Shown here: piece after piece, positions 1 through 64,000 of the stretch
Numbering within the stretch: the first letter of the stretch is position 1
How the letters are laid out: each line of letters begins with the position of its first letter
From: Candidatus Multivorans sp.
Lineage (GTDB): Bacteria > Acidobacteriota > Thermoanaerobaculia > Multivoradales > Multivoraceae
Assembly: GCA_965247095.1 (NCBI GenBank)
Contig: OZ251997.1
Span: forward strand, 2,496,001-2,560,000
DNA: 64,000 bases
Reading direction: 5' to 3'
Made by a program: the position numbers and the translations under genes
The notes under the pieces: generated by a model
Database searches by the model: none
The model's input: the letters and a program-made list of their open reading frames with translations, nothing else
What the model was told of the DNA's origin: nothing

Positions 1-1098
1 AAGGAGGAGATGTACCGGCGTCGATTCAGCGGCGAACACTTTCGCTTGGGCGACATCCACGACCTCGGCATCGGCGACCTGCCGCCCGGCTTGGACCTCG
101 TGACCGCGTCGTTCCCCTGCATCGATCTCTCGCTTGCCGGAAACCGAGCGGGTCTGGCGGGCCGGCACTCGGGGACGATCTGGCCGTTTCTGGAGATCGT
201 GACGGCCCTGTGCATCCAGCGCACGCCGCCTTCCGCCGTCCTGCTGGAAAACGTGACGGGCTTCCTCACGTCGAGGGGCGGGGCGGATCTCGCCGATGTG
301 TGCCGTCGTCTGGCCGTTGTCGACTACGTCATCGACGTGCTGCTTGTCGACGCGCGTTGGTTCCGGCCCCAGAGCCGTCCTCGACTGTTCGTGGCGGCGC
401 GGCAACGCAAGTTGGGAGGTCCGTGGCACCGGTCGGATTCTGAGCCTTCTCGTGTGCGTCCTGCCGCGGTACGCCGGTTCGAGGCAGCTCATCCCGAGCT
501 GCCCTTCGTCGACCTGCCCTTACCGGCACCGCCGACTGAGGCGCCCAACACTCTCGCTTCCGTACTTGAGGATCTTCCGCTGGATGATGCCCGCTGGTGG
601 CCCGAGGACCGTACTGCCGCCCTGGTCGCCGAGATGGCGCCGCAGAATCGCAGCCGGGTGGATGAACTGCTGGCCGGAGAGCGTGACGGGGTTGCGACGA
701 TGTACCGCCGCCGCCGGAACGGCCGCACGGTGGGTGAACTCAGGCCCGACCGCCTTGCGGGTTGCCTCAGAACCCCCCAGGGCGGCAGCAGCGTCCAGTT
801 CCTGATTGATTGCCGCACCGGAGCCCCTACGATCCGGCCACTGACCGGTCGAGAGTACGCACGCCTGCAGGGCGCGGACTCCTTCCCCATCGAAGTGGGC
901 GACCGCCAGGCCAGGCTGGGCTTCGGCGACGCCGTGTGCGTGCAGGCTGTCCGGTGGCTGGTGCAGCACGCTTTTGACCCTGAACGTAGCGCGCCGCAGG
1001 ACGCGCCGGCGTCCTCTGGTGAAACGGCGGCGATTCAGTTCCCGTACGCCCCCCCGACAAGCGGCCGCCGTGAGCCGCAACGTCCGCTGTTCACGTAA
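1..1098 (+). CDS. DNA (cytosine-5)-methyltransferase, probably 5'-truncated by the window edge
   Basis: C5-MTase motifs: IV SFPC, VI LLENV, VIII QSRPRLF, IX RPLTGREYARLQG, X GDAV; motif I (FxGxG) absent, so it probably lies upstream. Confidence 0.93.
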   Translation, partial: KEEMYRRRFSGEHFRLGDIHDLGIGDLPPGLDLVTASFPCIDLSLAGNRAGLAGRHSGTIWPFLEIVTALCIQRTPPSAVLLENVTGFLTSRGGADLADVCRRLAVVDYVIDVLLVDARWFRPQSRPRLFVAARQRKLGGPWHRSDSEPSRVRPAAVRRFEAAHPELPFVDLPLPAPPTEAPNTLASVLEDLPLDDARWWPEDRTAALVAEMAPQNRSRVDELLAGERDGVATMYRRRRNGRTVGELRPDRLAGCLRTPQGGSSVQFLIDCRTGAPTIRPLTGREYARLQGADSFPIEVGDRQARLGFGDAVCVQAVRWLVQHAFDPERSAPQDAPASSGETAAIQFPYAPPTSGRREPQRPLFT

Positions 1099-1111
1099 CT
1101 CGCCCCGCTTG

Positions 1112-1678
1112 ATGCTGCCTGACACGCTCGACGTTCGCGCGGCGCTGATCTACTTCCGCTTACATCTACCGCCCCTATCGGGGGCGTCTTCGCCTCTTCA
1201 GGGACCGAGGCCTGAAGCCGCGGATGGTCATGTCAGAAGATTGGGACGTGTTCACGTGTCCATCCTGCTGAGGCAACAGGGCGTGGCCAGTCGAGAGGGT
1301 CCGGACCTTGGCGACACAGAGGTCAAGTCGGCAGTAGCCGGCGGTTCCTTCGAGTACCAGTACCACCGAAACTCCTGGAAGAAGAAGCTCGAAGCGGACC
1401 GGCGTTCCGGCCACGCCTTCGTCTGGTACGGCGACGACCTGCACTCAATCGAGGTCTGGTACTGCGACGGTGAGCGAATGGGCGGCCACTTCGCCGCTTG
1501 GGAAGCTGAGAAGCCCTACTCGGATCCCGGTCAGCAGCGGTTTCGCAAGCAGGTGAGCGCCGGGTGGGTCCGCGAGCACGCTACGCTGCTGCTGCGTGTG
1601 GTCGCCGGCGAGGCGGAGTACGAGTGGCGCACATCGGAAAGTGTCACCAGTACCTCGCCCCCCGACGCTGTCACATGA
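1112..1678 (+). CDS. Putative type II restriction endonuclease (PD-(D/E)xK fold), with apparent compensating frameshifts
   Basis: Directly follows the MTase; GPDLGDTEVKS fits PD...ExK; between ~1160 and ~1258 the +1 frame reads YIYRPYRGRLRLFRDRGLKPRMVMSEDWDVF, more protein-like than the ORF frame; start uncertain. Confidence 0.6.
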   Translation: MLPDTLDVRAALIYFRLHLPPLSGASSPLQGPRPEAADGHVRRLGRVHVSILLRQQGVASREGPDLGDTEVKSAVAGGSFEYQYHRNSWKKKLEADRRSGHAFVWYGDDLHSIEVWYCDGERMGGHFAAWEAEKPYSDPGQQRFRKQVSAGWVREHATLLLRVVAGEAEYEWRTSESVTSTSPPDAVT

Positions 1679-2652
1679 CTAAGGACCGCTGCCCGATCTG
1701 GGGCACACCCGCCACTCACTATCCGCGAGATGGCGATCGACTCAAACTTGATTCCCCGCGAGCCGGCGGCATCTACTCCGTTTCCGGTACTGCGCTGGCG
1801 GCGCTCCCGAACTACGGCCAGCAAGAGCGACTGAGGCTTACGTCCTGGCTGGTGGAACAACGGACGCTCGGCAACGACTGCCCCGTGGTCTCCTCCGTCA
1901 CTCTCGATGACGCGAGCCAGAGAGCGGCATCGCCTGTCGTCGATCGCGCGGACAGGATCCTTAAGTTCCTTGCAAGCAGGACTGACGTCCTCGGAGCCAA
2001 GGTCCGGTTTCGTACCGTATCGAACTATCATCAGCTTGACGATCTAGGCAGAGCCTATCTTGAGCTTCTCGCTCAAGCCGAGTGCGTCGGCGAGAACGAT
2101 CTGGACTTCCTGCTGGACTACTTGGACGAGCGCGGGGCGCTTCGGCGGCGCAAGGCCATCAGCAACCCGGAGCAAGCATGTGCCTTGACGGTGAGTGGCC
2201 ATTCACGTTTGGCCGAACTGCAAAGCCCACAAACCGAATCGACACGAGCCTTTGTGGCCATGTGGTTCGACCGGTCTATGGACAAGGCATGGCAGCTTGG
2301 ATTTCGCGCCGCAGTTCGCGACGCGGGGTACGATCCGGTCCGGATCGATCAGCAAGAGTACGTGAGCAAGATCGACGATGAGATCATTTCAGAGATCCGT
2401 AGGTCCCGTTTCGTAGTCGCAGACTTCACGCACGGCGATGACGGGGCCCGCGGTGGCGTCTACTATGAGGCGGGATTTGCACACGGTCTCCACATTCCTG
2501 TGTTCTTCTGTTGTCGAGAGGACAAGCTCAACTTGGTTCACTTCGACACCCGACAATACAACCATATCGTCTGGAATACACCAGACGAACTCCGAGAGAA
2601 GCTCTTCAACCGAATTGCAGCCGCAGTCGGAAATCGGCCGCTGAAGTCTTGA
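1675..2652 (+). CDS. Protein with C-terminal nucleoside 2-deoxyribosyltransferase/TIR-like domain
   Basis: ATG at 1675 overlaps the upstream TGA (ATGA); C-terminal FVAMWF...IRRSRFVVADFT...GVYYEAGFA...HFDTRQYNHIVW pattern. Confidence 0.75.
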   Translation: MTKDRCPIWGTPATHYPRDGDRLKLDSPRAGGIYSVSGTALAALPNYGQQERLRLTSWLVEQRTLGNDCPVVSSVTLDDASQRAASPVVDRADRILKFLASRTDVLGAKVRFRTVSNYHQLDDLGRAYLELLAQAECVGENDLDFLLDYLDERGALRRRKAISNPEQACALTVSGHSRLAELQSPQTESTRAFVAMWFDRSMDKAWQLGFRAAVRDAGYDPVRIDQQEYVSKIDDEIISEIRRSRFVVADFTHGDDGARGGVYYEAGFAHGLHIPVFFCCREDKLNLVHFDTRQYNHIVWNTPDELREKLFNRIAAAVGNRPLKS

Positions 2653-2805
2653 ACAGGCACGTTGCGGAGTTCCCGGACTGTGACCGGACGGGCAGCCAGG
2701 ACGTTCCAGCAGCAGCGAAAGGCATGTCCGCCTGATCAACAAGATGGACCCTTGGACCTGCCCTTGTGTGACGGCAGCGTCCAAAGCCCAGCACGTTCTG
2801 GTTCC

Positions 2806-5245
2806 TCACTTCAACCGGTTGACACCGACGGGCTCATCGACTCCATCGACAAGCATCTTGCACTGCCCTCTTGATTGAAAGATAGTAACACGCGGCATGT
2901 AGCTGTACGAGTACTCGTAGTGGTACTCCGATTGTTCCCAGATCTGACCATTCGTCAGCTTGACGACGGTATCGCCTTCCCACCCTTCGAACTCACCGTC
3001 GACTCTGCTCTCGACGTCACACCTCGAAGAGTCGCCCGCAGTTGGTGCGGACGGCAGCCTCTTGTCTGCATCCGCATCTCGACCCGCGGCAAGCATGGCG
3101 TCCACATCCACGAAACCGCGTCCCGCGGTGGGCGGAGCGTGTTCCGTGGGCGACTGCTCACAGTTGAACCTCTGACTGGGGCTGGCGGTGCCGTCCGTAG
3201 AGCGTGAGAAGTCGTAGTAGAGACCGGTGCCGTCAGGCTCAATGAGGAACATGTAGTCATATCTTCCGTCGTCATCGGGACCGAAATCCCAGCGCCGGTT
3301 GAGTCCTTGGACTTCAAACGCTGCCGTATGGGTTGTGCCGGCAACCGACACCTCACCGCCGTTCTCCAGCCGAGTCAGCGTGAGCAATACACTCGTGCGG
3401 TTGAAGTCGGTCGTGTCGAAGCAGCGCCACGGCTCCAATGATGCAATCCGCTCCTTCGCCTTGTCGTCTCCTTTTTCCGCAGCGAGGCGGTACCAACGCA
3501 GGGCCTCGCTGAAATCCGGCTCCACGCCGCGACCATTCTCATAAGTGGAGCCGAGGAGAAACTGCGCTCCGGCGTGTCCTTGTTCGGCAGCTCTGCGAAT
3601 CCATCGGGCAGACTCAGAGTAGTCCTCCTCCACGCCTTGGCCCAATGCGTAATGGAGTCCGAGGCTGTACTGCGCTACAGCATGGCCCTGCTCCGCTGCC
3701 AACCGGTACCACCGCACAGCCTCGGCGTCGTCCTTCTCCACGCCGAGTCCAGAGGCATACCTGCTGCCGAGGCTGTACTGCGCCTCGGCGTTGCCTTGTT
3801 CGGCGGCCTCAGGCGTACTCGGCAGCGTGGGCGTTGGGTCGGTCCGCCGGAGGGCTGCCACTGCGTCGGGATGACCTTGGTCAGCGGCTAGACGAAACCA
3901 GCGGTCGGCCTCAACAGTGTCCTTCGGCACACCTCGCCCGCCAGCGAGCATCACGCCGAGGTTGTACTGGGCTTGCGCGAACCGCTGCTCGGCTGCCAGT
4001 CGAAACAGCCGTGCAGCCTCAGCGTCGTCTTGGGGAACGCCCTGGCCCACCGAGTACATGTGACCGAGATTGATCTGTGCTCCACCGTGGCCTTGTTCGG
4101 CAGCCGGGCGTAGCCACCGGAGAGCCATCACGTCGTCCGTTCCCATGTAGAGAGACCCGAGTTCGGCCATCGCTCCGGCGTGCCCCTGATTCGCCGCTCG
4201 GGTCAACCAAAGTAGAGCCTGCTCCTTCCTCTCGTCGGCATCTACATCGCCGCGCCCTTCGGCGTACGCGACAGCGAGTTCGTACTGCGCCTCCGCATCA
4301 CCGCCTTCCGCAGCGCCCAGGAGTTGATTGAACCGGGCGTCGCCCTGTGTTTCAGACACGCCGCCTACATCCTCCAGCGTCGCATCCAGCTCGGCCAGTT
4401 CATCGAGCGTGTCCCCGAACATCTCAAGTGTCTGGGCGTGGCCCTGTTGGGCTGCACGATAAAGCCACTTCACGGCCTCGCTGCCGTCTTCCGGCACACC
4501 ATCCCCCTCGATGTACAGCATCCCGAGCTTGAACTGGGCGTCCGCGTGGCCTTGTTCGGCCGCCATGCGGAGCCAACGGGCAGCTTCAACGGGGTCCTTC
4601 GGCACACCGCGGCCCTCGTGGTGGTACATCCAAAGCAAGAACTGCGCATCGACGTAGCCTTGTTCGGCAGCGCGCCGGTACCACCGCGCAGTTTCGGCGT
4701 AGTCCTGAGAGACGCCCGCGCCTGCTGTACATGCCGCCCATCTCAAACTGTGCCTCGGCGTCGCCCTGGTCGGCGGCACGGCGAATCCACTTCACGGCTT
4801 CGGCTTCGTCCTGGATCACGCCGTGCCCGTTGTAGTACAGCAACCCGAGGTAGAACTGGGCCTTGGGGTCGTTCTGCCCGATAGCTCGCCGGTACCACTG
4901 CAGCGCTTCCGAGTAGTCCTTTGGCACGCCGTGCCCGACGTAGTACAGCCGCCCGATCATGGCTTGGGCCTCGGCGTGCTCCTGCTCCGCAGCCAATCGA
5001 ATCCACTTCACAGCCTCGCCGGGGTCGGCCTCCATGTATGTAACCCCGAGTTGAAACGCGGAAGCGGCGTGACCGCTCTCTGCCAAAGCCCGTAGTTGTG
5101 CAGCGTCAGACGGCTCCAGCCGGCCCGTGGTGTTGGTCTGGGGGTGAACAGCCGTGCCGAGGGCTAGACACGTGATGAACGCGGCGACGACGCGAGCGGA
5201 ACTTCTCGAAGGTCGGCCGGCGCTCCAGTCAATCTTCTTCGTCAT
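2806..5245 (-). CDS. Secreted Sel1-repeat protein, frameshifted near 4727
   Basis: Many AQxxLGxxYxxGxGVxxDxxEAxxWxxxAAEQG repeats split over ORFs 4586..5329 and 2806..4779; signal-like N-terminus from ATG 5245; two non-repeat C-terminal domains. Confidence 0.88.
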
Positions 5246-5274
5246 GGGTCGGAGTTCCGGTGGAAGCGGACCGA

Positions 5275-5535
5275 TTTCTTGAGCGACTGAATGATCGACT
5301 TCATTCCTTCGAGGCGAGCGTTGGTACACCCCCGTTCAACCGTGTTCAGCACGCCGTCGAGATGAGCCTCGATCACGCCCGCGACCTCCTTCATCGGCTC
5401 GAGAGGGCCGCAGATGACCCAAGAGTAGCAGGCGCCGAGGCTCTTTCTCGACTCGGGCGCGGCCCCGCACCTCCCACATCCTCATCGCCGTCTCTTGCCG
5501 GCAACACGCCGTCTTCAAGGTCGCATTCACCCCAG
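5275..5535 (-). pseudogene. ISL3-family transposase remnant
   Basis: Minus-strand fragments in shifting frames read LKTA..ETAMRMW, YSWVICGPLEPMKEVAGVIEAHLDGVLN and TNARLEGMKSIIQSLKK, resembling the ISL3 transposase C-terminus. Confidence 0.6.
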
Positions 5536-5736
5536 GGTCTCGCCGGACGGGCGGCTGGCGTTCACTTCGCCCCGCCAGTTCCATACGACGTCTGTCGGAC
5601 CTGACAGCTCGCTGAGGCTCGTGAAAGGACGTGACGAGCTTGGGCCTGTCTTGGAGAGATGGGACAGCAGTAGCCTGTAACCGAGAATCACGCCAAACGT
5701 CGCTGGAGCGTCGAGCTCTCCCCGCGCAGTTTCGAT

Positions 5737-6516
5737 TCAAGGAATCAGGCGAACCTCCAAAACAGGATGCCTTCGTGAGCGCTCACCCGGCACGTAGTCT
5801 CCCATTACGAAAACGTGATCTAAGTTCTCCGGGCGCCTCACTTCTGTCTTCTCCAAGTACTCGGCCAAGTGGTCCTGCAGATAGAGTTCGGGCGTGAAGA
5901 TCAGCAGAAAGCTGCTGTGCAGGCGAGAGTCGAGTGCGTTCTCGCCGTGCTTCCGCATCCTCCTCGCCTTCTTAGCTCCGGCCTTCTCGTCCTTTGTCTT
6001 GACGATCTCCACTAGACGCATCTGAAACCGCTCAAGAGGCCACTCGACCGAGCCCTTGTATTTGGCCGGGTCTGCTCTGACATGGCCTTCCCGTTCAGCC
6101 TTCTTGTCTGTATCGAGTTCAGCACCATGCCAGCGAAAGACAAAGGCACCGTTCTGACGTTGCTTCCACTCCAAGATGGTCACTTCGCCATGGGCGGAGG
6201 CGAAGCAGATCTGGTACCTCTTCGGGTACTCCACCAAGTCGGTCACCTCAATGCCGACAAGCTCGCCGTCGATCTCGACCAAGACGTCCGGCGGGTCGTC
6301 GAGATTCGGCCTGATCTCAGAGACCGAGTGCCCGCACTTCTCCATCTCCTTGGCCCAGTCTTGGACTTTTTCTACCTCCGCGAGTTCTTGGTGGCCATGG
6401 ATATTGTCTAAGTAGGGAGAGTGCGGACTGCTCTTCTCCGCGATCCGCAGCATCTCCTCAAGCACTTCAGCATCGACCGAAGTCTCTTCGGGCCGTTCGT
6501 TCTCTCTTTCCGGCAT
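5737..6516 (-). CDS. Hypothetical protein, possible PD-(D/E)xK nuclease-like fold
   Basis: 259-aa ORF with GGAGG RBS; DPPDVLVEIDGELVGIEVT resembles a restriction-endonuclease-like core. Confidence 0.55.
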   Translation of the reverse strand: MPERENERPEETSVDAEVLEEMLRIAEKSSPHSPYLDNIHGHQELAEVEKVQDWAKEMEKCGHSVSEIRPNLDDPPDVLVEIDGELVGIEVTDLVEYPKRYQICFASAHGEVTILEWKQRQNGAFVFRWHGAELDTDKKAEREGHVRADPAKYKGSVEWPLERFQMRLVEIVKTKDEKAGAKKARRMRKHGENALDSRLHSSFLLIFTPELYLQDHLAEYLEKTEVRRPENLDHVFVMGDYVPGERSRRHPVLEVRLIP

Positions 6517-6683
6517 AGTTCCTCCAATAACGGCGGGATCAACCCCGCGCTGGGTGACCAGGTAGCGATGTTCGCTTTCACTGCCCTATGCGTCGCGCAG
6601 CCGAAATCCGTTTACGTACTAGGCTGCCCGGTAGCACCGCCCAGCAGCCCTATGCCGTTGGTGGTTGCAGTCCCTCACCCCCG

Positions 6684-7592
6684 TCAATGAATCACCCCCC
6701 GCAGCCGCGGATCCAGCAGGTCCCGCAGCGCGTCGCCGACGCAGTTGAACGACAGCACGAGCAGGAAGATCGCCACGCCCGGGACGATCGACAGCAGCGG
6801 CTGCTGCTCTAGCATCGGGAAGGCCTGCTGGAGCATGTTGCCCCAGGTCGGGGTGGGCGGCTGGATGCCGACGCCGACGAAGCCGAGGGCGGCTTCGGTT
6901 AGAACGGCGTAGCCCATGCTGAGGGTCGCCTGGACGATCACCGGAGCGATGCAGTTGGGCAGGATATGGCGCAGGATGATGCGCATGTGGCTGAGGCCGA
7001 TGCTCTCGGCGGCCTTGACGAAGTCGCGCTCGCGGATCGATAGCCCCTGGCTGCGGATGATCCTGGCCATCCAGGGCACGTTGGCGATGCCGATGGCGAT
7101 GATCACGGTGCGTAGCGACCCGCCCAGCGCGGCCGCCAGGCCGACGGCGATCAGCAGGCTGGGGAACACGACCAGCGCATCCATGAGGCGCATGAGCACG
7201 TCGTCGACCCGGCCGCGGAAGTAGACGGAGAGCAGGCCGAGGGGTACGCCCAGCAGCACTCCCAGGCCGACCGCGCCGAGGCTGACGGAGAGCGCGATTC
7301 TCGCGCCGACGATCAGCCGCGCCAGCGTGTCGCGGCCCATCTGGTCGGAGCCGAGCAAGTGGACGGCGCTGGGGCCCGAGAGCAGGTTGTCGAAGTCCAT
7401 CTCTTCGGCGTCGACGGGGACGATCCAGGGCGACAGCACGGCCGCGGCTGCAATCAGGGCCAGCACGACCAGCCCGGCGAGCGCCTGCGGCACGGACGCG
7501 AGCTTGCGCAGCAGCTCGACGGTCGGGTGGCTGGCACCGACCGCGGATGCGGGCAGGATGCCCGCGTTCCCAGGGCGGCCGCGGCTAGGCAC
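6684..7592 (-). CDS. Peptide/nickel ABC transporter permease (DppC/OppC-like)
   Basis: HLLGSDQMGRD, EAA-type loop DFVKAAESIG, HILPN, GDALRDLLDPR. Confidence 0.93.
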   Translation of the reverse strand: MPSRGRPGNAGILPASAVGASHPTVELLRKLASVPQALAGLVVLALIAAAAVLSPWIVPVDAEEMDFDNLLSGPSAVHLLGSDQMGRDTLARLIVGARIALSVSLGAVGLGVLLGVPLGLLSVYFRGRVDDVLMRLMDALVVFPSLLIAVGLAAALGGSLRTVIIAIGIANVPWMARIIRSQGLSIRERDFVKAAESIGLSHMRIILRHILPNCIAPVIVQATLSMGYAVLTEAALGFVGVGIQPPTPTWGNMLQQAFPMLEQQPLLSIVPGVAIFLLVLSFNCVGDALRDLLDPRLRGVIH

Positions 7593-7643
7593 CGACCGCC
7601 AATACGGGCAGGATGCCCGCGTTCCCAGGGCGACCGCGGCTAG
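7533..7643. repeat. Tandem 55-bp duplication containing the REP-like palindrome GCGGGC-AGGAT-GCCCGCGTTCCCAGG
   Basis: Two near-identical units starting at 7533 and 7588. Confidence 0.9.
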
Positions 7644-8593
7644 TCACCGAACTTGATCCTCGGATCGAGCCAGGCGCAGGCCACGTCGGTAATCAGGTTG
7701 GCGGCCAACACCGCCACCGCCATCAACAGCACCGCCGCCTGCACCACCAGGAAGTCCCGCGCAAAAATCGCCTGCACCATGTACTGGCCGGTGCCGGGGA
7801 TGCCGAAGAGCGTCTCGATCACGATCGCGCCGGCGAAGATGCGGCCGGTCTGCAGGCCGAGGATCGTGACCACGGGCAGCAGGGCGTTGCGCAGCGCATG
7901 CGACCAGATGACCGTGCGCTCGCGCGCGCCCCTGGCGCGTGCGGTGCGCAGGTAGTCCTGGGCGAGCACCTCGAGCATCGCCGAGCGGCTCTGGCGCATG
8001 ATCAGCGCGCAACTCGTGACGCCAAGGGCGAAGGCCGGCAGGACCATGTGGCGCAGGCTCTGCAGCGGGTCGTCGAACGGGCTCACGTAGCCCTGGCTCG
8101 GCAGCCAGCCGAGGCCCACTCCGAAGAGCAGGATCGCCATGATGCCGAGCCAGAAGTTGGGTATCGCGACCCCGCCGATGGAGACCACCGTCGCGGCGTA
8201 GTCGATCGGCTTGCCGCGATAGACCGCGGAGGCGATGCCCGCGGGCACCCCGATCAGGACCGCGAGGATCCAGGCCGCGATGCCGAACTGCAGGGTCACA
8301 AGAGCCCGGGCACCGAGCTCTTCCGCGACCGGGCGCATGTTCTGGGTCGAGCGGCCGAAGTCGCCTTGTGTGACGTTGCCGAGCCAGATCAAGTACTGGA
8401 CGATCACCGGTTCGTCGAGGTGGTGACGCTCGCGGATGATCTGCAACTGCTCTTCGTCGAGCGCCTCACCGGGGCCGATGAAGGCCCGCGCCGGGTCGCC
8501 GGGGATCGCGAGCATCAACGCGAACACCAGGAACGTGACCAGGAGGAGAACGGGCACCGCCTGCAACAGGCGGCGCGCGAGGTAGCTACGCAT
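7640..8593 (-). CDS. Peptide/nickel ABC transporter permease (DppB/OppB-like)
   Basis: PGDPA, GDFGRS, DYLRTARARG, HALRNALLP, LDPRI. Confidence 0.94.
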   Translation of the reverse strand: MRSYLARRLLQAVPVLLLVTFLVFALMLAIPGDPARAFIGPGEALDEEQLQIIRERHHLDEPVIVQYLIWLGNVTQGDFGRSTQNMRPVAEELGARALVTLQFGIAAWILAVLIGVPAGIASAVYRGKPIDYAATVVSIGGVAIPNFWLGIMAILLFGVGLGWLPSQGYVSPFDDPLQSLRHMVLPAFALGVTSCALIMRQSRSAMLEVLAQDYLRTARARGARERTVIWSHALRNALLPVVTILGLQTGRIFAGAIVIETLFGIPGTGQYMVQAIFARDFLVVQAAVLLMAVAVLAANLITDVACAWLDPRIKFGD

Positions 8594-8603
8594 GTGGCTA
8601 GTG

Positions 8604-10244
8604 CTAGTCCTCCAGCCAGATGTTCACGAAGTTCATCTTGCCGTCCCAGCCCATCAACTGGTCGAGGTTGCGCACCCTCGCGGGCGCCGCGGCATAGGTC
8701 ACTCCGTAGAGCAGCGGCGTGAACCAGGCCTCTCCGAGCACCGTCCGGTTGAGCTCGACGTAGACCTGCTTGCGGGCCTCGTTGTCGTAGAACGAGGCGC
8801 CCAGCTCCACCAGCGCGTCGACGTCCGGGCGCAGCACGTTGCCCGGGTTGTAGTAGCCATCGCTCTTGTAGGCCAGCGACGCCATCCAGTCCGGCTCGGG
8901 ATAGCGGCTCCACGACGTGACGAACATCGGGTACTCCTGGCCGTGGTTGAACCTCTCGGTTGCCGGTCCACTGGACAGGACGTCGATGTTCATCACAATG
9001 CCGATCTTCTTCAGCAGCGCCCGCACGACCTCGGCGCTGGACACGAGCAGGGGGTTGTGGTGGGTGACCGCCGTGAACTCCAAGCCATCCTCGCGGCCGG
9101 CTTTTGCAAGATAGCGGCGGGCCTTGTCGAGGTCGTAGTAGGGGCGCTCGTCATCCGGCTCGTGGACCCAGGAACCCACCGGCCACATGCCCGCGTCGGC
9201 CTCGATGGCCCGGTCGAAGAAGATCGCCCTGTTGATCACGGTCGGATCCACGGCGTGCGCGATCGCCAGCCGGACGTTCACGTCGTCGAGGGGCGGTTTG
9301 TTCACGTTGAACACCAGCGTGAGGGCGATGGCGCCGCCCGGCATCGTTTCCAGTTGAAAGCGCTCGTCACGCTCGAAGGTCGACACGTCCTTGTAGGGGA
9401 GGTAGGTGACGTCGATCTCTCCCGTGCGCAAAGCCGCGGCGCGGACCGTCTCGTCGCGGATCACCCGGATCGTCACCTCGTCGAGATACGGAAGCTGATT
9501 GCCGTGCTCGTCACGGCCCCAGTAGTCCTCGTTCCTCACCAGGTGCACGAGGGTGCCGGTGATCACCTCCTTCACCTTGAACGGGCCGGTCCCGGACGGG
9601 TTCCAGCCGTAGTCGGGGCCGAGCGCCTCGACCGCCGTCGGCGAGCTCATCACGCCGCCCCGGTCGGCCAGCATGCCGAAACCCGCGCCCCACGGCCGCG
9701 CCAGGTCGAACCGCACGGTGTAGTCGTCGATCACTTCGACCGCCTCGATCACCGCCAGCGATGCGCGCGGCGTGGCGATGGTGTCCGGGTCGAGAATGCG
9801 CTCGATGTTGACCTTCACCGCCTCGGCATTGAACGGGGTGCCGTCGTGGAACACGACGCCCTCCCGAAGCTGGAAGGTGATCGAGTCGGGGTCCGTCGCG
9901 ATCTCCCAGGAGGTCGCGAGGGAGGTCTCCGGCCGCGGCGCGAGCTGCGGGTCCGCATCGACCAGTTGATCGAAGAGCTGGCGCCAGAAGTAGGCGTCGG
10001 CGCCCGATCGCCCCAGGACCGCGTCGAGCGAGGTGGGCTCCAGGGAGTGGCCCACGCGCAGGTGGCCGCCGTAGCGTGGGCCGCCGACGGCAGTGCGTTC
10101 GCGCGCCGGCGGTGCGCCGGCCTCCAGGCGGTCGGCTCGGCTCTCGGGCGCGCACCCGACCACTGCGGTGAGGAGCACTGACAGCAGCACCACTGGCCCG
10201 GATACGATCTCCCTGAGCGGTGACAACGGCGGTACAACAGACAT
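8604..10244 (-). CDS. ABC transporter substrate-binding lipoprotein, family 5
   Basis: GGAGG RBS then ATG 10244; lipobox VVGC; LREGVVFHDGTPFNAEAV, GTGPF, NEDYWG. Confidence 0.92.
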   Translation of the reverse strand: MSVVPPLSPLREIVSGPVVLLSVLLTAVVGCAPESRADRLEAGAPPARERTAVGGPRYGGHLRVGHSLEPTSLDAVLGRSGADAYFWRQLFDQLVDADPQLAPRPETSLATSWEIATDPDSITFQLREGVVFHDGTPFNAEAVKVNIERILDPDTIATPRASLAVIEAVEVIDDYTVRFDLARPWGAGFGMLADRGGVMSSPTAVEALGPDYGWNPSGTGPFKVKEVITGTLVHLVRNEDYWGRDEHGNQLPYLDEVTIRVIRDETVRAAALRTGEIDVTYLPYKDVSTFERDERFQLETMPGGAIALTLVFNVNKPPLDDVNVRLAIAHAVDPTVINRAIFFDRAIEADAGMWPVGSWVHEPDDERPYYDLDKARRYLAKAGREDGLEFTAVTHHNPLLVSSAEVVRALLKKIGIVMNIDVLSSGPATERFNHGQEYPMFVTSWSRYPEPDWMASLAYKSDGYYNPGNVLRPDVDALVELGASFYDNEARKQVYVELNRTVLGEAWFTPLLYGVTYAAAPARVRNLDQLMGWDGKMNFVNIWLED

Positions 10245-10300
10245 TCGGTCCTCCAACTCTATGGGGACCAAGGCCATGGAGTTGAGCAGAGGAGCGCCAC

Positions 10301-11875
10301 ATGGGAAAGCAAACGGCACTCCTGGTGCTCGGCACGCTGCTCTGCGTACCCTGCGCCGCGCAGCCGCCCGACCGGTCAGATCAGCTCCTGCTGTTGCCCG
10401 CCGCTGCACCGAATCGGCAAGCGGGCCTCGACGATCGTCCGAACGTCCTGTTCATCGTCGCCGACGATCTGAACGTCGCGCTCGGCGCCTACCTCGCTTC
10501 GGCGCCCTCGCCGCAGTATGCGGGCGCGAAGACCCCGAACCTGGACCGGCTTGCCGCGGAGGGAATTCGCTTCGACCGCGTCTACGTGCAGAACCCGCTC
10601 TGCAACCCGTCGCGGACCTCGTTCCTGAGCGGACTGCGGCCGCCCACGGTGGACGTCTATGACGGCTCGACGCCTCCGCGCCACAAGATCGGAAGTTCTC
10701 TGCGCATGCTGCCGGAGCACTTCCACGATCACGGCTACTTCACGGCGCGCGTGGGCAAGATCGCGCACAACACCTTCGAACATGTGGTGACGTGGGATGT
10801 GTCGGCATTCGCCCTGTCGCGAGAGCCCGACTTCCGCTTTCACCTGCCGGGCTACCTGCCCGGCGTCGACCTGTCCGCCCAACGCGACAACACCTGGACG
10901 GACGGCGCCGAGGACGGCATGTCCCGCGCGGACGTCCTCAGGCCGATCGAGCGGCGCGCAGGCCTGCCCCTGTCATGGCGCGCGACCCGGGAATCGCCGC
11001 GCATGACGCCGGACGGAACCACCGCGACACGCATCGTCCAGTTGATGGCAAGGAACCGGGATAAGCCCTTCTTCATCGCCGCCGGCTTTCACAAGCCCCA
11101 CCAGCCGTGGGTCGGCCCCGTGGAGTTCTTCGAGCAGCACCCCGCCTCTGAGATCCGATTGCCGCCGACGCCGCCGGACGACACCGCCGACCTGCCCGAC
11201 GCGGCGTTCCGACTGCTGCCAGACGACGCCGCCCACACCGAGAGGCAGCACAAGCAGGCCATCGCCGCGTACCACGCGATGGTCACGATGACCGACTCCT
11301 ACGTCGGCCAACTGCTGGAGGCGCTGGAGTTACTCGGTCTCGCCGATTCCACCATCGTCGTGTTCACCAGTGACCACGGCTTTCAGTTGAACGAGCACGG
11401 CGGGCTGTGGCGCAAGACCTATCAGTTCGAGGAATCGACGCGCGTGCCGCTCATCGTCCGGCTCCCGGGCGGCCGGCAAGCCGGTGAGGTCACGGGCGGA
11501 CTCGTGGAACTGGTCGACCTCTACCCGACGCTCGTTGAACTGTGCAACCTGCCGACACCGGCGCATGAGCTCGAAGGCACGAGCTTCCGGCCGCTGCTCG
11601 ACGATACGGAGCTGCCGTGGAAGTCGGCGGCCTTCTCGGAGTCGAAGCGCGAGAGCTTCCACGGCCGCACCCTGCGAACCCAGCGCTACCGGTACACGGA
11701 ATGGACCCCGCTCGAAGCGACGGACGCCGAAACGGAGCGCGAACTCTACGATCTCGAAGAAGACCCCTTCGAGTACGAGAACCTGGCGCTCGATCCGGGG
11801 CGCCGCGCGGTCGTCGAGGAGCTGTCCCGTCAATTGCGCGCGGGCTGGCGAGCGGCGCTACCGGAGTCGATCTGA
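10301..11875 (+). CDS. Secreted sulfatase (iduronate-2-/choline-sulfatase-like)
   Basis: PNVLFIVADDL, CNPSR formylglycine motif, GFHKPH, SDHG; signal peptide. Confidence 0.92.
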   Translation: MGKQTALLVLGTLLCVPCAAQPPDRSDQLLLLPAAAPNRQAGLDDRPNVLFIVADDLNVALGAYLASAPSPQYAGAKTPNLDRLAAEGIRFDRVYVQNPLCNPSRTSFLSGLRPPTVDVYDGSTPPRHKIGSSLRMLPEHFHDHGYFTARVGKIAHNTFEHVVTWDVSAFALSREPDFRFHLPGYLPGVDLSAQRDNTWTDGAEDGMSRADVLRPIERRAGLPLSWRATRESPRMTPDGTTATRIVQLMARNRDKPFFIAAGFHKPHQPWVGPVEFFEQHPASEIRLPPTPPDDTADLPDAAFRLLPDDAAHTERQHKQAIAAYHAMVTMTDSYVGQLLEALELLGLADSTIVVFTSDHGFQLNEHGGLWRKTYQFEESTRVPLIVRLPGGRQAGEVTGGLVELVDLYPTLVELCNLPTPAHELEGTSFRPLLDDTELPWKSAAFSESKRESFHGRTLRTQRYRYTEWTPLEATDAETERELYDLEEDPFEYENLALDPGRRAVVEELSRQLRAGWRAALPESI

Positions 11876-11968
11876 GTCTTCGGCTTCACCACGAGCAGAG
11901 GCACAGCCCGCTCTCCAAGTAGACCGAGGCCTACGCCGCATCTCCGTGGTGTCCGCTCCCGCCGCGCG

Positions 11969-12334
11969 CTATCGGATCTGGCGCACGCGTCCTCGGTCTC
12001 CCCAGGCACGGTCGGCCGTCCACGCGATCCCGTCCACTCGTTCGGCGAGCGCGAGGCACAGCCGATCGGCCAAGGAGAGACCTTCTCTCCGCCTCCAGCG
12101 GCCGGCGGCCCGCTCCGCGTCCTGCTGGGTCACCACTTCGACGGTCAGGCCGTAGCTCAGCAGGAGAGTGCGAGCCAGCAGCCAGTCCCGCCCCGCTCCG
12201 CGAACCTTTTGCGACACCTCCGACCAGTTGGCGGCACCGCAGACGGCACGTTCGTCCATAGCTTTCTCGACCCGTTCGGCACCCTGCTCCCCCTGCAGAT
12301 AGGCCAGGATCGCCGACGCGTCCAGAACGTTCAA
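11969..12334 (-). CDS. vapC: VapC-type PIN-domain toxin
   Basis: VLDASAILA, NWSEV, GLSLADRLCLALA, TADR. Confidence 0.88.
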   Translation of the reverse strand: MNVLDASAILAYLQGEQGAERVEKAMDERAVCGAANWSEVSQKVRGAGRDWLLARTLLLSYGLTVEVVTQQDAERAAGRWRRREGLSLADRLCLALAERVDGIAWTADRAWGDRGRVRQIR

Positions 12335-12576
12335 GCAGCATCCTCCGCGTCGGCTGCGACGCGGCGTTCTGCAAGTAGCTCAGAGACGAGGTCGAGTCCT
12401 GCCAGTTCGGCCCGGACGCGATCGCGGAGTTGCTCGCGTTTCAGCAGAACCAGCCCGTCCGGCGTCTCGAACAAACACAGCACAGTTCCTACGGCCAGTC
12501 CGGCTCTGTCACGAACCGCTGCCGGGATGACGACTCTGCCGCGATCTCCCACCAAGACTGTAGTTGTCCCATCCAT
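12331..12576 (-). CDS. AbrB/MazE-type antitoxin
   Basis: GDRGRVVIPAAVRDRAGL motif; 4-nt overlap with the PIN gene. Confidence 0.85.
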   Translation of the reverse strand: MDGTTTVLVGDRGRVVIPAAVRDRAGLAVGTVLCLFETPDGLVLLKREQLRDRVRAELAGLDLVSELLAERRVAADAEDAA

Positions 12577-12702
12577 AGTGGATGTGTACCACATCAGTCG
12601 CGCCCACGGGAACACGGGCGGAAAGTACCGTGGCCTTTGGCCACGCCACGGTCTGCGGTGACCAGCCGCAGCTACTTCCGGGCGGCGCGCCGGAGGGCGA
12701 CG

Positions 12703-15420
12703 CTAGAAACGGATTCCGACCACCACCCGGAACTCTCGGGGCACCTGGTAGGAGACGCGTCCGGGGAACGGCCGGGCGTTGAACGGATTGACGATGATCT
12801 GTTCCTGCTCGTCGGTGGCGTTCGCAAGTTCAGCTCGCAACTGTCCTTCCACGCGACCACCCAGCGGGAAGTCCCAGGAAGCAGTCAGGTGGACGTTCAT
12901 CGTGTCCTCGAGTTCGTTGGAACCCCGCGGCGCGCGATAGGTCTCGGTGAGGATCCTCTGCCCGCTCACCGGATGAGCCACCGTGGCCCGGCCGACACGG
13001 GTCCAGGGACGGCCCGAGCGGAACCAGCCGGTCAAGCCGATGCTCAGCCTGTGGCGCCCCAACTCCCAGTGCTTGAGCGCCATCACGTTCAGATTGTGGG
13101 TGCGGTCGGACGAAGTCGGGCCGAAGCGGTTGACCGCGGTGCTATCCGTCCGACCGGTCACCACGTCGACCCCTCCCCTTCCCTCGAGGAAGGTGTCGGC
13201 GTCCGTCGTGTCGTTGTTCGTGATGTTTCCGGCGGCGTTGCCCTCGGCCTTCGAGAGGGTGTAGTTGGACCTCAGGGTCCAGTTTCCCCGGTAGCGCCGG
13301 TTGAACTCGAACTGCAGCCCCTGGTACTCGCGCTTGCCCTCGTCGTAGTTGCGGATCGCGTTGAAGGGGATGCCGTTCTCGTCGAACTGCTCGTTGCCCC
13401 AGTACATGTCTCCGAGGACCCAGAAAATGGCGCGCGCCTTGAAGGCCCAGAGGTCGCCGATCTGACGTTCGACCGCGAAGGTGATCTCGTCCTTGTAGTA
13501 GGCGTCGAAGGGCTGAATCGGCGTGCGGTTGGAGGGAATCGCGGTGAACTGCAAGCGGTCGTAGAGCTGGGTCCCCCGGTTGTAGGCGTACTGGTGAAAG
13601 GCATTGGCGCCGTTCGGCAGCCGCGACATGAAGCCGTTGACGATGTGTGTACCAATGAGCTGATACGTGCGCCCGAGGGTACCCTTGAGCAGGGTTCTGC
13701 CATTGCCTCCGATGTCGTAGATCGCGGCCAGACGCGGCGCCATGTCGCTCGGTGAGGTGGCCTCCTCGCCGACATCGTTGGCGTGATCCTGAGCGTCCAG
13801 TCGAAGCCCCACGTTGAACGTCCAATTGTCACCGGCCGTGATCCGATCTTGAGCGAAGATCGCCAGGTTGTCGCTGGTGGAGGCCACCGGCGCGTCTGGT
13901 GGAATGAAGACGCGCTTGCGCACCGGCACCATGAAACCGCCCGGGAGGTTCTCGTCGTAGCCGCGGCCCTGATAGCGAGTGGGTGGGGTGTTGAAGCTCT
14001 CGAACTCGATATCCTGGTAGTCGACCCCGAACTTGAACTCGTGGTCGCCGCGGAACAAGCTGAGGGCGATGTTGCCCTGCTGCCGCGGAAAGGCGTTGTA
14101 GCCGGTGCCGGCGCCCAGGTACACCGAGTTGTACTTGAGGCCGTTCGCCAGATCCCAGAACGCGCCGCCGCTGCCCGCCGGACTGTCGGGGTTCGCGTTG
14201 GGATCGATCGGCCGTTGATTGAGCTGGTTGCGGACGATCTCCGACTCGTAGTCGGCCACCTTGACCTCGAGAAAGGCATTCGACGAGAGCGCCCAGTTCC
14301 AGGCGCCCTGAGTGAGGATCTCAGTGAGGTCAAAGGCGCCGGGAGTCCAGAGGTCGGCGGCGTTGGCCGCCCAGGTGACCTTGGACACGCTGCCATCGGC
14401 ATAGAGGAGAGAGAACTGGTGGTCCTGGGTCGGTTGGAAGTTGAATTTGCCGACAAGCGGCTCGCCCCGCAGGCTGTTGTCGAGTACGGCGCCGCCGCGG
14501 AAGGCGTCGATTTCGTTGGAGTTCGTCTCGGCGGCGGCGACGAAGAACCACGCCTTATCGCGGACGATTGGACCGCCTATGGCGAGTTCGTAGCTGCTCG
14601 TGTCGTCGCTCGAGCGCGGTAGCGGAACGGCGTCCGACTGGGCGCGCCAACTCTGGCGCTGCAGAAGGTAGAGCAGGTCGCCGTGGAACTTGTTCGTGCC
14701 GGTCTTGACCACGGCGTTGGTGACGCCGCCGATCACTCGCCCGTACTCCGCCGGCGCTCCGGCAGACTCCAGGCGAACCGAGGCCAGTGCAGTGGTGGGC
14801 AGGAACAGGCGGGAGCTGCCGCCGCGGCGGTTGAACGAGGTGTCGACGCCATCGACGAAGCCCGCGGTCTCGCTCCACAAACCACCGTTGACGGTCGGTG
14901 TGTGATCGCCGAGAGCCTGCGAGCGGGCGTCGCTGGTCACTCCGGGCAGCAGCATGACTGCCGACTGGTAGTTCCGCTTCCCGAAGCTCAGATTCTCCGC
15001 CACCTCGGCTTCGAGGGTCGAGGCCGCCCCCACCTCGTACTTGTCGACCAGCGGCGCCTCGGAGATCACGGTGATGGTCTCCTCGGTGATGGCGGCGAGC
15101 TGGAGGTTTCTCTGCAAGCGAGTACCCGCTTCGAGAGGCGCTGCCGCCGGCTGCGACCGCATCCCCTCCATGGCCGCCTGCACGGTGTAGCCGCCGGGCA
15201 CCAGCAGGCCGAAGCGATACTCACCCTCGGCGCCGGTGGCGACCGTCTTGGCGCCCCGTTCGCTCTGGAGAGTGACGGTAACTCCGGGGAGCGGCGTTCC
15301 CGATGGGTCGGTGACGACGCCTTCGACCGTACCGGTCTGGGGCGCGTCGGCATGAGCGCTCACGGCGATCAGCGCCCCCATGACCATGCAGATGACGATT
15401 GGGACAGACACTGGTCGCAT
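12703..15420 (-). CDS. TonB-dependent receptor with N-terminal carboxypeptidase-regulatory-like domain (Oar type)
   Basis: Signal peptide; GTVEGVVTDPSGTPLPGVTV; KTGTNKFHG; C-terminal GIRF; GGAGG RBS before ATG 15420. Confidence 0.9.
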   Translation of the reverse strand: MRPVSVPIVICMVMGALIAVSAHADAPQTGTVEGVVTDPSGTPLPGVTVTLQSERGAKTVATGAEGEYRFGLLVPGGYTVQAAMEGMRSQPAAAPLEAGTRLQRNLQLAAITEETITVISEAPLVDKYEVGAASTLEAEVAENLSFGKRNYQSAVMLLPGVTSDARSQALGDHTPTVNGGLWSETAGFVDGVDTSFNRRGGSSRLFLPTTALASVRLESAGAPAEYGRVIGGVTNAVVKTGTNKFHGDLLYLLQRQSWRAQSDAVPLPRSSDDTSSYELAIGGPIVRDKAWFFVAAAETNSNEIDAFRGGAVLDNSLRGEPLVGKFNFQPTQDHQFSLLYADGSVSKVTWAANAADLWTPGAFDLTEILTQGAWNWALSSNAFLEVKVADYESEIVRNQLNQRPIDPNANPDSPAGSGGAFWDLANGLKYNSVYLGAGTGYNAFPRQQGNIALSLFRGDHEFKFGVDYQDIEFESFNTPPTRYQGRGYDENLPGGFMVPVRKRVFIPPDAPVASTSDNLAIFAQDRITAGDNWTFNVGLRLDAQDHANDVGEEATSPSDMAPRLAAIYDIGGNGRTLLKGTLGRTYQLIGTHIVNGFMSRLPNGANAFHQYAYNRGTQLYDRLQFTAIPSNRTPIQPFDAYYKDEITFAVERQIGDLWAFKARAIFWVLGDMYWGNEQFDENGIPFNAIRNYDEGKREYQGLQFEFNRRYRGNWTLRSNYTLSKAEGNAAGNITNNDTTDADTFLEGRGGVDVVTGRTDSTAVNRFGPTSSDRTHNLNVMALKHWELGRHRLSIGLTGWFRSGRPWTRVGRATVAHPVSGQRILTETYRAPRGSNELEDTMNVHLTASWDFPLGGRVEGQLRAELANATDEQEQIIVNPFNARPFPGRVSYQVPREFRVVVGIRF

Positions 15421-15661
15421 CTCGAACCTCCTTTGTGGGTGAAACCGGCGCCCAGGCAACCGCTCGGACTGATTGGGACCTGGACTCGTAGTGTAGCGGG
15501 ACTTACTCTAACCCTGTTTGAACATCCAGCGCTTTGTACGCCCAGCCTCACCGCTGAGCAGGCGGGCGGCCGAGGTGGCGCGTTCGTGACGGCTGGAGCA
15601 ACATCAGCGAACGATACTGTCGCTACCAGGGATCCATACGATCAACAACGCTGCGCTCGTC

Positions 15662-16921
15662 GTGATGGGCCCGCAGGAGGGATTTGGAGCAATGCGCGGA
15701 TCCGCGAGTACGCCGTTGGTTGCAACTACCGGGGACGAGGTGCTGGCCGCGTTGCGGGCCTACGACACCGCGACGAGGGCCGGGGACGTCGATGGGCAGG
15801 TGGCCTTCTTCTCGGAAAGCTGGCGGAGTAGCTCCGGCACGACGAAGGCCGATCTGCGGGAGCACCTGCAGAAGCAGGTCGACCGGGGCGGCGATGAGGA
15901 CAAGCGTCTTGTCCTGGACGACGCCAAGGTGGCTGTCGAGGGAGACTCGGCGAGCGTCGACCCCGTGGCGCTTCGTTCGCCGACCGGGGGCAGCTTCTTC
16001 GAATTCAAGATGACGAGGGCGCCGGACGGCGTCTGGCGATGCGACGGCGAATGGAAGTACGTGGGCGACCTGTTCTCCCATGGAGTCGAGGGCGTATCGC
16101 TGGACGAAGACGTGTCGTGTCCCGACCTCTTCAAGCTGGGCGGCAAGGACGTGCTTCTCTGCATCAGTCACCGGATCGGCTGCCGCTACTACGTCGGTGA
16201 ATGGAGAGACGAGCAGTTCCATCCCGAGTCTCACGCCCAGATGAGCTGGGTCGACAACTCGTTCTTCGCCCCGGAGAGCCTGGTGGACGACAAGGGCCGC
16301 CACATCATGTGGGCCTGGATCCTCGACGAGCCCCTGTTCGGCGCACGCACGAAGTACGGCTGGTCGGGCACGTTGAGCCTGCCGCGGGTGTTGTCGCTCG
16401 GGGATGACGGGCGGCTCCGCATGGACGTCCCCGAGGAGATCGAAGCGCTGCGCTATGGCGGGGTGCGGAAGGGGCCGCTGACGGTGCCGTCCGGCGAGGA
16501 ACTGGCCGTGGAAGGCGTTGCCGGCAACAGCCTCGAGCTGCTCATCGAAATGGAGAGCGCCGAGGCGTCACGGTTCGGCGTCAAGGTGTGCGCGTCGCCG
16601 GACGGCGAGGAGGAGACCAAGGTCTTCTACGACGCCGAAGAGAAGCTCCTGAAAGTCGACACGCGCAAATCAGGTCCCCAAGACACGCCGAAGGCCGTCG
16701 AGGCTGCGCCCTTCAAACTCAAGGACGGCGAGTGGTTGAAGTTGAGGGTCTTCGTCGACAAGTCCGTGGTCGAAGTCTTCGCCAACAGCCGCCAGGCCAT
16801 CGCGCGGCGCATCTATCCGTCGCGTCAGGACAGTGTGGGTGTGCGTCTGTTCTCAAGCGGCGGTGATGCCCAGGTGCACTCGCTCGAAGGCTGGAGGATC
16901 ACGCCTTCAAGGGCCTACTGA
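15662..16921 (+). CDS. Chimeric NTF2/SnoaL-like domain + partial GH32 glycoside hydrolase
   Basis: GH32 motifs SCPDLF, FFAPES, WSGTLSLPR, LRVFVDKSVVEVF; the N-terminal GH32 half is missing; start uncertain. Confidence 0.7.
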   Translation: MMGPQEGFGAMRGSASTPLVATTGDEVLAALRAYDTATRAGDVDGQVAFFSESWRSSSGTTKADLREHLQKQVDRGGDEDKRLVLDDAKVAVEGDSASVDPVALRSPTGGSFFEFKMTRAPDGVWRCDGEWKYVGDLFSHGVEGVSLDEDVSCPDLFKLGGKDVLLCISHRIGCRYYVGEWRDEQFHPESHAQMSWVDNSFFAPESLVDDKGRHIMWAWILDEPLFGARTKYGWSGTLSLPRVLSLGDDGRLRMDVPEEIEALRYGGVRKGPLTVPSGEELAVEGVAGNSLELLIEMESAEASRFGVKVCASPDGEEETKVFYDAEEKLLKVDTRKSGPQDTPKAVEAAPFKLKDGEWLKLRVFVDKSVVEVFANSRQAIARRIYPSRQDSVGVRLFSSGGDAQVHSLEGWRITPSRAY

Positions 16922-17177
16922 CCCGTCGCGACTCACTGGGTACGCGGATGTCTCCGTCGGCTTCTGTGAGAGCCGCGCGAGGTCGAAGGCCTCGCCCCTT
17001 CGGGGCCTGTGGAGGACGCAGGATGAACTGCCCTCAGTCTTGCTGCGCCGAGACCGGCATCGTCCCCTCAGCTTCCTTCGACTTCCCGGCCGAACACTGG
17101 CGAAACCACTGCGCACGACCAACACGCGCTCGAATCGAGCTTCGCTACGGTTCGTCTGCTGTGCCCAACCCCACTCG

Positions 17178-18020
17178 CTACCGGAGTCGGAAACTGAGCG
17201 TCTCGATCCAGTAGGACGCGACAGGTTCACCGTGCCGTCTTGCCGGTTCGAATGTCCACTGTCTAACCGCAGCGACAGCTTGTTCGGTGAGTCCATGGGA
17301 TAGGCCCTTCATCACTTCGTCGACAACTACCTCGCCAGTCTCGCTGATCACGAGCTTGAGTATCACGACACCTTGAATCCAAGCCTTCTTGGCTTGGTCT
17401 GTGTACTCCGGCAGGACCCGCACGATGGCCTTCGGCGGGATCCCTTCGTCCGTAACTTCGCGCGCCACCCAGATCGGGGCGGCCGCTGGAAGCTCAGTCT
17501 CGTTCACCCAATCGGCCTGGGCGCTGGAATCACAGCGTTCACGCACAGCCGGGCTGATGTCCTCAACATAGAACCTAGCGCTCAACGAGGCTCCGTTCCG
17601 GTTCTCGCCGAACAGGGCAATGTGCGAGTGTCCTTCAATACGCGCCAGAAGCGCCTCTGCATCCCCGATTTCCAGCACGAAGCCCCGGTCACTCCCGCGG
17701 GCAGCGGCCGTGATGCGAGGACCGCCGCGCACCTCGTAGTGCAGGGGACTATCCCCCAGAGCGACAGGCTGTCTCCAATCGACGTGTGCTGTTACTGGTT
17801 TCCCCTTGCGACAGCGGACCACAAACAGCGGGTCGTTGGACTCGGCTGAGCCCCGCTCGTGCCAATGGCCATGTGAAATCAGGTCGATTCCGGTTGGGTC
17901 GCCCCAAATGTCGAGCGCATAGGTGGCCTCCCACTTCTCGGCGACGCCCTGGGCTTCGACCATCTCGGCGCAGACGAGGCAGGACAGGGCCGCGGTGACC
18001 GTAGCGATCCGTTTCTTCAT
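17178..18020 (-). CDS. Secreted protein with C-terminal TonB energy-transducer domain
   Basis: PEYTDQAKKAWIQGVVIL...AVAAVRQWTFEPA; N-terminal signal. Confidence 0.85.
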   Translation of the reverse strand: MKKRIATVTAALSCLVCAEMVEAQGVAEKWEATYALDIWGDPTGIDLISHGHWHERGSAESNDPLFVVRCRKGKPVTAHVDWRQPVALGDSPLHYEVRGGPRITAAARGSDRGFVLEIGDAEALLARIEGHSHIALFGENRNGASLSARFYVEDISPAVRERCDSSAQADWVNETELPAAAPIWVAREVTDEGIPPKAIVRVLPEYTDQAKKAWIQGVVILKLVISETGEVVVDEVMKGLSHGLTEQAVAAVRQWTFEPARRHGEPVASYWIETLSFRLR

Positions 18021-18244
18021 GCCAGCCCCTTTCACTCAGGTGCCCGGTGTCGGATTGGTGCCAGGCCGTTTTGTCAGGCAGCCTGCGCGCTGCAGTCGCT
18101 CCCGCCCACTCGCCACCGGGTACGAGAGCATCCCTCCTGCCATGACTCTAGACCATTCGGCCACTGGAGTTGGATGACGCTGGATGCCCAGAGCGCGTTG
18201 ATCGCTTCCTACCTGCCGAGCGGCGCTCCCGGGTGAGGGAGCGC

Positions 18245-19560
18245 ATGGGTGAAGAGATCGCCGCGCTCGCGGCGCGGATCGACGCGGCGATCTACGAGTT
18301 GCTCGTTCTGATTCGCAAGTCTGATGAACAGGAAGGTTGGAACTGCGATCTTCTCAGTTGCGCGCACTGGCTCACCTGGCGAATCGGTTTCGCGCCCAGC
18401 GCAGCCCGCGAACGAGTGCGGGTGGCCCAGGCCCTGGGCGACCTGCCGCTGATGAGTGAGGCGATGAAGCGCGGCCAGCTCTCCGACTCAACGTGAGAGC
18501 ATTGACCCGCATCGCGCGGCCCGATACCGAGAAATCGCTGGTGGACCTCGGCAAAGCCGGGACCGCCGCGCACGCAGAGCGGGTCGTCAGGGAGTGGCGG
18601 CGGATCGACCGGACACTCGAGGCGAGCGACGACGAGTTGCGCGACGCGTCGAGCCACGTGGGGAATCCAGATCGACGAGAACGCCATGTTCGTGATTCGC
18701 GGACGCCTGGCACCGGAAGCGGGCGAGGCGTTGATGAAGGCGCTCAAGGCCGCGAGCGACACGCTCTATGCCGAGCAGGCGAAGGACCGGCCGCCAGTCG
18801 GCAAGGTGCGCGCCGACGCTCTCGCCGTCGTTGCCGAGAGCGCACTCAAGGGCGGTCTCGATCCGGGATCGAGCGGCGACCGGTATCAGGTCGTCGTTCA
18901 TGTGAACGACGAAGAACTGAGGGCCGGGAAGAACGAGCCGGCGGTTGAACGGGCGCCCCTCACGTTCTTGTTTCCGCGGAAGCAGCCCGCCGCATCGCCT
19001 GCGACGCCGGCAAGGTCTGCATGAGTCACCGTTCCGGCCAGATTCTCAGCGTTGGCCGTAAGACCCGCACCATTCCACCGCCGATCCGGCGCGCACTCGA
19101 GTTCCGCGACCGGGGTTGTCGCTTTCCCGGTTGCACCTCACAGCACTGCGACGCGCACCACATCGTCCACTGGGCCGACGGCGGCGAAACGAAGCTCTCG
19201 AACCTTGTGCTCCTCTGCCGCCGACACCACCGCCTCCTCCTCCATGAAGGGGACTTCCGTATCCGGATGAACGAGGATGGCGCCGTGCAGTTCCTCCATC
19301 CGCGCGGACGGCCGCTGGAGCAGAGTCCGGCGCCACCACCAGTGGGCCTCGACGCGGCCCGGGAGATGGTCGAACACTTGGAGGATGCCGGCATCCTGAT
19401 CACCGGCAAGGAGTCGATGCCGGCCTGGGACGGCCGGCCCATGGACTTGCCCTACGTCCTGGAATGCCTGTGGCCCCCGCCGCCTCACCTGGAGGCCCTG
19501 GTTGCCCGGGAGCGAACTGGCGGCCGCTCCCATCCGTCACAAAGCCCGCCGGCCGCCTAG
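18245..19560 (+). pseudogene. DUF222/HNH endonuclease gene, multiply frameshifted
   Basis: Fragments SCAHWLTWRIG, RGRLAPEAG, YQVVVHV and RDRGCRFPGC..DAHHIVHW..NLVLLCRRHH spread over four ORFs. Confidence 0.85.
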
Positions 19561-19734
19561 GCCGCGCTCTTGGGCGGAACGGGCGCGCAGGCTCAAGAAT
19601 CAGGCTGTGGCGATCCGAGGCGCGCAAACACGACCAAGAGGATGCTGAAGAACTCGGGGCTCATTGCAGGAAAGCGTCGTAGAGGTCCAAGCAAAGTGGC
19701 GTGCCAGCGACCGCGAGTCTCGTTGGGGGTGCTT

Positions 19735-19764
19735 TTGACACCTTGCCCCTAAAAACTGTATCTT
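19735..19764 (+). promoter_or_regulatory. Candidate sigma70 promoter for the DUF5343/HEPN pair
   Basis: TTGACA (19735-40), 18-nt spacer, TATCTT (19759-64) in an AT-richer gap. Confidence 0.4.
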
Positions 19765-19833
19765 CGGCTTCCGGCCCGCATAACATGTAGGGACTTCATC
19801 TTTCGTTGCAACAGACAAGGAAGAACAACTTCA

Positions 19834-20541
19834 GTGGCTTCCGAGAAAAATACCTATCCGTACCTCCCCACGAAGGCGTGGTGGACACTACGCCAGAAGT
19901 TCAACCGGTCGATACCAGCCCAAGTGACGCCGCCGTACCTCGTCGCAGTCCTAGGAGGTAAGGAGACGTCGGCCAAGGGGAACGTTCTACCGGCCCTTAA
20001 GGCGGTCGGACTAGTCGACGAGGACGGCGCAACGACCAACCGGGCCAAGCTGTGGCGAGACGACACGAGCTATGCGGACGTGTGCAGGGAGATTCGGGAG
20101 GAAATCTATCCTCCCGACTTGCTGAATGCGATCCCTGACGCATCGCTCGACACAGATGCAGCGAAACGCTGGTTTATGACGACGACTGGATGCGGAGTTC
20201 AGGCAGCACGCAAGATGGCTGCGATGTACTCCTTGCTTGCCGAGGCGATTCCATTGAGCGGGGATCAGCCTACGGCTCCCAAGTCGAAGAATAGAACCGC
20301 ATCGAAGTCGAAGAAGTCGAAGAAGCCGAAGGAAACGGTCTCATCCAAGAAACCGGAACGCGCAGCTCCTCAGGACGGTAGCGCCCTTCGCACCCGTACT
20401 CCTAGTCCTAGTCTCGACATGCCCGAAATGCGTCTCAACGTTGAGATCCGCATCGATGCGAGCGTCACGCCAGAGCAAATTGATTTGATCTTCGCGAGCA
20501 TGGCGAAGCACTTGTACGGTCGCGACGATGAGGGGCAGTAA
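19834..20541 (+). CDS. DUF5343-like protein
   Basis: YPYL..WW.L...F..SIP..VT..YL, LPALKAVGLVDEDG, Lys/Ser-rich linker, C-terminal LNVEIRIDASVTPEQIDLIF. Confidence 0.7.
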   Translation: MASEKNTYPYLPTKAWWTLRQKFNRSIPAQVTPPYLVAVLGGKETSAKGNVLPALKAVGLVDEDGATTNRAKLWRDDTSYADVCREIREEIYPPDLLNAIPDASLDTDAAKRWFMTTTGCGVQAARKMAAMYSLLAEAIPLSGDQPTAPKSKNRTASKSKKSKKPKETVSSKKPERAAPQDGSALRTRTPSPSLDMPEMRLNVEIRIDASVTPEQIDLIFASMAKHLYGRDDEGQ

Positions 20542-21055
20542 CCCGGAACTAGCCAAGACTGGCCTCACACTCCTAAAGAAGCTCGCGCGCGAAACCCGCG
20601 AGCTACGACAGCCTCCGGAGATAGGGGCGGCGTCGGCCACGGAGAGCGTTCTTCCGCTCTCAGTGGTTCGTGGAACGAGAGGATACCTGGAGACGATTAC
20701 CCACCAGGTCAATGGTTCGTACGAACAAGGTTGTTACGACGCCTGTGCAGTGATGATGCGAAAGGTCATCGAAGTCCTCATAGTGGAGCTATTCGAAGAG
20801 AGGGGGCTGGCAACGAAGATACAGACACCCACCGGCGACTTCATGCAGCTTGAGGCACTTGTCGGCAAGGTGACCGGCGAGCCCACTTGGAACCTCAGCC
20901 GCACGACCAGAAACGCCCTTCCCGACATAAAGAAGGTCGGCGATAACGCGGCACACGGTCGGCGGTTCGCTGCCCACCGGGGCGACATAGATGGCCTCAG
21001 GGTCGGATTTCGGGCTGCAGTCCAAGAACTTGTCGACTTGTGTGGATGGACATAG
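20528..21055 (+). CDS. DUF4145/HEPN-like protein
   Basis: QVNGSYEQGCYDACAVMMRKVIEVLI and KKVGDNAAH; overlaps the upstream gene by 14 nt. Confidence 0.7.
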   Translation: MRGSNPELAKTGLTLLKKLARETRELRQPPEIGAASATESVLPLSVVRGTRGYLETITHQVNGSYEQGCYDACAVMMRKVIEVLIVELFEERGLATKIQTPTGDFMQLEALVGKVTGEPTWNLSRTTRNALPDIKKVGDNAAHGRRFAAHRGDIDGLRVGFRAAVQELVDLCGWT

Positions 21056-21161
21056 GGAGAGGAACTCGACCAGCTCCGGCTGTCGGCCAATGAGCAGTCG
21101 AAAGCGCTCGGCATGCGGGTCACCTGTGGGCGATGATCCTGAACGGCCACCGGACCGCTAG

Positions 21162-22666
21162 CCCTGATTCGCGGGAAAGTTCACGCACGGATGGCGTTTG
21201 CGATGGCAATGAAATGGCTGGCGGCCGCCGGCGAGTTGCCGAGATGCAGCGTGGTCTTTCCGGCGGGTCTCAGCAGGACGGCGGCTCGGCTGAGCAGCTT
21301 GAATCGGAGCGTGTGGATGCTCTCGAATCGGCAGCGTGTCCGGCGCTTGCGGTTGGTGTTCCTGACCGGGGCGAGGGTTTCGGCCTGGAAGGCTCGGGAG
21401 AGGTTGAAGGCGAGCACGCTGAGCATCTGCCAGGCGGCGTTGGCCTGCTCCTCGAGGCTCGGCACACAGTCGAAGGCGAAGCCTCCCTTGAGTTCGGCGT
21501 AGGCCTTCTCATGGCTGCCGCGGCCGTTGTAGAAGTGCCACAGGGTACGGCCTTGGACGCGCTTGTTGGTGGTGATGGCCGAGTACTCGTAGTGGCCGTC
21601 TTCTGGACTGAAGAGGTCGAGTTGGAAGTTCTTCCGGGTTTCGTGCGCGACCTTGCGCCGGTAGAGCACGATGCGACGGACCCGGCCCCAGACCGGGAGC
21701 CGGATCTGGTAGCAGCTGGTGCGGTCATCGATGCGCATCCAGGAAGCTCTGGCCGCCACCTGTCTGAGGTGGAGCCAGGGATAGAAGGGGACCTTGATCG
21801 CGTACTCGACGCCCGCGGCGTCGAGGACCTTCAGCACGTCCTTGCGGAAGAAGGCCCCGTCCATACGGAGTTCCAGCTTGCGGCGCCCGCCCACCGCGGT
21901 GCGGACCTGGTCGATCAAGGCCTTGACGAAGCCGACTGCAGCCTTGCCGTCGTGGATGTTGCCGGGACGGTTGAGGAACCGCACGATCCGCCCCTCCTGG
22001 GCCTCGTAAGCGGTGACCGGGTAGTAGCTGGGCACCTTCCGGCGGTGGGGATTGAAGCCCCGGTGCGCCCCCTTCACCTTGAGCCCGGTGCTGACCACCG
22101 AACCGTCGCCGTCCAGCGTCAGCCGGCGCCTGCCAGTCCGTCGCAAGGCGTTCGCGACCAGCTCCTCGTTGAGCTTCGAGAGCCGCTCGACGTCCTGTCT
22201 GCGGATCTGCTGCATCCAGGCGCTCACCGTTCGGGGCGCGGCAACCTCGAGAGCCCGCCGAAGCGGGCCAGGACGGGGTCGGCCTGCTCATAGCGCAGGT
22301 GCCAGATCCGTCTGCCGCCGACCAGGATCAGGCCCAGCAAAGTCAGCAGCATTGGCACGACGCCGAAGTCGGTGGCGGGGAATCCCCGGCCCACGGCACG
22401 GCGGAGCATGGCCGGGAAACCGCTTCGTTTCAGGTACTCCCGGACCAGCTCGAGTCCGGCATGCGAGGTGACTTCCTGTCGCCCCGTTCTGTAGTCCACG
22501 TTGCCGTTGACACGGCGCTTCAGTTCTGCTCTTCTAGATCGCACTGGGAGTGGCCTCTCGTCGATAGGGCTCGTGATCGTTTGCAACCACGAGAATATCC
22601 CATCCCGCAAGGCCCTCCCGGCCTTCGACTCACGTCAAACTAACGCATTGTTCCTGCGAATCAGGG
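21162..22666 (-). mobile_element. IS1380-family insertion sequence
   Basis: TIRs CCCTGATTCGC(G/A)GGAA (15/16 match) flanked by a CTAG duplication (21158-61, 22667-70). Confidence 0.9.
21181..22610 (-). pseudogene. IS1380 transposase, frameshift near 22230
   Basis: TSHAGL, LTLDGDGSV, RPGNIHD, LRMDGAF, FYNGRGSHEK; split into two ORFs. Confidence 0.85.
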
Positions 22667-22709
22667 CTAGGTGACCGGCCGGGAGCAACGGGTCGCAGCC
22701 GTCACCGTT

Positions 22710-22862
22710 TCAGAAGAGGTTCGCGTCAGGCGCGTTGACGTCGTCGAGCCGCAGTTTCTCCTCGGCCGTCAGTTCGACCTCAAGCGCGGCCACAGCCTCT
22801 TCGAGATGGCTCATCTTCGCGACGCCGACGATCGGCGACGCGACGACCGGATTGGCCAGCAC
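22710..22862 (-). pseudogene. Diverged copy of the 3' end of the aldo/keto reductase gene
   Basis: Aligns by eye with 30719-30871 (TCAGAAGAGG...TTCGAGATGGCTCATCTTC...GATTGGCCAGCAC). Confidence 0.85.
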
Positions 22863-22921
22863 AGAGAAGACCACACTAGGCCCTCGTCAGGGTGGCTCAC
22901 GCCTCGCCGCCAGCTTACTCC

Positions 22922-23392
22922 TCAGAATCGCCAACCCTCAGCCTCCATGAACCGCTCAAGGTTGGTTGACTCGATACCGAAGTGCCTGCAGATCTCCGGA
23001 ATGCCGACCGAGTTGGGCCTGGGCTGCTCAAGTGTCACGACAACACCCTTCGCGACGGAGGCCCTCGCGATCACAAATGGGTCGGCGTTGCGGCCTCCCT
23101 TGAGGATTTTCTTCAACTCGATGTTGGATTGGAAATGTGGAAACTCAAAGATCCGACGGACGAACCGAGCCTCATCGGCCGTCGGCGCAGAAAACAAATC
23201 CTCACTGAGGCTAAGCCAGCGCCTGTGCTCCTCAAAGCCAAAATCCTCGAGCTCTCGCCGTACTTCCCGCGTCGAGATGATCTTCCCACTGGAAACAAGC
23301 CCGTCAAACCTCTCCCACAAGCTGGGAAAACGGCCTCGATAGAAGTTCTTGATCAACGCCGAAAAGGGCGACGTGTCGAATACGTATGTCAC
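22922..23392 (-). CDS. PIN-like protein (DUF4411 type)
   Basis: YVFDTS..YRGRFPSLW, EVRRE, ADPFVIA, VVTLE, IPEICRHF. Confidence 0.85.
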   Translation of the reverse strand: MTYVFDTSPFSALIKNFYRGRFPSLWERFDGLVSSGKIISTREVRRELEDFGFEEHRRWLSLSEDLFSAPTADEARFVRRIFEFPHFQSNIELKKILKGGRNADPFVIARASVAKGVVVTLEQPRPNSVGIPEICRHFGIESTNLERFMEAEGWRF

Positions 23393-24528
23393 GTCACCTT
23401 CCTGGCGAAGTAGTCCTCCAACTTCGCCAGGTTCGTGACCTTTACATCAACGTAGCCAGCGAGCTCCTCGTCGCTGATCCGGTTCCGGTAGTACTTGGAG
23501 AATGCTGTTTGAATGTAGGGCCTTCCCAGGTAAGAGATCTTTGTCCAGTAGTAGTTGCCGCCCGTTCCTCCTCGTCGCGTCTGCCGGGCCCAGCGTCGAG
23601 CGGCCATTCGGTAGAGCTCTAGACTCACGAGTCCGCGATCCAGAAATCTCCGAAACACGAACTCCCGCGAGACATGGTATCTGCGAGCGATCGTCGTCGC
23701 GGACGCTTCATCTGCACCAAACCTCCGAAGCTCCAGGTCAAACCGGCTCTTCGGAAGGAGGAGTTCGGCAGCGAACTGATTGCAGGCGGTTTCGATCGCC
23801 CGAGAGGCAGGCGGCAGCACCTCTACGTCTTGTTGTGGCAACCCGTCCACTCCGCTCGTGTGGAAGAGAAGATGAGCCAACTCGTGAAAGAGGGTGAAGA
23901 TCTGGCGAGTCAGAGACGAGGAGTTGTTGACGTAGATCAGGGGAAAGGTCTCGTCATACAGGCAGAACCCCGAGAGGAGGTCGGTCGGGAATGCGTCCTT
24001 GAAGACGGCTACACCGACGGCTTCCAGGGCGTCGCGCCACGAGTCCATCGCGGCGACTGCGTCGGGCCACGCCATCTGCTCGTCGAGAGAGACCCCAAGA
24101 TACTCACGGGTAGTCTCGACCGCGGGCTCGACACGGAGCGGCTGAGAGAACGACAGATCGTGGACGGCGAGCCGCTCCGCGGCACTAACACCGTCGTTGA
24201 GTTCCGCGAGATTGAGCTGGAAGGCTCTGGCCTTCCGCAGTAGCGCGCGAATCTCACCGGGGATGCCGTCAAAGTAGGCGTCCGGAAGCGTCCGGAAGGA
24301 CTGGCGGATCGGCGGAACGTCGGGCGGCGCCGGGAAGAAGAAGACGGCCGTAGGAAGCCGCAGGAACTTGCTCAGATTCTCCAGTTGCGGGTAGGTCGGG
24401 CATGCCTCTCCAGCTTCCCAGGCAGCGATCCTCGGGAACTTCGCGCGCGCTTCCTCAAGGGGAAGAGCGGCGCGTTCTCGGGCCCAGGTCAGGACGGCAG
24501 GTGTGATCGGGAGGGGGTCGTTGGCCAT
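23389..24528 (-). CDS. XRE-HTH + ImmA/IrrE metallopeptidase
   Basis: N-terminal LTWARER..WEAG..PT..QL; FTLFHELAH (HExxH); CNQFAAELLLP; ATG 24528. Confidence 0.9.
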   Translation of the reverse strand: MANDPLPITPAVLTWARERAALPLEEARAKFPRIAAWEAGEACPTYPQLENLSKFLRLPTAVFFFPAPPDVPPIRQSFRTLPDAYFDGIPGEIRALLRKARAFQLNLAELNDGVSAAERLAVHDLSFSQPLRVEPAVETTREYLGVSLDEQMAWPDAVAAMDSWRDALEAVGVAVFKDAFPTDLLSGFCLYDETFPLIYVNNSSSLTRQIFTLFHELAHLLFHTSGVDGLPQQDVEVLPPASRAIETACNQFAAELLLPKSRFDLELRRFGADEASATTIARRYHVSREFVFRRFLDRGLVSLELYRMAARRWARQTRRGGTGGNYYWTKISYLGRPYIQTAFSKYYRNRISDEELAGYVDVKVTNLAKLEDYFARKVT

Positions 24529-24614
24529 GAGGCACCTCGGCCGCTGTCTAGTCCACTGTGCGGGACGACGATAACCGATACCCGAGAGTCCCTGAGCGCC
24601 GTCACACCATGGAA

Positions 24615-26828
<2,214 letters not shown>

Positions 26829-29015
26829 TTAGCTCAGATCGTGCTTGGAGAGTGGCAGCGAGCGCACGCGCTTGCCGGTCACGGAGAAGATGGCGTTGCA
26901 CAGTGCCGGCGGGACCGGCGGCAGCGCCGGTTCGCCCAGGCCGGTTGGGGGATGGTCGCTCTTGACGAAGTGCACCTCCACCGGCGGCGCCTGGTCCATG
27001 CGCAGCAGCTTGAAGTTGTGGAAGTTGCTCTGCATCGTGCGTCCGCCCTCGAAGGTGATCTCCTGGTCGAGCGCCTGGCCGAGGCCGTCGAGCGCCGCAC
27101 CCTGGACTTGGTTGACCGCGTTGCTCGGGTTGACGATCTGATTGCCGACGTCGCCGGCGACCCAGATCTTGTCGACGCCGAGTTCTCCTTCCGGACTGAT
27201 CGTGGCCTGGACCACTTCGGCGAAGTACCCGCGATGGCTGAAGTGGAACGCCACGCCCTGACGGGTCCCGTCGGCCAAGTCGGTCTTGCCCCAGCCCGAC
27301 TTGTCGCGCACCAGCTCGAGCACGGCCTTCATTCTCTGGGGATCGAACGCGGTCTTGACCCCGGCCTCCGCCGAGTCGAGTAGGTCGAGGCGGAACTGCA
27401 GCGGGTCCTTCCCGGCCTCGGCCGCGAGCTCGTCGATGAACGACTGCACCACGAAGGAGATCGCATTGCTCGTGGGGGCTCGCAGCGCTCCGGTCGGGAT
27501 GCCGAGCGGCATCTTCGAGGCCTCGAGCGCGAAGTTCGGCACGAACGCCTGCGGGAACTCGTTCCGGGACATTTCGGCGCTCGGGGCGAAGCGCCGGCCT
27601 TCACCGAAGGTGACGAAGTGGTCGCGCCACGCCACGAGGTTCCCGCCTTCGTCGAGACCACCTTCCAGGAAGTGGTAGCCGCCGGGGCGGAAGAAGTCGT
27701 GGCGCGTGTCGTCTTCGCGCGTCCACAGCAGCTTGACCGGCACTCCCGCCTGCTGGGCGATGAGCGCGGCCTCGAGCATGTAGTCGAAGTACAGCCGCCT
27801 GCCGAAGCCCCCGCCCATGCGGGTCAGGTGGATCGTGATCTTGTCCTGGGGAATGCCTAGCGCCTTGCTGAGGTCACCGCGCGCGAACTGGGGCGTCTGG
27901 CTCGGCGCCCACATCTCGAGTTCCCCATCGCGGACGTGGGCCGTCGTGTTCTGCGGCTCGAGCGGCGCGTGGGCGAGAAAGGGATACTCGTAGGCGGCCT
28001 GCAGCGTCTTCGCCGCCGAGCCGAGTGCCCCGGCCGCGTCGCCGTTGCTCGTGAGGGTCTGCTCCGGCACCTTCTTCGACAGTGCCTGCGCCTGACGATC
28101 GAAGTCCTCGGTGCTCTGGGTCGCGGTGGTTCCTTCCTCCCAGGTGACCTCGAGCTTGCCGCGCGCCTCGTTGACCAGCCACCAGGAGTCGCCGACGATG
28201 GCGACGCCGTTGATCGGCAGTTGAGCAGCGTTCGAGTCGACGACGAAGGCATCGGTGACGCCGGGCGCCGCCTTGACGGCCGCGAGGTCGACGCTCCCCA
28301 CCCGACCGCCGTGGACCGGGCACTTCTCGAACACGGCGTGCTTCATCCCGGGCACCGAGACGTCGATGCCGAACAGCGGCTCGCCAACGACGATCTTCGG
28401 GTTGTCTACGCCCGGAATCGGCTGGCCGATGATCGTGAAGTCCTTCGGGTCCTTGAGGGCGACGGTCCGGGGATTGGGCGGCTCAAGCCGCGCCGCGGCG
28501 CTCGCCAGCTCGCCGTAGGACATCGACTTGTTCTTGAAGTGGACGACTCCGGCTTCGGTCGTGCATTTCTCAGGCTTCGTGCCCCACTCCTTCGCCGCGG
28601 CTTCCACGAGCATGGAGCGAGCGGCAGCCCCGACGCGGCGCATCGACTCGTAGTGCATCGGCGTCGCCATGCTGCCGCCGGCCATCTGACCCCGGTACTT
28701 GGTCGGGTCGAAGTCCGCCTGCTCCACGCGCACCTGACTCCAGGGGATGTCGAGCTCCTCGGCAATGAGCATCGGCAGCATCGTCTTGACGCCCTGCCCG
28801 ATCTCGGGGTTCTGGGCCATGATCGTCACCACGCCGTCCGGCGTGAGGCGTACGAACGCGCTGAGGATCGCCTCGACATTGGCATCGGCAACGGCGGCAC
28901 TCGCGCCGCGCGGACCGTCCAGTCCGAAGCGCACCCCGAGGAGCATTCCTCCTCCCGCCAGGGCGGTGACCTGAAGAAAGCTGCGTCGTGAAGCGGTTCT
29001 ATCTGCGGCGCTCAT
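26829..29015 (-). CDS. Molybdopterin oxidoreductase large subunit (isoquinoline 1-oxidoreductase beta-like), Tat-exported
   Basis: SRRSFL, EIGQG, GGGFGRR, GLGEP. Confidence 0.9.
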
Positions 29016-29512
29016 GCCTCACTCCCTCCCGTGGTCTCGCTGACGCTCGACGGCGCCTGCGCGATCTCGGCGGCGCGATGGATTGCGGCCCGGATCCGTG
29101 TGTAGGTCGCACATCGGCAGAGGTTCCCGCTCATGGCCTCGTCGATGTCCCCGTCCGTGGGCGCCGGGGTGCTCGCGAGGAGAGCCGAGGCCGACATGAT
29201 CTGGCCGGCCTGGCAGTAGCCGCACTGCGGCACGTCGATCTCCTGCCAGGCGAGCTGCACGGGATGGCCGCCGTCCGCGGACAGGCCTTCGATCGTCGTG
29301 ATCTCCTTCCCCTCCGCGCGCGACACCGGCATGCGGCAACTGCGCTCTGCTGTGCCGTCGACGTGCACGGTGCAGGCCCCGCAGAATGACCGACCGCAGC
29401 CGAACTTGGTTCCCTTCAGGTCGAGTTCGTCACGGAGGACCCAGAGCAGGGGCATCTCCGCCGGCGCTTCGACCGTAGTCGACTTGCCGTTGAGCTTGAA
29501 GGCGATCGCCAT
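29012..29512 (-). CDS. (2Fe-2S) small subunit (IorA-like)
   Basis: GTKFGCG..CGAC, QCGYCQ, NLCRC. Confidence 0.93.
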
Positions 29513-29740
29513 GATCCAGTTCTCCTCCGAGAGGTCAAGCCGGTACGTATTCAATGGACCGGGACGGTAGGCGGCAGTTCCCGCTCACGCGCGCACCCTA
29601 GCAGCCCGCTCCGAAGCTCCAGATCAGCTCGCGACGCCTCCTCTCGAGTGCCAGCCTGCGAAGCATCGCGTACGCTCGCGGTGCCGGAGACCAGCTCGCC
29701 CCGGCGAGTTCCAGTGACCCATCCCAGCGAAGGAGACGAG

Positions 29741-30547
29741 TTGAGCAGCTTTCAGCAGGTCGCCGACTTTCTAGCCGAGTGCGACTGTCTGGCGGAGGTC
29801 CTGGCGCCACTCTCGGACGACGACTTCGAGCGAGCCACCCTCTTCAAGGAGTGGACCCTTCACGACGTCGTCGCCCATCTCCACATCTTCAACTACGCCG
29901 CCGACGCCTCGATCCACGATCTCTCCGCCTTCGAGGACTTCAAGCAGTACATGGCCGCGCGCCGCGGCCGGCTCAACCTGCGCGAACTGACCGACAAGTG
30001 GTTCGAGGGCAAGCGCAACCGCTCCGTCTACGACGTCTGGCGGGAGTACTACCCGCGGATGTGCGAACGGCTCGAGGGGGTCGATCCGAAGCAGCGCGCG
30101 GAGTGGTTCGGACCGTCGATGAGTGTGCGCAGCTCCATCACCGCGAGGCAGATGGAGACCTGGGCGCACGGCCAGGAGGTCTTCGACGTGCTTGGACTCG
30201 ATCGTGTCGAGACGGACAGGATCAAGAACATCGTCTTCCTGGGAATCAACACCTTCGGCTGGACCTACGCCGTGCGCGGACTCGACCGTCCCGATGTCGT
30301 TCCGTGCCTGCGTCTTGTCGCGCCGTCCGGCGAGATCTGGACCTGGAACGCGGACGAAGGCGCCAACCGGATCACCGGGAATGCGGTCGACTTCGCCCAG
30401 GTGGTCACCCAGGCGCGCAACGTCGCCGACACGTCACTGGAGGTCACAGGACCCATCGCCACCGAGTGGATGGGCATGGCGCAGTGTTTCGCCGGCGCCC
30501 CCGAAACACCACCGGCCCCGGGGGCACGGCACAAGGCCGGGAGCTGA
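29741..30547 (+). CDS. TIGR03084-like metal-binding protein (MDMPI/DinB superfamily)
   Basis: AGGAG RBS then TTG 29741; WTLHDVVAHL, WFGPSMS, METWAHGQ, AQCFAG. Confidence 0.8.
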   Translation: MSSFQQVADFLAECDCLAEVLAPLSDDDFERATLFKEWTLHDVVAHLHIFNYAADASIHDLSAFEDFKQYMAARRGRLNLRELTDKWFEGKRNRSVYDVWREYYPRMCERLEGVDPKQRAEWFGPSMSVRSSITARQMETWAHGQEVFDVLGLDRVETDRIKNIVFLGINTFGWTYAVRGLDRPDVVPCLRLVAPSGEIWTWNADEGANRITGNAVDFAQVVTQARNVADTSLEVTGPIATEWMGMAQCFAGAPETPPAPGARHKAGS

Positions 30548-30566
30548 CGCGGCAGAACTACCGGCG

Positions 30567-30680
30567 GCCGGCGCTTCGCGCCGGATGCGGGCAGGATGCC
30601 CGCGTGCCATCCGTGCGCCCGATGACGGGCGCACGGAGTGGTTCGCGTGTGGCGCGGCTCGCGCCACACGGGTTCCCAGG
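30567..30680 (+). repeat. Composite REP/BIME-like element with multiple hairpins
   Basis: GCGGGC-AGGAT-GCCCGC, CCGTGCGCCC/GGGCGCACGG and GTGTGGCGCG/CGCGCCACAC stems; inverted copy at 44098-44196. Confidence 0.85.
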
Positions 30681-30718
30681 TCAGATCGTTCTGCCGCGCA
30701 ATCTCCTAGACCGACGTC

Positions 30719-31687
30719 TCAGAAGAGGTTTGCGCGGGGCGTGTACACCTCTTCAAGCCGCCGCTTCTCCGCGGCCGTGAGCTCGACCTCGAGAGCGGCC
30801 ACCGCCTCTTCGAGATGGCTCATCTTCGTGACGCCGACGATCGGCGACGCGACAACGGGATTGGCCAGCACCCAGGCCAACGCAACCTGGGCTCGCGAGA
30901 CCCCCTTTTCCCGCGCCACCTCTGCTACGCGCTCGACGATCGGTCGATCCTTCGCCTCGTCAAAGCGCCTCGCGGTCAGCGGATCGCTCTTCGACCGGTG
31001 CGTCGTCTCTTCCCAGTCACGGGTCAGCAGACCTCGGCCCAGGGGGCTCCACGGGATCGTCCCGATGCCCTGGTCGCCACAGAGAGGCAGCATCTCGCGC
31101 TCTTCTTCGCGCTGGAGCAGGCTGTACTGGTTCTGCATGCTGATGAACTTCGAGAAACCACGCATCTCGCTGGTGTAGAGCGCCTTGCTGAACTGCCACG
31201 CCCACATGGACGAAGCGCCGATGTAGCGGACCTTGCCCGCGGTCACCACGTCGTGGAGTGCTCCCAGCGTCTCTTCAATCGATGTCCGGTTGTCCCAGCG
31301 GTGGATCTGGTAGAGGTCGATGTAGTCCGTTCCCAGACGGCGCAGGGACACGTCGACCTCGGTCATGATCGCCTTGCGAGAGAGCCCGCGGGCGTTGCGT
31401 CCGCGCCGGATCGGGAAGTAGACCTTGGTTGCGATCACGACCTCGTCGCGGTTGGCCATGTCGCGCAAGGCCCGTCCTGTGATCTCCTCGCTCGAGCCGA
31501 GCGAGTAGGCGTTGGCCGTATCGAAGAAGTTGATGCCCAGGTCGAGCGCCCGCTCGATGATCGGACGACTGCCGGCTTCGTCGAGGCTCCAGTCGTGGGC
31601 CCCGGGCGACTTCTCGCCGAAGCTCATGCACCCGAGACAGATCCGGGAGACCTCGAGACCGGAACTGCCCAACTTCGTGTACTTCAT
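30719..31687 (-). CDS. Aldo/keto reductase
   Basis: GLEVSRICLG, FDTANAY, IATK, DLYQIHRWD, PWSPL. Confidence 0.95.
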   Translation of the reverse strand: MKYTKLGSSGLEVSRICLGCMSFGEKSPGAHDWSLDEAGSRPIIERALDLGINFFDTANAYSLGSSEEITGRALRDMANRDEVVIATKVYFPIRRGRNARGLSRKAIMTEVDVSLRRLGTDYIDLYQIHRWDNRTSIEETLGALHDVVTAGKVRYIGASSMWAWQFSKALYTSEMRGFSKFISMQNQYSLLQREEEREMLPLCGDQGIGTIPWSPLGRGLLTRDWEETTHRSKSDPLTARRFDEAKDRPIVERVAEVAREKGVSRAQVALAWVLANPVVASPIVGVTKMSHLEEAVAALEVELTAAEKRRLEEVYTPRANLF

Positions 31688-31713
31688 CGTGAATTCCCTC
31701 CCCGCAGCGGTGC

Positions 31714-32634
31714 CTACTCGTAGAAATCGGGAGACAGTCTGAGGGACTGCCGCTGCGGCATGTCGTGCTCGATCCAGAGAGCCGCGCCCGTCTCCTCGAG
31801 AACCCCCTCGATCCGTTCCATGCTCGCAAGCGTCTGCTCCGCGTCGTGATTGAAGACCGGCACGGCTCGCTTCTGCCGGCTGGCCTCGAAGTGGTAGAGG
31901 TCGCCCGAAAGAAGCACCATGCCGGTTCGCTCGAGGTCGAGGAGCAGAACCTGGTGGCCAGGGGTATGGCCGGGCGCCGAGAGCAACTGCACCTTGCCGT
32001 CGCCAAACACGTCGTGGTCGCCATCCAGAAGGACCGTCTCGCTGCCTTCGAGCCCGCTGTAGAGGCTGCGGTCGAAGGCGGGTGACGACGTCTCATCGTC
32101 TGAGAACGCTGCCTCGTACTCGGTCCGCTGGATCAGATGTGTCGCGTGGGCGAAGAGATTGGCATGACCGACGTGGTCGAAGTGCATGTGGGAGAAGGCC
32201 ACGAGATCGATCGAATCGGCCGTCAGGTCGAGCTCGGCCAGTTGATCCTGGAGCGGGCGCTCGAGGCTCATCAGCATGCCTGGAATCTCGATCGGCCCGG
32301 CGCTTTCCGCGGTCGCGGGGGCCAGGCCTGCGTCGAAGAGGAGTCGGCCCTCGGGATGCTCGACCAGGTAGCAAGGCACGAACATCTCGGTCGTCGGCAC
32401 GTCCTCGGGCTCCAAGGAGAAGATGGAGAGGTCAAGGGCGTCGAGCCATCCGCAGTCGAACACGTGGAGCCGTACCGTCGCGGTCGCGCTCTCTTCTGCT
32501 GCGGTTGCCCCGACGTTGGGCGTCTCATCCGGCGAACCGCAAGCGCCCAGGGCGATCCAGAGAACGGCTGCGGCACCGAAAGCCCGCAACGCCGGGCTCC
32601 TTGTGGCCGACCCGACGGGGTTTCTGTTGATCAT
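31714..32634 (-). CDS. N-acyl homoserine lactonase-family metallo-beta-lactamase lipoprotein
   Basis: HMHFDH, PGHTPGHQ, LSGD, EHD; lipobox LGAC. Confidence 0.85.
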   Translation of the reverse strand: MINRNPVGSATRSPALRAFGAAAVLWIALGACGSPDETPNVGATAAEESATATVRLHVFDCGWLDALDLSIFSLEPEDVPTTEMFVPCYLVEHPEGRLLFDAGLAPATAESAGPIEIPGMLMSLERPLQDQLAELDLTADSIDLVAFSHMHFDHVGHANLFAHATHLIQRTEYEAAFSDDETSSPAFDRSLYSGLEGSETVLLDGDHDVFGDGKVQLLSAPGHTPGHQVLLLDLERTGMVLLSGDLYHFEASRQKRAVPVFNHDAEQTLASMERIEGVLEETGAALWIEHDMPQRQSLRLSPDFYE

Positions 32635-32646
32635 GAGTTCCTCCTA

Positions 32647-33865
32647 GTGTCATGTCACTCGTCCTAGGTCGCATGAATCGTAGTAGGTTCCTTGCCGTTC
32701 GACGACGGCAAGGAGTCTGGCATGAAGCGGTATGTGGTGGAGTTGGAGGAGCAGGAGCGCGAGGCGTTGGCGACGACTACGCGCAAGGGTTCGCATCGGT
32801 CGCAGAAGGTGATCAACGCCTTGATTCTGCTCAACTGCGACGAGGGCGAGTTCAACGGGCGTCGGACGACCGGCGAGACGATCGCCGGGGTCTTGCGGAT
32901 CAGTGCGCGCAAGGTGGATCGTGTGAAGAGGCGGTTTGTGGAGGACGGTCTGGAGGCGGCGCTCGGGAGTCGGCAGGGGCGTCGTCCCAAGTACCTGCGC
33001 AAGGCGGATGGCGAGTTCGAGGCGCGGCTGATCGCGCTCAGTTGCGGAGAGCCGCCCGAAGGGCATTCGCAGTGGTCTCTGCGTCTGTTGGCGGACCGTG
33101 CGGTGGAGCTCGGCTATATCGACAGCGTCTCGCACGAGACGGTGCGGCGGGTGCTAAAAAAAACGCTCTCAAACCGTGGCGCCGCGTCGGCTGGGTGATT
33201 CCGCCGCAATGCAACGCCGACTTCGCGGCGAACATGGAGCGGGTGCTCGACGTCTATCGGCGTCCGCACGACGCGAACTTCCCGGTGGTGTGCATGGACG
33301 AGACGCCGCGGCAGTTGATCGCCGAGACACGGGCGCCCATCCCGCCGGCCCCTGGACGGGAGGTCCGCGAAGACTACGAGTACCGACGCTGCGGCGCCTG
33401 CAACGTGTTCATGGCGACCGAACCGCTGGCCGGGCGGCGTCTGACCAAGGTCACCGAGCGCAGGACCAAGACCGACTGGGCGCGTTTCCTGGAAGACATC
33501 GCCGGGCAGTATCCCGACGCCACCCGAATCACGCTGGTGATGGACAACCTCAACACGCACCGCCCCGGCGCGCTCTACGAGACCTTCGACCCGGCCCGGG
33601 CCAAGGCGCTGTGGGACCGCTTCGAGTTCGTCTATACCCCCAAGCACGGCAGTTGGCTGAACGTCGCCGAGGTCGAACTCAGCGTGATGATCCGCCAGTG
33701 CCTCAACCGCCGCATCGACTCCATCGACACCCTACGCGCCGAAGTCGGCGCCTGGCAGGCCGCCAGAGACCGGATCCAAGCCAAGGTCAACTGGCACTTC
33801 ACCACCGACGACGCTCGCGTCAAACTCAAGCGCCTCTATCCGACTTTTGACGAGTGACACGGCAC
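32647..33865 (+). mobile_element. IS630-family insertion sequence
   Basis: TIRs GTG(T/C)C(A/G)TGTCACTCGTC, flanked by TA within CTAG on both sides. Confidence 0.92.
32722..33857 (+). CDS. IS630 transposase orfA/orfB, probably joined by a programmed -1 frameshift
   Basis: orfA HTH (32722-33198); A8 run at 33156-33163; orfB CMDE, MDNLNTH, WLNVAE (DDE). Confidence 0.9.
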
Positions 33866-33917
33866 TAGTTGGCTCAGCCTTACGCGAGCGAGTGCGAGCT
33901 GTCACGAAGGGGTCTAC

Positions 33918-35506
33918 ATGACCGGAGCGACACCAGCAGAGCCATCCGCAGCCCCACCGGGCTCCCTGGAAGCGTGGGCCGCCGAAACGCCTCACGCAAC
34001 CGCGATCTCCGACAGCAGGCGTTCGGTCGACTGGGCGACCTGGAACGATCGCGCAAACCGGCTGGCCGACGCTCTCGAGCAGGGGCTCGGCAGCGTAGCC
34101 GGAGAGCGCGTTGCCGTCCGGCTGCACAATCGGGTCGAGTGGTTCGAGGTCGGGTCGGCCCTGGCGAAGCTCGGAGTGGCACCGGTTCCGGCCGGAACCC
34201 GGCTGGCGGCCAACGAGGTCGCCACATCGTTGGCGACAGCAAAGCGCGGCTCTTCATCACCGACGATCCGGCGATGGCGCGGGCCGCGCTTTCTCTTGGA
34301 GAGACCGCGCTTCGCGCAACGGTCCTGGTCGGAAGCGACCCGCCAGATGCGGTCCCGCCGGATGGCGCCCTGGACTTCGAAGAGCTGATCCAGGCGGGTC
34401 GCCCGGACCCGCGGATCGCCGGGCCACCGCTGGGCGCCAAGAACATCTCCTATACCTCGGGCACCACCGGCAGGCCGAAGGGCGCCGTGCGCTTCTACTC
34501 GCCCGAGCAGTTGCAGGCTCTCGGTGCGCTGGTACAGACGATCAACTCGAAGCTCCGACTTGGGCCCGACGAGAAGCACCTCGTGGTCGCACCGCTCTAC
34601 CACGCCGCGGCGTCGTTCTGTGCGCAGCAGGCGAGCCGCGCCGGCGGGCACCTGGTGCTCCATGAACGTTTCGATGCCGAAGCCGTCCTCGAGGAACTGG
34701 GTCGCGGGACCACCAGCTCGTTCATGGTCCCGACGATGGTGCGGAGGATTCTGGCGCTGCCGGAAGAACTCCGCGAAACGACCGATCTCCCCACGCTTCG
34801 CGCCCTGATCGTCGGAGGCGCTCCCTTCCCCGCCGAGATGCGCGCACCGGCGCAGGAGGTTCTCGGCGAGGTTCTGTTCGATCTCTACGGCTCCACCGAG
34901 ACCGGCTTCGCCACGATGCTCGAGCCGGCCGACCAAGTGCGAAAGGCGGACTCCGTGGGGCGGCCGCTCGACGGCGTCGACGTGCTGCTGCTCGACGAGG
35001 ATCAACGCCCGGTGTCTCGGGGCGAACGCGGAGTGCTCTTCATCAGAAGTCCGATGCAGGTCGACGGCTACTACGGCGACGAGGCAGCGACGGCGGAGAG
35101 CGCCCACGAGGGCTACTTCACCGCCGGGGACGTGGCCTACCAGGACGAGGAGGGCTTCCTCTACATCGTCGACCGCATCAAGGACATGATCCTGGTCGGC
35201 GGCGCGAACATCTACCCCGCCGAGATCGAGCAGGTCCTGCGCTCCCACCCTGCCGTCGCCGACGCAGCCGTCTTTGGCATCCCGCACGACGACCTCGGCG
35301 AGGAGATCAAGGCCGTCGTCGAACTCATCCCGGCGGCGACCGTCGAACCCGAGGAGCTCATCGCCCACTGGGGCGAGCGGCTGGCGAAGAACAAGTGGCC
35401 CCGAAGCATCGACTCCTGCGCCGAGCTGCCACGGAATCCCACCGGGAAGATCCTCAAGCGAGAGCTGCATGCACCCTGGTGGGCGGACCGAAAGCGCTCG
35501 ATCTGA
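33918..35506 (+). CDS. Acyl-CoA synthetase (AMP-binding), frameshifted near 34230
   Basis: YTSGTTGRPKG, YGSTE, GD..RIKD, LPRNPTGK; N-terminus in a different frame. Confidence 0.85.
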
Positions 35507-35507
35507 A

Positions 35508-35551
35508 CCTGGGAACGCGGGCGTCTCGCCCGCATCCGGCGCAAAGCGCCG
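35508..35551 (-). repeat. REP-like palindrome copy
   Basis: CCTGGGAACGCGGGCGTCTCGCCCGCATCCGGCGCAAAGCGCCG just after the stop codon. Confidence 0.8.
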
Positions 35552-35630
35552 CTTGGTTCCGGGGACAGGATCGAACTAGTCGAAGCGACGACCCGTGGCC
35601 CAATCGTCGACTCGGGGCCTCACGTCAGTC

Positions 35631-35938
35631 CTACCTCTGCGCGTGTAGATCGAGCCACTGTAACCGCCGATCGGTCTCCAGTAGAGGCTCGGCCTCAACA
35701 ATCTGGTCGATAATGTTTGGCCTGTCGAATAACCGGCGCTGGCTTCTAGGCCCGCAAACACGCCAAACAAGCTTGAGGGTCTCGTTGGGAAACCTCTTGG
35801 TAACGCCCGAAGACTTGATGGCGTGTAGATTCCCGCGATCCTCCTCAAATGGCAAGATGTAGTGCCAAAGTTGAGACAGTGCCTTGGGAAACTCCTCTCC
35901 AGTCGCCGCCACGAGATCGATGAAACCCTGAGTAGTTG
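35631..35938 (-). pseudogene. C-terminal fragment of a larger protein, possibly SIR2/Dsr1-like
   Basis: Lower-GC stretch reading LVAATGEEFPKAL..RFPNETLKL..IIDQIVEAEPLLETDRR; fused to the truncated IS4. Confidence 0.35.
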
Positions 35939-36638
35939 CCACTCGAAGTCGAGGTACAGACGGTCCGCAGCGACGATGCTTCCCCTCGGCAGGCGAAGGG
36001 ACCGCGCCACCTCAAGGTCCGACCCCTTGCCGTCCGTGACCTCCAGGAACGCCGGCAGACAGCCCTCGTGGTCCAGCCCCACGTGGAGCTTTAGCGCCCC
36101 CTTCGTCTCGCGGTACTGCGCCCACGGAAACAGCTCCAGGCACAAGTCCACGTACGTCGCATCCAGCGAGAACAGCTTGTTGTGGAACCGGAACCCGTGC
36201 CCCGGCGCCGTCGTACGGCATCGCGCCAGCAAACGACCGAACAACGCCTCGTAGAGACCGGAGGGCTGCTTCTCGTTCACGCGCGCCAGCGACGACCGGG
36301 CCACACGCCGAACGCCGAGGTGGTAGAGCATGTGAGCCTGCGCGTCGAGATTCGACACGATGTCGCGAAGGCTGCATCGTCTGGAGAGCTGCGCCGTCGC
36401 CATCGCCACGAACTGACTCCACCGGCTCATCGAGCGCAGCTTTCGCCCCCTTGTGATGCCGCCGGGCCTCCCCCTCGAACTCATGTCTCGACACCAGCTT
36501 CAGGAACTGACCGAGTACGGTACTATTGTGCGCCATGGGTCTGGATCTCCTTGCCGTCATTGGCCTTGCTTGAACACCAATCATACGACAAGGCACGGTT
36601 CAGACCCATCCTTCCTCCCCGTTTGTGGGACAGCACTG
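35939..36638 (-). mobile_element. Truncated IS4-family element (one end plus N-terminal transposase, frameshifted)
   Basis: ATG 36536 MAHNSTVLGQFL; SRWSQF, SLDAT, LKLHVG, ADRLYLDF; candidate end CAGTGCTGTCCCACAAA at 36638. Confidence 0.8.
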
Positions 36639-36699
36639 GTCGGCGAGGTACGTGTAGGCGCCGCACTTTCTCCGTCCGGACGGGACCAGCACGACCGGG

Positions 36700-36900
36700 G
36701 GGCCATCCGTGCCCTACGTCTTCGCCACCTGCTCGAACAGCCACGGGCAATCGATGAAGGGCGGAGACTGAACGCCGCGCGAGGCGAGGCGAGGTCGATC
36801 CGGCGGTTGCGCGCCATCGTCCTGGCGTCGTCGGGCAGGTCGACCCAGTCGTGACCCCAGAGGCTCGGGCCGTCGAAGCTCTCGACGGGCTGCCGGCCAT
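36700..36900 (-). pseudogene. Possible C-terminal remnant of a VOC/extradiol dioxygenase
   Basis: VESFDGPSLWGHD followed by a CPW segment. Confidence 0.3.
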
Positions 36901-36961
36901 CGGGCCGGCGGCGCGATGTATTGGTGTCAAACGTGAGACACATTCACGCTACCGTTGAGGC

Positions 36962-37198
36962 ATGAGAACGACGGTTGATCTGAACGAGGAGCTGCTTCGC
37001 GAGGCGAAGAAACGAGCGGCGAACGAAGGAAAGCCCTTGCGGATGTTCATCGAAGAGGCGCTACGCGCCATGATCCAGGCTCCGGCCACCCGAGAAACCG
37101 GCTTTGAGTTGAAGTGGCGAACGGAGAAGGGGCGGCTTCAGGCCGGCGTTCGCTTGGAGGACCGCCAGAGTCTCTTCGACCTCATGGAAGGGCGCTAG
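36962..37198 (+). CDS. Ribbon-helix-helix VapB-type antitoxin (orphan)
   Basis: MRTTVDLNEELLREAKKRAANEG...IEEALR. Confidence 0.75.
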   Translation: MRTTVDLNEELLREAKKRAANEGKPLRMFIEEALRAMIQAPATRETGFELKWRTEKGRLQAGVRLEDRQSLFDLMEGR

Positions 37199-37220
37199 AG
37201 GACGTACGAAGAACGGCTCA

Positions 37221-38746
37221 ATGACGAAGACGACACAGTGGATCCTGCTCACGGTCATCGTCCTGTTCGGCTGTGCGCCGGGCGAGGAGGTCGAGGAACC
37301 GCATGCACAACGACCGCCCAACGTCGTGCTCATCGTCGCCGACGACCTCGGCTGGCGTGATGTCAGCTTCAACGGCGGCGACATCGCCACCCCCAACATC
37401 GACCGCATCGCCGCGGAGGGCGTCAAGCTCGATCGCTTCTACGTGGCGCCCATCTGCTCGCCGACTCGCGCTGGCCTGATGACCGGCAGACATCCGATTC
37501 GCTACGGCATGATGCGCGGGGTCGTCATGGGGTACCACGACTACGGTCTCGATCCCGAGGCGACTCTCATCTCGCAGGTGCTTGCCGAGGCCGGCTACGA
37601 GCAACGCGGGCTCGTCGGCAAGTGGCATCTGGGTCTGTCGCGCAGGGAGTACCTCCCGCTCGAGCGCGGCTTCACGCGCTTCGTCGGCCACCTCGGCTGG
37701 GGCTTCGACTACTTCACGCACGAGCGCTACGGCGAGGTCGACTGGTTCCACGACGAAGAGCCGGTCGGCGAGCCCGGCTACAGCACCGATCTGATCTCCG
37801 AGCACGCCGTCCGCTTCGTCCGCGAGCACGCCGGCGGTGACGCGCCGTTCTTTCTGATGGTGCCGTACAACGCGCCGCACTCACCCTTCCAGGCGAAGGA
37901 GGAGGATCTGCCGCTCTATGCGGACCTCGAGCCGGTGCCGATCGAGGCGGTCGTCGGCCCGGGGGTGCCACCGGAGAAGTACGAGTGGTTCGGCGGTCAC
38001 GCCATGGGCCGGGCGCGCCTCGAAGACGTGGAGGGCCGGCTCAGGAACCGCCGGATCGCCGGTGCGATGGTCCACGCGATGGACGTTGGCATCGGGCGCA
38101 TCCTCGACGCCCTCGACGAGGCCGGCGTGGCGGACGACACCCTGGTGTGGTTCTTCTCGGACAACGGCGGCGACACCGGCATCGGCGAGAACCGCCCGTT
38201 CCGCGGCTCCAAGGGCAACGTCTTCGAAGGCGGCATCCGTGTCGCGGCAGCGGCTCGCTGGCCCGTTGGCGGGTTAGTGGTGGCGGCTCCATCTCCGCAC
38301 CGCTCAACTATCTCGACGTCATGCCGACGCTCATGGAGGCTGCGGCCGCCTCCGACCGTTTCGATCTCGAGCTGGATGGCCGGGATGCCTTGCCGGCGCT
38401 TCGGGGTCACAAGATCGCCGGCGACCGCGACTTCTACTCCTACAGCGGCCAGTTGAGCAACGAGCGCGAGCAGCTCATGGCGATGGAAGGTGACTGGAAG
38501 CTGATCGTCATCGGCCCCGAGCCGCTCGATCGCGCGGCGCTCGCCGAATCCCAGACCATGCTCTTCCACCTTGGAGACGACCCCGGCGAGCAGAACGACC
38601 TGTTAGCCGAGCACCCGGAGATCGCCGAGCGTCTGACCGAGAAGGCACTCGCCTTCCGCGCCCTGCAGCCCGACGAGCACGTGCCGATCTTCCAGGAAGG
38701 CCGCGAGGGTTTCGTGGCGCCGGAGAGATGGCAGCTTGCGGAGTGA
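37221..38746 (+). CDS. Arylsulfatase lipoprotein, frameshifted near 38275
   Basis: PNVVLIVADDLG, CSPTR, GKWHLG, SDNG, KGNVFEGG; C-terminus continues in ORF 37985..38746. Confidence 0.9.
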
Positions 38747-38771
38747 GCTGAGCGCGCAACTAGGAGTCGAA

Positions 38772-39692
38772 ATGAATCACCGATCTTTGTTGATGGCTGC
38801 GATGGCTGCCGTAGTGCTCACTTCTGCAACTGCCGTTGGCGGTGCCGCGGCGCAAGACGCACCCCGGACCGAGTTGGGCGCGCGCCTGGTCGAGCATCAC
38901 GGCGACGAGGCCTTCCTCCGCCTGGAGGACGTGAAGCTGCGAGAGAGCGTCGCTTACCCGGACGGGGCAGCGTTCGGCGCTCTGAAGACTCCGGCAGGGG
39001 CCTACCAGGCCTATCTCTCCACCCTCGCCGCGGTCGAAGAGGAGGCCGGTGTCAACACCCTGCTCGTCAACAGCGTCTTGAGAAGAAGCAACAGCGAACG
39101 CCCCGACGTTCACTGGACGCGCTGCGACTGGGACATCGTTGTGGTGAAGCACTATCCGAGCTGGCGTGCGTGGGAGAAAGTCGAGGGCAGCGGGTTGCGG
39201 GAGGCGGCGTACGTCCATCGTGAGGCGGCAGTGGCGAACGATCACGTTGTGGTGGCCCTGCCCCTGGTTGTCAGAGCGACGCGGCAGTCACGCCCGGACG
39301 ACCCCACCGACACCATGGTCTACATCATGAACCACCTCGAGCTTCGCGAGCAGGCACAATACGGCGACGGCTCGTACCCCGGATCGACCGGCATCGAAGC
39401 CTACCGGCGCTACAAGGGGGGTGGCCCGCTGGCCAACGTGCCCCGTGAGCTCATCATCACCGCCGAAGTGCCCGCTGCCCTCAACTCTGCCGACGCTCAC
39501 TGGACGCGGCTCAACATCGTCCGTTACCCCAGCTTGCGCGAAGTCGCAAAGCTCGTCCAGCCGAGCTCTCATCCCGAGAGCTGGTGGATGTTGCACAAGC
39601 ACAAGGAGGCGGCGGCAGCCCGGCACTGCGGCCCGATGACCGTGCCGACTCTGCCCGAGTCGAGCGTGGGTGCCGGCGCTTTGCGCCAATGA
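38772..39692 (+). CDS. Secreted protein with two DUF1330-like domains
   Basis: AGGAG RBS; signal peptide; repeated LRE...Y.DG...AY..Y...W...V.YPS pattern. Confidence 0.55.
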   Translation: MNHRSLLMAAMAAVVLTSATAVGGAAAQDAPRTELGARLVEHHGDEAFLRLEDVKLRESVAYPDGAAFGALKTPAGAYQAYLSTLAAVEEEAGVNTLLVNSVLRRSNSERPDVHWTRCDWDIVVVKHYPSWRAWEKVEGSGLREAAYVHREAAVANDHVVVALPLVVRATRQSRPDDPTDTMVYIMNHLELREQAQYGDGSYPGSTGIEAYRRYKGGGPLANVPRELIITAEVPAALNSADAHWTRLNIVRYPSLREVAKLVQPSSHPESWWMLHKHKEAAAARHCGPMTVPTLPESSVGAGALRQ

Positions 39693-39840
39693 GCCGCCGC
39701 AATTCCGTCCGGGCTGTCAGCGCGCCCCGCGGGGCGGGTTCGTAGTTACTTGGAGGGATTCGTTCGCCACGTTGGCGCTTTGCGCCAACGTGCCGCCGCA
39801 ATCCCGTCCAGGCTCTCAGCGCGCCCCGCGGGGCGCGCTG
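39675..39840. repeat. Two ~62-bp palindromic direct repeats (99-bp period) abutting the tRNA 3' end
   Basis: Units start at 39675 and 39774; perfect 24-bp palindrome CAGCGCGCCCCGCGGGGCGCGCTG at 39817-39840. Confidence 0.85.
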
Positions 39841-39914
39841 GTAGCCCGTACGGGATTCGAACCCGTGTTACTGGCGTGAGAGGCCAGCGTCCTAGACCCC
39901 TAGACGAACGGGCC
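39839..39914 (-). tRNA. tRNA-Glu (anticodon CTC)
   Basis: 76 nt; acceptor stem GGCCCGT/ACGGGCT; anticodon arm CTGGC-CTCTCAC-GCCAG; GGTTCGAATCC; encoded CCA. Confidence 0.96.
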
Positions 39915-40014
39915 ACGCGTGCGCAGGGCGGCAGAAGATAACACAGCGGTCCGGTTGCCAGCAGGTCCCTACGACCCGGAATCAGGGCCTCCCGCAAGCT
40001 GTTAGGTTGCCGTA

Positions 40015-41793
40015 GTGTCTTGCCTTTGCGCGACGGTGCTCCAGCGCGGGCTGCTAGCAGCCGCGGTGGGGCTCGCGCCGCTCGCTCCGGCCTGGGCGCA
40101 GGCCGACGACGAGCCCGAGACGCAGATTCTCTCGCAGGACGAGGGCACCATCGAAGTAGGCCGGCGGCAGGCGCCGCTGCCCTGGGCGGAGTCTTCGTTC
40201 GGCCCCCTCGTCGCCCTTGCTCCGGTGGTGGAGGTGCTGGGAGGCGAGCTGGAGATCGGACCTCTGGGCGAGGCGCACACACTGCGCGTCGCCGGTCGCG
40301 AGGTGGTGCTCGGGCCGCTGGGCCGGATCGTCCTGGTCGACGGCGAGATGCAGACGCTGTCGATCAAGCCGTGGCTCGAGCCCGAGCCGGAGATCCCCGA
40401 GCATCTGCGCCCGAAGGACGATTCCGACGAAGAGGGGGACGCCGATGAGCCGGCGCCCGAACTGCCGCCCATCGAGCTGCCGCCGCGGCACCTGTACGTG
40501 CCGGTCGACGCGCTGGCTCGGGCCTATCCGGCAGAGCAGGGATTCCGGTTCGACTTCGATCGCAGACGCGGAATTCTGGAGGTTTCGAAGACCGGCGAAC
40601 GCCGGCTCGCGGTCGAGGTGGACCGCGTTCACGATCTTGGCGCGACGACGCTGGTCGTGACGTTCTCGGGCCGGCCCCGCTACCGAGTCGACGAGTACCG
40701 CGGGGGCGTGCGGCTCCGACTTCTGAGCAGCGTCATGGCGCCGCGTCCGCGCGTCCGGCTGAACGATCCTCTAGTGCGCTGGCTGGAAGTGCGCGAACGC
40801 TCGATCGACATCGGCTTGGCGCCGCGGGCGGAGGCGTCGGAGCCGTACATCCTCGGACGTCCGCCTCGGGTTCAACTCGTTCTGGACATCACTCGGGACC
40901 GGTTGGGGCGCACGCCCAGCGCACTCTCCCGGCGCGAAGAGGAAACGGGAGAGTTCCGCATCGTTCTGGACCCGGGCCACGGGGGGGCCGACACCGGCGT
41001 GTCCTCGCCCTCCGGCGTGACCGAGAAGGACCTGGTGCTCGCGATCGCGCAGGAGCTGAGGTCGCACCTGGCGAACAGCCTGGGGGCGCGGGTCGTGCTG
41101 ACTCGGACCGAGGACACGGACGTGGCGCTCGAGACCCGGACCGCGGTGGCCAACCAGCGCCGGGCCGATCTGTTCCTGTCGCTGCATGTGAGTCCGGATT
41201 CCGCGTGGGCTTCGGGGGACGGGTTCCAGGCTTACGTCCTCGATCCGCCGCCCGCACTCTTCGAGACGGAGGAGGGCGAACCCGGCTTGCGAGGAAACGA
41301 GCAAGACGCGAACCAGTCCGAGCGCCCGTCCGCGGGCGCACGGATGGCACCGGCCGTATCGGACGATCCCGACCCGTTGGACTTCGAGGAGGACGCGTTC
41401 GACGAACTGGACGTGGTACCGGGAGACGGGGAGGCGGGAGACGAGGAGGGGATCCGGGTCGCCGTCCCGGCGCTCGAACTGTGGGAGCGGGTGCAGGACG
41501 GTCAGCTCGAGCGGAGCGCGTTGCTGGCGCGCCTGATCCAGAGCCACGTCAGCGACGCGCTCGGGCAGCCGAACCGCCGTGTCGGTCGCGCCCCGCTGCG
41601 GGTGCTGACCGGCGCTACGATGCCTGCGGTCCTGATCGAACTCGGTTCTCTGGGCCGCGACGAGGAAGGGACGCCGCTGCTCGACGAGTCTTACCGCCTG
41701 GAGTTGATCGAGGCGATCGGGCGGGCGATCCGGCTCTACCGTGGCGTCGCCGCGGGCACCGCTGAGGCCGCCGCCAACGGGGCGGGATCGTGA
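40015..41793 (+). CDS. N-acetylmuramoyl-L-alanine amidase (Amidase_3)
   Basis: LDPGHGG, TEKD, LSLH, PAVLIELG. Confidence 0.88.
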   Translation: MSCLCATVLQRGLLAAAVGLAPLAPAWAQADDEPETQILSQDEGTIEVGRRQAPLPWAESSFGPLVALAPVVEVLGGELEIGPLGEAHTLRVAGREVVLGPLGRIVLVDGEMQTLSIKPWLEPEPEIPEHLRPKDDSDEEGDADEPAPELPPIELPPRHLYVPVDALARAYPAEQGFRFDFDRRRGILEVSKTGERRLAVEVDRVHDLGATTLVVTFSGRPRYRVDEYRGGVRLRLLSSVMAPRPRVRLNDPLVRWLEVRERSIDIGLAPRAEASEPYILGRPPRVQLVLDITRDRLGRTPSALSRREEETGEFRIVLDPGHGGADTGVSSPSGVTEKDLVLAIAQELRSHLANSLGARVVLTRTEDTDVALETRTAVANQRRADLFLSLHVSPDSAWASGDGFQAYVLDPPPALFETEEGEPGLRGNEQDANQSERPSAGARMAPAVSDDPDPLDFEEDAFDELDVVPGDGEAGDEEGIRVAVPALELWERVQDGQLERSALLARLIQSHVSDALGQPNRRVGRAPLRVLTGATMPAVLIELGSLGRDEEGTPLLDESYRLELIEAIGRAIRLYRGVAAGTAEAAANGAGS

Positions 41794-42401
41794 TCCGCCC
41801 GCGGTCGAGCCTGTGTTCGGTGGTCGTCCTGGCGCTGCTTGCCGGTTGCGGCGGCTCGGGCCAGGACGGCGACGGCGACGTCGAAGCGGAACTCGTCGCC
41901 CCGGGCGAGGCCTTCCTGGCCACGCTGTGCTTCCCGAGTGTCGACGGGCTGCTTCGCTGCGACGAATGGCCGATCCGCGCCGAAGACAGCACGGAGGAGA
42001 CGGCTGCCGTCATCGTCGAAGCACTGATCGCGGGTCCGGGGCCCATCGAAGAGTTGCTCCCGGCTCTGCCGACCGGGGTCCGGCTCCTGGCGGTGGAATT
42101 GCTCGACGGCGTGGCCTATGTCGACCTGACGACCGTGGAAGTCGATTCCGGAACCGGTGAAGTGGCCGCTACAGGAAGCCGGTCGCCCGTGGTCCTGGAG
42201 CGGCCGGCGATGGGGCTGACGGAGGAACTCCTGGCCGTCTACAGCCTCGTGAACAGCCTGACCGCGAACAACCTGGGGGTCGATCGGGTGGTGCTGATGT
42301 GGAACGGCGAGCAGCGCTCGACGTTTGCCGGCCACGTCGACACGACGCGGCCGCTGATGGCCGACCTGGGACGGAACGCGGCGCCGTCCGGCGGCGTTTG
42401 A
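41790..42401 (+). CDS. GerMN-domain lipoprotein
   Basis: LAGC lipobox; ALIAGP, AYVDL, VYSLVNSL, TFAGHVD. Confidence 0.85.
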   Translation: MIRPRSSLCSVVVLALLAGCGGSGQDGDGDVEAELVAPGEAFLATLCFPSVDGLLRCDEWPIRAEDSTEETAAVIVEALIAGPGPIEELLPALPTGVRLLAVELLDGVAYVDLTTVEVDSGTGEVAATGSRSPVVLERPAMGLTEELLAVYSLVNSLTANNLGVDRVVLMWNGEQRSTFAGHVDTTRPLMADLGRNAAPSGGV

Positions 42402-43220
42402 ATGGTGTCTCACCCTGTGCCCCTGATCGGCGTCTTCGACTCGGGCGTCGGCGGCCTCACTGTGGTCGCGGCGCTCAGGCGGCGCCTGCCCGCCGCCTCG
42501 ATCCTCTACCTCGGCGATACCGCGCGACTGCCCTACGGCACGAAGTCGCGGCGAACGGTGCTGCGCTACTCCCAAGCCAACGTCGACTTCCTGGAGCAAC
42601 GCGGGGTCGACGCCCTGGTCGTCGCCTGCAACACGGCGTCGGCGATGGCGCTCGACGGCCTCGTGGTGCGGACCCCGCACTGGGGCGTGCTGGAGCCGGG
42701 CGCGTCGGCTGCCGTGGCGTCGGCTGGCCGGCACGTGGGCGTGATCGCCACCGAGTCGACGGTCCGGTCGGGGGCCTACGAGCACGCGATCCGGCGCCTG
42801 AACCCGAAGCTGCGGGTCAGTCAGCAGGCCTGCCCGCTGCTCGTGCCGCTGGTCGAGGAAGGCTGGGAGGACGACGAGATCACCGAGCGGATCGTCGCCC
42901 GCTACCTCGAACCGCTGCTGCGGGCGAAGATCGACACGCTGCTGCTCGGCTGTACCCACTACCCGCTCCTGCGCGGTGTGCTGGCGCGGGTCTGCGGGCC
43001 GGGCGTGACCCTGGTGGACTCGGCCGAGTCGACGAGCCTGGCGGTGGAGCAGCGAATCCTGCAGGCCGGTTGGCAGGGTGGAACTGCGCCGCACGCCCCA
43101 AGTGTGAGACTCTTCGCCACCGACGCGGGTTCCCGGTTCGCCAGACTCGCGGAGCGGATTCTCGGCGAACCCGTCGCCCTCGAGTGGATCGACGTGAATC
43201 AGGCCGAGAGGCATTCCTGA
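42402..43220 (+). CDS. murI: Glutamate racemase
   Basis: FDSGVGG, PYG, ACNTAS, LGCTHYP. Confidence 0.97.
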   Translation: MVSHPVPLIGVFDSGVGGLTVVAALRRRLPAASILYLGDTARLPYGTKSRRTVLRYSQANVDFLEQRGVDALVVACNTASAMALDGLVVRTPHWGVLEPGASAAVASAGRHVGVIATESTVRSGAYEHAIRRLNPKLRVSQQACPLLVPLVEEGWEDDEITERIVARYLEPLLRAKIDTLLLGCTHYPLLRGVLARVCGPGVTLVDSAESTSLAVEQRILQAGWQGGTAPHAPSVRLFATDAGSRFARLAERILGEPVALEWIDVNQAERHS

Positions 43221-43235
43221 GGAGGTGGAACGACT

Positions 43236-44078
43236 GTGACTAAAGCTGGACGATCAGGCGGCTTCGCACGCAGCGGCGGGCGATCGGCCTCGGCCCTGAG
43301 GCCGGTGTCGATCGAACTGGACGCAATGAAATTCGCTGAAGGCTCGGCGCTGGTGGCATTCGGCGACACCCGGGTGCTCTGTTCCGCCAGCATCGAGCGG
43401 CGGGTGCCGCCCTTCCTGGTCGGCAAGGGCCGGGGTTGGCTGACCGCCGAGTACGCGATGCTGCCGCGGGCGACGCTGACCCGTTCGATGCGGGAAGTGT
43501 CGCGCGGCCGGCCGTCGGGCCGCACGTCGGAGATCCAGCGTCTGATCGGCCGCTCGCTTCGATCGGCGGTCAACATGCGCAAGCTCCCGGAGGTCACGAT
43601 CGCGATCGACTGCGACGTGATCCAGGCCGACGGCGGCACCCGGACCGCGTCGGTCACGGGCGGCTACGTCGCCACCGTTGCCGCGCTGGCGAAGATGCTG
43701 CTCGAGGGCGATCTGAAGACCTGGCCGCTGGTCCACTCGGTGGCGGCGGTGTCGGTCGGCATCTGCGAGGACGAGTTGCTGCTCGACCTCGAGTACGTCG
43801 AGGACCGGGACGCCCAGGTCGATCTGAACGTGGTGGCGACCGGCGAAGGCAGCCTGATCGAGGTGCAGGGCACCGCGGAAGGCCGGGTGTTCACGCGCCC
43901 GGAGTTCGATGGTCTGCTTGATCTCGCTCTTGCCGGTATCGTCGAGCTGACGGAACTGCAGCAGCGGACCCTCTCGGAGCGGCTGGCTGAAGTTGACGAC
44001 GCCCTGGATCGCCGCCGGCGAGGACCGGCAACGACCCGCGACGAGGCCAGTCTCTGGGGCCGACCTCCACGTGAGTAG
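43236..44078 (+). CDS. rph: Ribonuclease PH
   Basis: AEYAMLP, EIQRLIGRSLR, QADGGTRTAS, EVQGTAE. Confidence 0.97.
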   Translation: MTKAGRSGGFARSGGRSASALRPVSIELDAMKFAEGSALVAFGDTRVLCSASIERRVPPFLVGKGRGWLTAEYAMLPRATLTRSMREVSRGRPSGRTSEIQRLIGRSLRSAVNMRKLPEVTIAIDCDVIQADGGTRTASVTGGYVATVAALAKMLLEGDLKTWPLVHSVAAVSVGICEDELLLDLEYVEDRDAQVDLNVVATGEGSLIEVQGTAEGRVFTRPEFDGLLDLALAGIVELTELQQRTLSERLAEVDDALDRRRRGPATTRDEASLWGRPPRE

Positions 44079-44097
44079 CTGGGTTCTGGGCCTCCGT

Positions 44098-44234
44098 CCT
44101 GGGAACCCGGGTGGCGCGATCCGCGCCACACGTGAACCATCCGTGCGCCCGTCATCGGGCGCACGGATGGAACGCGGGCATCTTGCCCGCATCCGGCTCC
44201 GGCCCTGGGAACGCGGGCATCTTGCCCGCATCCG
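44098..44234 (-). repeat. Composite REP/BIME-like element plus one extra REP unit
   Basis: Inverted copy of 30581-30680 followed by CCCTGGGAACGCGGGCATCTTGCCCGCATCCG. Confidence 0.85.
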
Positions 44235-44262
44235 CTCCGCTTCGACAGCTTGAGGAGCCCCC

Positions 44263-45759
44263 GTGGACATCCACCTGATCGCGATCGGGGGCACCGGCAT
44301 GGCGCCCCTCGCCTGCCTGTTGCGGGAACTGGGCCACCAGGTCCGCGGCTCGGACGGACCTCTCTATTCACCGACCAGGGAGCTGCTGGCCGACGCGGGG
44401 ATCGAACCCCTGGCCGGCTACGACCCGGCCCACCTGCAGCCGCGGCCGGACCTGGTCATCGTTGGCAACGCGGTGCCGCGCACCAACCCGGAGGCGGTGG
44501 CGACCGAACAACTCGGCCTGCCGCGGCTGTCGATGCCCGAAGCGCTCAATCGCTTCGTGCTCCGGGACCGGCGACCGCTGGTCATCGCCGGCAGCCACGG
44601 CAAGACGACGACGACCGCGATGGCGGCCTGGGTCTACTCGCGCGCCGGCGCCGATCCGGGTTTTCTGATCGGCGGCGCGCCGATCGGCCTGCCTTCCGGC
44701 TTTGCGCTCGGCGGTGGACCGCGCTTCGCGATCGAGGGAGACGAGTACAACGCCTCCTACTTCGATCGCGGGCCGAAGTTCTGGCACTACCGGCCGGAAA
44801 CCCTGATCGTGACCAGCCTGGAGCACGACCACGTCGATCTCTATCCCGACTTCGAGGGCCTTCGGCAGGCCTTTGTGGGGCTGGTCGAGCGGCTGCCGCC
44901 GAGCGGGCTGCTGATCGCCTGCGCCGACTATCCGGCTGTCGAACGGCTGGTGTCGTCCAGCCCCTGCCGTGTCGTGACCTACGGTGCTGAGACCTGCGGC
45001 GCTGGGACGGGCGACATCCGGCTGGCCGGTCCGGTCGAGAGCGGCGAGAACGGCATCTCCTTCGAACTGGAAGAGGCCGGCGCCCGGCAGCGGATCGAAC
45101 TCGGGGTCTGGGGCGAACACAACGCGGCGAACGCGACGGCGGTCTGGATCGCGGCGCGGGCCGACGGTCTCGATCCCGGGGTTGTGCTGGAGGCGCTGGC
45201 TACGTTCCGGGGGGTACGGCGCCGGCTCGAGGTGGTTGGAGAGACCGCGGGCGTGGTCGTTGTCGACGACTTCGCCCATCATGCCTCGGAGGTGGCGGCC
45301 TCCCTCTCGGCGCTCCGGCAGCGGTTCCCGGGCCGCCGCCTGGTCGCCCTGTTCGAGCCGCGCAGCCTGAGCGCGGGTCGCCGTCAGTTCGCAGCCGACC
45401 TCGCGGCGGCCTTGGCGTCGGCCGACCGCGTCTTCCTGGCCCCCGTTTTCCACCGCGTGCGCCTGGGTGAGGAGGGCTTCGACCCGGAGCGGTTGACGGC
45501 GGACATCGAGCGACTCGGTGCGACCGCAACGGCGTGCGGATCGAACGACGAGTTGGTCGAGCAGGCGCTCGCGGAAGCCCGGCCCGGCGACGTCCTGGTC
45601 ACGATGTCCTCGGGATCGTTCGACGGCCTGCCGCAGCGACTAGACCGAAGTTCTGAGCTTCAAGTCGTGAAATCGCCTGTAGTGGTGGGCGTTTTCAGTT
45701 GTTCGGCGGTGTCTTGTACTGGGTACGTCGACTTCAGGGGCGGATGCCGAGTAGTTTGA
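44263..45759 (+). CDS. mpl: Murein peptide ligase (Mpl/MurC-like); native C-terminus displaced by IS1634
   Basis: IGGTGM, GSHGKTTTT, EGDEY, DDFAHH, MSSGSFDG; the last ~38 codons read into the IS. Confidence 0.85.
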   Translation: MDIHLIAIGGTGMAPLACLLRELGHQVRGSDGPLYSPTRELLADAGIEPLAGYDPAHLQPRPDLVIVGNAVPRTNPEAVATEQLGLPRLSMPEALNRFVLRDRRPLVIAGSHGKTTTTAMAAWVYSRAGADPGFLIGGAPIGLPSGFALGGGPRFAIEGDEYNASYFDRGPKFWHYRPETLIVTSLEHDHVDLYPDFEGLRQAFVGLVERLPPSGLLIACADYPAVERLVSSSPCRVVTYGAETCGAGTGDIRLAGPVESGENGISFELEEAGARQRIELGVWGEHNAANATAVWIAARADGLDPGVVLEALATFRGVRRRLEVVGETAGVVVVDDFAHHASEVAASLSALRQRFPGRRLVALFEPRSLSAGRRQFAADLAAALASADRVFLAPVFHRVRLGEEGFDPERLTADIERLGATATACGSNDELVEQALAEARPGDVLVTMSSGSFDGLPQRLDRSSELQVVKSPVVVGVFSCSAVSCTGYVDFRGGCRVV

Positions 45760-47611
45760 AGGCTTCGTTCTGGAGTGGAGTGGGCCGTGCGAGGACGTCG
45801 GCGGTGGAGTCGGCCTTGCCGTGCATCCGCACGCGGTTTCGGGTCAGCGTGGCCAGGTCGGCGAGCAAGGTCTGGAAGCTGTGGACGGGGAGTCCGTCGG
45901 GGGTCCTCCGGGAGTTGGCCTTGGTCATTGCCTCGTGCGACCTTCGCGCGGGATCGACGGGCGACTCGCGTTGGTCGTCGCGGCGTTGGTCGTCGAAGAG
46001 GAGGGGCGCCAGGGTCCGGCGCATGTGCCACTCGACGTAGTAGGCGAGCATGCAGAGGAAGACGTGGGCGCGTACCCTCGAGGCTAGGCGATGGTGGACG
46101 GGGCGCACTTTGAGGTCGACGCTCTTGTAGGAGCGGAAGGCGCGTTCGACGCGGCTGAGGCTCTTGTAGGCGCGGACCGCATCGGCTGCCGGCAGTTCGT
46201 CTTCGGGGACGTTGGTGCGGATGACGTAGAAGCCGTCGAGAGCGGCTTCCTCGGCGATGCGCGCCTCGTTGCGGCGGTATTGGAAGCCGTCCTCTTCGAT
46301 CTCGACCTCGAAGTGCTTGCCGACCTTGTAGGCGCCCAGGGCGCGGTCCGCGCGCACGGCGATGGCGTCCTTGCCGCGCAGGGGGTTCTTCTTGCGCCGC
46401 GTCGCCGCAACGACGGCGTCGAGCTTGCGCTCGGTGGATTCGAGAAGCTCCTGGCGCTTGCGGCCGCGTTCCTCCGCCAGAAGCGGGTTCCGGCACACCA
46501 CGAGGCGCTCCTTGGGGTACAGCTCCGGGACGCTGATCTCGGCCATCTTCCGCTGGTCGAAGAGCGACAGTTGCAGGTGGCCTTCCTGGGCCAGCGTCCT
46601 GATCGCCGGCGCGCGCAGGGCGCTGATCCAGGACAGGCCCGCGGGGTCGAGGTCCTCGCGGATGCGCGCGTCGGTGATCAGGCCCCGGTCTGAGACCATC
46701 ACGATCCTCTCCAGCGAGAAGCGGTCGCGGAGCTTCTGCACCTGGGCGTTCAGGGTCGTCGGATCGGCCGTGTTGCCCTCGAATACCTCGACCGCGACCG
46801 GGCATCCGTCCCGGCTGCAGAGCAGGCCGAAGACGATCTGGACCTTGCCTCTCTTCTTGTCCCTGGAGTAGCCGTGCCTGGCCAGCGTGCACTTCCTGCC
46901 CTCAAAGTAGACCGAGGTCACGTCGTAAAGCACCAGCGAGCCGTCTTCCAGATGCCGCCGGGCAAGAGTCCGCTCGATGCGCGGCTGTCTTTCGAGCAGC
47001 CAGTCCATGGCGCCGTAGAGTTCGTCGGCCGAGGCCTCCTGCACGCCGAGTTCCTCGCCGAGGGTGTGGCTCATGGTCTCGCTCGCGAGTCCGCGGGCGG
47101 TGGCGAGCTTGGATCGCGGCTCGAGGATGCGGGCCGCGATCATGGCCAGCGCCAGTGCCCGTTCGCGCGAGGGCCGTCGGTCGAGGAGTCGTTCGATGCC
47201 GAGGCTTCGGGCCACGCCGAGGACGGCGGCGACATGGCCGTGCGGTCTGGCGCGCAGGATTTCGAAGGCGGCCTCGAGCGAAGGCAGGGCGACTCCTCCC
47301 TTGAGCAGGGTTCTGAGTCCTTCGACGAGTTGGTCGGGCCACTTGGAGAGGTTGGCGAGAGTGCGTTTCTTGACCTTTCCGTCCTGTCGGTAGGACTCTC
47401 TCAGCAGGACGGCGGGTGGTGAGTTTCGGTTGGGTACCCGTTCGATGTACATGGCTTCTCATTGTAGACGAAACCATTCAGAATGTCTACATGCCACGAG
47501 ATCCTTACATGGCTACCAATGGCAGAAAACAGGGGCGGCCCAACACCCGAAAACCCAAGCACTGCAACGCCTCTCGACGACGAGGAGGCCCCAGGAGCCT
47601 CAGAACTTCGG
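45645..47611 (-). mobile_element. IS1634-family insertion sequence
   Basis: Perfect 13-bp TIRs CCGAAGTTCTGAG; 6-bp duplication ACTAGA (45639-44, 47612-17). Confidence 0.93.
45734..47452 (-). CDS. IS1634 transposase
   Basis: LLRESYR..GKVKKRTLANLS, LYDVTSVYFEG, SDRG, VERAFRSYK, AHVFLC. Confidence 0.92.
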   Translation of the reverse strand: MYIERVPNRNSPPAVLLRESYRQDGKVKKRTLANLSKWPDQLVEGLRTLLKGGVALPSLEAAFEILRARPHGHVAAVLGVARSLGIERLLDRRPSRERALALAMIAARILEPRSKLATARGLASETMSHTLGEELGVQEASADELYGAMDWLLERQPRIERTLARRHLEDGSLVLYDVTSVYFEGRKCTLARHGYSRDKKRGKVQIVFGLLCSRDGCPVAVEVFEGNTADPTTLNAQVQKLRDRFSLERIVMVSDRGLITDARIREDLDPAGLSWISALRAPAIRTLAQEGHLQLSLFDQRKMAEISVPELYPKERLVVCRNPLLAEERGRKRQELLESTERKLDAVVAATRRKKNPLRGKDAIAVRADRALGAYKVGKHFEVEIEEDGFQYRRNEARIAEEAALDGFYVIRTNVPEDELPAADAVRAYKSLSRVERAFRSYKSVDLKVRPVHHRLASRVRAHVFLCMLAYYVEWHMRRTLAPLLFDDQRRDDQRESPVDPARRSHEAMTKANSRRTPDGLPVHSFQTLLADLATLTRNRVRMHGKADSTADVLARPTPLQNEAFKLLGIRP

Positions 47612-47624
47612 ACTAGAGACGCGA

Positions 47625-48506
47625 CTAGAGATGGGTCTCGAGGATCTGCCGGGCGGAGAGTCCCGGTAGGCGTAGCGCGTCGGCGCCGGCCGGCGGCACC
47701 ACACGGCGCGGCGCGAGGCCGACGAGTTCCGTCTCGACGACCTGGAGGCCGGCCGCTTGCGCGAGCTCGTCGGCCCGCTGGACGACATCGAGCAGCGACG
47801 CCCGGTCGCAGTCGGTCAGGTTGACGCTGACCTGGACCTGTCCGCGGCTTTCGAGAAAGAAGCCGAGCGCGCGCACGCCCGGCGGACCGCCGCCGGATTC
47901 ACGCAGGGAGGCCGCGATCCGCTTCGCCGCCGCGAGCTGGTCCGTATCGAGGAGCAGATTGAAAGCCACCAACGGTGGCCGGGCGCCTACGCACACCGCG
48001 CCGCCGGTGGGATGGAGCCGATGCGGCCCGCGGTCGGGCAGCCACTCGCCGCTCGCCATCCGCTCGGCGAGGCGCCTGAGGCCGCCGCGGCGATGATCGG
48101 CGAGCGCGACCCTACCGGGATCCGGGGCCGCCTTGCCGTAGAGGAACACCGGCAGGCCGAGCGCGCCGAGCGCGTTTGCCGTGCGATGTGCGGCTTCAAT
48201 CGCCGCCGGCATCGCGTCCTGCTCCAGCGGCACGAAGGGAACCACGTCCAGGGCGCCTAGAAGGGGATGAACGCCTTGGTGGCTTCCCACGTCGATGTAC
48301 TCGGCTGCCGCGGCGGCAAGGGCCTCGATCGCTCCCACGAGTTCGGCAGCTTCGGCCAACAGAGTCAGCACGGTCCGGTTGTGGTCCGGGTCTGACGACA
48401 CGTCGAGGACCCGCACGCCGGGCGCCGACGCGGCCTCTACGCAAGCGTCGATGATCTCTCTGCACCGGCCTTCACTGATGTTCGGCACGCATTGCAGTCG
48501 GACCAT
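47625..48506 (-). CDS. Glutamate formiminotransferase
   Basis: CVPNISEG, DPDHNRTV, HQGVHP..GALDVVPF, QVSVNL. Confidence 0.92.
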   Translation of the reverse strand: MVRLQCVPNISEGRCREIIDACVEAASAPGVRVLDVSSDPDHNRTVLTLLAEAAELVGAIEALAAAAAEYIDVGSHQGVHPLLGALDVVPFVPLEQDAMPAAIEAAHRTANALGALGLPVFLYGKAAPDPGRVALADHRRGGLRRLAERMASGEWLPDRGPHRLHPTGGAVCVGARPPLVAFNLLLDTDQLAAAKRIAASLRESGGGPPGVRALGFFLESRGQVQVSVNLTDCDRASLLDVVQRADELAQAAGLQVVETELVGLAPRRVVPPAGADALRLPGLSARQILETHL

Positions 48507-48614
48507 GCGGTCAGGCTAGCAACCGAGAGAAGGCTCTTCGTGGCTTGACCGATGTGGCAGGCGGAAGTACGTTGCCCGGGTGAACCCCGCCGGGCCTAGT
48601 CAGGCCGGAGACGA

Positions 48615-49385
48615 ATGATCGAGGGCCGCGACTTCGCCGCGGCCAGCATGATCGGCGCGCGGAGGCGCCAGGAGGACGACTGGGGCGTCAACGTCGTGTC
48701 CGAGGAATCCGGCGACGACGCGCTGCTTCTCGCGGCGGTCGCGGACGGCATGGGTGGGATGCCCGCGGGCGACCAGGCGAGCAGGATCACGATCAGGGGA
48801 CTCTTCGGCAGCTACCCGCTGATCGCGAAGCCGCCCGCCGAGCGTCTGCGCCTTGCGCTCGCCCACGCGAACCACGCGGTGAGGGCTGCGATCGAGGCCG
48901 ACCCGTCGCTGCGGGGCATGGGGTCCACTCTGGTGGCGGCGCTGTTCTACGAGGACCACTTCCGCTGGTTGAGCGTCGGCGACTCGCACATCTTCTACTG
49001 GCGCGGCGGTGAGCTGGAGCGCGTCAATCCGCTCCACACATACGGCCGCGAACTCGACGCCCGGGCTGCACGTGGGGAGATCACAGCGAGCCACGCCGCC
49101 CTCCATCCCGACCGGGCCGCGATCACCAGCGCTGTGATGGGCCGGCCGCTTGGCGAGGTGGCCGAAGGTGAACGCGACCTGGCGGCCGGCGACGTTGTCA
49201 TCCTGGCGAGTGACGGCACCGAGACGCTGTCCGATGAGGAGGTCGCCGCCATCTGCGCGGACTTCCGAACAGCGGGGGCTTCGCGGATCGCCGAGGCGAT
49301 GATTCGCCGGGTCGAAGGGAAGGCGATTCCCTGGCAGGACAACGCGACGGTTGTCGTCGTATGCCCCGTTTCGCGCGCGGACTGA
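48615..49385 (+). CDS. PP2C-family Ser/Thr phosphatase
   Basis: RRRQED, VADGMGG, MGST, VGDS, ASDG, DNAT. Confidence 0.9.
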   Translation: MIEGRDFAAASMIGARRRQEDDWGVNVVSEESGDDALLLAAVADGMGGMPAGDQASRITIRGLFGSYPLIAKPPAERLRLALAHANHAVRAAIEADPSLRGMGSTLVAALFYEDHFRWLSVGDSHIFYWRGGELERVNPLHTYGRELDARAARGEITASHAALHPDRAAITSAVMGRPLGEVAEGERDLAAGDVVILASDGTETLSDEEVAAICADFRTAGASRIAEAMIRRVEGKAIPWQDNATVVVVCPVSRAD

Positions 49386-49448
49386 AGAGCAGGCGTTCGT
49401 TGCGCTAGATTGATGCCCTGGATTTCTCACGCAGGGAGGAAGCAGCCA

Positions 49449-50282
49449 ATGAAGAGGACCTTCGCGCATGCCGCGTTTCTGTTCGTCCTGCTGCCAGCAG
49501 CGACCGCGGGCTTCGAGGCTCAACCCGCGACTCAGGAGCGCACCGCTCTGGAGCCGGGAGACACCTTCTCGGACACCTTGAGTTCGGGCGGTTCGGGCCC
49601 GGAGATGGTTGTGATTCCGTCGGGCACCTTTCGTATGGGGTGCCTCTCGGTTGAAGGGTGCAGCGAGTACGAGCTTCCGGTCCGCGAAGTAACGATCGAA
49701 CAGCCGTTCGCGGTATCGAAGTACGTCGTCACGCTCGCGGAGTTCAACCCCTTCGCGCCGGGGCGAGCGCAAAAGGGCTACAAGTTTGAAGGTCCAGGGG
49801 CCAGCGCGGCGAGTTGGGTGTCGTGGGCCGACGCCAGTGCCTACGTGGTGTAGCTGTCTCAGGAGACTGGTGAGAAGTATCGGCTACTGAGTGAGGCCGA
49901 GTGGGAGTACGTTGCCCGGGCGGGTTCGACGACCCCTTACCCATGGGGCGAGGAGTTCGGCGCCAACCATGCGAACTGCTGGGCCTGTGAGGACGAGTTC
50001 CAGTTCTCGGCGCCGGTGGGCCGGTTCCCACCGAACGCCTGGGGCCTCCACGACATGGTGGGCAACGGCTGGGAGTGGGTCGAGGACTGCTGGAACGACA
50101 ACCACGAGGGCGCTCCCTCCGATGCCAGCGCCCGGCTCGAAGGCGACTGCTCGTACCACGTGATCCGCGGCGGTTCTTGGCGCGACGGCCCGACGGAACT
50201 ACGCTCCGCCTTCCGCCGCCCGGTGGAAAAGCGCCGGTTCAAGGGAGAGAACTTCCGCGTCGCGCGGGTGCTCGCGCCCTGA
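49449..50282 (+). pseudogene. FGE-sulfatase (SUMF1)-domain protein with in-frame TAG at 49851
   Basis: GTFRMG, VSWADA then TAG where Trp is expected; continues in frame YRLLSEAEWEY..NAWGLHDMVGN..RGGSW. Confidence 0.85.
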
Positions 50283-50306
50283 CGTCCGGGGCTGCGAGGC
50301 CCCGCG

Positions 50307-50590
50307 CTACACCAGCCGACCCAGCAGCGTAAGCGCCGGAGCGACACGTATGCCCTCGGGCGTCACATAGTCCTTCGATCCGGTCGCCGATACCTGCCAG
50401 GCCTCGCAGTCCGGGAACCGGACCTTGAAGTAGCGGAGGCTCTTCTCGAGCTTGGCGTCGGCCCGCTTGCATTCGACGCACAGCAACGGCCGCGGGCGGT
50501 CGGTGACCACGAAGTCGACCTCCCGGCCGTCCGTGTCGCGGAAGTACCGGAGTTCGGGGTCGCGCCCCTGGGTGTCCTGCTGGTGGTGAA
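50307..50590 (-). pseudogene. C-terminal fragment of AAA ATPase (DUF4143 type)
   Basis: LRYFRDTDGREVDFVV..VECK; no N-terminal ATPase domain. Confidence 0.65.
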
Positions 50591-50761
50591 CCACGGTTCT
50601 TTGACCACAGGAGAAAACGTCCCCGGACATTCTGGACTGCGCGGAAAATTGCGCCGGCGCCAACCGTGTAGCGGCTTGACGGCTGGTGGCCGTTGGGCGA
50701 TACTGGCCAACACTTCTTAGGTGCTTGAGGTTGCCAGGTCTTCAAGAGGAGGTCTTGACCG

Positions 50762-51211
50762 ATGCGAAAGTTCATTCTGCTGTCGTTCGTCGTGTTGTTG
50801 GTTGCGTCGGTGGCCAGCGCTCAGGAAAGCGCGGTCTCCGGGCGGCTGGTGAACGCCTCTGGCGTGGGGCTCGATGGCGTCGCAGTCGAGCTTGTCGCGG
50901 CGGAAGGCGGACAACCCGTCGGGAACGCGTTGCAGACCGTGAGGACCGGTGCGCGCGGAGTCTGGGCCTTCAGCGGCGTACCCATAGGCGAGTGGGTGGT
51001 CCGCGCCGTGATCGACGGGTCGACGGTCGGCATTCCGGTGACCGTCGGCGCCGCACCGGTGGCTGGCGTCGTGCTCGCGGCCCCCAGCGCCGTTGGCGCG
51101 GCTGCCGGGGCTGCCGCCGCGGGAGGCGGCTTGTCGGCGGCAGCGCTCGCGGGAATAGCCGGCGCGGCTGCCGTGGCTACTATTGGGATGTGGCGCGACG
51201 ACCTGAGCTGA
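50762..51211 (+). CDS. Small secreted carboxypeptidase-regulatory-like domain protein with Ala/Gly-rich C-terminal anchor
   Basis: GGAGG RBS; signal peptide; VSGRLVNASG..G.W.FSGVP.GEW. Confidence 0.7.
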   Translation: MRKFILLSFVVLLVASVASAQESAVSGRLVNASGVGLDGVAVELVAAEGGQPVGNALQTVRTGARGVWAFSGVPIGEWVVRAVIDGSTVGIPVTVGAAPVAGVVLAAPSAVGAAAGAAAAGGGLSAAALAGIAGAAAVATIGMWRDDLS

Positions 51212-51302
51212 CAGGTCGCTGCCGGCAGTTCCCTCACGGAGACTGCGCCTTCCGGAGTGGGCGCAACGGCTCCTGCTTGGAGCTGGTCTTCTCTGCGCCA
51301 CC

Positions 51303-51899
51303 GTGTCGGGCGTGGCGGTCTACCACGCCGTCGGTCCTTACGGCGACGGTCCCTTCGGCGCTGGGTTCCGCCGCATCGCCCGTCCGGACGGCCAGGGTTC
51401 AACGCTCGTACGGGACTTCCACTACGCCGGCCAGACCGTTCGAGCGGTAATCGACGAACGCAGCCGCCGGGCGTCGGAGTTGCGGTTCGACCTCGACGCC
51501 GACGGCGTGCCCGAGACCCGGGCCCATGTCGACTCGGAGCAGGATGGCGTCCGCGTGGAGCGCGATCTCGACGCCGACGGCGTGACCGATCGCTGGGAGT
51601 ACTACGCCGACCTGCGGGAGGCCCAGGCCGGACGGCTCGAGAAGCTCGGTTTCTCCCTCGCCGGCGACGCGGTGGCCGACGCGTGGGCGTTCCACGGGGC
51701 GGACGGGCAGCTCGTCCGCCTGGAGGTGTCCACGCGGCGTGACGGCGTCGTCGACCGCTGGGAGCACTACGAAGACGGGGTGATGGTCCGCACCGAGTCG
51801 GACGACGACGGCGACGGCCGCATCGACACCTGGTCGACCTACGTGAACGGCATTCTCGCCGCGACCGGCGCCGCACCCGTCGACGACGAGCGGCCATGA
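51303..51899 (+). CDS. DxDxDG-repeat protein (start may be upstream, ~51219)
   Basis: DLDADGVPET, DLDADGVTDRWEYY, DGVVDRWEHY, DDDGDGRIDTW. Confidence 0.7.
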   Translation: MSGVAVYHAVGPYGDGPFGAGFRRIARPDGQGSTLVRDFHYAGQTVRAVIDERSRRASELRFDLDADGVPETRAHVDSEQDGVRVERDLDADGVTDRWEYYADLREAQAGRLEKLGFSLAGDAVADAWAFHGADGQLVRLEVSTRRDGVVDRWEHYEDGVMVRTESDDDGDGRIDTWSTYVNGILAATGAAPVDDERP

Positions 51900-53320
51900 G
51901 CGTCGGCCGGCTGCGATGGTTCGTCCCGGCGACGACGCTCCTGCTCGCCTGGGGCGCTCTGGCGTTCGGGGCGGAGTACCCGTGGGCGTACGTGCCGCTT
52001 CTCGTCTGCTGCACGACGGTGGGGCTTGTCGTGCTTGTCGCCGTCCCCGGCCGGCGCGAAGCGAGGACGGTCTTCGCGGCTCTCGCCCTGGTGTTCTGCG
52101 CGGGAACGCTGCAGGTCGTGCCGCTGCCGGAACGCGTGCTGACCTTCATCAGCCCGGCGCGCTTCGAGCACGACTTCGAGGCCCTCCACGCGGCCGCGAC
52201 GATGGCGGCGCTTCGCGCGGATCCGTCGGCCGGCCTCCAGCTCCACACCATCTCCATCGCGCCGTCCCGGACCCTGCTCGCGTTGGCCTTCCTGGCCGCG
52301 CTCTCGATCTTCTTCCTGGCTTGCGTGCGCGCGCTGTCGGTTGTCCGCGCGTCGGTGCTGGCCCGACGCCTCGTCGTCCTGGGGCTCGTCGTCGCCGTCG
52401 TGGCCATTGCGCAGGAAGCGAGCGGCAGCCTGCGCGCCTACGGCGTGTGGTTTCCGCGCAAGGCGTGGGAGCCAGCCGCTCCGTTCATTAACGAGAACCA
52501 CCTCGCCGGCTGGTTGGTGATGACGTTCTCGCTGTCGGCTGGCTACCTCTGCGGGGGTCTGGCGCGCGGCCTGCGAAGCCGGCCGCGAGGCTGGCGCGAC
52601 AGCGTGGTCCGGCTCGCGTCGCGCCATGTGAACGAACTCGTGCTGGTCGGGTTCGCGGCCCTGGTGATGCTGGTCGCCGTTTTCCTCACGGGCTCCGTCT
52701 CGGGCATGGTCTGCCTGATCGCGGCATCTTGGGCCCTGGCCGCTCTGGCGCTGCGACGGCATCAGGCAGCGGGCCGGGCAACGCGCCGGTTCGTGTGGAT
52801 TCCGCTCGTTCTCGCCCTGGCGCCCGTCGCCGCCGCCCTGTGGGCCGGTCTGGACATGGTGAGGACGGAGGCCGCGGAGACCCTGGCGACCGCGCTCGAC
52901 GTCGAGGGTCGGGTCGGCCTCTGGCAGGACACCCTTCGGATGGTCGGAGACTTTCCGCTCGTCGGCACGGGGCTCAACTCCTACGGCGTGGCCATGCTGG
53001 TCTACCAGACCCACGAGGTGCGGATGCACGCCGTCGAGGCGCACAACGAGTATCTGCAACTCGCGGCCGAAGGCGGCGTACTGCTCGGCCTGCCGACCGC
53101 GTTCGCGGTCGTGGCCTTCGTCCGGGCCGTGCGCCGTCGTTTCCGGGACAACGTGGACGATTCCCGGACCTGGTGGTTTCGAGCCGGCGCCGTGACGGGG
53201 CTCTGCGGGCTGGCTCTGCAATCCCTGGTCGACTTCAGTCTCCAGATGCCGGGCAACGCCGTGCTGTTCGTGCTGCTGATGGCGATCGCAGTCCATCGGC
53301 CGCGCTGGCGGCGCCGCTAG
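51896..53320 (+). CDS. O-antigen ligase (Wzy_C) family membrane protein
   Basis: Many TM segments; PFINENHLAG, R..LW, FPLVGTG, AHNEYLQ, DFSLQMP. Confidence 0.85.
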   Translation: MSVGRLRWFVPATTLLLAWGALAFGAEYPWAYVPLLVCCTTVGLVVLVAVPGRREARTVFAALALVFCAGTLQVVPLPERVLTFISPARFEHDFEALHAAATMAALRADPSAGLQLHTISIAPSRTLLALAFLAALSIFFLACVRALSVVRASVLARRLVVLGLVVAVVAIAQEASGSLRAYGVWFPRKAWEPAAPFINENHLAGWLVMTFSLSAGYLCGGLARGLRSRPRGWRDSVVRLASRHVNELVLVGFAALVMLVAVFLTGSVSGMVCLIAASWALAALALRRHQAAGRATRRFVWIPLVLALAPVAAALWAGLDMVRTEAAETLATALDVEGRVGLWQDTLRMVGDFPLVGTGLNSYGVAMLVYQTHEVRMHAVEAHNEYLQLAAEGGVLLGLPTAFAVVAFVRAVRRRFRDNVDDSRTWWFRAGAVTGLCGLALQSLVDFSLQMPGNAVLFVLLMAIAVHRPRWRRR

Positions 53321-53434
53321 CAGTCTGTCGGATTGCCCGCGCCGCAGGAACCGGGCGAGCCGGCGTCCCCGCCGGCTTCTGACAAGGACGCGCCGCGAAG
53401 CGGCGACCATCTTGCAGCGCTAGCATCGACGGCC

Positions 53435-54094
53435 ATGGCGCCACGCATCGCATTCGATCTGGACGGCGTTCTCGCGGACTTCTCCGCCGCCTATGGCCGG
53501 ATCGCGGATCGCCTGTTCCCCGAATCGCTTCAAGCGGAGAACGAGGAGGCGGCGCCAGCCCCCGAGCTGTCGTCGCGCCGCCGAAATCGTGTCTGGAAGA
53601 CAATCCGCTCGACGCCGGACTTCTGGCTGACCCTCGACCCGATCGATCCTGCCGTCGTTCCGCTACTCAATGAGCGCGCGGTCAATGGGCGGTGGGAGCT
53701 GTTCTTCGTCACGCAGCGTCCGGCCACCGCCGGCGATACCGTGCAGCGGCAGACGCAGCTCTGGCTCGCGGAGCACGGATTCGCGCTGCCGAGCGTCATC
53801 GTGCACGAAGGTTCCCGGGGCGCTCTGGCCGCCGCCCTGGAGCTGGACGCCCTGGTCGACGACACCGTGGAGCACTGCGTCGACGTCATCAGCCAATCGT
53901 CCGCAAGGACGATTCTGGTGGCGCCGGAAACGGACGAGGCGACCGAGGCGAACGCCAGGCGGCTGGGCATCGAGCTGTGCGGCGGTCCAGCCGCCAGCGT
54001 CGACCTCCTGGACGCGGCGATGGAGCGGCAGGCCACCGGGTTCTTTCGCCGGGCACGCCGTGCCGCGGCCGGTTGGCGCCAGCGGCGGCGTTAG
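53435..54094 (+). CDS. HAD-superfamily 5'(3')-nucleotidase-like protein
   Basis: IAFDLDGVLADF, FVTQR, LVDD. Confidence 0.7.
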   Translation: MAPRIAFDLDGVLADFSAAYGRIADRLFPESLQAENEEAAPAPELSSRRRNRVWKTIRSTPDFWLTLDPIDPAVVPLLNERAVNGRWELFFVTQRPATAGDTVQRQTQLWLAEHGFALPSVIVHEGSRGALAAALELDALVDDTVEHCVDVISQSSARTILVAPETDEATEANARRLGIELCGGPAASVDLLDAAMERQATGFFRRARRAAAGWRQRRR

Positions 54095-54136
54095 CGCCGC
54101 GACGCGGTCCGCTCCGGGTTGCCTGGCCTTGCCCGG

Positions 54137-55483
54137 TCAGATGCGGAAGACGTGGCCGGCCTTCACGCCGGCGAGCGCGTTGCGCGTGTCCAGGACGAGC
54201 GGCGCGCGCTCGACGATCCCGTCGTAGTCGACGTCCTCGTGGTGGGTCGTGATCACGAGGCAGTCGACGCCGGCGTCCAGCGCTTCGTCGAGAGGCACGT
54301 GCGGCAGAGGAACTCCGTCCGTCTCGACTTCCGGCACGAACGGGTCGCTGTAGGTGACGGCAGCGCCCTGGTCCGTGAGCAGTTGGGCGACTGCCAGCGC
54401 CGGCGAGTTCCGGACGTCGCTCACGCCCGGCTTGTAGGCAACGCCGGAGAGGTGGATTCGGGCACCGTCGGTGACTCTCGAACGCGTGTCGAGCACCTCC
54501 GCGACCCGCCGCGCGACGTAGCCTGGCATGTTGGCGTTGATGTCGGCGGCCAACTCGATGAAGCGGCTCTCGAAGCCGCTCTGGCGGGCGCCCCAGGCCA
54601 GATAGTGCGGGTCGACGGGTATGCAGTGGCCGCCGAGCCCGGGTCCGGGCTGGAAGGACATGAAACCGAAGGGCTTCGTCGCGGCCGCCTCCACGACTTC
54701 CCAAACGTCGACGTCGAGGCTCCGGCAGATCAGGGCGAACTCGTTCGCGAGGCCGATGTTGACCGAGCGGAACGTGTTCTCGAGCAGCTTGACCGTCTCG
54801 GCGACGCGCGTCGACGACACGGGTACCACGACTTCGACGATCTGTTCGTAGAGGGTCGTCGCCAAGCGCGTCGACTCGGAATCCAGACCGCCGACGATGC
54901 GCGGAATGGAGCTGGTCGCCCAGTCCCGGTTGCCCGGGTCGAGCCGCTCTGGGGAGAAGGCGAGGAAGAAATCGCGGCCGGCACGCAGTCCGCCGGCCTC
55001 GAGCCGAGGCCTCACGAACTTCTCGACGGTACCGGGCCAGGTCGTCGACTCGAGGACGACCAGTTGGCCGGGGCGAAGGCATCGCGCCACTTCCTTCACG
55101 GCGGCGGCCACGTGCGACAGGTCCGGGTCCCGGGTCTTGTCCAGCGGCGTGGGAACGCAGATGCTGATCGTGTCGATGTCGGCGAGCACGCTGAAGTCGG
55201 TGGTCGCGCTGAGCTGGCCGTCGGCGATCAGGGCCCGGACCGCCGCGTCGGGGATGTCGGCGACGTGCGACTCGCCGCTGCCCAGGCGTTCGACCTTGTC
55301 CCGGTCGATGTCGATGCCCACCGCTTCGAACCCGGCCTCGGCCAGCGACACGAGCAGCGGCAGGCCGACGTATCCGAGGCCGATGACTCCGGCACGGGTC
55401 CGGCGGGCGCCGATCGCCGCTTGCAGTTCCTCCACCGACGGCGGCCGCGCACGCGGACGTTCGGCGTACCTGGATATGGACAT
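54137..55483 (-). CDS. Nucleotide-sugar dehydrogenase (UDP-GlcNAc 6-dehydrogenase, WbpA/TviB-like)
   Basis: GLGYVGLP, CVPTP, ESTT, SPER, KLLEN, GGHCIPVDP. Confidence 0.92.
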   Translation of the reverse strand: MSISRYAERPRARPPSVEELQAAIGARRTRAGVIGLGYVGLPLLVSLAEAGFEAVGIDIDRDKVERLGSGESHVADIPDAAVRALIADGQLSATTDFSVLADIDTISICVPTPLDKTRDPDLSHVAAAVKEVARCLRPGQLVVLESTTWPGTVEKFVRPRLEAGGLRAGRDFFLAFSPERLDPGNRDWATSSIPRIVGGLDSESTRLATTLYEQIVEVVVPVSSTRVAETVKLLENTFRSVNIGLANEFALICRSLDVDVWEVVEAAATKPFGFMSFQPGPGLGGHCIPVDPHYLAWGARQSGFESRFIELAADINANMPGYVARRVAEVLDTRSRVTDGARIHLSGVAYKPGVSDVRNSPALAVAQLLTDQGAAVTYSDPFVPEVETDGVPLPHVPLDEALDAGVDCLVITTHHEDVDYDGIVERAPLVLDTRNALAGVKAGHVFRI

Positions 55484-55697
55484 TCTTCGATCTCCTGATC
55501 CCGTGTAGTGGTTCAGGCAGATGTGAGACGTAAGGGTTTGCAATGAGATAGGGAAATCTCAAAGCTACGGTACAGTACAGGAACTCGACACAAATCGTCC
55601 CTGCCTTGGCTCGTCCACGCACGCACCCGCGCCGTGTGCGACAATGGGCCTCCACAATCGGCAGGTCGCCGCCGGCGCGGAGAGAACAGGATCAACC

Positions 55698-56885
55698 ATG
55701 TGCGGCATCGCCGGGCACTTCGCGTGGCGCTCCGACGCACCTCCGGTCGACCGCGAGGCCCTGGCCCGGACGTGCGATGGGATGGCGACCCGAGGACCCG
55801 ACGGCGAGGGCCTCTGGCTGGATGCGCCGCGGCGGGTCGGCCTGGCACACCGGCGGCTGGCGATCATCGATCCCTCCGCGGACGGGGCGCAGCCGATGGC
55901 CTTCGACGGGGGCCGGCTTGTCATCTCCTTCAACGGCGAGATCTACAACTTCCAGAGCCTGCGCCGGTCGCTTGCGGCGGCGGGGCGCCGCTTCCGCACC
56001 GCCTCCGATACCGAGGTACTGCTGCATCTCTACGATCGCGAAGGACCCGCGATGGTTGGCAAGTTGCGGGGCATGTTCGCGTTGGCGATATGGGATGAGG
56101 CGCGCCGGGGGCTCTTCCTGGCCCGCGACGGCTTCGGCATCAAGCCCCTGTACTACGCGGACACCGGCGGCGTGCTGCGGTTTGCGTCGCAGGTCAAGGC
56201 CCTTTTCGCTGGCGGCGGCATCGACACGGCGTCTTCCGCCCCCGGCCGGGCAGGCTTCTTCGTCTGGGGTTGCGTTCCGGAGCCGTGGACGTTCTTCGAG
56301 CACATCCGGTGCCTGCCCGCCGGCTGCTCGCTCTGGATCGACGGCGCCGGCGCCCGTGCGCCGGCGCCACACTTCGACATCGTTGCGGAGCTCGAACGCG
56401 CCGAGGAGGCGCCGGCCCCGGCCGATCCCGATGCGCTGCTCGCCGCGGTCCGGGACACGGTGCGGCAGCACTTGGTCGCGGACGTTCCGGTCGGCGTGTT
56501 CCTGTCCGCCGGCCGGGATTCGGCGACGGTCGCCGCTCACGCCGCGAACGTCGCGCCGGACCCGGTGCGCGCCGTCACCCTCGCCTTCGACGAGTTCGCC
56601 GGCGGCCGGAACGACGAGGCGCCGCTTGCCCGCGAGGTGGCGGCCCGGTATCGGCTGCCGCACCAGGTCAGGCGCGTCGCCGAGCGGGACTTTCGCGACG
56701 CCCGCGACGACCTGCGGCGGGCCGGGGCCCTGGTGGACACGTTCTTCTTCCGGCGGATCGCGCCTCTGCTCGTCGGGAAGCGCCCGGCGGGCAAGCGCGA
56801 GTTGCCGGCGACGCCGGCCGGGCCCGCGCCGGCCCGCGCGATGCGGGCCTGGGCGCGCCACGTCGCCGGCGAGTGCTACGCATGA
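55698..56885 (+). CDS. Asparagine synthase-like amidotransferase, apparently internally deleted
   Basis: MCGIAG, RGPD, HRRLAIID, FNGEIYN, ARD..GIKPLYY, LSAGRDS; only ~395 aa. Confidence 0.8.
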   Translation: MCGIAGHFAWRSDAPPVDREALARTCDGMATRGPDGEGLWLDAPRRVGLAHRRLAIIDPSADGAQPMAFDGGRLVISFNGEIYNFQSLRRSLAAAGRRFRTASDTEVLLHLYDREGPAMVGKLRGMFALAIWDEARRGLFLARDGFGIKPLYYADTGGVLRFASQVKALFAGGGIDTASSAPGRAGFFVWGCVPEPWTFFEHIRCLPAGCSLWIDGAGARAPAPHFDIVAELERAEEAPAPADPDALLAAVRDTVRQHLVADVPVGVFLSAGRDSATVAAHAANVAPDPVRAVTLAFDEFAGGRNDEAPLAREVAARYRLPHQVRRVAERDFRDARDDLRRAGALVDTFFFRRIAPLLVGKRPAGKRELPATPAGPAPARAMRAWARHVAGECYA

Positions 56886-58108
56886 CGGCCGCCCGGGCCT
56901 CAGGCGGGCCGGAAGCCCCGCGCACGGACAGCGGAGGGGACCTGGCCGGCGGCGTCGCTGCGCCGGTGCGGCAGGCGGCGCCCGACCTGCGCGACGTCCT
57001 CTATCTCTTTCCCCTGCTCTTCGGCGCGCCCGGCGGCATTCAGACCGTCTGCCGGGACATCCTGCGAGCGATGGTGCAGGGCTGGCCGTCCGCACGCCAT
57101 CGGGTGCTGCTGTACCACGACCGGGAGGTTCCCGCCTGGGCCGACGAAGCGTACGGCGATGCCCGCCTCCTGCCGTGCGGAACGGCGCGCGGCGCGAGCC
57201 GCCTCCGTTACGCCCATGCCTTCGCCCGGGCCCTGATGCGGCGACGCCCCGGCCTGGTCGTGGCCGGCCATGCCGGTCTGGCGCCGCTCGCCGGCCTGTC
57301 GAAGCGCCTGCTCGGCGTGCCCTACGTCGTCTGGCTCTACGGCATCGAGATCCGCCGGCTCCGCGGGCGCTCCCGATTGGCCGCCCTGCGGCAGGCGGAT
57401 CGCCTGGTGACGGTCAGCCGGCACACCCGGCGCGAACTGGACGCCGTCGCGCCGGCGGCGAGTTTGCGGTCCGTAATCTTGCCGAACGCCGTCCATGATC
57501 GTTTCCGCCCCGGCGGCGGCGCCGCGGTGCGCCGGCGGCTCGGCCTCGACCAGGAGCCGGTGCTGCTGACGGTCGCCCGTTACGACGCCGCCCAGGGCCA
57601 CAAGGGGTACGACCTCGTCGTGCGCGCGCTGCCCGCCATCCTCGTCCGGTGCCCGGACACGCGCTACGTGCTCGTGGGCCAGGGCGACGACTTGCCGCGC
57701 GTGCGGGCCCTGGCCCGCGGTCTCGGCGTGGACCACGCCGTGGTCTGCGCCGGCGCGGTGCCCGACGAGGAGTTGCCGGCCTGGTACGACGCCTGCGACC
57801 TCTTCGTCATGCCGAGCCGGGGCGAGGGCTTCGGCCTCGTGTACATCGAGGCGCTGGCGTGCGGCAAGCCGGTCATCGCGGGCGACCGGGACGGTGGAAG
57901 GGACGCGCTGCTGGACGGACGCCTCGGGATGATGGTCGACCCGGACGACGCCGACCGGCTGGCCGAGGCCGTCCTGGAGTTCCTCACCGGTCGGGCCCCC
58001 GCCGAGCTGACCGATCCGGTGCGACTGCGCCGGGAGTGCCTGCGGCATTTCGGCTTCGCCGCCTTCGAGGAGCGGATCCGGGACCTCGTCGCCGGGCTGG
58101 AGGCGTGA
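56882..58108 (+). CDS. Glycosyltransferase family 4
   Basis: GGIQ, HKG, EGFGLVYIEALACGKP. Confidence 0.9.
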   Translation: MTAARASGGPEAPRTDSGGDLAGGVAAPVRQAAPDLRDVLYLFPLLFGAPGGIQTVCRDILRAMVQGWPSARHRVLLYHDREVPAWADEAYGDARLLPCGTARGASRLRYAHAFARALMRRRPGLVVAGHAGLAPLAGLSKRLLGVPYVVWLYGIEIRRLRGRSRLAALRQADRLVTVSRHTRRELDAVAPAASLRSVILPNAVHDRFRPGGGAAVRRRLGLDQEPVLLTVARYDAAQGHKGYDLVVRALPAILVRCPDTRYVLVGQGDDLPRVRALARGLGVDHAVVCAGAVPDEELPAWYDACDLFVMPSRGEGFGLVYIEALACGKPVIAGDRDGGRDALLDGRLGMMVDPDDADRLAEAVLEFLTGRAPAELTDPVRLRRECLRHFGFAAFEERIRDLVAGLEA

Positions 58109-58109
58109 C

Positions 58110-58982
58110 GTGCGCCCGCGGGACTGGCTGTTCGACCGGTTGATCGGCCGCCTCGGCGATCTCGTGGGCCGGGCCAACCTGGTGCGGACGGGCGCCTGGC
58201 TCAGCCGGGCCGGCCGACTCGACGCGCCGGACGCGCTGGACCGCAACGGCGAACGCCTGGTTCAGCGGACCGTGGCGCGCCATGCCGGCGAGCTGGCGAC
58301 CGTCGTCGACTGCGGCGCCCACACCGGCGAATGGTCCGCCGCTCTGCTCACGGCGTTCCGGCGGCATGGGACCGCCGGGGCGCTCCGTCTGCACTGCTTC
58401 GAGCCGTCGGCGCCGACGTTCGAAGCGCTGAGCGGGAACCTGGCGCCGCGCGCCGGCGACCGGGCGTCGATCCATCTCGTTCGCCAGGCACTTTCCGCGC
58501 GGAGCGGCGAGGCGAAGCTGCACGTCGTCCACGAGGCGGCCGGGACCAACTCGCTGGCGCCGGACGCCGCCGGCAGCGCCGCCGGCATCGCCGCCACGGA
58601 GGACGTCGAAACGACGACGCTGGCGGCTTACGCGCGGGAGCGCGGCATCGCCAGGATCGACCTGCTGAAGATCGACGTCGAGGGACACGACGTCGACGTG
58701 CTCCAGGGCGCTGCCGAACTCATCGAGGCGGGCGCCATCGACGTGATTCAGTTCGAATACAACCAGCGCTGGATCTCCGCTGGACGCCTCTTGCGGGATG
58801 CCTTCCGATTGCTGGCGGCGGCCGGCTACGCGATCGGAAAGGTGACGCCCCGGGGCATCCAGTGGCAGCCGGAGTACGACTGGCGGATCGAATCGTTCGT
58901 CCAGGGCAACTGGGTCGCCTGTCTGCTCCATCGAGTCGAGCAGTTCCCCCGCGCGCCCGACTGGCTCAGCGGCGCGGAGTGA
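58110..58982 (+). CDS. FkbM-family methyltransferase
   Basis: VDCGAHTG, FEP, LKIDVEG, IQFEY. Confidence 0.88.
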   Translation: MRPRDWLFDRLIGRLGDLVGRANLVRTGAWLSRAGRLDAPDALDRNGERLVQRTVARHAGELATVVDCGAHTGEWSAALLTAFRRHGTAGALRLHCFEPSAPTFEALSGNLAPRAGDRASIHLVRQALSARSGEAKLHVVHEAAGTNSLAPDAAGSAAGIAATEDVETTTLAAYARERGIARIDLLKIDVEGHDVDVLQGAAELIEAGAIDVIQFEYNQRWISAGRLLRDAFRLLAAAGYAIGKVTPRGIQWQPEYDWRIESFVQGNWVACLLHRVEQFPRAPDWLSGAE

Positions 58983-58990
58983 GGAACCCG

Positions 58991-60286
58991 ATGCGGGTTC
59001 TCTTGAGGCGTGCCGGCCTGTCCGCCGCCAGCCTGCGCCGCTACGGCCGGGATCTGGGGGTCGTGGTCGCCGGCCGCGGCCTGACCGCGCTGGGTGCCCT
59101 CATCGGCGTGCGGATCCTGACCGAGGCCGTCCCGCCCGCCGCCTTCGGCCGCTACAAGCTGGCGCTCGCCGCGCTCTCGCTGTTGGCCGCGGTGCTGGTG
59201 CGACCGTTCATCCAGTACGCGATGCGCGCGTACCATGCCGCCGCGGCGGCCGGCGCCGCGGAGGCGTTTCTTGCGAGTTCGCGCCGCTGGCTCAGGCGGT
59301 ACGTCGGCGTGCTGAGCGTGGCGGCGGCGGCGGCCGGCTACCTGCTGGCCATCGGCGGGCAGCGGCTGTCGTTGGCCGAGCTGGCTGGCGTGGTCGCGAT
59401 CCTGGCGCTGCAGGCGTTGGTCGACTACGACCGGTCGCTCTCCGTCACCCGCGCCCGGCAGCGCGATGCGGAGGCAATCAGCGTTGCGATGCGCTGGTCG
59501 ATTCCGTTCGCTGTCGCGGCGCTCGTTCGCTTCGACCGGTCGCTATGGACGATCCTGCTCGCCCATGCCGGCGCCTTGGCCGTGATCGTCGCGGTCCGGC
59601 GGCTGCGCACTACGCCGGCGCGTGGCGAGACCGCGCCGGCGGGCGCCCACGCCGGTGCCGTGTCGACGGCGCGGGCCTGGCCGTTCGCGTGGCCGCTCAT
59701 GGTCGCCGGCTGCCTGGGATGGCTGCTGCACGAGAGCGATCGCTTCATCCTGAGCCACTACCACGGCGATCTGCAGGTCGGTCTCTACTCGGCCGCGTAC
59801 GCTCTCGTGTCGGCGCCGTTCACCATCATCGCCGGGATCGCCGCGCAGGTCATGTACCCGGCAGTGATGGCGGCCGGCGTCCGCCGCGAGGGTGCCTCGA
59901 CGCTGCCGGGGCCGATGCTGGCGGCAACGCTCCTCGTCGGCGCCGGCGGCGTGTCGGCGGTCTGGTTGTGGGGCGACCGGCTGGCCGCGTTGCTTCTGGC
60001 CGAGAGCTACCGCGACGGCGTCTCGAACCTGCTGCTCTGGATTGCCCTGGGGTACGCCTGCCTGGGCGTCTCGTATTCCTTCGACCTGGCGGCCCACGGG
60101 TCCGCGAAGACGAGGTACATGATGATCGCGTCCGGCGTCGCGGCGGCCGCGAACGTCGGGCTCAACCTGCTGCTCGTGCCCGCGGGCGGCGCCGAGGCCG
60201 CCGCCGTCGCCACCGCCGCGGCCCTGGTCCTGTACGCGGCGTCCATGGCGGCGCTTGTCGCCCGCGACGCCTGGCGTGGACGATGA
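58991..60286 (+). CDS. Polysaccharide flippase (Wzx-like)
   Basis: Multi-TM; DRFILSHY..VGLYSAAY, NVGLNLLLVP. Confidence 0.82.
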   Translation: MRVLLRRAGLSAASLRRYGRDLGVVVAGRGLTALGALIGVRILTEAVPPAAFGRYKLALAALSLLAAVLVRPFIQYAMRAYHAAAAAGAAEAFLASSRRWLRRYVGVLSVAAAAAGYLLAIGGQRLSLAELAGVVAILALQALVDYDRSLSVTRARQRDAEAISVAMRWSIPFAVAALVRFDRSLWTILLAHAGALAVIVAVRRLRTTPARGETAPAGAHAGAVSTARAWPFAWPLMVAGCLGWLLHESDRFILSHYHGDLQVGLYSAAYALVSAPFTIIAGIAAQVMYPAVMAAGVRREGASTLPGPMLAATLLVGAGGVSAVWLWGDRLAALLLAESYRDGVSNLLLWIALGYACLGVSYSFDLAAHGSAKTRYMMIASGVAAAANVGLNLLLVPAGGAEAAAVATAAALVLYAASMAALVARDAWRGR

Positions 60287-60363
60287 CCAGGCTCTCTGGA
60301 AGATCGCGGAGTTGGCTCGCGGCCGGGCGCGGCGGCCCGAGTGGGTCCGCGTAGACTGACAAG

Positions 60364-61959
60364 GTGATTCGCAACCTCGGTGCCCGCCCGAGCGCGGACG
60401 GCTACCGGCCGGTGCCCGCCGCGGCACGGCACCGGCTCGTCATCCCGGCGCTTCAGCTCGCGCACGTGGCGTGGTTCGGCTCGATGCTGAACGCGGGCTA
60501 CGACGCCTTCGCGCTTGCCGCCAGCGGCGTGGCGTCGGCGGCGCTGTACGCATGGTTCGTCGTCGCGGAGTACCGGTGGAACGGCTACCGGCCCACGCCG
60601 ATCCTGTTCTACCTCGGCGCCTCCGCCCTCCGGCTCGGCGCCGGCGCGCTGTTCCTGGTCGTCGCGATGGCCACCGAGGAAGAACGCTTCTTCACGCTCG
60701 GCCGCCAGGACGTATCGGGGTACCTCATGCAGGGGCACTGGCTGGCGCTGCTGGGAGACTGGTGCGTCGTCGCGGGCTACTTCCTGGTCGCCTCCCGGTT
60801 CCGGCCTCGCCCGCCCGTGGCGGCCGTGATCGCGCCCGGCCTGTGGCCGCGCGTGTGGGCGGCGGGTCTCGCCACCTCCGCCGCGAGCGGCGCGCTGCGC
60901 CTGTCTGAGCCCTGGCTCCCGTTGAGCGGACTGGGCAGGCTGACTTCCTTCATGACGGACTACGGCGTGGCGGGCGGCGTCTGCCTCATGTTCGTGGCTG
61001 CCCTGAACCTGGGCCAGGGACGGCCTTCCTGGCCGCGGGCCGGCGTCGCGGTCGTCTTTCTGGCGCTGGACCTGGTGGACGGGTTGTACTCGTACATGAA
61101 GTCCGACATCCTGGTTGCCGCGCTGCCGCTGGTGCTGGTGGCGACCGACCGGCGCGCGCGAAGGTGGCTGTCGGCACGCTTCTCCCGCCGGCGGGCGGTC
61201 GCCACGGTTGTGCTGGTAGCCCTCTTCTTCCTGTTCGTCGTCGGGACCTATTCGCCGCCCCACCGGGACGCGCTGTGGCAGGCGGGCGTCGGCGACGCGC
61301 GGCCGCTTCGCTACGACGTGCCGGTGGCGTCGTTCCTGGTCGACGCGCTGCGCAGCGCCGTGCCCGGCACCGAGGGATTCGCCGAGACGCACCGCTTTCC
61401 GAACGGCGCCTGGAGACTGATCGGACGCATGGCCCTCACCCCCTACATCGCCTGGGTGTATCGTGATGTGGAGAGGGCGGGTACCCTTGAAGAGAACTTC
61501 CTCGAGGAGCTCCTGGTGGCCGTCACGCCGCGCGTCGTCTGGCCGAACAAGCCGGAGATTTCGTTCGGGCGGGAGTTCACGGTGATCCTCGGGGAGGCCG
61601 GCAGTACCGACAGCGTGAGCAGTTCGACGGCCGTCACCCTGCAGGGCGCCTACTACTGGTGGGGCGGATACCCGGCGGTGGTGCTGGGATGCGCGCTCAC
61701 CGGCGCCGGCTTCGCACTCGCGTGGCTGCTGTTCCGGGATCAGTGGCTGCTGAACCCGGTGGCCGCCGTGGCCTGCCTCGCGCTGTGCCACGAGGGGTTC
61801 CGCTGGTTCGAGAGCGCGCTGCTCGGCAGCTTCCCCCTGTACCTCTACCTGTTCATCGTCTTCGTGCCGCTGCAGTACGCGGCGCGGCGGGTCCTGGGCT
61901 ATCGCCCCGCGCCCGCGCCCGCGCCCGCGACCGCCAGACTGCGGATGAGGCGGGTCTGA
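60364..61959 (+). CDS. Membrane protein, probable Wzy-like polymerase
   Basis: Multi-TM with periplasmic loop and PRVVWPNKP; lies inside the glycan cluster. Confidence 0.6.
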   Translation: MIRNLGARPSADGYRPVPAAARHRLVIPALQLAHVAWFGSMLNAGYDAFALAASGVASAALYAWFVVAEYRWNGYRPTPILFYLGASALRLGAGALFLVVAMATEEERFFTLGRQDVSGYLMQGHWLALLGDWCVVAGYFLVASRFRPRPPVAAVIAPGLWPRVWAAGLATSAASGALRLSEPWLPLSGLGRLTSFMTDYGVAGGVCLMFVAALNLGQGRPSWPRAGVAVVFLALDLVDGLYSYMKSDILVAALPLVLVATDRRARRWLSARFSRRRAVATVVLVALFFLFVVGTYSPPHRDALWQAGVGDARPLRYDVPVASFLVDALRSAVPGTEGFAETHRFPNGAWRLIGRMALTPYIAWVYRDVERAGTLEENFLEELLVAVTPRVVWPNKPEISFGREFTVILGEAGSTDSVSSSTAVTLQGAYYWWGGYPAVVLGCALTGAGFALAWLLFRDQWLLNPVAAVACLALCHEGFRWFESALLGSFPLYLYLFIVFVPLQYAARRVLGYRPAPAPAPATARLRMRRV

Positions 61960-63023
61960 ACGCGCTGCGCGTCGTCGTGACCGGCGAGAGCTGGCACGGC
62001 TCGGACTGCACCGGCCTCGCCCGGGGGTTCCGGGAGCTGGGCCACGCGGTGGAACTCGTCGGCTGGGACCGGTTCTTCCCCGCCGTCGACCGCTCCCTCG
62101 CCGCTCGCGGCGTCCGGCGGGCGCTGAGCCCGTTGTACCAGTCGCAGTTCAACCGCCGGGTGCGCGAGTCGGTCCGCCGCCTGCGGCCCGACCTCGTGGT
62201 GGTCTTCAAGGGCACAGCGGTCGCGCCGGCGACCCTGGCCGACGCCCGCCGGCGCGGCGTCTGGCTGTGCAATTTCTGGCCCGACGTTTCGACCGCCGGC
62301 CACTGGCGCGTGGACCAGCGCATCTTCCGCCTCTTCGACCACATCTTCACCACCAAGTCGTTCGGTGTCGCCGACCTCAAGGGCCGGCACGGCCTCACGA
62401 ACGTGTCGTTTCTGCCGCATGCCAGCGATCCGCCGGTCCACCGCCCGATCGCCTCCGACCGGCCCCTGACCGACGCGCCGGCCGTGTCGTTCCTGGGCCG
62501 GCAGTCGCCCCGCAAGGAAAGCCTGCTGGCGACCCTGGCGGACGCCATCGGGCCGGAGAGGCTGGCCGTCTGGGGGGACGGCTGGGATCGGGCCGAATCG
62601 GCCGCGCTGCGGCGCGCCGTCCGGGGCGGTTCCATCTTTGGCGACTTCTACGCGCTGGCGATTGGTGAATCGCGGATCAACCTCGGCTTGCTTTCGGAGA
62701 GAGTGCCCGGCGCGAGTTCGGGCGACCGCATCACCTCGCGCACCTTCCAGATTCCGGCCAGCGGCGGGTTCCTGTTGCACGAACGCACGACGGAGCTGGC
62801 CCACTACCTCGAGGAGGGGCGGGAAGTGGCCTGTTTCGGCGCGCCGGCCGAGCTGGTCGAGAAGGTCCACTACTATATGGAGAACGAACCGGAGCGCGTC
62901 CGCATCGCCGAGGCCGGGCAAGAGCGCTGCGTGCGCGAGAACCGCTGGTCGCAGCGGGCAAGGGTCATTGTCGAGAAGTTCCAGGCCGCGTCGCGGCCGA
63001 CCGGGCCGGCGCCGACCTCCTGA
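61956..63023 (+). CDS. CgeB-like glycosyltransferase (start uncertain)
   Basis: FWPD, FLPHA, SRINL, RTFQIPASGGFLL, RIAEAG. Confidence 0.8.
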   Translation: MNALRVVVTGESWHGSDCTGLARGFRELGHAVELVGWDRFFPAVDRSLAARGVRRALSPLYQSQFNRRVRESVRRLRPDLVVVFKGTAVAPATLADARRRGVWLCNFWPDVSTAGHWRVDQRIFRLFDHIFTTKSFGVADLKGRHGLTNVSFLPHASDPPVHRPIASDRPLTDAPAVSFLGRQSPRKESLLATLADAIGPERLAVWGDGWDRAESAALRRAVRGGSIFGDFYALAIGESRINLGLLSERVPGASSGDRITSRTFQIPASGGFLLHERTTELAHYLEEGREVACFGAPAELVEKVHYYMENEPERVRIAEAGQERCVRENRWSQRARVIVEKFQAASRPTGPAPTS

Positions 63024-63042
63024 TCCGTGGCGGCGGGACGCG

Positions 63043-63792
63043 ATGAACCAGCACGGGACCGATTACCGCGCCGCGATCTACCCTGACTACACACAGGTGG
63101 CCGGGGGAGCGGCCGCGTTCGACCGCGCGGCGGCCGACCGTTGGGCGCCGTGTCTCGACTACTACCTCCGCGGCTGGCTGCCCGGCCGCCGGGATGCGCG
63201 CATCGTGGACTTGGGATGCGGCGACGGGCGCTTGCTGTACCTACTGTCGAAGCGGGGGTACGGCCACCTGACCGGCGTGGACGTGAGCGAATCGCAAACA
63301 CGGGTCGCCCGGCAAGTCGCCCATCCGGTGTTGACCATGGACGCGGTCGAGTGGCTGAGCCGGTGCGCCGAACCTCTCGATCTCCTGCTGGCCATCGACC
63401 TCATCGAGCACCTCACCAAGAGCGAGGCGCTGGAGTTCATCGCGCTCTGCGCGTCCCGCCTGCGTCCCGGCGGCCGGCTGATACTCCAGACTCCGAACGC
63501 GGCCAGCCCCTTCGTCGGCGCGGTACGCCACGGCGACATCACGCACGAGCAGTGCTTTACGCCGTCGTTGCTGACGGCGCTGTTGGAGCGGGAAGGCCTG
63601 ACCCGAGTCGAGACGCGCGAGGCCTGCCCGGTGCCGTGGACGTACAGCTTTCCCTCCACCGTGCGCTACGGCTGCTGGCGGATCGTTCGCGGCGCGTTCG
63701 CCCTGCTGAACCTGGTCGAGACGGGCAGCGCCGGCGGCGGCGTGCTGACGCGGGTCTTCCTGGCCTCCGCCGTCAAGCCGGACCTGGCGTAG
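63043..63792 (+). CDS. Class I SAM-dependent methyltransferase
   Basis: VDLGCGDG, GVD, IEHL, PGG..QTPN, DITH. Confidence 0.88.
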   Translation: MNQHGTDYRAAIYPDYTQVAGGAAAFDRAAADRWAPCLDYYLRGWLPGRRDARIVDLGCGDGRLLYLLSKRGYGHLTGVDVSESQTRVARQVAHPVLTMDAVEWLSRCAEPLDLLLAIDLIEHLTKSEALEFIALCASRLRPGGRLILQTPNAASPFVGAVRHGDITHEQCFTPSLLTALLEREGLTRVETREACPVPWTYSFPSTVRYGCWRIVRGAFALLNLVETGSAGGGVLTRVFLASAVKPDLA

Positions 63793-63827
63793 CGCCAGGA
63801 CCATTCCAGGGTCCGACGCTTCGCCTC

Positions 63828-63857
63828 GGATGCGGGCAGGATGCCCGCGTTCCCAGG
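63828..63857 (+). repeat. REP-like palindrome copy between convergent genes
   Basis: GGATGCGGGCAGGATGCCCGCGTTCCCAGG, identical to the core at 7545. Confidence 0.85.
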
Positions 63858-63873
63858 TTCGGAGAGCGGGCCG

Positions 63874-64000
63874 TCAGTCGGTCCGTACCCACTCGGGCTT
63901 CTCCGGGCGGTGGCCCCGCAGCCACTCGCAGGTAACGACCATGCGCCGGCCCATCTCGGGCCACGAGTAGTCCGCCGCCATCCAGCGCCTTCCCCGCAGG
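63874..64000 (-). CDS. C-terminal end of a probable GT4 glycosyltransferase (partial)
   Basis: Minus strand reads GRRWMAADYSWPEMGRRM..EWL..PEWVRTD*. Confidence 0.5.
   Translation of the reverse strand, partial: LRGRRWMAADYSWPEMGRRMVVTCEWLRGHRPEKPEWVRTD

Follow-up and report, generated by a model that had tools for sequence, protein, structure and literature searches.

A putative type II restriction-modification pair with a frame-disrupted nuclease gene adjoins a candidate autonomous defence gene with an NDT/TIR-like domain

The locus lies at the 5′ end of a 64,000-nucleotide stretch of Candidatus Multivorans sp. (assembly GCA_965247095.1, contig OZ251997.1, positions 2,496,001 to 2,560,000), which is referred to here as the window. 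Its sequence, the list of open reading frames (ORFs) and their translations place three co-directional ORFs on the plus strand, called genes 1, 2 and 3 below (Table 1). The start codon of gene 3, which overlaps the stop codon of gene 2, is backed by an alignment of 27 homologues that likewise begin 5 to 7 residues ahead of the CPIWG motif. ORFs, sequence and alignment thus agree that the three co-directional genes, the ATGA overlap and the motifs reported in a preliminary description of this DNA are real. The GC content of gene 3 is 0.55-0.59, compared with 0.64-0.70 in its flanks. A promoter and terminator scan of positions 1-3200 yielded one weak promoter-like site, which lies inside gene 3 and is no more than shuffled sequences gave, and no terminators. 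A scan of positions 1-12000 detected no tRNA, and therefore offered no clue to an integration site.

Table 1. Coordinates of the genes, domains and other features at the locus, numbered from the first nucleotide of the window.
Feature	Position	Strand	Basis and remarks
Gene 1, C5 cytosine DNA methyltransferase (by profile matches)	1..1098	+	Open at the 5′ end of the window; PF00145 and PADLOC MTase_II matches
Gene 2, member of a family (~175-200 aa) with predicted PvuII-like fold	1112..1678	+	ATG 1112, TGA 1676-1678; copy frame-disrupted
Out-of-frame stretch within gene 2	1157..1258	+	Three-frame translation, tblastn, alignment
ATGA overlap of gene 2 stop and gene 3 start	1675..1678	+	Read straight from the sequence
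Gene 3, 325-aa stand-alone protein of a large unnamed family	1675..2652	+	ATG 1675, TGA 2650-2652
Gene 3 N-terminal half, residues 1-188	1675..2238	+	Variable; CPIWG...SPRAGG cap, then helical/winged-helix-like region
Gene 3 C-terminal NDT/TIR-like (flavodoxin-like) domain, residues 189-320	2239..2634	+	PF05014, PADLOC, Foldseek
Glu265 codon (YYEAG), candidate catalytic residue	2467..2469	+	Invariant in homologue alignments

By its profile matches, gene 1 is a C5 cytosine DNA methyltransferase, as the preliminary description had proposed. It matches PF00145 over positions 36-318 of 324 (E 3.5e-26, 92.8 bits against a curated cut-off of 22) and the PADLOC MTase_II model PDLC03243 over positions 42-363 of 377 (E 1.4e-85). 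About 35-42 N-terminal residues fall outside the window, and the PC and ENV motifs, which we take to be those of C5 methylases, are visible in the translation. Over its full length, the protein is 33-36% identical to C5 methylases that adjoin gene 2 homologues on two plasmids.

Gene 2 has no match in Pfam, NCBIfam or PADLOC, a PDB sequence search returned chance-level matches only, and each of its 99 homologues at E<=0.01 is named only ‘hypothetical protein’. Within this family D65, E70 and K72 are invariant in alignments of 45 and 60 sequences, and the window copy retains all three (GPDLG..EVKSA); D44-W45-E46 is also invariant. The fold assessment used P0126, an intact homologue, in place of the window copy. 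Its AlphaFold model (pLDDT 87, pTM 0.82) has PvuII entries as its top Foldseek matches (E 5.8e-5 to 1.8e-4, probability 1.00, TM 0.39-0.56), which supports a predicted PD-(D/E)xK restriction-endonuclease fold of PvuII-like type and bears out, for the family, the nuclease assignment made earlier. The family would accordingly be one of restriction endonucleases that so far has no name in Pfam, NCBIfam or PADLOC. Its likeness to the PvuII-type (EcoRV-like class) type IIP enzymes, PvuII being the best structural match of the P0126 model, extends to the small size (~190 aa), the Asp...Glu-x-Lys motif and an adjoining methylase in the three contexts seen, namely the window and two plasmids. In both plasmid loci the gene 2 homologue directly adjoins a C5 methylase homologous to gene 1, and on the Photobacterium plasmid two HTH regulator genes lie ahead of the pair. 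Unlike this likeness in build, there is no sequence similarity between gene 2 and PvuII, and the TM-scores remain low. The PvuII partner methylase makes N4-methylcytosine, whereas that of gene 2 is a C5 methylase, and the window copy of gene 2 differs further in being frame-disrupted.

In the 45-sequence alignment the window copy is the sole deviant. Relative to all 44 aligned homologues, 34 of its codons (residues 16-49) are out of frame, with 2 nt missing at about position 1157 and 2 nt extra at 1257-1258; three-frame translation and tblastn with three homologues find the conserved 33 residues encoded in another frame, at 1158-1256. The invariant Asp-Trp-Glu helix is lost. The ORF stays open despite these indels, yet it is not an intact copy, and the gene 2 call in the protein set (P0124, 140 aa) begins past the out-of-frame stretch. 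Since two compensating 2-nt indels replace 34 conserved residues, the frame damage predicts that the endonuclease is most likely inactive, which would leave the gene 1 methylase effectively orphaned. Alternatively, the indels could be assembly errors, in which case the nuclease would be intact. The preliminary description had counted on a working nuclease; as the sequence stands, its ‘system’ would here be without one.

The C-terminal domain of gene 3 contains the motifs FVAMWFD (residues 193-199, nt 2251-2271), ADFT (residues 249-252, nt 2419-2430) and YYEAG (residues 263-267). Because F193, A195, D250, V262, Y263, E265, A266 and G267 are invariant in 58 diverse homologues, these motifs are not a matter of chance. 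Glu265, present in 27/27 and 58/58 sequences, lies in the segment aligned with positions 45-101 of PF05014 and is a candidate equivalent of the nucleophile of nucleoside deoxyribosyltransferases (NDTs), an assignment taken from the motif and not from a residue-by-residue superposition. The PF05014 match of the window protein itself is under the curated cut-off (E 2.4e-4, 21.6 bits against 28.8); 47 of the 58 diverse family members match at E<=0.01 (best 1.2e-6), and six homologues among the gene 3 matches listed have a precomputed PF05014 label. As for TIR models, the window protein reaches only E 0.12 with Pfam TIR_2, none of the 58 members matches any Pfam TIR model (PF13676, PF08937) at E<=0.01, and all 58 match the PADLOC model PDLC00733 (‘Effector TIR’) over its C-terminal ~105 positions.

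Structural comparison points to the same superfamily. For this domain, Foldseek searches of the PDB returned BcmB, MilB, NDTs, DNPH1, the SARM1 TIR and the SPARTA TIR, all at probability 1.00, with target-length-normalised TM-scores of 0.68 for BcmB, 0.64-0.68 for DNPH1, 0.57-0.59 for MilB and about 0.5-0.57 for NDTs, at 12-17% identity. The SARM1 and SPARTA TIR structures fit about as well as the NDTs; NDT and TIR cannot be told apart by fold. The BFVD matches are mostly NDT-named proteins, including phage and giant-virus NDTs, and PDB sequence searches with gene 3 alone and with a 27-sequence profile gave chance-level matches only (nanobodies, a hyaluronidase). Foldseek, PF05014 and PDLC00733 together uphold the NDT/TIR-like domain with an invariant Glu that had been noticed from the motifs. 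We predict that the probable activity of gene 3 is cleavage of the bond between base and sugar in NAD+ or nucleotides. The N-glycosidases DNPH1, MilB and BcmB and the classical NDTs are its best structural matches, but gene 3 is of low identity to them, has 188 additional residues as its N-terminal half and sits in a defence-island context. A homodimer prediction scored 0.38, 0.30 and 0.26 against a mark of 0.42 and carries no weight either way.

In the AlphaFold model, the N-terminal half has a helical, winged-helix-like secondary structure with a conserved beta cap (pLDDT mostly 83-97). It has no Pfam match at E<=1 and no PDB-sequence or Atlas assignment, the best scores in an ESM Atlas search (0.89) being under the lead level. 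Its mean commonest-residue frequency is 0.30-0.49, against 0.70 in the C-terminal domain, so that it is the variable part of the protein, as would be expected of the sensor postulated earlier, and it is because of this variability that we presume a sensor role. Bacillus mycoides plasmid proteins have only the C-terminal domain in common with gene 3, an instance of N-terminal domain swapping in the family.

The gene 3 family comprises thousands of clusters, and has neither a name nor a family-level model in Pfam, NCBIfam or PADLOC 2.0. Among 8000 scored candidates 4257 matched at E<=1e-3; representative clusters numbered 8771, 5008 and 1558 at E<=1e-3, 1e-10 and 1e-30, respectively, and at least 585 genome stretches were confirmed by tblastn. 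The family is spread patchily over many phyla, and 24 plasmid records hold a match, four of which cover at least 80% of the protein. A collection of 50,697 phage records contained one weak partial match, and gene 3 is thus not a phage gene. It is possible that gene 3 serves as a housekeeping enzyme in nucleoside salvage or nucleotide sanitising, comparable to NDT or DNPH1, that its N-terminal domain is regulatory, and that it adjoins restriction-modification (R-M) genes incidentally. The PF05014 match, the RefSeq name ‘nucleoside 2-deoxyribosyltransferase’ given to plasmid homologues and the housekeeping neighbours at many loci are in keeping with such a role. We nevertheless regard it as quite improbable, given the patchy and partly plasmid-borne distribution, the low GC content, the large and variable N-terminal half, the disrupted copies in four loci (L020, L029, L043 and L052), the presence of two near-identical copies (L011 and L074) within a single genome and the repeated operonic nesting of the gene in defence systems.

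This nesting emerged from a sample of 80 gene 3 loci, in which 201 neighbouring ORFs were scanned with Pfam; second neighbours were scanned in a chosen subset of loci only, and the defence counts are lower bounds. R-M or modification-type defence genes lie within two genes of gene 3 in at least 30 of the 80 loci, which is a raw count, and the linkage to R-M genes on which the preliminary description had staked its proposal was thereby found. Other defence genes (AbiEii, SIR2/Dsr2-like, SIR2+HerA, AAA_21, SLFN, PDC-S65, PDC-M02B and DRT-associated) occur near gene 3 in at least 10 further loci. The modification operons that host it are of type I, type III-like, type ISP/IIG, C5 type II, Hma and Dnd-like types, and in 12 loci the gap to co-directional R-M, Hma or HerA genes is -4 to +23 nt. 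Gene 3 stands between hsdS and hsdR in L069, between HmaB and HmaC in L042, and between Mod and a helicase gene in L005, L015, L031, L032 and L037, while a Leptospira plasmid homologue is flanked by a SEFIR protein and a large methyltransferase. Among the ORFs scanned, 50 of the 80 loci have no R-M or modification-type neighbour and about 40 none of any defence type; in around half of the sample the neighbours are only housekeeping (for example PanB, IlvD, GltB, RF3, CobT and ribosomal protein S9), mobile-element, toxin-antitoxin-type or unassigned.

The preliminary description had proposed that genes 1 to 3 form one obligate three-gene defence system, in which gene 3 is the dedicated back-up effector of this methylase-nuclease pair. 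The co-directional genes, an ATGA overlap that suggests translational coupling and the frequent occurrence of gene 3 relatives within R-M operons speak for such a unit. However, a gene 2 homologue is found at none of the 80 gene 3 loci and a homologue of the gene 1 methylase at just one, on the opposite strand. In the two cases where a gene 2 homologue was seen with its annotated surroundings, a methylase is present and gene 3 is absent. Accounting for the four C5-linked rows on the gene 3 tree takes four separate changes, and the window itself has a disrupted gene 2. An obligate triad is therefore very unlikely, and the neighbourhood data largely refute it. Nor did a fixed type of R-M partner emerge, as the partners belong to many unrelated types and R-M context requires 24 changes on the gene 3 tree, compared with a mean of 23.8 for shuffled labels.

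Alternatively, gene 3 could be a general guard of R-M systems, silenced by or monitoring the particular R-M or modification complex among whose genes it lies, that fires once a phage anti-restriction factor has put this complex out of action or the methylation state has shifted, in a manner that we presume to resemble PrrC. Its tight spacing between R-M subunit genes in the seven loci named above would suit this role. So would the release of retron NDT-like effectors by DNA methylation, described in the cited portions of two reports (10.1101/2023.08.16.553469; 10.64898/2026.10.13.758329). We consider it unlikely nonetheless: the partners are unrelated R-M types whose subunits differ, so that a physical interaction common to all of them is improbable. 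On the tree, R-M context clusters no more than shuffled labels do, and many loci have no R-M neighbour, or no defence-type neighbour of any sort, among the ORFs scanned.

A further alternative is that gene 3 acts on DNA itself: the winged-helix-like half would bind or read it, perhaps sensing how it is methylated, and bases of foreign DNA would be excised or swapped by the NDT-like domain. The outcome would be restriction by base excision or a modification by base exchange, chemistry that is not known for the NDT fold, and it would explain the repeated nesting among DNA methylases and restriction subunits. The secondary structure of the N-terminal half and the frequent linkage to DNA methylases are consistent with this idea, as is the ability of NDT enzymes to cleave off bases at deoxyribose and to exchange them; for NDT fusions, the cited part of PMC3710099 moreover proposes that they act on DNA. 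On the other hand, action on polymeric DNA is not described for any NDT-fold enzyme of solved structure in the Foldseek matches listed, where the best structural counterparts are enzymes of nucleotides or nucleosides and TIR domains that cleave NAD. In the N-terminal half, the searches detected no DNA-binding family. We rate action on DNA as a rather improbable explanation.

We instead read the locus as a type II R-M pair, genes 1 and 2 with a nuclease that is likely dead, beside an autonomous and horizontally mobile defence-island gene, and our confidence in this reading is about evenly balanced. The window would then hold an R-M pair in decay and gene 3 as a passenger, the ATGA overlap being one more case of gene 3 nesting in modification-based defence operons. 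Gene 3 looks like an autonomous sensor-effector candidate defence gene that has repeatedly nested in R-M operons, and it is plausible as a new single-gene phage-defence candidate that is not part of a fixed three-gene system. In the mechanism we envisage, the N-terminal half would sense a cue of infection, which could be a phage protein or nucleic acid, upon which the C-terminal domains might take up an active arrangement. Glu265 would then catalyse cleavage of the N-glycosidic bond in NAD+ or a (deoxy)nucleotide, and the loss of this metabolite could stop growth or abort the infection, by the same logic as that of retron NDT-like effectors and TIR-like NADases. Should gene 3 prove to protect against phages, the NAD+/nucleotide-depletion class would gain a common single-gene system, and one could study in a clean case what leads genes of this kind into R-M operons.

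Several characterized or predicted systems resemble autonomous gene 3 in their architecture. According to the cited portions of the retron literature, the type II NDT-like effectors mediate abortive antiphage defence and their activity is governed by the state of the bound DNA, including its methylation (10.1101/2023.08.16.553469; PMC13276650; 10.64898/2026.10.13.758329); the Ec86 effector combines an NDT-like domain with a wHTH and brings about the depletion of adenine derivatives or NAD+ (10.1101/2023.08.16.553469; review PMC13276650), and RcaT of Retron-Sen2 is a precedent NDT-like effector (10.64898/2026.10.13.758329). The Ec86/Eco1 effector and RcaT, as described there, resemble gene 3 in joining an NDT-like domain with a conserved Glu to a winged-helix domain, but the domain order is opposite, with the NDT domain N-terminal in Ec86 and C-terminal in gene 3. 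Swarozyc, a DUF4062 TIR-like NADase with a winged-helix sensor, is likewise a single protein that combines a TIR/NDT-superfamily N-glycosidase domain with a helix-turn-helix or winged sensor, and is patchy, island-associated and found next to varied defence systems, as far as the cited part of its report describes it (10.64898/2026.05.01.722283); its domain order, too, is opposite to that of gene 3. Proteins with an Abi-type N-terminal domain and a C-terminal toxin are a third parallel, since they combine a variable N-terminal module, an NDT-like C-terminal enzyme and a defence-island context; AbiJ-NTD1 + NDT fusions are predicted to be toxins in the cited part of PMC3710099.

Membership in established systems was also considered. 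None of 58 gene 3 family members matches DUF4062 (PF13271) at E<=0.01, and an assignment to that family was rejected. No cyclase family occurs in the 201 neighbouring ORFs, and a role as CBASS effector was set aside; so was one as Thoeris effector, with TIR neighbours in only two loci (L063 and L065) and SIR2 in two (L038 and L039). A retron effector was rejected as well, as no reverse-transcriptase Pfam family was present in the same 201 ORFs; there were no retron entries among the Foldseek matches listed for gene 3, and no PDB sequence match. Longer fused forms of gene 3 numbered only four, of which three carry Type_ISP_C, a DDE transposase domain and an AAA domain, respectively, and the fourth is unassigned. 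Some of these may be read-through gene calls, and apart from the link to Type ISP they say nothing about function. At one locus (L022), a protein labelled ‘RTasRmuC’ by PADLOC lies two genes from gene 3.

The three genes at the start of the window are co-directional, gene 3 opens within an ATGA shared with the stop codon of gene 2, and the motifs quoted for gene 3 in the preliminary description are all found in its translation (FVAMWFD at residues 193-199, ADFT at 249-252 and YYEAG at 263-267). Gene 1, of which ~35-42 N-terminal residues fall outside the window, is a C5 methyltransferase as had been proposed, since it exceeds the curated cut-off of PF00145 (E 3.5e-26) and matches the PADLOC MTase_II model (E 1.4e-85). 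Gene 2 gave no match in Pfam, NCBIfam, PADLOC or by PDB sequence search, and its 99 relatives at E<=0.01 in a large protein set, mostly 172-201 aa, carry no label other than 'hypothetical protein'. Asp65, Glu70 and Lys72 (GPDLG..EVKSA) are invariant in the family alignment, as are Asp44-Trp45-Glu46, alongside EYQYH and QR.R motifs. The AlphaFold model of an intact homologue, P0126 (pLDDT 87, pTM 0.82), has its best structural matches in PvuII endonuclease (E 5.8e-5 to 1.8e-4, probability 1.00, TM 0.39-0.56), with NhoI, DpnI and RecU ranking far below. The nuclease assignment thus holds for the family, as judged from this homologue and not from the window copy, and gene 2 is a member of a restriction-endonuclease family without a name in the libraries searched. 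Only two plasmid relatives of gene 2 were found (34% identity), both directly adjoined by a C5 methylase with 33-36% full-length identity to gene 1; on the Photobacterium plasmid, two HTH regulator genes come first, followed by the gene 2 homologue and dcm. Because of the PvuII-like fold and these adjoining methylases, genes 1 and 2 are, on sequence and on the three contexts compared (the window and two plasmids), assigned as a type II restriction-modification (R-M) pair.

The working nuclease envisaged earlier is not supported by the window sequence. In an alignment of 45 sequences, window gene 2 alone leaves the consensus, over residues 16-49, and three-frame translation places its 33 conserved residues at 1158-1256 in a different frame. 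Compared with its homologues, the gene lacks 2 nt at ~1157 and has 2 extra nt at 1257-1258. The ORF is open as far as the ATGA junction, yet 34 residues are replaced; with them the long N-terminal helix is lost, and so is the invariant Asp-Trp-Glu helix, which in the P0126 model precedes the beta-strands with Asp65 and Glu70-x-Lys72. The protein-set call for window gene 2 (P0124, 140 aa) starts past the damaged stretch. The nuclease is therefore probably inactive here and the gene 1 methylase effectively orphaned. Alternatively, the indels could be an assembly error. One might also speculate that their exact compensation restored the frame, so that ribosomes still reach the ATGA junction.

The AlphaFold model of gene 3 (pLDDT 86) consists of two halves. 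The N-terminal half, to which Pfam, PDB and Atlas searches assigned nothing, is variable (mean commonest-residue frequency 0.30-0.49); this frequency is 0.70 in the C-terminal domain, where Glu265 is invariant in 58/58 sequences. Window gene 3 matches PF05014 with an E of 2.4e-4, under the curated cut-off; 47 of 58 diverse family members match it at E<=0.01. The PADLOC 'Effector TIR' model PDLC00733 picks up all 58 through its C-terminal part, and none matches the Pfam TIR or DUF4062 models. Foldseek retrieved BcmB, MilB, nucleoside deoxyribosyltransferases (NDTs) and DNPH1, the TIR domains of SARM1 and SPARTA scored similarly, and matches in a viral library were chiefly NDT-named proteins. 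The profile and fold matches agree with the first assignment and place the modelled domain in the NDT/TIR-like N-glycosidase group, within which they do not separate NDT from TIR. That gene 3 is a DNA-directed glycosidase or base exchanger is improbable.

Features of the window and genomic contexts of gene 3 homologues (L001-L080, best 80 genome loci; L084, plasmid locus)
Feature	Position or loci	Strand	Remarks
Gene 1	1-1098	+	C5 cytosine DNA methyltransferase; 5' end beyond window edge
Gene 2	ATG 1112 to TGA 1676-1678	+	Restriction-endonuclease-fold family
Gene 3	ATG 1675 to 2652	+	NDT/TIR-like C-terminal domain
Gene 3, N-terminal half	residues 1-188		Beta-hairpin cap (CPIWG...SPRAGG), then winged-helix-like helices/strands (AlphaFold model)
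Gene 3, C-terminal half	residues 189-320		Flavodoxin-like domain, highly conserved
Sel1-repeat protein	2806-4779	-	PF08238, E 1.8e-88; directly downstream of gene 3, convergent
Sel1-repeat protein	4586-5329	-	PF08238, E 1.4e-26
259-aa ORF	5737-6516	-	Acidic N-terminus; lower-GC stretch (0.57-0.59)
Type I context	L001, L013, L048, L049, L063, L065, L069, L073
ResIII helicase / type III methylase context	L005, L014, L015, L016, L017, L029, L031, L032, L035, L037, L050
Type ISP or Eco57I-like context	L007, L010, L023, L068
C5 methylase context	L024, L028, L074
Hma context	L042, 59-10299		Gene 3 homologue between HmaB and HmaC
DndH-like context	L045
Other N6/N4 methylase context	L056, L058
Recurring co-directional operon	L005, L015, L016, L031, L032, L037 (L029 partly), ~100-9100		ResIII helicase (~985 aa), type III methylase (~980 aa), gene 3 homologue, NERD/UvrD-type helicase (~695 aa)
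Leptospira interrogans plasmid p4	L084, 3336-8148		Gene 3 homologue between SEFIR-domain protein and 772-aa class I SAM-dependent methyltransferase; all co-directional

The family of gene 3 is very large, and its ~320-340-aa proteins have no informative name. Of 8000 candidates scored, 4257 match at E<=1e-3; the representative clusters number 8771 at E<=1e-3, 5008 at E<=1e-10 and 1558 at E<=1e-30, and at least 585 stretches in species genomes are confirmed by tblastn. Only four longer fused forms were found. Matches occur in 24 plasmid records, of which 4 cover >=80% of the protein and most the C-terminal domain alone; with one weak partial match among 50,697 phage records, the family is essentially absent from phages. 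Plasmid proteins of Bacillus mycoides share the C-terminal domain and have a different N-terminus, a swap that fits a modular sensor-effector design.

We compared neighbourhoods at the best 80 of the at least 585 genome loci, which span Alpha- and Gammaproteobacteria, Acidobacteriota, Latescibacterota, Chloroflexota/Dehalococcoidia, Poribacteria, Opitutales and others. A gene 2 homologue occurred in 0/80 and a gene-1-like methylase in 1/80, so the fixed three-gene system first proposed was not borne out; of all the alternatives considered, an obligate triad is the one most clearly opposed by the data and seems very improbable. The broader linkage to R-M genes did stand: at no fewer than 30 of the 80 loci, a defence gene of R-M or modification type is one of the two nearest genes scanned on a side of gene 3, a raw count and a lower bound, like the other defence-neighbour counts (Pfam on the nearest ORFs >=120 aa, 76 upstream and 78 downstream; Pfam and PADLOC on a chosen subset of 47 and 27 further ORFs). 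At 10 or more further loci the neighbours are of other defence types (AbiEii, SIR2/Dsr2-like, SIR2+HerA, AAA_21, Schlafen-like, PDC-S65, PDC-M02B and a DRT-associated protein). That gene 3 is a PrrC-like guard of R-M is unlikely. At the remaining loci, neighbours are housekeeping, mobile-element, toxin-antitoxin-type or without assignment; that gene 3 is itself a housekeeping salvage enzyme is improbable. Spacing of -4 to +23 nt to co-directional R-M, Hma or HerA genes at 12 loci makes the ATGA overlap in the window an instance of a recurring nesting style.

In a maximum-likelihood tree built quickly from 77 gene 3 proteins, with four loci excluded for their interrupted copies, 24 changes were needed to explain the label 'R-M neighbour' (mean after shuffling, 23.8), and four to explain the four C5-linked rows. 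Well-supported branches alone make 7 or more changes unavoidable. The link between gene 3 and R-M is repeated and independent, and not inherited with any one partner.

We infer that gene 3 encodes a self-contained sensor-effector defence protein. Its front half would sense a cue and activate the NDT/TIR-like domain, which could then cleave NAD+ or a (deoxy)nucleotide at its N-glycosidic bond, thereby halting growth or aborting infection. In the papers listed by full-text search, the NDT-like domains linked to phage defence are confined to retron effectors (Ec86, 10.1101/2023.08.16.553469, reviewed in PMC13276650; RcaT, 10.64898/2026.10.13.758329), relatives of DUF4062 and a 2013 prediction. 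The retron effectors pair their NDT-like domain with a winged-helix domain, much as gene 3 joins its NDT/TIR-like domain to winged-helix-like modules. The winged-helix part of the DUF4062 TIR-like NADase 'Swarozyc' is described as binding the phage portal (10.64898/2026.05.01.722283). The toxins predicted in 2013 combine an Abi-like N-terminal domain with NDT (PMC3710099), comparable to the variable front and NDT/TIR-like domain of gene 3, and the TIR-DrHyd-SLOG grouping (PMC9503650) is a further precedent. The stand-alone gene 3 family has no description in the literature searched, DrHyd comparative-genomics papers included. The value of the finding lies in this family at large and not in the window locus.

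Several loci merit separate mention. The type III methylase of the recurring Alpha- and Gammaproteobacterial operon matches PADLOC PDLC03632 over its full length, and the operon may be a composite system of its own. At L042, the gap on either side of the gene 3 homologue is 15 nt; HmaB is a DUF1156 methylase, and HmaC, a DUF499 ATPase, carries a Swt1-like HEPN domain at its N-terminus. In Dehalococcoidia/Chloroflexota, type I operons (L048, L063, L069, L073) have an hsdS with an N-terminal nucleotidyltransferase domain (Polbeta/NTP_transf_2) and a small NTase_sub_bind gene 5' of it, and thus a nucleotidyltransferase pair immediately before the gene 3 homologue. Contig OZ244914.1 carries two near-identical gene 3 copies (L011 and L074; branch lengths 0.027 and 0.072). 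Matches interrupted or split into two ORFs at L020, L029, L043, L052 and L068 suggest decay. The Leptospira plasmid homologue, 33% identical to gene 3, is named 'nucleoside 2-deoxyribosyltransferase' in RefSeq. Cultured hosts with a gene 3 homologue include Pelagibacterium halotolerans (L030), Alloalcanivorax balearicus (L037), Tepidicaulis (L053) and Bradyrhizobium quebecense, there on a plasmid (L083).

Downstream of gene 3 and both convergent with it, the two Sel1 ORFs overlap by ~190 nt as listed, so one start is probably over-extended. The 259-aa ORF, with no match in Pfam, PADLOC or NCBIfam, is flanked by the Sel1 genes on one side and by a pair of ABC permease genes of oligopeptide/nickel type (6684-8593) on the other; the acquired island may have its edge here. 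Among the best 80 loci, close gene 3 relatives include metagenome-assembled Poribacteria, 'Poriferihabitaceae' and Latescibacterota, with Dehalococcoidia more distant; these taxa and the Sel1-repeat genes hint at a host-associated community.
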